Shown here one piece after another: positions 1 to 24,395 of a stretch of DNA of 24,395 bases; the stretch's first letter is position 1, and each line of letters begins with the position of its first letter. Both the position numbers and the translations under genes were made by a program. The stretch covers positions 1 to 24,395 of the forward strand of contig JBHIAH010000037.1 of the NCBI GenBank assembly GCA_046758505.1. Direction: 5' to 3'. The notes below the pieces were generated by a model, which saw nothing but the letters and a program-made list of their open reading frames with translations, was not told where the DNA came from and did not search any database. This stretch comes from Candidatus Methylomirabilales bacterium. Lineage in GTDB: Bacteria > Methylomirabilota > Methylomirabilia > Methylomirabilales > CSP1-5.

Positions 1-184
1 CCTGACCCTCTCCGCACTCCCCCAAGCTGGAGGCGGCGGGGCTCCCGGTGCAGGGGCAGCAAGGCAATTCGACTCCAACCCCAATTTCGCTTGCTAGAGA
101 AGCAGTCCGATGGGATGGTGCTTTTTGAGCATGTGAATCTGCCTGTTTGTGTAGCTTGGAGCACTTAGAGGAGGTAACAAACAA

Positions 185-415
185 ATGATGAAGAAGCTCG
201 CAGTGGTAGCTTTAGTATCGTTCTTGTTTGGCGTAGGTTCAACCGCAGCCGTGCTAGGGCGGTACACCTACATCATCAAATCTTATACAAGCCCAGGTGG
301 TCTAGGATATGGGGGTCGCCTAGTCACTACCAATACCATCGTTCGGATAGATCGTCTAACGCAGCAAGTGTGCCGCGAACATCGGGGTAAGTGGAAGTGC
401 GATGGGAAGCTATGA
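185..415 (+). CDS. Small hypothetical protein with N-terminal signal/TM segment
   Basis: Strong SD (GAGGAGGT ~168-175) before ATG; MKK followed by a hydrophobic stretch; no family recognised. Confidence 0.7.
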   Translation: MMKKLAVVALVSFLFGVGSTAAVLGRYTYIIKSYTSPGGLGYGGRLVTTNTIVRIDRLTQQVCREHRGKWKCDGKL

Positions 416-590
416 GTGACTGGGAGACTTATTCCGGTAGTTATCAAATCTACTCGTCCCCCTGGAAATCAGGCTGTTAGACTCCGTCTCGAGAGTCACA
501 TCTAATCGGGGGTGGCTCAGGCCTTGATGTCTTGATATCTTTCGTTGAGACCTCCCATCCTATAGGAAAGAGGGATGCGGGAGGGGGAGA

Positions 591-613
591 GAAAAGGTGT
601 CAGGAACCTTTTC
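591..613. repeat. REP-like hairpin GAAAAGGT-gtcagga-ACCTTTTC
   Basis: Perfect 8-bp inverted repeat with a 7-nt loop, containing a GGTGTCAG core. Confidence 0.6.
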
Positions 614-806
614 CGCTCTTGAACTCAGTGCTGCCGCCACAGGACTGGCCACGCCGCTTATTCCGGGTGTTGGGCCGGCTCTACGGAGGGTGGGCGCATG
701 GAAAGCCGGAGAGCAAGAACAGCTCGCCAGGAGTTATGTCTCCCGGCAATAAATCACAACCTGCTTTACCGCTTATCCTAATCCCGCGTAGCCGTATGAG
801 GAAGCT

Positions 807-1553
807 GTGTACCCCACATCGCGCATAGACATTTCTGACGAGGTACGCCGCACGCTACCATCACCTCTTTTGGCCGTTCTGGATGAGATTGAAAGGGCAT
901 ACGGACGACATATCCCCTTTTTCTTGGTCCAAGACCTCGGGGTTACTGCAAGCGGGCGGGGCGATCCCCAGGGCTTTGTGGAACTGCCACCACAATCGCG
1001 CTGTAATTTGAACGTTATGGGCGAGGAGATTATGCATTTGCACAGATGGACGAGGGGATACCCAGCTATCGAGCCAAAAGCACTCGCTTATCAAGAAGGG
1101 TACGCTCATCACCTCCAAGCATTTGGAGGGCACTTTGATGAGTATGTATTTTTCCCCTTTCTGGAGAGTATTGGACTTGATCCTCGAAGCGAGTTACACG
1201 CGCGCATCGTCGAGGCCCTGGGTAGCCTGACGGGCGGGTTGCTTGATCGCCTCCAACGGGTGCACGGATCTGGAGAATTCAGCGCGGAATGGCGAGTAAA
1301 GCTTAGCCGCACTTACCTTGTGGCGGCTTTGCTGAGTGGACCGTTACCTGAAAGGGACTCACTTGTTCAACTATTCGAGGGGCAGCCGCTCCGACCATAC
1401 GGGGAGTTGGGGCGACGAATCGCCTCGGAGATAGCCGGCGCGCATGAAGAAACCGGGGATCAAGTTGCGGCCCGCATGAGCACTTGTCTATTCACACACC
1501 TCAGGCTGCCCAGAGATACTGCAACGATTCGTTACCCTTTCCGATCTACCTAG
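807..1553 (+). CDS. Hypothetical protein, possible zincin-like metallopeptidase fold (EExxH variant)
   Basis: 248-aa ORF with GTG start and GAGG upstream; beta-strand GFVELP followed by helix GEEIMHL, in the position where HExxH usually sits. Confidence 0.65.
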   Translation: MYPTSRIDISDEVRRTLPSPLLAVLDEIERAYGRHIPFFLVQDLGVTASGRGDPQGFVELPPQSRCNLNVMGEEIMHLHRWTRGYPAIEPKALAYQEGYAHHLQAFGGHFDEYVFFPFLESIGLDPRSELHARIVEALGSLTGGLLDRLQRVHGSGEFSAEWRVKLSRTYLVAALLSGPLPERDSLVQLFEGQPLRPYGELGRRIASEIAGAHEETGDQVAARMSTCLFTHLRLPRDTATIRYPFRST

Positions 1554-1598
1554 AGCACACATAAAGGGTCAGGATAGCGGAGGGGATGGTTTTCGAGA

Positions 1599-1853
1599 AT
1601 GAGAGTTGAATGCTATGCGGCGACGAGGCCGCAGGATGGGCGGACGGCAAATGAAAATGCCTTCCTGATCATCCGCGATGGAATTCCGGTCGCGGCGGTC
1701 TGCGATGGGGCCGGAGTTGCCGAGCAGGTGGCCAAGCGAGTAGTGAGGCTCTTTGAATTGTGGGTTCGCGAGGTGACCATTGGGCAGATCCTCCGAAAAA
1801 TATGTATTATGTCCCCGGAACACCGGCCGGAAGTGAACGTCCGCCCCGCGTGA
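1599..1853 (+). pseudogene. Truncated PP2C/SpoIIE-like phosphatase (N-terminal fragment)
   Basis: GRTANENAF (cf. R..NED) and AAVCDGAG (cf. DGxGG) motifs; only 84 aa, with similarity apparently lost near 1795. Confidence 0.65.
1795..1820 (-). repeat. REP-like site TTCCGGGGACATAATACATATTTTTC
   Basis: AT-rich motif at the PP2C break; a degenerate second copy (CCGGGAGACATAACT) lies at 732-746 on the minus strand. Confidence 0.45.
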
Positions 1854-1983
1854 TAGGTCCTCCATTACATTTCCAGCGGGCCACCCAAGACCGGTTGAAT
1901 AAGCGGACCGATCCCTAATCCTTCAAGATTTGCCCATGAGTGTTGGCCTTTGATCCTTAAGAAAAGCGAGGTGAACCCTCGGC

Positions 1984-2892
1984 ATGCTGATTCAAGATGT
2001 GGTCATTCACACAAATGAAGGGATTCAGGGGGGAGGAATTATCCTGCCCTCCAGACCTCCCATACAAGGGCGGTTTGAACTCACGGACGACTTGTGGATC
2101 GGTCCCCTGGAAGACGATGTTGCGGAGAGGGTACTCGACTGCTGCGAACCGCCGGGTTGCTGGGTTAGGAAACCACCCAGACCATTCCACCAGCTTTACA
2201 CTTACGTGCGAGAACCTGTGCCCCCGGAAGAAAAGTACAAGTGGGATGCCGACCGCCGCTTACTAACTTGCGTCGCGTTATCCCGACTTGTACATCCGAC
2301 CTTGGTCTCGTTCCGGTATGCAGCACAGATTATCTACAATTCCGACGGAACCATGAGGGAAGTCGTTCCCGGTCCAGTGCAAGGTCATGGTGCTGATGCA
2401 TGGCCGCCTAACGAGGACGACCGCGACTGGCTCAACGATACTGACCTTGAGGTTCTGAAACAGCTACTTCGCGAGTTGCCAACAGCAATTCTTCCACCGC
2501 GTGTCTGGCGCGCTTTCTGGTACCACGAGTTCGCGGCCAGAACGCAATACGCCGACGTCAGGTGTACCCTTATCACCACAGCTGTCGAAGCACTGGTGCA
2601 CACGGATCGGCAAAGTTCAACGCGTCAGTTCACTGAACGAGTCCCCGGAATAGCAGCCGACGTAGGAGTGGTCAATTTCAGCAGGGATGATGCTGAGACA
2701 GCTTATGATTTGCGATCGCGGTTATCACATGGGCAAGGTCTTGAAACCTTTACAGCTGGCGACCGCCAGATATATGAGCGGATGGAAACTATTCTTCGAG
2801 CGGCCGTCATACGTGCCATTCGTGACACAGGGTTTGCCCAGGTCTTTGCAACAGAGCAGGCTATTAGGAATCGCTGGCCATTGGGGCAATAA
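1984..2892 (+). CDS. HEPN-domain protein (ApeA-like C-terminal HEPN), putative RNase
   Basis: 302 aa; SD GAGGTG upstream; LITTAVEAL helix followed by AYDLRSRLSHG (Rx4H). Confidence 0.8.
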   Translation: MLIQDVVIHTNEGIQGGGIILPSRPPIQGRFELTDDLWIGPLEDDVAERVLDCCEPPGCWVRKPPRPFHQLYTYVREPVPPEEKYKWDADRRLLTCVALSRLVHPTLVSFRYAAQIIYNSDGTMREVVPGPVQGHGADAWPPNEDDRDWLNDTDLEVLKQLLRELPTAILPPRVWRAFWYHEFAARTQYADVRCTLITTAVEALVHTDRQSSTRQFTERVPGIAADVGVVNFSRDDAETAYDLRSRLSHGQGLETFTAGDRQIYERMETILRAAVIRAIRDTGFAQVFATEQAIRNRWPLGQ

Positions 2893-3171
2893 CCGACTGG
2901 CATGCCTAATGGTACCATCCTTGCTGCGGAATTAGAGTCGTAACCCTTACTCCGAGGTGTGAGGGATCAAGTCCCTTGCCCCACCCTTGACAAGCTCAGT
3001 CCCACGTACGAGGAGCGCGATTCAGGAACATGCGGAGCGACCCCATTAAGGAAAAACTGGAGCGGACCGTCGCGAGTGAGTTCTTACCGCTCTACAACCT
3101 GGCGAAGGGTAGTAATTTCAGAATTCTCCGAGCAGGCGTACCACCGGAGGGAGGTTGGCCAATGCCTTGCT

Positions 3172-3297
3172 AAAGCTGCCCTGGCGGTTTACTTTGCCCT
3201 CTACAACTTTGTGTGGATTCACCAAACGCTAAGGGTGACTCGGGCGATGGCAGCCGGGATCACGGATATGGTGTGGAACCTGGAGGAGTTATTATGA
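3172..3297 (+). pseudogene. C-terminal remnant of an IS1-family-like DDE transposase
   Basis: KAALAVYFALYNFVWIHQTLRVTRAMAAGITDMVWNLEELL matches the characteristic YNF.R.H.TLRVTPAMAAG.TD..W tail; the upstream part is missing. Confidence 0.75.
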
Positions 3298-3491
3298 ATT
3301 TTCTTAAAAGACTATGGTGGACGTGGGGTGTTATCTCTATGATCGCCCTTATTGAAACTGTAGTGACGTACCAGTCTTCTTGGGGAGATAGCTTGTTGGA
3401 TCGATTTGGAGGGTTTTTTCTCGTTACCGCTGTCGCCTATATCTGTGGCGCAGCTTCGCGAGACTTTTGGTGGAAGTCGTCCTCAAATTAG
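3294..3491 (+). CDS. Small two-TM membrane protein (65 aa)
   Basis: SD GGAGGAG 3282-3288; ATG overlaps the transposase-remnant TGA (ATGA); two hydrophobic segments. Confidence 0.6.
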   Translation: MNFLKRLWWTWGVISMIALIETVVTYQSSWGDSLLDRFGGFFLVTAVAYICGAASRDFWWKSSSN

Positions 3492-3548
3492 GGCATGACC
3501 CGACGCCACCGTGTAGTGCTTGTTCGTATTGAACGCGATATACTGCAT
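3483..3548 (-). pseudogene. N-terminal remnant of an IS110-family transposase
   Basis: MQYIAFNTNKHYTVAS resembles the IS110 start M.YIxxDxHKxYT, with the catalytic D replaced by N; stop after 21 aa. Confidence 0.55.
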
Positions 3549-3560
3549 GGTGGGTTCGTT

Positions 3561-3588
3561 GGGGGTCTGACGTTGGTATTTGATATTT
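3561..3588 (+). repeat. REP-like site GGGGGTCTGACGTTGGTATTTGATATTT
   Basis: Related copy at 508-540 (GGGGG[TGGC]TCAGGCCTTGATGTCTTGATATCT). Confidence 0.5.
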
Positions 3589-3713
3589 GCACGCGGTAGA
3601 GGTTTGCGCGTCCGACCTGGTGACGACACCTGGCCCCTTCTCTCTCTTTCTCCGCTCTTCTGGCAAGCGCGCGCTCTGAAGGGATGGGCCTGGTGGAGGT
3701 AAGGGCAGCGACG

Positions 3714-4523
3714 ATGCGATTTGTTATTGACACCAATCAAGCATCATTGCTGCCCAGTAAGCGAGCCTTGGCAGTATCCCTTTCGCCGTACGTGCTATCC
3801 GAGATTCTCCTGCGAGGGGACCCAAGTCCGACTCTAGAGCTTCTTCGTACCTTCGACATCCGCCTTGGCCTGGAGACATCGGACGTCATGGTTCAACTTG
3901 CCCAGTTATCACCGCAAGAAATAATGACGTTTGAACCCTTTCCCGTGCCGGCACAAAGCTTTCGGCAAGACTACGAAGCAATCCGGAAGGCGATTGATGC
4001 CCCTAGGCCAGCACACATTCACCGGGCTCGCTATATCAAGGATAGGCACCTCAGGCACTGTAAATCATTAGTAGAGAGTGCAAGAATATTTCGGAGGCAC
4101 CTCCGCGAACGTGGGATGGCGAATCACAAGTTCTCAACCTTTGAGCAAGCATTGTCTGAGCTAGCCTCAACTCCCGACTCCTTCCTCAGAAGCGTAATAA
4201 TTGGCAGTATCACACATGACGGCAGGCGCACCACAAAGGCACAACCCGCTGAGCTCGTGGATGGGTGTATATCAAACCAATATGTCGGGGGGCTGTTTCG
4301 TGCGCAACTCGCTTACCACATATGTATTTCCCGTTTGTGGAAGGAAGAAAGCCTCAACTTCGATCCATCCCCAACACGGGACGACATGACGGACATCACC
4401 CTGCCGCTCTACGCTGCAGACGGCGACATCATCGTTACTGGCGACACGAAGCTAACCCTTCTAGTGTCTCTCATCGAACCAGAAGGCAAGGTCAAAGCCT
4501 GCAAAGCAAGTGAAATAGTGTAG
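3714..4523 (+). CDS. PIN-domain-like protein with a large insertion
   Basis: N-terminal FVIDTN, a conserved E (VLSEIL), and C-terminal DDMTD...IIVTGDTKL give the PIN acidic pattern; start set at the ATG of MRFVIDTN. Confidence 0.7.
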   Translation: MRFVIDTNQASLLPSKRALAVSLSPYVLSEILLRGDPSPTLELLRTFDIRLGLETSDVMVQLAQLSPQEIMTFEPFPVPAQSFRQDYEAIRKAIDAPRPAHIHRARYIKDRHLRHCKSLVESARIFRRHLRERGMANHKFSTFEQALSELASTPDSFLRSVIIGSITHDGRRTTKAQPAELVDGCISNQYVGGLFRAQLAYHICISRLWKEESLNFDPSPTRDDMTDITLPLYAADGDIIVTGDTKLTLLVSLIEPEGKVKACKASEIV

Positions 4524-4592
4524 AGGCGATTGGCCTGAGGTCGCTGCCCATCTACTTCAAGGGCGATTCCTACATCCCTAGCCTGACGGACC

Positions 4593-4903
4593 TTACCGCT
4601 TTCGGAACTGGTAGACGATTTCGCCGGGACGCACCAGCCCCAGATCCTGGCGGGCGATCTCCTCGGATCGGGAGGGATACCGGCGCATCGCCTCGACCTC
4701 GTGCCGGAGCAGCGCGTTCTCGTGCGTGAGGCCTTCGATCTCCTGCTCGAGGTGCGCCTTGGTGCGTTCCATGTGGTACAGTCGGAGCAGGCCCCGATCC
4801 CCGAACAGAGACAGGAGGAGCAAGAGGCCCAGGAAACCGAGGAGGAGCATGAGGCCAGGCCGCGGCGGTTTCGTGTGCACCTGCGTCGGATCCTGTTCGG
4901 GCA

Positions 4904-4904
<1 letters not shown>
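4593..4904 (-). CDS. ftsB: Septum formation initiator, FtsB/DivIC family
   Basis: TM helix, GDRGL, coiled coil, EEIARQDLGLVRPGEIVY; directly downstream of eno (conserved synteny). Confidence 0.88.
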
Positions 4905-7709
<2,805 letters not shown>

Positions 7710-7742
7710 GGCCTCCTCACGATGGGTGGACGAACCGCCGGC

Positions 7743-7772
7743 AGTATAGGAACTGTTCCTGGACAGTGTCAA
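7743..7772 (-). promoter_or_regulatory. Sigma70 promoter for the phosphomutase-eno-ftsB operon
   Basis: TTGACA-18 nt-TATACT on the minus strand. Confidence 0.7.
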
Positions 7773-7903
7773 GGTGAATCGGGGCGCGGGAGGCCTGTTC
7801 GCAGGACTGAAGCAGCCGCAGCCGGGCGCGGACCGGCCCGCTCTGCAGGGCGGAATCTGCCGTGGAACGGCGCGAACGATCGTAGGGTCACCATGGAAAT
7901 TTC

Positions 7904-7932
7904 TTGCGAGAAGCTCCAGATTTCATTATACT
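7904..7932 (+). promoter_or_regulatory. Sigma70 promoter for DGC-dxr-rseP
   Basis: TTGCGA-17 nt-TATACT. Confidence 0.6.
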
Positions 7933-7973
7933 TACGCCGTCTCTGTGGTCACGAGGGATGCAGGGGGCCGGGA

Positions 7974-8870
7974 GTGGCCGACGAAAAGATCTTGGTCGTG
8001 GATCGTGAGCAGGCTGCCCGCAGGCGACTGGTGAAACTGCTCCACGAGCACGGGTTTCAGTCTGCGGAGGCCTCGAGCGGCAAGGAGGCCCTCGAGAAGC
8101 TCCAGGACGAGGACTACGCGGTCATCCTCCTTGACCTCGAGGTGCGGGGACTGAGCGCGGGAGAAACCGTGGAGCAGATCCTCGGCCGCAAGCCGGAACA
8201 GTGCATCATCATCGTGGCGCCTTCGAGTGGGGTTGCCTCCGCTCTGCTGACCAAAGGTGCGTATAGTGTGCTGCCGAAGCCGGTTCAACCGGCCGAACTT
8301 GCGATCGGCCTGCGGAATGGGGTGGAGCGGTATCACCTGCACCGGGCGAATGTCCTCCTCCGTCAGGAGACCCTTCAGGACGACCTGACGGGCGTCCTCA
8401 ATCGCCGGTACCTGGACCGGTATCTGGATGAGGAGATCGAGCGGGCCCGACGGTACAAGCACTCCTTCTCCGTCCTGTTCTTCGACCTCGATCACCTGAA
8501 GCACATCAACGATCAGTACGGACATCTGTCGGGGAGCCGGGTGCTGGTGGAGTTGGTGGGGGTGATCAAGACGAAGCTGCGACGGACGGACAAGATCTTC
8601 CGGTTCGGAGGGGATGAATTTTCGGTGACCCTGCCCGAGACCGATCAGCGAGGGGCGGTGGAAACGGCCCACCGCCTTCGCCAGGCGATCCGGGCCCATC
8701 GGTTCCAGCCTGCGGAGGGGGCCGAGGCCTCTTTGACCGCCAGCTTCGGGGTGGCCACGTATCCCGAGGACGGGGCGACCGGGGAAGAGCTGTTGCGCCA
8801 CGCTGACGAGGCGATGTATCTGATCAAGATGGGGACGCGGGACGCCGTCGGGGTCAAGGAAAGAGCATGA
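7974..8870 (+). CDS. Response-regulator diguanylate cyclase (REC-GGDEF)
   Basis: KILVVD...VILLD...LPKP receiver; DDLTGVLNRR, INDQYGH, RRTD I-site, FGGDEF; GTG start inferred. Confidence 0.93.
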   Translation: MADEKILVVDREQAARRRLVKLLHEHGFQSAEASSGKEALEKLQDEDYAVILLDLEVRGLSAGETVEQILGRKPEQCIIIVAPSSGVASALLTKGAYSVLPKPVQPAELAIGLRNGVERYHLHRANVLLRQETLQDDLTGVLNRRYLDRYLDEEIERARRYKHSFSVLFFDLDHLKHINDQYGHLSGSRVLVELVGVIKTKLRRTDKIFRFGGDEFSVTLPETDQRGAVETAHRLRQAIRAHRFQPAEGAEASLTASFGVATYPEDGATGEELLRHADEAMYLIKMGTRDAVGVKERA

Positions 8871-10036
8871 AGCGCCTGAGTATCCTGGGCTCGACGGGCT
8901 CGATCGGCATGCAGACCCTGGAAGTGGTCCGGGCCCACCCCGAGGCTTTTCGGGTGGTGGCCATCGCGGCCGGGCGACGGCTCGACCTGGTCGCCGACCA
9001 GGTCCGGGAGTTTCAGCCCCGTCTGGTTTCGGTGGGGAGCCGAGCAGGGGCGCAGGAACTCACGGAGAGGCTCCGCGGCCTCCCGGTCAAGATCTGCTCT
9101 GGCGAGGACGGCTTGACTGAGGTTTCGGCTTACGCCGAGGCTGACCTGACCGTGCTGGCGGTCGTGGGGGCGACGGGGCTCAGGCCTGCCCTCGCGGCGA
9201 TCCGGGCCGGCAAGGATGTGGCGTTGGCCACCAAGGAGGCCCTGGTCATGGCCGGGGCACTCCTCACCGCTGAGGCGGCCAGCCGCGGGGTCAGGCTCCT
9301 CCCGGTGGACAGTGAACACTCGGCCATCTTCCAGTGTCTCGAGGGAGGTGGCCGGGCGGCGCTCAGGCGGATCATCCTGACCGCCTCCGGGGGGTCCCTG
9401 CGGCGGGTTCCCAAGGAACGACTGGCCGCGGTCACCCCCGAGGAGGCCTTGAACCATCCCGTTTGGAACATGGGGAAAAAGATCACCATCGACTCGGCGA
9501 CCTTGATGAATAAGGGGCTCGAGGTGATCGAGGCCCGGTGGCTGTTCGATATCGGGGTGAAGGACATCAATGTCATCGTCCACCCCCAGTCCATCGTCCA
9601 CTCCCTCATCGAGTACGTGGATGGGTCGGTCCTCGCCCAGCTCGCCCCTCCCGATATGCGGCTTCCCATCCTCTATGCCCTCAGCTACCCGGCCCGCTTG
9701 GAAAACCCGTTCCCCACGTTAGACCTTGTGGAGGTGGCCTCGCTCACCTTTGAGCCGATCGATCGCGAGCGGTTCCCGTGTCTCGCCTATGCCTACGAGG
9801 CGGTAGAGATGGGGGGAACGGCGCCGGCGGTCCTCAACGCGGCAAATGAAGTGGCCGTGGAGCTGTTCCTCGGTCGGGAGATCACCTTTGGGCAGATCCC
9901 CGGGGTGATCGAGGCTGGACTGCGAAGCCATCGGCCGGGCGACGGGGGCAGCCTGGCGGAAATCCTGGCGGCAGACCGCGACGTGCGGGAGCAGCTGTCC
10001 CGCACTTACTCGGGGGGGGTGAGGCGGGTCTCGTGA
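8867..10036 (+). CDS. dxr: 1-deoxy-D-xylulose-5-phosphate reductoisomerase
   Basis: ILGSTGSIG, LPVDSEHSAIFQ, ITIDSATLMNKGLEVIEA. Confidence 0.98.
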   Translation: MKRLSILGSTGSIGMQTLEVVRAHPEAFRVVAIAAGRRLDLVADQVREFQPRLVSVGSRAGAQELTERLRGLPVKICSGEDGLTEVSAYAEADLTVLAVVGATGLRPALAAIRAGKDVALATKEALVMAGALLTAEAASRGVRLLPVDSEHSAIFQCLEGGGRAALRRIILTASGGSLRRVPKERLAAVTPEEALNHPVWNMGKKITIDSATLMNKGLEVIEARWLFDIGVKDINVIVHPQSIVHSLIEYVDGSVLAQLAPPDMRLPILYALSYPARLENPFPTLDLVEVASLTFEPIDRERFPCLAYAYEAVEMGGTAPAVLNAANEVAVELFLGREITFGQIPGVIEAGLRSHRPGDGGSLAEILAADRDVREQLSRTYSGGVRRVS

Positions 10037-11415
10037 CGATGGCCACCGTACTCTTTTTTATCATCATCCTGGGCGTGCTCATCTTCGTCCACGAGCTGGG
10101 GCACTTCGTAGTCGCCAAGCGGGTGGGCGTCGGGGTGCTCAAGTTCTCTCTCGGTTTCGGGCGTCGGCTCTTCGGCTTCAGCAAGGGGGGGACCGAGTAT
10201 CTGGTCTCCGCCATCCCACTGGGGGGCTATGTCAAGATGGTCGGGGAGGACCCGCGGGAGGTCGTGGTGGACGACACCGGCCAGGCCTTCGACGGCACCG
10301 GGCAACCCCTGGACCTCGAAAAGTCCTTTGCCCACAAGTCGGTGTGGGCCCGGATTGCCATCGTGCTGGCCGGGCCCGGATCGAATTTCCTGTTGGCCCT
10401 GGTGCTCTTCTGGGGGGTCTTTGCCGTGGTGGGCCGTCCGGTCTTCCCGCCGGTGGCCGGAAAACCGGACCCAGACTCTGCGGCCGCCGCTGCGGGCCTT
10501 CGACCGGGAGACCGGATCGTCGCGGCGGCGGGTACGCCCGTGAGATCGTGGGAGGGGGTGGAGGCGGCGGTCCAGGCCTCGAGCGGCACGGGCGTCAGGT
10601 TCAGCATTGAGCGGGATGGGGTCCGCCGGGAGGTCACGGTCACCCCGCGCCGGAAGACGGTCACCGATCTCTTTGGTGATCAGCGGGACGTATGGGCGAT
10701 CGGGGTCGGGCCCTTTGTCTCGACCACCGTGGGCCGGGTGATGGAGGGATTCCCCGCAGCGGAGGGGGGGATCAGGATTGGCGATCGCATCGTCGCGGTC
10801 GACGGAGAGCCGGTCGAAACCTGGGAGGAGCTGGCCCGCCGGATTCACACCCGGGCTGGGCAGCAGGTGGCCCTCACGGTCGAGCGGCGGGGGGACCGCT
10901 TTCAGCTTACCCTCACCCCGAAGGCTTCGACCCAACAGGACGTTGCCGGCCGGACGGTGACGGTGGGGCTCATCGGCATCAGCCCTGCGGAGGGGTTCGT
11001 GTACCAGCGGGTCGACCCGCTGACGGCCCTGGTTGACGCGACGGACCGGACCGCGAGCACGAGCGTGAAGATCCTCTGGGTGCTGGTGAAGATGGTGCAG
11101 GGGGCGGTTTCCCCGCGGACGATCGGGGGTCCGATCCTCATGGCCCAGATGACCGGCGAGCAGGTCCGGCAGGGGCTGTTGAACCTGATCTTCTTCACCG
11201 CGCTCCTGTCGATCAACCTGGGGGTGTTGAATCTCCTTCCCATTCCCATTTTGGACGGCGGGCATCTCTTGTTTTTCTCCATCGAGCTGCTCCGCGGCAA
11301 GCCGGTGAGTGTCAAGCGGCGGGAGATGGCTCAGCGGGTGGGGCTGGTCCTCCTGGTGGCGTTGATGGTCTTTGCCTTTTATAATGACATCTTTCGATTG
11401 CTCGGACACCCATGA
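10033..11415 (+). CDS. rseP: RIP metalloprotease RseP
   Basis: HELGH, two PDZ-like domains, NLLPIPILDGG. Confidence 0.97.
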   Translation: MTMATVLFFIIILGVLIFVHELGHFVVAKRVGVGVLKFSLGFGRRLFGFSKGGTEYLVSAIPLGGYVKMVGEDPREVVVDDTGQAFDGTGQPLDLEKSFAHKSVWARIAIVLAGPGSNFLLALVLFWGVFAVVGRPVFPPVAGKPDPDSAAAAAGLRPGDRIVAAAGTPVRSWEGVEAAVQASSGTGVRFSIERDGVRREVTVTPRRKTVTDLFGDQRDVWAIGVGPFVSTTVGRVMEGFPAAEGGIRIGDRIVAVDGEPVETWEELARRIHTRAGQQVALTVERRGDRFQLTLTPKASTQQDVAGRTVTVGLIGISPAEGFVYQRVDPLTALVDATDRTASTSVKILWVLVKMVQGAVSPRTIGGPILMAQMTGEQVRQGLLNLIFFTALLSINLGVLNLLPIPILDGGHLLFFSIELLRGKPVSVKRREMAQRVGLVLLVALMVFAFYNDIFRLLGHP

Positions 11416-11421
11416 TATAAT
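11413..11421 (+). promoter_or_regulatory. Extended -10 element (TGaTATAAT), probable internal promoter for ispG-proS
   Basis: Perfect TGnTATAAT overlapping the rseP stop in a GC-rich background. Confidence 0.55.
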
Positions 11422-11492
11422 CTATAGTTCATTGTTCATGGATGAGGGACCAAAGCTTAGGGGGTCATAGCACGATAGCTGTTGAGTGACTT

Positions 11493-11570
11493 CGACCACC
11501 GATCACCGACGACCGACGACAGAAAACGCTCCTAATCCCTTACGGTCATCGGATAACGGTCATCGGTTGG
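11493..11570. repeat. Inverted arms of degenerate heptamer tandem repeats
   Basis: CGACCAC CGATCAC CGACGAC CGACGAC, 22-nt spacer, CGGTCAT CGGATAA CGGTCAT CGGTTGG. Confidence 0.75.
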
Positions 11571-11584
11571 CAGGAGGCTGATAC

Positions 11585-12712
11585 ATGATTGAGCGGCGGA
11601 AGACGCGGCAGATCCAGGTAGGATCCGTCAACATCGGGGGGGAGGCGCCGGTCGCGGTCCAGTCCATGACCAAGACCGATACCCGCAACGTCGAGGCGAC
11701 CGTCGATCAGATCTGGGCCCTCGAGGCGGCGGGGTGTGAGGTGGTCCGGGTGGCGGCCCCGGACGAGGAGGCGGCGGCGGTCCTGAAAGCAATTCGTTCC
11801 CAGATCCGCATTCCTCTCATTGCTGACATCCACTTCAATTACCGGCTGGCCCTGAGGGCGCTGGAGCAGGGGGTGGATGGTCTGCGCCTCAATCCGGGCA
11901 ACATCGGCGCGCGGTGGAAAGTGGAAGAGGTGGTCCGGGCTGCCCGGGACCGCACGGTCCCCATCCGCATCGGGGTCAACGCCGGCTCGTTGGAAAAGGA
12001 GCTCATGGCGAAATATGGGGGACCCACACCCGAGGCCATGGTGGAGAGCGCGCTCAAGCATATCCAGATCCTGGAGGACCTCGATTATCCCGAGATCAAG
12101 GTGTCGCTCAAGGCCTCGCACCCTCCCATGATGATCGCTGCGTACCGTCTGCTGGCCGGAAAGGTGGACTACCCGTTTCACCTGGGGGTGACCGAGGCCG
12201 GGACGGCTTTTCCGGGCACGGTGAAATCCGCGGTCGGCATGGGTGCCCTCCTGGCTGAGGGCATTGGTGATACCATCCGCGTCTCGCTTACCGAGGATTG
12301 CGTCGAGGAGATCAAGGTCGGCTTTGAGATCCTGAAGGCGCTGGAGCTGCGGGAGCGGGGGCTGAACATCATCGCCTGCCCCTCCTGCGGGCGGGTCGAG
12401 ATCGACCTTATGGGGCTGACCAAGGAGGTGGAGCAGCGGTTGGCGGCCCTGGGTCTGAAGAAGTCGATGAACGTGGCGGTGATGGGCTGCGCCGTGAACG
12501 GCCCGGGCGAGGCACGGGGGGCGGATATCGGGATCGCGGGAGGCAACGGCGTCGGTATCCTCATCAAGAAGGGGCAGATCATCCGCAAGGTGAAGGAGGC
12601 GGAGCTGGCCGACGCCCTCGTGGAGGAACTCCAGAAGATGGCGGAATCCGGCGAGGCGGAAGACGCGTCCCCGGGTGCCGAGAACCTGCTCACCATCCTT
12701 CCCAAGGAGTGA
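11585..12712 (+). CDS. ispG: 4-hydroxy-3-methylbut-2-en-1-yl diphosphate synthase
   Basis: VQSMT, ADIHF, RLNPGN, IGVNAGS, HLGVTEAG, CPSCGR, MGCAVNGPGE; SD AGGAGG. Confidence 0.98.
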   Translation: MIERRKTRQIQVGSVNIGGEAPVAVQSMTKTDTRNVEATVDQIWALEAAGCEVVRVAAPDEEAAAVLKAIRSQIRIPLIADIHFNYRLALRALEQGVDGLRLNPGNIGARWKVEEVVRAARDRTVPIRIGVNAGSLEKELMAKYGGPTPEAMVESALKHIQILEDLDYPEIKVSLKASHPPMMIAAYRLLAGKVDYPFHLGVTEAGTAFPGTVKSAVGMGALLAEGIGDTIRVSLTEDCVEEIKVGFEILKALELRERGLNIIACPSCGRVEIDLMGLTKEVEQRLAALGLKKSMNVAVMGCAVNGPGEARGADIGIAGGNGVGILIKKGQIIRKVKEAELADALVEELQKMAESGEAEDASPGAENLLTILPKE

Positions 12713-12737
12713 GTCCCGGCCTTTTCCTCACCATATC

Positions 12738-14444
12738 ATGCGCTGGAGCAACCTCCTCATCCCCACGCTGAAAGAGGATCCCGCCGAGGCCGAGGCGGTG
12801 AGCCACAAGCTCATGATCCGGAGCGGGCTGGTCCGCCAGCTGGCCGCCGGGATCTATTGCTACCTGCCGCTCGGGCACCGAATCCTGGACAAGATCAACG
12901 CCATCATCCGGGCAGAGATGAACCGCATCGGGGGGCAGGAGGTGACCCTGCCGGCGCTCCACCCCGCCGAGCTCTGGCAGCAGACCGGCCGGTGGGCCGA
13001 CATCGGCGAGGAGATGTTCCGGTTGAAGGATCGGGGAAAACGGGACATGTGCCTGGGGATGACCCACGAGGAAGTCATCGCTTGGCTGGCCGCAAAGGAG
13101 ATTCGGTCCTACCGGGAGCTTCCCCAGATCTGGTACCAGATTCAGGTGAAGTTCCGGGATGAGGCTCGGCCCAAGAGCGGCGTGCTCCGGACCCGGGAAT
13201 TCGTCATGAAAGACTCCTATAGCCTGGACGCGGATGAGGAGGGGCTGCAGCAGAGTTACGAGCGGCACAAGGAGGCCTACGGTCGCATTCTTGGACGGTG
13301 CGGGCTCACCTGGTACGTGGTGGAGTCCGACCCGGGCATGATGGGCGGAGGTGGATCGCACGAGTTCATGGCCCCGAGCCCTGCGGGGGAGGATGAGGTG
13401 GCCCTGTGCGCATCCTGCGGCTATGCGGCGAATGTCGAACTGGCAACGTCGCATCCCGCTCCGCCCCCTTTCCCCGCTTGGTCCTCGTTGGAGGAAGTCC
13501 CCACCCCGGCGGCGAGGAGCATCGAGGAAGTTTCAACCTTTCTCCAGATCGATCCACGGCTTACCCTGAAGAGCCTCCTGGTCATGACGGGGGAGGGACC
13601 CCTCCTCTGCCTCCTCCGGGGAGATCAGCAGCTCCACGAGCGGAAAGTCGAGCGTCTCGTCGGCCCCTTCCGGCCGGCCCATCGCGACGAGGTGAAAGAG
13701 GTCGTCGGGGTGGAGGCAGGATTCTTGGGACCGGTGAATCTCGCGATACCCCTGCTGGCCGATGAGGCCGTTGCGGAAGGGGTCTATGTCGCCGGGGCCA
13801 ATCGGGAGGGCACCCACCTGCGGGGCGTGGTCCCGGGCACGCACTTCAACGCGCGGTACGCGGATATTCACCGCGTGCAACCGGGAGATGCCTGCGGGCG
13901 GTGTGGGGGCCCGGTTACCGTGGAGCGCGTGATCGAGGTCGGAAACATCTTCAAGCTGGGGACTCGGTATTCCACGCCGCTCAAGGCGGTCTACCTGGAT
14001 GAGAAGGGACAGGAACGCCCCATTGTCATGGGGAGCTACGGGATCGGCCCGGCGCGGATCGCGGCCGCCGCCATTGAACAGCACCACGATCGGGATGGGA
14101 CGATGTGGCCTCTCAGCATTGCGCCGTTCCAGGTTCACCTCCTCACGGTGAATGTCAAGGACGCGGCGATGCGAGGCCTGGGTGAGCAGCTTTACCGCGA
14201 TCTTGAGGGGGCGGGGGTGGAGGTCCTCTATGACGACCGGGACGATCGACCGGGAGTCAAATTCAAGGATGCCGACCTCATGGGGCTGCCGTTTCGGGTG
14301 ACGGTGGGGAGTCGGGCGATTCGGGAGGGGGAGGTGGAGGTCCGCAATCGCCGGACCAGAGAAGACTCGTGTGTGCCGGTCGCGGAGGCCCTGCCCCGCA
14401 TTCAGGCGCTGGTCACCGGCGGGGAGGGGAGCTCGGACGCGTGA
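12738..14444 (+). CDS. proS: Proline--tRNA ligase (with INS editing domain)
   Basis: MRWS..IPTLKE.P, THEE, FRDEARP, REFVMKDSYS, EVGNIFKLG, MGSYGIG. Confidence 0.98.
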   Translation: MRWSNLLIPTLKEDPAEAEAVSHKLMIRSGLVRQLAAGIYCYLPLGHRILDKINAIIRAEMNRIGGQEVTLPALHPAELWQQTGRWADIGEEMFRLKDRGKRDMCLGMTHEEVIAWLAAKEIRSYRELPQIWYQIQVKFRDEARPKSGVLRTREFVMKDSYSLDADEEGLQQSYERHKEAYGRILGRCGLTWYVVESDPGMMGGGGSHEFMAPSPAGEDEVALCASCGYAANVELATSHPAPPPFPAWSSLEEVPTPAARSIEEVSTFLQIDPRLTLKSLLVMTGEGPLLCLLRGDQQLHERKVERLVGPFRPAHRDEVKEVVGVEAGFLGPVNLAIPLLADEAVAEGVYVAGANREGTHLRGVVPGTHFNARYADIHRVQPGDACGRCGGPVTVERVIEVGNIFKLGTRYSTPLKAVYLDEKGQERPIVMGSYGIGPARIAAAAIEQHHDRDGTMWPLSIAPFQVHLLTVNVKDAAMRGLGEQLYRDLEGAGVEVLYDDRDDRPGVKFKDADLMGLPFRVTVGSRAIREGEVEVRNRRTREDSCVPVAEALPRIQALVTGGEGSSDA

Positions 14445-14452
14445 GAAGAACG

Positions 14453-14618
14453 GCGATCAGCGAAAAGCGTGCAGCGAGAAGGCTGGAACGCGAGAATGCT
14501 AGAATGCTCCGAGCCTTTTCGGCCTTCCAGCTTCCCAGCATCCCAGCATGCCAGCTTACGAGCCTGCTAGCCTTCCAGCATTCCAGCAATTGAGTGCGGA
14601 CAGCCGCCAGCTGACAGG
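14453..14618. repeat. Inverted octamer tandem repeats with heptamer flanks
   Basis: Four GCTGGAAT-like units (14474-14505) facing eight CTTCCAGC-like units (14524-14587). Confidence 0.8.
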
Positions 14619-14651
14619 GATACGGGGTGGCGGGGAGGCGGGACGGATGGG

Positions 14652-14939
14652 CTATTCGTCGGCGGTTCCGTTGTCGGCCTTGGGTGGCCGCTCGGCGCCG
14701 TTCGTGCCGGAGGAGCCATCGGTCCTTTTGTGCTCCCGTTCCTGGGCCCTCTTTCGCTCCGGGTTTGCGTAGTCGGTCACGTACCAGCCCGTCCCCTTGA
14801 AGACCAGGGCAGGGGGGGACAGGACCCGGTGGACGGATCCGGAGCACACCACGCACGACGCGATGGGATCGTCGGAGAACTTCTGAATCACCTCAAAGGT
14901 GTGGCCACACACCTCGCATTGGTACTCGTAAATCGGCAC
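14652..14939 (-). CDS. FmdB-family zinc-ribbon protein
   Basis: MPIYEYQCxxCGH.FE...CxxC...FKGTGWYVTDY; GTG start with SD GGAGG. Confidence 0.92.
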   Translation of the reverse strand: MPIYEYQCEVCGHTFEVIQKFSDDPIASCVVCSGSVHRVLSPPALVFKGTGWYVTDYANPERKRAQEREHKRTDGSSGTNGAERPPKADNGTADE

Positions 14940-14985
14940 GGACCACGTCCTCCATCTGGACCGGCTTTGAAAAACCCAAATAAAA

Positions 14986-15014
14986 ATTTTAGTCCCTTCT
15001 TCCAAACTTGTCAA
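14986..15014 (-). promoter_or_regulatory. Sigma70 promoter for the FmdB-family gene
   Basis: TTGACA-17 nt-TAAAAT. Confidence 0.75.
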
Positions 15015-15037
15015 CTTTTTTCCCCCCTCAGGGACCC

Positions 15038-15493
15038 ATGACTCGCGAGTATCCACCTCGTCCCGTTGTGGCCGTCGGCGCCATCGTCGTGAAGGCGGGC
15101 AAGGTGTTACTCGTCCGTCGGGGGACGGAACCAAGTCGGGGCCGCTGGAGCCTGCCCGGAGGAGCGGTCGACCTGGGGGAAGGGCTGTGGGAGGCGGTCG
15201 TGCGCGAAGTCAGGGAGGAGTGTGGGATCGATGTGACGGTGAAGGGGGTCGTGGAGGTGCTCGACCGGATCCATGCCGACCGCGATGGTCGGATCCGGTA
15301 TCACTATGTGATCGTCGACTTCCTGGCGTCGTGGCGTCGGGGGCGGCTGAAGGCCGCCTCGGATATTTCGGAGGCCGCGTGGGTCGATCCTGACGCGTTG
15401 GAGGATCTCCCCTTGACCGAGGGCTTAGCTGCTGTGGTGCAGAAGGCCCTCGGCGTGACTCGTCGCGTGCGCCGGCCGCGCAGAAGAAATTGA
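15038..15493 (+). CDS. Nudix hydrolase (ADP-ribose pyrophosphatase-like)
   Basis: Nudix box GGAVDLGEGLWEAVVREVREECG; REYP.RP N-terminus; YHYVIVDF. Confidence 0.92.
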   Translation: MTREYPPRPVVAVGAIVVKAGKVLLVRRGTEPSRGRWSLPGGAVDLGEGLWEAVVREVREECGIDVTVKGVVEVLDRIHADRDGRIRYHYVIVDFLASWRRGRLKAASDISEAAWVDPDALEDLPLTEGLAAVVQKALGVTRRVRRPRRRN

Positions 15494-15518
15494 CGTCCCC
15501 CCGCTCCCGTGGTAGAGT
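15490..15518 (+). promoter_or_regulatory. Sigma70 promoter for thiS-thiG
   Basis: TTGACG-17 nt-TAGAGT with upstream TG. Confidence 0.55.
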
Positions 15519-15567
15519 AACAGCAGGTTTTCTGGAGCCTTGCTGGAAGGCCCAGAGCGTCTTGGTC

Positions 15568-15795
15568 ATGCACATCCGGCTGAACGGCAAAGATTACACG
15601 CTGAGCGAAGGGATCACGGTTGCGCAACTGTTGGATGAGCTGAAGGTTCGCCCCGAGCGTGTGGCGGTCCTGGTCAACCAGGGGATCGTGAAGAAGCCCT
15701 CGTATGCCACCACGACACTCCGGGAAGGGGACGCGGTCGAGGTGCTCACCGTCATGGCCGGCGGGGCATGGAGGAGATCCGATGATGGAGTATAA
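15568..15795 (+). CDS. thiS: Sulfur carrier protein ThiS, with a 9-aa extension after GG
   Basis: IRLNG...VAVLVN...[14 protein letters not shown]; upstream of thiG. Confidence 0.9.
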
Positions 15796-16567
15796 GGACG
15801 AGCCGCTGCGGTTTGGGGGGAAGGAGTTTCGGTCTCGCCTCATCGTCGGGAGTAGCAAGTATCCGGACCCCGCCACGATGCAAAAGGCCTGGGAGGCCTC
15901 GGGTGCAGACGTGATCACCGTGGCCATCCGGCGGATGAACCTGGCGACCGGTGGATCCCTTCTGGAGTACGTTGATCATAGCCGGTACACGCTCCTCCCC
16001 AACACGGCGGGCTGTTACAGTAGCGAGGAGGCAATCAAGACGGCGTTCATTGCCCGCGAGATGGGGCTGTCCGACATGATCAAGCTGGAGGTGATCGGGG
16101 ACGAGAAGACGCTCTTCCCCGATACGGCGGCCTTGATCGAGGCGACGAAGGCGTTGACCAAGGAGGGCTTCATCGTCCTGCCGTATACCAATGATGACCC
16201 GATCGTCGCGAAGAAGCTTGAGGACGTGGGCGCAGCCGCCGTCATGCCGCTCGGGGCCCCGATCGGCTCCGGCCTCGGCATCCGGAATCCGTACAACATC
16301 AAGATCATTCTGGAGATGGTGCGGGTGCCGGTCATCGTCGATGCCGGGGTCGGGACCGCCTCCGACGCAACGGTCGCCATGGAGCTGGGTTGTGAGGGAG
16401 TGCTGATGAACACCGGGATCGCGGCGGCGAAGGATCCGGTCGCCATGGCGATCGCGATGCGCTACGCGGTCGAGGCGGGACGGCTGGCCTGCGTGGCGGG
16501 GCGCATCCCGAAGAAGCTCTACGCGTCTGCCTCCACCTCCCTGGAAGGGATCCCCGAGCTCCTCTAA
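15782..16567 (+). CDS. thiG: Thiazole synthase
   Basis: [41 protein letters not shown]. Confidence 0.98.
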
Positions 16568-16572
16568 GAACG

Positions 16573-16607
16573 GGTTCATGGTTCAGAGTTCAGGGTTCAC
16601 GGTGGAT
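16573..16607. repeat. Heptamer tandem repeat (GGTTCAN x4-5)
   Basis: GGTTCAT GGTTCAG AGTTCAG GGTTCAC GGTGGAT. Confidence 0.7.
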
Positions 16608-16673
16608 AGAGCAAAAACTCATTTGTCCATCTGCTGAGCCAATACGGCTCGCCCACCCGTTCGATGTCATCTG

Positions 16674-17300
16674 ATGTCATCTCTTCAAGATCCCCGCGCG
16701 TGGGGACTCTATGTCATCACTGATCGGACGCAGACGGCGGGCCGGCCGCTCGAGGAGGTGATCGGCGCCGCCGTGCGGGGAGGGGCCAGGGCCTTTCAGC
16801 TGCGCGAGAAGGACCTCGAGGCCCGAGAGCTCACCGCATTAGCCGATCGCCTGCTTCGTCTCGTTCGTCCGGCCGGAGGCCTCCTCCTCATCAACGATCG
16901 GATCGACGTGGCGTTGGCCGTCGGAGCGTGCGGGGCGCATCTGAGTCGGCGCGGTTTTTCCCCGAGTGTCGCCCGTCGTCTGCTCGCCCGGGGCAAGCTT
17001 CTCGGGGTGTCGTGTCACTCCCTCGGCGAGGCAGAAGAAGCCCAAGAGGGGGGGGCCGATTACATCCTCCTGGGGCCGATCTTTTTCACTCCCTCCAAGG
17101 CATCCTACGGTCCGCCGCTCGGACTGGAGTTGCTCCGAGAGGTCCGGCCCCGGATCCGGCTTCCCATCTTTGCCATCGGTGGGATTACGGCGGCGAACCG
17201 GGAGGAGGTTCTCGGCGCCGGCGCCGACGGCGTCGCGGTCATCTCCGGGGTCATGGCGGTCCCCGATGTCTCGGCGGCAGTGCGAGCCCTGCTTCCGTAG
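16674..17300 (+). CDS. thiE: Thiamine-phosphate synthase (ThiE/TenI family)
   Basis: LYVITD, QLREK, INDRIDVA, GVSCHS, TPSK, AIGGI. Confidence 0.88.
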   Translation: MSSLQDPRAWGLYVITDRTQTAGRPLEEVIGAAVRGGARAFQLREKDLEARELTALADRLLRLVRPAGGLLLINDRIDVALAVGACGAHLSRRGFSPSVARRLLARGKLLGVSCHSLGEAEEAQEGGADYILLGPIFFTPSKASYGPPLGLELLREVRPRIRLPIFAIGGITAANREEVLGAGADGVAVISGVMAVPDVSAAVRALLP

Positions 17301-17357
17301 CGGCGCAGGTGCGTGTGGCATGATGTCGGCAGGGGTGCGGTCGTTGGTACTGATAAG

Positions 17358-17390
17358 AAAAAAGCCGGAAGGGGTCCCTTCCGGCTTTTT
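17358..17390. terminator. Bidirectional rho-independent terminator
   Basis: AAAAAAGCCGGAAGGG-gt-CCCTTCCGGCTTTTT between the convergent thiE and HU genes. Confidence 0.9.
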
Positions 17391-17409
17391 GCGTTATTGT
17401 AGAGGAAGA

Positions 17410-17682
17410 CTAATTTACGGCATCCCTCAGATCTTTGCCTGCCTTGAACCGCGGAACTCTGGCTGCCGGGATGCGGATGGCCCGTCCGGTTTGGGGGTTG
17501 CGCCCGTTGCGGGCTGCCCGCCTGGCGACTGAAAACGTGCCGAAACCGACCAGCGTGACCTTCCTTCCCTTCTTCAACGAGTCCCGAATCGACTTCAAGG
17601 TACTCTCGAGGGCGATTTCAGCGGCCTTCTTGGTCATCCCGGAGCCTTTGGCCATTCTGTCGACCAGCTCCGCCTTTGTCAT
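17410..17682 (-). CDS. hup: HU family DNA-binding protein
   Basis: MTKAELV...VTLVGFGTF...GRNPQTG...PRFKAGKDLRDAV; SD AAAGGAGGTG. Confidence 0.97.
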   Translation of the reverse strand: MTKAELVDRMAKGSGMTKKAAEIALESTLKSIRDSLKKGRKVTLVGFGTFSVARRAARNGRNPQTGRAIRIPAARVPRFKAGKDLRDAVN

Positions 17683-17759
17683 TGCCTGTCACCTCCTTTC
17701 ACCTGGTGAAATACAATGAAATGAGGGCGTGAAAATAGGGGTGGGAGAAGAACGGTAGG

Positions 17760-17789
17760 CCTATATCAAAGAACGCGAATGGGTGTCAA
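17760..17789 (-). promoter_or_regulatory. Probable promoter of HU copy 1
   Basis: TTGACA-N13-TTTGATATAGG. Confidence 0.55.
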
Positions 17790-17832
17790 GGTGAAAATCG
17801 AGCCAGAGGGATGCCCGCATGGCTGCGGTGCC

Positions 17833-19194
17833 TCAGCGCTCTCGTTCGGTGTGAGGGTCGGGGGACGGTCGTTGGAGGCGCCTGCGCCACTCCGTGAGGC
17901 GTCGGCGGATCTCGGCCTCGTATCCCCGGTGTGTGGGCTCGTAGTAGGTCCGGCCCTTCAGCTCCGGTGGCAGGTGCTCTTGATCTACGAGAGCGTCGGG
18001 GTGGTCGTGGGCGTACCGGTATCCTTCCCCATACCCCAAGTCTTTCATGAGGGGGGTCGGGGCGTTCTGGAGGTGGAGCGGCACCGGCGCCATGGGCGCC
18101 TGCTCCACGTCCGCACGGGCCTTCGCGTAGGCGCGGTAGACCGCGTTCGACTTGGGGGCGGTGGCAAGGTAGCACGTGCACTCGGCCAAGGCCAGCTCCC
18201 CTTCCGGCGTTCCCAGAAAATGGTATGCCTCCTTGGCCGCGACCGCCACCGAGAGGGCTGCGGGATCGGCGGTGCCGATGTCCTCGGCGGCGACGCGGAT
18301 GAGCCGGCGCGCGATGTACAGGGGATCTTCTCCCGCGGTGAGCATCCGGGCCAGCCAGTACAAGGCCGCGTCGGGGTCGCTGTCCCTGAGGCTCTTGTGG
18401 AGGGCGGAGATGAGGGCGTAGTGCTCGTCTCCCGCCTTGTCGTAGCGCAGGCTTCGGCGCTGGGCCGCCTCCTCCACGGTGGGGAGGGTGATTTCGAGGA
18501 TTCCGTCGGGGCGCCGGGGGGCGATCTGGGCGGCCAGCTCCAAGGTATTCAGTGCGACCCGGGCGTCACCCGAGGCCAGGCGGAGGAGATGCCTGAGGCC
18601 TTCGGGATCAAGCCGTGCCTTGAGCGTCCCCAGGCCCCGCTCTGGATCCTCCAGGGCTCGCCGGATGATCTGGGCAAGGTCGGCCTCGGAGAGGGGGTGG
18701 AGGCGAAAGACCTTGGCGCGGGAGAGGAGGGGGGCGACGACTTCAAAGGAGGGATTTTCCGTGGTCGCCCCGATGAGGGTGATGACCCCTTTCTCCACGT
18801 GGGGGAGAAAGGCGTCCTGCTGCGCCTTGTTGAATCGGTGGATCTCGTCGACGAAGAGGATGGTCCGTCGGCCTTCCCGCTGCTCATGCCAGTCCGCCCG
18901 CGCGATTACCTCTCTGATCTCCCGAATGCCGGCGGTGACGGCGGAGAAGGGGACGAAGGCGGCACCGGTCCGCTCGGCGATTAGGAAGGCGAGTGTCGTC
19001 TTCCCCGAGCCGGGGGGTCCCCAGAGGATCATCGAAGGGATCTCCCCGCGGTCGAGGGCGAGGTGCAACACGCGGCCCTCCCCCAGCAGGTGCGTTTGTC
19101 CCGCGAACTCCTCCGCCGTTTTCGGCCGCATCCGATCGGCGAGGGGGGCCTTCCGGTGCCGCTCCTTTTTCTTGGGTTGCTCGAAGAGCTCCAT
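17833..19194 (-). CDS. rarA: Replication-associated recombination protein A (RarA/MgsA)
   Basis: PLADRMRP, WGPPGSGKTT, DEIHRFNKAQQD, GATTENP, ISALHKS, PKSN. Confidence 0.97.
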   Translation of the reverse strand: MELFEQPKKKERHRKAPLADRMRPKTAEEFAGQTHLLGEGRVLHLALDRGEIPSMILWGPPGSGKTTLAFLIAERTGAAFVPFSAVTAGIREIREVIARADWHEQREGRRTILFVDEIHRFNKAQQDAFLPHVEKGVITLIGATTENPSFEVVAPLLSRAKVFRLHPLSEADLAQIIRRALEDPERGLGTLKARLDPEGLRHLLRLASGDARVALNTLELAAQIAPRRPDGILEITLPTVEEAAQRRSLRYDKAGDEHYALISALHKSLRDSDPDAALYWLARMLTAGEDPLYIARRLIRVAAEDIGTADPAALSVAVAAKEAYHFLGTPEGELALAECTCYLATAPKSNAVYRAYAKARADVEQAPMAPVPLHLQNAPTPLMKDLGYGEGYRYAHDHPDALVDQEHLPPELKGRTYYEPTHRGYEAEIRRRLTEWRRRLQRPSPDPHTERER

Positions 19195-19206
19195 CACGAA
19201 TAACCT

Positions 19207-19347
19207 GCTGGGATGCTGGCAGGCTGGAATGCTGGAAGGCTTGAAGGTCGGAACGTACTGAGCCTTCTGCTTTCAGTCTCCGAGCGTCCTAGCCTCCTAG
19301 CTTTCTAGCGTTCCAGCGGCCCTAGCTGACTGCAGATGGCTGACAGC
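19207..19347. repeat. Inverted octamer tandem repeats with heptamer tail
   Basis: Six GCTGGAAG-like units (19207-19254) facing about six CTCCTAGC-like units (19278-19326), then TGACTGC AGATGGC TGACAGC. Confidence 0.8.
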
Positions 19348-20142
19348 TTATCGGCCCTTAAAGACGGGTGTGCGCTTTTCCAGGAAGGCCCGGGTTCCCT
19401 CCTGGGCATCCCCCGTCGCGACCGCGATGGCGAAGAGGGTCGCCTCGTATTCGAGTCCGTCGCTCAGGGACATCTCGAGCCCGTGGGTCACGGCCTCGAG
19501 ACACAGCTCGAGGACCACGGGAGCCTTTCCCGCGAGGAGCCGGGCGAGCTTCTCCGCCTCGGCCATCAGGTCGTTCGCGGGGACGATCTTGTTCACCAGG
19601 CCGATCCGGTAGGCCTCGTGGGCGTCGATCATCTCTCCCGTCAGGATCATCGCCATCGCGTGCTTGCGCCCGACCTGGCGCGGGAGGCGCTGGGTGCCGC
19701 CCCAGCAGGGATTGAAGCCGATATTGATCTCGGGCTGGCCGAACTTTGCGGTCTCGGACGCGAGGGCCAGGTGGCAGGCCTGGACGATCTCACAGCCGCC
19801 GCCCAGGGCGTACCCGTTGACTGCGGCGATCACCGGCTTGCCCAGGCGCTCGATGAGGCTGATCAGTTGCTGTCCCCCGCGGGCGAATCGGTCTCGGGCA
19901 GTCGCGGCCCCCTCCGCCAGGCCGGCCTGGATCTCGCGAATGTCCCCGCCGGCGATGAAGGCCTTCTCCCCGCTCCCGGTCAAAATCACCACCCGCACGG
20001 CGGGGTCATTGCGGGCCGTGAGAAAGGCCTGCTGCAGTTCCTGACGTGTGGCTGCGGTCAAGACGTTCAGGGCCTCCGGCCGGTTGATCGTGATGGAGGT
20101 GATGCCGTCGGCCGTCTGGACGTGCAGGTGCTCGTAAGCCAT
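19348..20142 (-). CDS. Enoyl-CoA hydratase/crotonase family protein
   Basis: INRPEALN, AFIAGGDI, NGYALGGGCE, FGQPE, GGTQRLPR; ATG at 20142 with SD GGAGG. Confidence 0.95.
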   Translation of the reverse strand: MAYEHLHVQTADGITSITINRPEALNVLTAATRQELQQAFLTARNDPAVRVVILTGSGEKAFIAGGDIREIQAGLAEGAATARDRFARGGQQLISLIERLGKPVIAAVNGYALGGGCEIVQACHLALASETAKFGQPEINIGFNPCWGGTQRLPRQVGRKHAMAMILTGEMIDAHEAYRIGLVNKIVPANDLMAEAEKLARLLAGKAPVVLELCLEAVTHGLEMSLSDGLEYEATLFAIAVATGDAQEGTRAFLEKRTPVFKGR

Positions 20143-20160
20143 GTGTGCCTCCGTTGGCAT

Positions 20161-20580
20161 TCAGCGCACGTCGAAGGTCTGCGAGGAGAGGACCTCGCCC
20201 GCCGGGTCCACCGCGTCCACCCTCCACGGTCCGATCCAGCTCTCCAGGATCCGTTTGCGACTCCAGGTCCGCCAGTGGGTGGCCTCGACCACCAGGGGGA
20301 CCTCCGCCATTTTTCGCCCGTTGAAGTACCAAACGTGGCTGATCTCGGTGGGGCTGCTCGCTCCCTCAATCTCGGTAAAATAGTACAACACCCCCACCGA
20401 CGGGGGGAAGACATTTGCGCTGTCGATCGGCTCTCGGTTGACCACGCCGGTCGTCACGACATTCCGGACCACCCGCAGCGTACTTCCCTCCGGCGCTCCC
20501 TTCTGCTCTTGGGCGATGGTCAGGATCGGAAGCGCCAACACCACCAACATGATCGCCCACATCGTCCTCCACCTGCTCAT
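20161..20580 (-). CDS. Exported DUF2914-like protein
   Basis: Signal peptide; VVNREP, YYFTEI, HVWY, WRTWSRK...G.WRVD. Confidence 0.8.
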   Translation of the reverse strand: MSRWRTMWAIMLVVLALPILTIAQEQKGAPEGSTLRVVRNVVTTGVVNREPIDSANVFPPSVGVLYYFTEIEGASSPTEISHVWYFNGRKMAEVPLVVEATHWRTWSRKRILESWIGPWRVDAVDPAGEVLSSQTFDVR

Positions 20581-20592
20581 CGTCGCCTCCTT

Positions 20593-21309
20593 TCACGAGG
20601 TCTCCATTTCTGCCACGAGTCTCTCCACGGCCTCCACAGGGTCCGCCGCCGTGAGGATCGGGCGACCCACGACGACAAAGTCTGCCCCGGCCTCGAGGGC
20701 GTCCCGGGCCGTGGCGACGCGGCGCTGATCGTCGGTTTCGGCTGGTTGTGGGCGGATCCCGGGGGTGACGAGGAGGAAATTTGGGCCGAGCCGACGGCGG
20801 ATCGCCCCGGCTTCGTGCGGCGAGGCGACCACCCCGTCGAGTCCCGCCGCCTTGGCCAGAGACGCGAGGGAGAGGACGTGTGCCTCCACCGCCCGTCCGA
20901 TGCCCAGCGCCTGAAGGTCGGGCTGGGCCAGGCTGGTCAGCACGGTGACCCCGAGGAGGCGTGGGCGCTCGATCCCGAGTGCCTCGGCCCGTTCGGCCGC
21001 GGCGTCCGCCGCCGCGCGCATCATTGCCGGTCCCCCTGCCGCGTGTAGATCCAGCATGAAGACTCTCCATTCGACGGCCTGCGCCACGGCGGCGGCCACC
21101 GTCCGGGGGATGTCGTGGAACTTGAGGTCTAAAAAGACCCGTCCTCCCCACTCGTGGATCCTGGCAATCACCCGGGGGCCCTCGGCGGTGAAGAGCGCCA
21201 GTCCCACCTTGAAGAGGTGGACCTTTCCCTGCAGTCGCTTGACCATCCCCTCTGCCGCGTCGAGTGAGGGGAGATCCAGGGCGAGGATCAAGCGGTCCCG
21301 GGCAGTCAT
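20593..21309 (-). CDS. pyrF: Orotidine-5'-phosphate decarboxylase
   Basis: LILALD, FKVG, FLDLKFHDIP.TV, VTPGIR, DDQRR, VGRPI; ATGA overlap with the upstream gene. Confidence 0.97.
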   Translation of the reverse strand: MTARDRLILALDLPSLDAAEGMVKRLQGKVHLFKVGLALFTAEGPRVIARIHEWGGRVFLDLKFHDIPRTVAAAVAQAVEWRVFMLDLHAAGGPAMMRAAADAAAERAEALGIERPRLLGVTVLTSLAQPDLQALGIGRAVEAHVLSLASLAKAAGLDGVVASPHEAGAIRRRLGPNFLLVTPGIRPQPAETDDQRRVATARDALEAGADFVVVGRPILTAADPVEAVERLVAEMETS

Positions 21310-22073
21310 GATGTCCCTCGGCCGTCCACGGTGAGCCGCATCAGGTCCCGGGCCAGCAGGACATTCCCGGGGAAATGCTTCCGGCAGGGGGTGAGCAGGT
21401 CGTGCCCCGCGCAGGCGGGATAGAAATGGGTGAGGAGGAGCCGCTTGACGCCGGCCCGGGCTGCGATGTCGCCGGCCAGGCTCGGGGTGAGGTGCCCCGG
21501 GACCTTGTGATCCTCCGGGCAGGCGCAATCGAGGATGAGGAGATCGGCAGCCCGGGCCAAGTCGATCAGGGCGTCGGAGTAGTCGGTGTCTCCCGAGTAG
21601 ACGAGGGAGCCGTCGTGGGCGTCGATCCGATACGCCAGGCTGGCATCGGTGTGGGGGACGGGCTGCGCCGTGAGACGCCACGAGCCAAAGTCAACGGTCT
21701 CCCGCGTGAGCTCGACGAGTTCGAGGGTGAACGGAAGGCTCTGCACCCAGGGGCCGTACAGTTCTCCCAGGAGGTGGTAGTGGCGCGCGAGCCCTGGCGG
21801 CCCGCCGACCCAGAGGGGACGCTGCCGCCCGATCTCCGGGCTGCGCAGGGCAAAGAGCAGGTGGGGGAAGTCCCCCACGTGATCGGGGTGGTAGTGGGTG
21901 TACAGGACGCGATCCAGGGTCTCGAGGCGTGCGCCGGCCCGCACGAGCTGGCGGAGCGTCCCGGTGCCGCCGTCCAGCAGGAGCGACTCCTCCGCCACCT
22001 GCACCAGGAAGCCGGGAGAGGCTCGCTCGGGGGAGGGGACCGCAGTCCCCGATCCGAGGACCGTCACTTCCAC
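21306..22073 (-). CDS. MBL-fold metallo-hydrolase (RNase Z/AtsA-like)
   Basis: VLGSGT, LLDGG.G, THYHPDH, YSGDT, HL, LTHFY; GTG start inferred. Confidence 0.9.
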   Translation of the reverse strand: MEVTVLGSGTAVPSPERASPGFLVQVAEESLLLDGGTGTLRQLVRAGARLETLDRVLYTHYHPDHVGDFPHLLFALRSPEIGRQRPLWVGGPPGLARHYHLLGELYGPWVQSLPFTLELVELTRETVDFGSWRLTAQPVPHTDASLAYRIDAHDGSLVYSGDTDYSDALIDLARAADLLILDCACPEDHKVPGHLTPSLAGDIAARAGVKRLLLTHFYPACAGHDLLTPCRKHFPGNVLLARDLMRLTVDGRGTS

Positions 22074-22153
22074 GTCGGATTTCCTTTGGGAAGGGGAATG
22101 CGCATACCTTATCATTACCATTGACGTCAGCCCGGGTCAATTGGGAGAGCACC

Positions 22154-22669
22154 ATGACAGTGCGGATCGAAATTCGCCAGGGGAGCATCCTGGACGTGGC
22201 GGCCGAGGTCATCGTCAATGCCGCCAATAGCCAGGGATGGATGGGGGGTGGGGTGGCCGGTGCGATCAAGCGGGCGGCCGGCAGCCAGGTGGAGGAAGAG
22301 GCCGTCGCGCAGGGGCCCACGCCCGTGGGTGCGGCGATCCTGACGAGCGGCGGCAGGACCCGGTTTCGGGGGATCATCCACGCCCCGACCATGGAGCGCC
22401 CGGCGATGCGGATCCCGGCAGCAAACGTCGGGAGGGCGACGGCGGCTGCGCTGCGTCTCGCGGAGGAGAAAGGCTTTACCACCATCGCCCTGCCGGGGAT
22501 GGGGACCGGGGTGGGCGGTGTCGACCACCAGGCGGCGGCCGTCAGCATGATGGAAGCCATCCGGCAATTCCCCGCAGAGCGCGTGCAGCGCATCCTGCTG
22601 GTCGACGTCGATCGTGCCATGGTGGCGGCGTGGCAGCGCGCGTTGCCGGCGGAGGCGGGGGCGCCATGA
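22154..22669 (+). CDS. Macro domain protein (ADP-ribose binding/hydrolase)
   Basis: IVNAANS..MGGGVAGAI, IIHAPTM, IALPGMGTGVGG. Confidence 0.93.
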   Translation: MTVRIEIRQGSILDVAAEVIVNAANSQGWMGGGVAGAIKRAAGSQVEEEAVAQGPTPVGAAILTSGGRTRFRGIIHAPTMERPAMRIPAANVGRATAAALRLAEEKGFTTIALPGMGTGVGGVDHQAAAVSMMEAIRQFPAERVQRILLVDVDRAMVAAWQRALPAEAGAP

Positions 22670-23838
22670 GGCGACCGCTCGTCGGGATCATCCTCCTCGG
22701 GCTTTTGGTCCCCGCCAAGGGCTGGGGAACCTTTCGGTTCACGGAGGAGGTGACCCGGGTTGTCCTCGGGGGGATCGATTCCATGGCGAACCTCGACTAT
22801 CCCCAGGCCCGGGGAGCCTTCCGGCGGCTCAAGGGCCTCCCGGGCGGTGACCTGCTCTCTCCCTTCCTCGAGGGGCTCGTCGACATCGACCAGGCCATGC
22901 AGGAGGACCGGGGTGAGGAGGAGATCACGGCCGTCCTCGACCGGTTTCTCGCGCGCATGGAGCCGGTGGTGGATCGGGGGCAGGCGCTGTTGCAGGCCGC
23001 GCCGGACAATCCGGACCTGCTCCTCACCCTGGGCATGATCCGCGGGGCGAAGGCGGTCGTGGATCGAACGCGGCGGCACTATCTCGATGCGTTCCGGGGG
23101 ATCCGGGCAAGCCATCGACTCCTCACGCGGACCCTCGAGGTCGACCCGCATCGGGTGGATGCCCTCTGGCCACTGGGGCTGTACGATTACGCCGTCTCCC
23201 GGGTCCCGGCACTCCTCAAGCCCCTGGTCGCTGTTGTGCTCCCCGCCGGGGGTCGCGAACGGGGGCTCGCGCGGCTCAGGCGGGCGGCGCGGGAGGGGGC
23301 CGTGGCCCGGGTCCCGGCGGCGGTGGCCCTGGCCCGAATCCTGAGCGGCCTGGAGGATGAGTTCGCCGAGGCCCTCCCCTACGCAGAGCGGCTGGCGACC
23401 CGATATCCCGGGAACCCGGAGTTCCTCTTTCTGCTGGCCTTTCTGTACTCCGAGACCGACCACACCCGCCGGGCGCTCGCGGTGGCGGAGAGGATCCATC
23501 ACGCCCTCGCAGAGAAGCAGCCCCACTTTCTTCCAGAGCTAACCCCCAGGTATCTCCAGCTCAGGGGCAAGATTGCCATGGATGCGGGAGCCCATGAGCA
23601 GGCCCTCACCTTTTTTCAACAGGCGATCGAGCAGCAGAATGCCAAGTACGCCTGGATCACCGCCTGGGCCCATACCCGGACCGGGATGATCCATGATCTT
23701 CAGGGGGAACGCGAGAAGGCTGAGGAGTCCTATCACCGGGCCCTGGAGATCGAGGGGGGCGGGCTGGCGCAGCAGAAGGCCGAACAATATCTGTCGGCGC
23801 CCTATCGGGGCAAGGACCGGCGGCCCCGGCGGAAGTAG
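22666..23838 (+). CDS. Exported TPR-repeat protein
   Basis: Signal peptide; helical TPR-like repeats; ATGA overlap with the macro gene. Confidence 0.82.
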   Translation: MRRPLVGIILLGLLVPAKGWGTFRFTEEVTRVVLGGIDSMANLDYPQARGAFRRLKGLPGGDLLSPFLEGLVDIDQAMQEDRGEEEITAVLDRFLARMEPVVDRGQALLQAAPDNPDLLLTLGMIRGAKAVVDRTRRHYLDAFRGIRASHRLLTRTLEVDPHRVDALWPLGLYDYAVSRVPALLKPLVAVVLPAGGRERGLARLRRAAREGAVARVPAAVALARILSGLEDEFAEALPYAERLATRYPGNPEFLFLLAFLYSETDHTRRALAVAERIHHALAEKQPHFLPELTPRYLQLRGKIAMDAGAHEQALTFFQQAIEQQNAKYAWITAWAHTRTGMIHDLQGEREKAEESYHRALEIEGGGLAQQKAEQYLSAPYRGKDRRPRRK

Positions 23839-24069
23839 CGCGGGGGGGGGCTCTGTGCGTGGGCTCATGCGATGCCTGTACGGGTCGCCCACCCGCCGTG
23901 TTCGGCTCCTCATCGGATGGGGGATCGGACACTGCCGGCAGTCGCCGGAATTTTTTCCCTGCCGAACGGCGCGCGTCGAGCCCTGAGGGGAGGAGACCCC
24001 GCAAGCGGAGATGGCGGGCAGCCTCGGGCGATCGGCCCCGAACGAGCGCGCGAACGGCCCGAATTTCCA

Positions 24070-24099
24070 TTGACAATGCCCCGAAGGTTTTGATATACG
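24070..24099 (+). promoter_or_regulatory. Probable promoter of HU copy 2
   Basis: TTGACA-N13-TTTGATATACG. Confidence 0.55.
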
Positions 24100-24168
24100 C
24101 CTTACGGTCTCTCCACATCATAGATAATGGCTCTGGGGGTTTGATGAATGTGATGAAGGGGGTCGGCA

Positions 24169-24395
24169 ATGACGAAAGCGGAGCTGGTTGACCGGATGGC
24201 CAGGGATGCCAAGGTGACCAAGCGGGCCGCCGAGGCCGCGCTGGAGAGCGCCCTGAAGGCCGTGAAGGATACCCTGAAGCGAGGGAGGAAGGTCACACTG
24301 GTGGGGTTTGGGACCTTCGCCACGGGACGGCGGAAGGCGCGCACCGGCCGAAATCCCCAGACCGGGAGAACGATTAAGATCCCCGCGGCGCGCGT
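24169..24395 (+). CDS. hup: HU family DNA-binding protein, second copy (truncated by the window end)
   Basis: Manual translation: MTKAELVDRMARDAKVTKRAAEAALESALKAVKDTLKRGRKVTLVGFGTFATGRRKARTGRNPQTGRTIKIPAAR. Confidence 0.95.
   Translation, partial: MTKAELVDRMARDAKVTKRAAEAALESALKAVKDTLKRGRKVTLVGFGTFATGRRKARTGRNPQTGRTIKIPAAR

Follow-up and report, generated by a model that had tools for sequence, protein, structure and literature searches.

Genes and sites of the ftsB island

The window, a stretch of 24,395 nucleotides from a Candidatus Methylomirabilales bacterium, opens with genes, gene fragments and short motifs (Table 1), and positions 1 to ~4590 belong to accessory DNA inserted at the ftsB 3' end, of which they form one arm. 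The genes of contig C43, which begins with a copy of the ftsB end, come after ftsB in 9 of 11 fetched loci, giving two features of a site-specific integrative element: a target duplicated at the 3' end of a core gene and an empty site in relatives. The exact overlap of C43, 55 nt, equals the assembler overlap, which recurs at 138 of the 298 contig ends. All four integrase (PF00589) matches lie on contigs other than that of the window, which ends at position 1. At the same ftsB spot, genome G012 has an unrelated TIRtron and G011 has three solo terminal inverted repeats (TIRs).

Of the cargo pieces, three or four are gene fragments. The best other homologue of the 807-1553 product is 70% identical and of equal length, and a search of 60 other genomes of the class gave no homologue. 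Searches for genomic context of 807-1553 and 3714-4523 returned none in 60 and 40 other genomes, respectively, and none in viral contigs. As weak leads, the 1984-2892 product may be HEPN/Apea-like (Atlas score 0.88; family on 11% of members) and the 3714-4523 product PIN-like (Atlas score 0.87; PIN on 23% of members). The G006 homologue of the PP2C fragment matches PF13672 and NF033484, and no remaining pieces of the gene occur elsewhere in the genome. The ORF at 3030-3149 is probably a fragment from the 5' end of a gene; a related strain departs at 3149 (run X5, record 32, depth 7), a point at which there is no site. Among the ~300-aa frames matching 3172-3297, one scores PF03400 over the cut-off. 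For the piece at 3500-3548, the distance to the neighbouring site given by the preliminary description is correct, but its IS110 label is one of resemblance, and a profile search gave no match. This piece is matched by other contigs in runs X1 and X3, with dissimilar flanks on both sides. An extra site abutting it at 3496-3503 was not accepted (15/24, single copy).

Table 1. Features of the island and of its insertion point (scores out of 24 are from nearest-neighbour scoring against TIR ends)
Feature	Position	Strand	Remarks
Very likely outer end of TIR, GGGTCAGG type	1..10	-	truncated by contig end; scoring not possible
69-nt unit terminating in site 66-86	23..91	+	probable solo element end
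76-aa ORF, hydrophobic N-terminus	185..415	+	no Pfam match over cut-off, no family
Site	446..462	-	background level; 16/24; single copy
Probable degenerate TIR	508..540	+	18/24 vs shuffle mean 0.33
Solo TIR, GGTGTCAGGA family, hairpin by itself	591..613	+	firm; fold -5.2 kcal/mol
Site	732..746	-	background; 14/24; single copy, control 1
Intact 248-aa gene, function unassigned	807..1553	+	17 proteins at E<=0.001
Site	1563..1573	+	background; 14/24; single copy; within PP2C upstream region
5' fragment (65 codons) of PP2C-type phosphatase gene	1599..1792	+	77% to residues 1-65 of G006 homologue
Solo TIR, GGGGACATAATAC family	1790..1820	-	firm; 20/24; inner side shares 3 nt with PP2C fragment
Intact 302-aa gene	1984..2892	+	86% DNA match to metagenome contig L116
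Site	2930..2946	-	background; 15/24; missing behind L116 homologue
Short ORF piece	3030..3149	+	no family match
C-terminal piece of IS1-family transposase	3172..3297	+	matches final 42 aa of ~300-aa frames
65-aa hydrophobic ORF	3294..3491	+	no family
49-nt gene start, IS110 transposase N-terminus-like	3500..3548	-	by-eye resemblance; 12 nt from site 3561
Probable solo TIR	3561..3588	+	13 bits; 17/24
Site	3624..3640	-	7-nt core present yet background; 14/24; single copy, control 2
Intact 269-aa gene	3714..4523	+	no site on right; 46 proteins at E<=0.001
3' end of ftsB (divIC), insertion point of island	4595..4657	-	62/63 nt repeated at start of C43

Scoring of the eleven candidate sites

The preliminary description listed eleven motifs as one family with a common core, GG(G/T)G(T/A/C)CA. 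The letters and coordinates of all 11 strings are exact, but the core occurs only three times in positions 1-3660 (596+, 1816- and 3637-), and in only three of the 11 sites, and several TIR families are present, so that a single family is rejected. The island has 0.82 cores per kb, the remainder of the window 1.01 and the whole genome 1.09, so the core is not enriched. Judged by the G-run, six of the 11 sites point to the minus strand and five to the plus strand, and the sites come from several families.

A weight matrix trained only on 56 Y1-flanking TIR ends recovered two of the 11 sites at >=6 bits (596+ and 3562+) and was dropped as a single model since the sites are too mixed. At 12 bits it gave four island matches versus 0.55 in shuffles, a number reached by 1 of 150 shuffles; two of the four lie inside ORF 807-1553 and outside the preliminary list. 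Each site was also scored against its nearest neighbour among 149 TIR ends over 24 nt, for which the shuffled-island means were 2.8 matches at >=17, 0.33 at >=18 and none at 20. The scores were 20 at 1816-, 18 at 513+, 17 at both 82- and 3562+, 16 at 463-, 15 at 2946-, and 14 at sites 732, 1563 and 3624; because the TIR library is drawn from one phylum, low scores may mean absent families. Site 591 scored 15/24 only since its family dropped out in anchoring, and reaches 18/20 in the genome-wide TIR scan. Sites 446, 732, 1563, 2930 and 3624 are single-copy in the genome at two mismatches. On these comparisons we would grade the 11 sites as two firm TIRs, one very likely, three probable and five at background, and about half of the preliminary list is probably chance.

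The TIR at 591-613 matches that of the C6 Y1 gene at 21/22 nt and both ends of the Y1 element L057 in G005 repeat it without change over 21-23 nt; six genome copies, its own included, lie within two mismatches, with none in the reversed control. It was also the only one of five stretches folded to form a clean short hairpin. The family of 1790-1820, which we read as a right-end type, frames Y1 genes in L076, L087, L088, L109 and L110, with five genome copies and occurrences in 14 of 151 genomes (control 0). The third genuine TIR of the window is very likely site 1-10, the letters of which equal the outer end of the TIRs at the C3, C13 and C70 Y1 genes; at position 1 a contig of run X1 carries a 19-nt tandem duplication of core and flank, a signature of genuine TIR outer ends.

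Among the probable sites, the unit at 23-91 has a 71-nt look-alike at G000:C14:1562-1628 (77%, E 4e-5), and its terminal motif has one further copy in G003 and matches the L145 TIR at 17/24; no Y1 gene with the exact 66-86 end was found, nor an intact element with the 508-540 end. Site 3561 has a second copy at C6:23531-23559 (29 nt, E 0.28). Pattern searches of 151 genomes for the 66 and 3561 families hit two genomes and one genome, respectively, the sole outside copy having no Y1 gene beside it. Scans of viral contigs with three site patterns and the IS110-like start gave 2, 0, 2 and 0 loci, with no Y1 gene, and were judged chance; on plasmids, four short stretches carrying sites, the IS110-like piece and ORF 3030-3170 found chance-level matches or none. 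No listed site string holds a GTAG- or CGTC-tagged palindrome of the REP/REPIN type, and no Y1 remnant was found beside the window sites.

Y1 genes and TIRs across the genome

RAYT-like Y1 genes flanked by such motifs do exist in this genome, where the PF01797 profile has 12 matches, all outside the window; the absence of a match on the window contig means that the window lacks an intact TIRtron (a Y1 gene between two TIRs), as the preliminary description stated. TIR pairs were found around 11 of the genes by alignment and around the twelfth by eye, and HUH and catalytic tyrosine motifs are listed for 10 of the 12 proteins. In the wider library of 108 Y1 loci, the count of 89 TIR pairs comes from an automatic cut-off, and a few of these pairs are REP-like or spurious; L119 duplicates L045 and L120 duplicates L044, and each stretch was counted once.

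The genome holds 107 TIR matches at >=18/20, versus one when reversed, and 81 strong solo TIRs. The solos favour DNA below 60% GC (56%, versus 13% at random) and cluster, with 45 of the 81 within 3 kb of another. No Y1 remnant lies beside 67 of 76 genome solos, a figure that overcounts bare ends as one family's parent is absent from the library. Exact tandem repeats of at least 10 nt adjoin the outer side of 19 of 97 TIR ends, but the inner side of only one of 97 and 14 of 1338 non-TIR cores. Core homology stops outside a TIR by 7 nt at C9, by ~9 nt at C4 and by 67 nt of stutter at C18, three base-level joints that were chosen since alignments pointed there; in the C6 and C20 clusters it does not end at a TIR outer end. 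These stutters and rearrangement joints at TIR outer ends suggest that cutting takes place there.

Breakpoints and the assembly of the island

The truncation of the PP2C gene at a site, reported in the preliminary description, is confirmed, with the joint on the inner side of the TIR: five other copies of the 1790-1820 TIR align from 1790, PP2C homology reaches 1792, and 3 nt are common to TIR and gene. The cargo breaks at ~3149-3172 and 3297 have no site. Of 21 blocks that clusters of this genome (G000) share with relatives, only 2 stop 20 nt or less from a TIR, and one of these is the end remnant itself. The L116 homologue of 1984-2892 has no downstream 2930 site, and in this single test the site does not travel with its gene. 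No joint between two sites was found in the contigs of four runs, three of which may be the source. An X5 joint at 1583-1657 (22-nt side, depth 3) and the parts uncovered in X5 were set aside.

The shared 3 nt of the PP2C joint resemble a microhomology deletion and can be read in favour of TIR ends as passive passengers: two or three true TIRs carried in with foreign DNA or surviving deletions. In that case the remaining sites would be G-rich words arising by chance, and an integrase, IS elements and microhomology deletions, but not Y1 cutting, would have built the island. The unenriched core, the five background sites, the absence of tandem stutter at the 12 window sites tested, and the ftsB joint, where the target is duplicated and no TIR is present, are also consistent with this. 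Such a reading is nevertheless unlikely, given that stutters are outer-end-specific genome-wide, that at position 1 in run X1 included, and that core genes or promoters are broken beside TIR outer ends at C9, C4 and C18.

The preliminary description instead proposed that a trans-encoded Y1 enzyme uses the sites as recombination points and stacks genes singly, much as attC sites serve an integron integrase. Candidate Y1 enzymes are indeed present in trans, TIR outer ends show signs of processing, and 4 of 29 neighbouring solo pairs are same-family direct repeats >250 nt apart. At C9, a 6-kb insertion places toxin-antitoxin-type modules between three same-orientation right-end remnants, which is more ordered than a heap of scars predicts; C19 has a 370-aa gene lying between ends of one family. 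Strand transfer in vitro by E. coli TnpA-REP, proposed to sequester flanking genes in the available portion of PMC3333891, also favours this model. In the window, the intact genes 185-415 and 1984-2892 are each followed after 31-38 nt by a same-strand site of the 66/446/2930 subtype, a spacing that looks cassette-like and counts against reading the sites as scars; two of the three sites of this subtype score as background. The model is nonetheless very unlikely: the firm and probable window sites mix families and orientations, the two families differ in 19 of 29 neighbouring solo pairs of the genome, the PP2C joint lies at the inner side with the gene destroyed, and the L116, shared-block, site-free break and joint results all stand against it. 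Cutting and joining by Y1 enzymes fits the genome-wide stutters and some joints, but a polarized array with one site per gene is not supported, and neither is a stack of intact genes, as families and orientations are mixed and the cargo includes PP2C, IS1 and IS110-like fragments. The claim that the array is free of attC sites holds, as positions 1-4700 contain a single RYYYAAC...GTTRRRY box pair (354-482) starting inside ORF 185-415, and an Rfam scan had no match at E<=1.

The island is probably a decaying patchwork of insertions in which some motifs are leftover Y1/HUH TIRs, rather than a product of integron-like capture. On this reading the sites are scars and not reusable cassette boundaries, and the island, like other variable spots of the genome, appears from TIR similarity to have gathered the ends of several different TIRtrons. 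In this scheme a Y1 enzyme would bind its own TIR on single-stranded DNA, nick at or near the TIR outer end and then rejoin, a chemistry modelled on E. coli TnpA-REP. Nicking and rejoining would insert elements or single ends, leave short tandem stutters and sometimes delete neighbouring DNA, and later deletions, in an order of events that is likewise conjectural, would remove the transposase gene to leave solo ends beside gene fragments. It is decidedly unlikely that TIR-associated Y1 enzymes are a general accretion machine in these genomes, in which outer-end nicks open an entry for foreign single-stranded DNA and runs of toxin-antitoxin and other accessory genes grow beside older ends. Several enzymes, each with its site family, would then act in parallel, and the system would be a counterpart of integrons that is based on HUH enzymes and only loosely specific. 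Accretion is better suited by the insertion at C9 and the enclosed gene at C19 than by the window.

Relationship to known systems

The closest likeness is to TIRtrons, which, in the available part of Di Nocera et al. 2013 (PMC3733652), are RAYT-like Y1 genes (TIRYTs) within TIRs bearing a GGGGWSAS-type motif, with TIR copies off the gene as singles, dimers or clusters. The solos of this genome also lie away from the gene, often in company, and sites 591-613 and 1790-1820, two of the 11, match gene-framing TIRs. In contrast to the TIRtrons in that portion of the paper, this single genome carries many TIR families, intermingled within individual variable spots, the window lacks a Y1 gene, and some families are off-motif (GGTGTCAG, GGGGACAT). 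An even looser 7-nt core is present in just 3 of 11 sites, and the firm sites read GGTGTCAG and GGGGACAT, the same as their parent TIRs. Literature searches returned no cleavage data for the TIRYT enzyme class.

TnpA-Y1 subclass 2.1, as presented in the available sections of Quentin et al. 2018 (PMC6006769), combines Y1 with a C-terminal HTH and has TIRs instead of REPs nearby; it corresponds to RAYT group 1 in the Laurenceau preprint. Here, too, TIRs replace nearby REPs, and 7 of 10 G000 proteins scanned have a C-terminal HTH (E<0.01) with the Y1 domain. Unlike subclass 2.1 as so described, the four proteins with TIRs matching sites 591 and 1795 (L008, L057, L088 and L109; 224-251 aa) gave no HTH match, and theirs may be a different subclass.

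E. coli TnpA-REP with its REP/BIME sequences is related to the Y1 enzymes here and, in the excerpt available of Ton-Hoang et al. (PMC3333891), cleaves and recombines single-stranded DNA near its own site and has been suggested to acquire adjacent genes or parts of genes. Its sites in that excerpt are GTAG-tagged palindromes, whereas most sites here are non-palindromic. Subclass 2.1 genes and C-terminal fragments also lie among the variable set of prochlorosin genes, for which diversification was proposed (bioRxiv 10.1101/2020.03.09.984088), although the authors' own note retracts a causal claim; that case involves one cargo family at a fixed distance, and no TIR link was found there.

Integrons, and attC arrays without an integrase, share with the island a low-GC run of co-oriented accessory genes, but here no attC follows any gene, no integrase lies in the window, and there is no uniform site or polarity.

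Significance

The result adds one genome to a repeat class that is already described but little studied. Twelve enzymes whose TIRs differ, dozens of solos, a strong stutter signal at outer ends and relatives with empty sites make this a genome in which the role of TIRYTs is directly testable. If it is true that TIRYTs capture genes, they would represent a new means of gaining accessory genes.

The island motifs include TIRtron ends

The motifs of the island are a real, if partly over-read, cluster of TIRtron ends within a decaying insertion. All 12 Y1_Tnp genes of the genome (G000) lie off the window contig, C37, and every one is bracketed by short inverted repeats; across the phylum, inverted repeats that satisfied an automatic cut-off were present at 89 of 108 distinct Y1 loci. 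These genes share the framing of the TIRtron, a Y1/HUH gene (TIRYT) between terminal inverted repeats (TIRs), as set out by Di Nocera et al. (PMC3733652) and tied to subclass 2.1 by Quentin et al. (PMC6006769). Among true RAYTs, the distribution of group 1 is the most IS-like, according to PMC5581495.

All 11 strings of the preliminary description were found in place. They do not form the single family proposed: scores and copy searches split them, and the shared core taken as the family mark occurs three times in 1-3660, a rate lower than that of the genome. Sites were scored against reference ends drawn solely from Y1-flanking repeats. A weight matrix of 56 ends recovered 2 of the 11, and a nearest-neighbour test used a library of 149 ends from a single phylum, three loci of the unpublished genome G007 among them. 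Two sites are firm, one is very likely, three are probable, and five are unsupported.

Motif sites and other features, in window positions unless a contig of G000 (C) or a stored locus (L) is named; NN, nearest-neighbour test
Feature	Position	Scored position	Observation
Site	1-10		Truncated by contig end
Site	66	82-	NN at a level shuffles attain 2.8 times per island; weaker copy-search backing
Site	446	463-	NN background; closest library end is one of the three G007 loci
Site	508	513+	NN marginal
Site	591-613		Firm copy-search backing; one base different from the TIR of the C6 Y1 gene, identical to both L057 ends
Site	732		NN background
Site	1563		NN background
Site	1795	1816-	NN exceeds all 60 shuffles; firm copy-search backing; family frames Y1 genes in 5 loci
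Site	2930	2946-	NN background
Site	3561	3562+	NN at a level shuffles attain 2.8 times per island; weaker copy-search backing
Site	3624		NN background
Gene	185-415		Followed by same-strand site, same subtype as after 1984-2892
PP2C fragment	1599-1792		Gene truncated after codon 65
Gene	1984-2892		Followed by same-strand site, same subtype as after 185-415
Variable base	2567		Absent in X3 and X4 contigs, present in X1
IS1 transposase tail	3172-3297		Neither end carries a site
IS110-like piece	3500-3548		49 nt
Gene	3714-4523		Right side without site
ftsB, final 63 nt	4595-4657		Repeated at C43:1-63
C9 insertion	C9:21361-27404 (L271)		About 6 kb, missing at that spot in relatives
C18 joint	C18:34773 (L253:1274-1341)		TIR outer end, then 6-7-nt stutter repeats, fused to mid-gene; gene continuous in three relatives
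C19 unit	C19:35078-36445 (L251)		370-aa DUF3800 gene between inward-facing ends of the site-1795 family
GCACAA..GTTGCAC motif	L116:1059 and 1431; L045:5909		Adjoins PP2C genes and homolog of gene 1984-2892

TIR ends across the genome

Matches to library ends of at least 18/20 number 107 in G000 and one in the reversed genome. Outside the 12 elements lie 81 of these (solos), of which 56% are in low-GC DNA (vs 13%) and 40% are less than 1 kb from a contig end (vs 10%). Another solo lies within 3 kb of 45 of the 81; the 29 neighbouring pairs comprise 16 direct, 8 outward, and 5 inward arrangements, and 10 are of the same family. The window holds a single match at this threshold and is therefore not among the strongest TIR clusters.

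The island is inserted at the 3' end of ftsB

The G000 assembly comprises 2.99 Mb in 149 contigs. GC in the window is 52-56% as far as approximately 4500 and then 59-71%, and ftsB, enolase, and further core genes start where it rises. The end of ftsB is repeated on contig C43, the genes of which come after ftsB in 9 of 11 fetched loci, indicating that the island was inserted at the end of ftsB. Native DNA downstream of ftsB is found on C43, and the island substitutes the last ftsB bases with one silent change and a new stop codon. The exact overlap between ftsB and C43 is 55 nt, the common assembler overlap, and the C43 start may be either a second attachment site or an empty site from another strain. 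No integrase was found on the window contig.

The spot downstream of ftsB is a recurrent hotspot, which holds an intact TIRtron in genome G012 (L038), solo TIRs next to truncated genes in G011 (L041), and a Y1 gene in G007 (unpublished data). The 2-3 kb inserts just past ftsB in L038 and L041 are unrelated and, by eye, carry toxin-antitoxin-like genes.

Gene boundaries and the cassette model

The preliminary description proposed that a trans-acting Y1 enzyme cuts and joins at the sites to stack single genes. In favour of this model, a same-strand site of one subtype comes after each of two island genes, 185-415 and 1984-2892, and the layouts at C9 and C19 are more ordered. The PP2C joint lies at the inner side of a TIR, facing the element, with three bases shared, and so fits deletion from within an element and not cassette insertion. 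A homolog with 86% identity to gene 1984-2892 lacks a site downstream; what follows it is the C-terminal portion of a member of this PP2C family. The distance of 12 nt between site 3561 and the supposed IS110 fragment was confirmed, the piece itself staying IS110-like only, with the label unconfirmed. No attC was found after any gene of the island. Of 21 blocks that other clusters have in common with relatives, 2 end at most 20 nt from a TIR, in a test that misses degenerate sites.

Five runs, labelled hydrothermal vent metagenome, contain the stretch, and three of them possibly represent the source sample. In X1 and X4, no joint interrupts 1-5050 at the level of contigs, in which rare variants drop out. 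In X5, a related strain from another study at a depth of 3-8, the PP2C joint is identical and the sequence departs from the window at 3149, a position without a site. In the X3 and X4 populations, the base missing at 2567 would cause a frameshift in gene 1984-2892. The GCACAA..GTTGCAC motif sits within a high-copy repeat of approximately 110 nt with many copies in relatives.

Possible activity at TIR outer ends

Exact tandem repeats of at least 10 nt adjoin the outer side, facing away from the element, of 19 of 97 TIR ends and the inner side of one of 97; the rate is 0.8% in random stretches, and 14 of 1338 non-TIR cores have one. Within the window, such stutter is absent from all 12 sites tested; in one contig of run X1, a tandem duplication of this outer-end type is present at window position 1. 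Five further TIR clusters of G000 were aligned with relatives, and core homology stops near the outer end in three: 7 nt away in C9, where the native promoter continues in 9 of 9 fetched relatives; approximately 9 nt away in C4; and in C18 after 67 nt of stutter, with the gene unbroken in relatives. It does not stop close to the outer end in C6 and C20. According to PMC3333891, the E. coli enzyme TnpA-REP cuts single-stranded DNA close to its site and recombines it, and by analogy TIRYTs may cut and rejoin single-stranded DNA near a TIR.

More ordered layouts and wider meaning

In the C9 insertion, the left joint is 7 nt away from a TIR outer end, the right joint is close to a 5'-truncated Y1 C-terminus (E 1e-12), and approximately 18 nt of target are imperfectly repeated at both ends. 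The space between three right-end remnants in the same orientation contains NYN and HEPN modules and, by eye, HicAB and nucleotidyltransferase modules. The C19 DUF3800 gene is flanked on one side by an end dimer of 60 nt, and the unit is possibly a cargo-carrying non-autonomous element. C-terminal pieces of tyrosine recombinases lie at the contig ends of C86 and C23, the former of which resembles, by its motif, an integron integrase tail. On C6, attC-like hairpins edge a BrnT gene whose counterparts in G008 and G012 show 92-94% identity.

In the literature searched, which left most subscription journals outside it, the name TIRYT or TIRtron appears in two works, and no description of cassette capture by these enzymes was found; the closest proposal is a prochlorosin preprint (bioRxiv 10.1101/2020.03.09.984088), the causal claim of which is qualified by its authors. 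It is rather unlikely that TIR-associated Y1 enzymes have a wider role in gene accretion, and the C9 insertion suits a test of the stack idea better than the window does.
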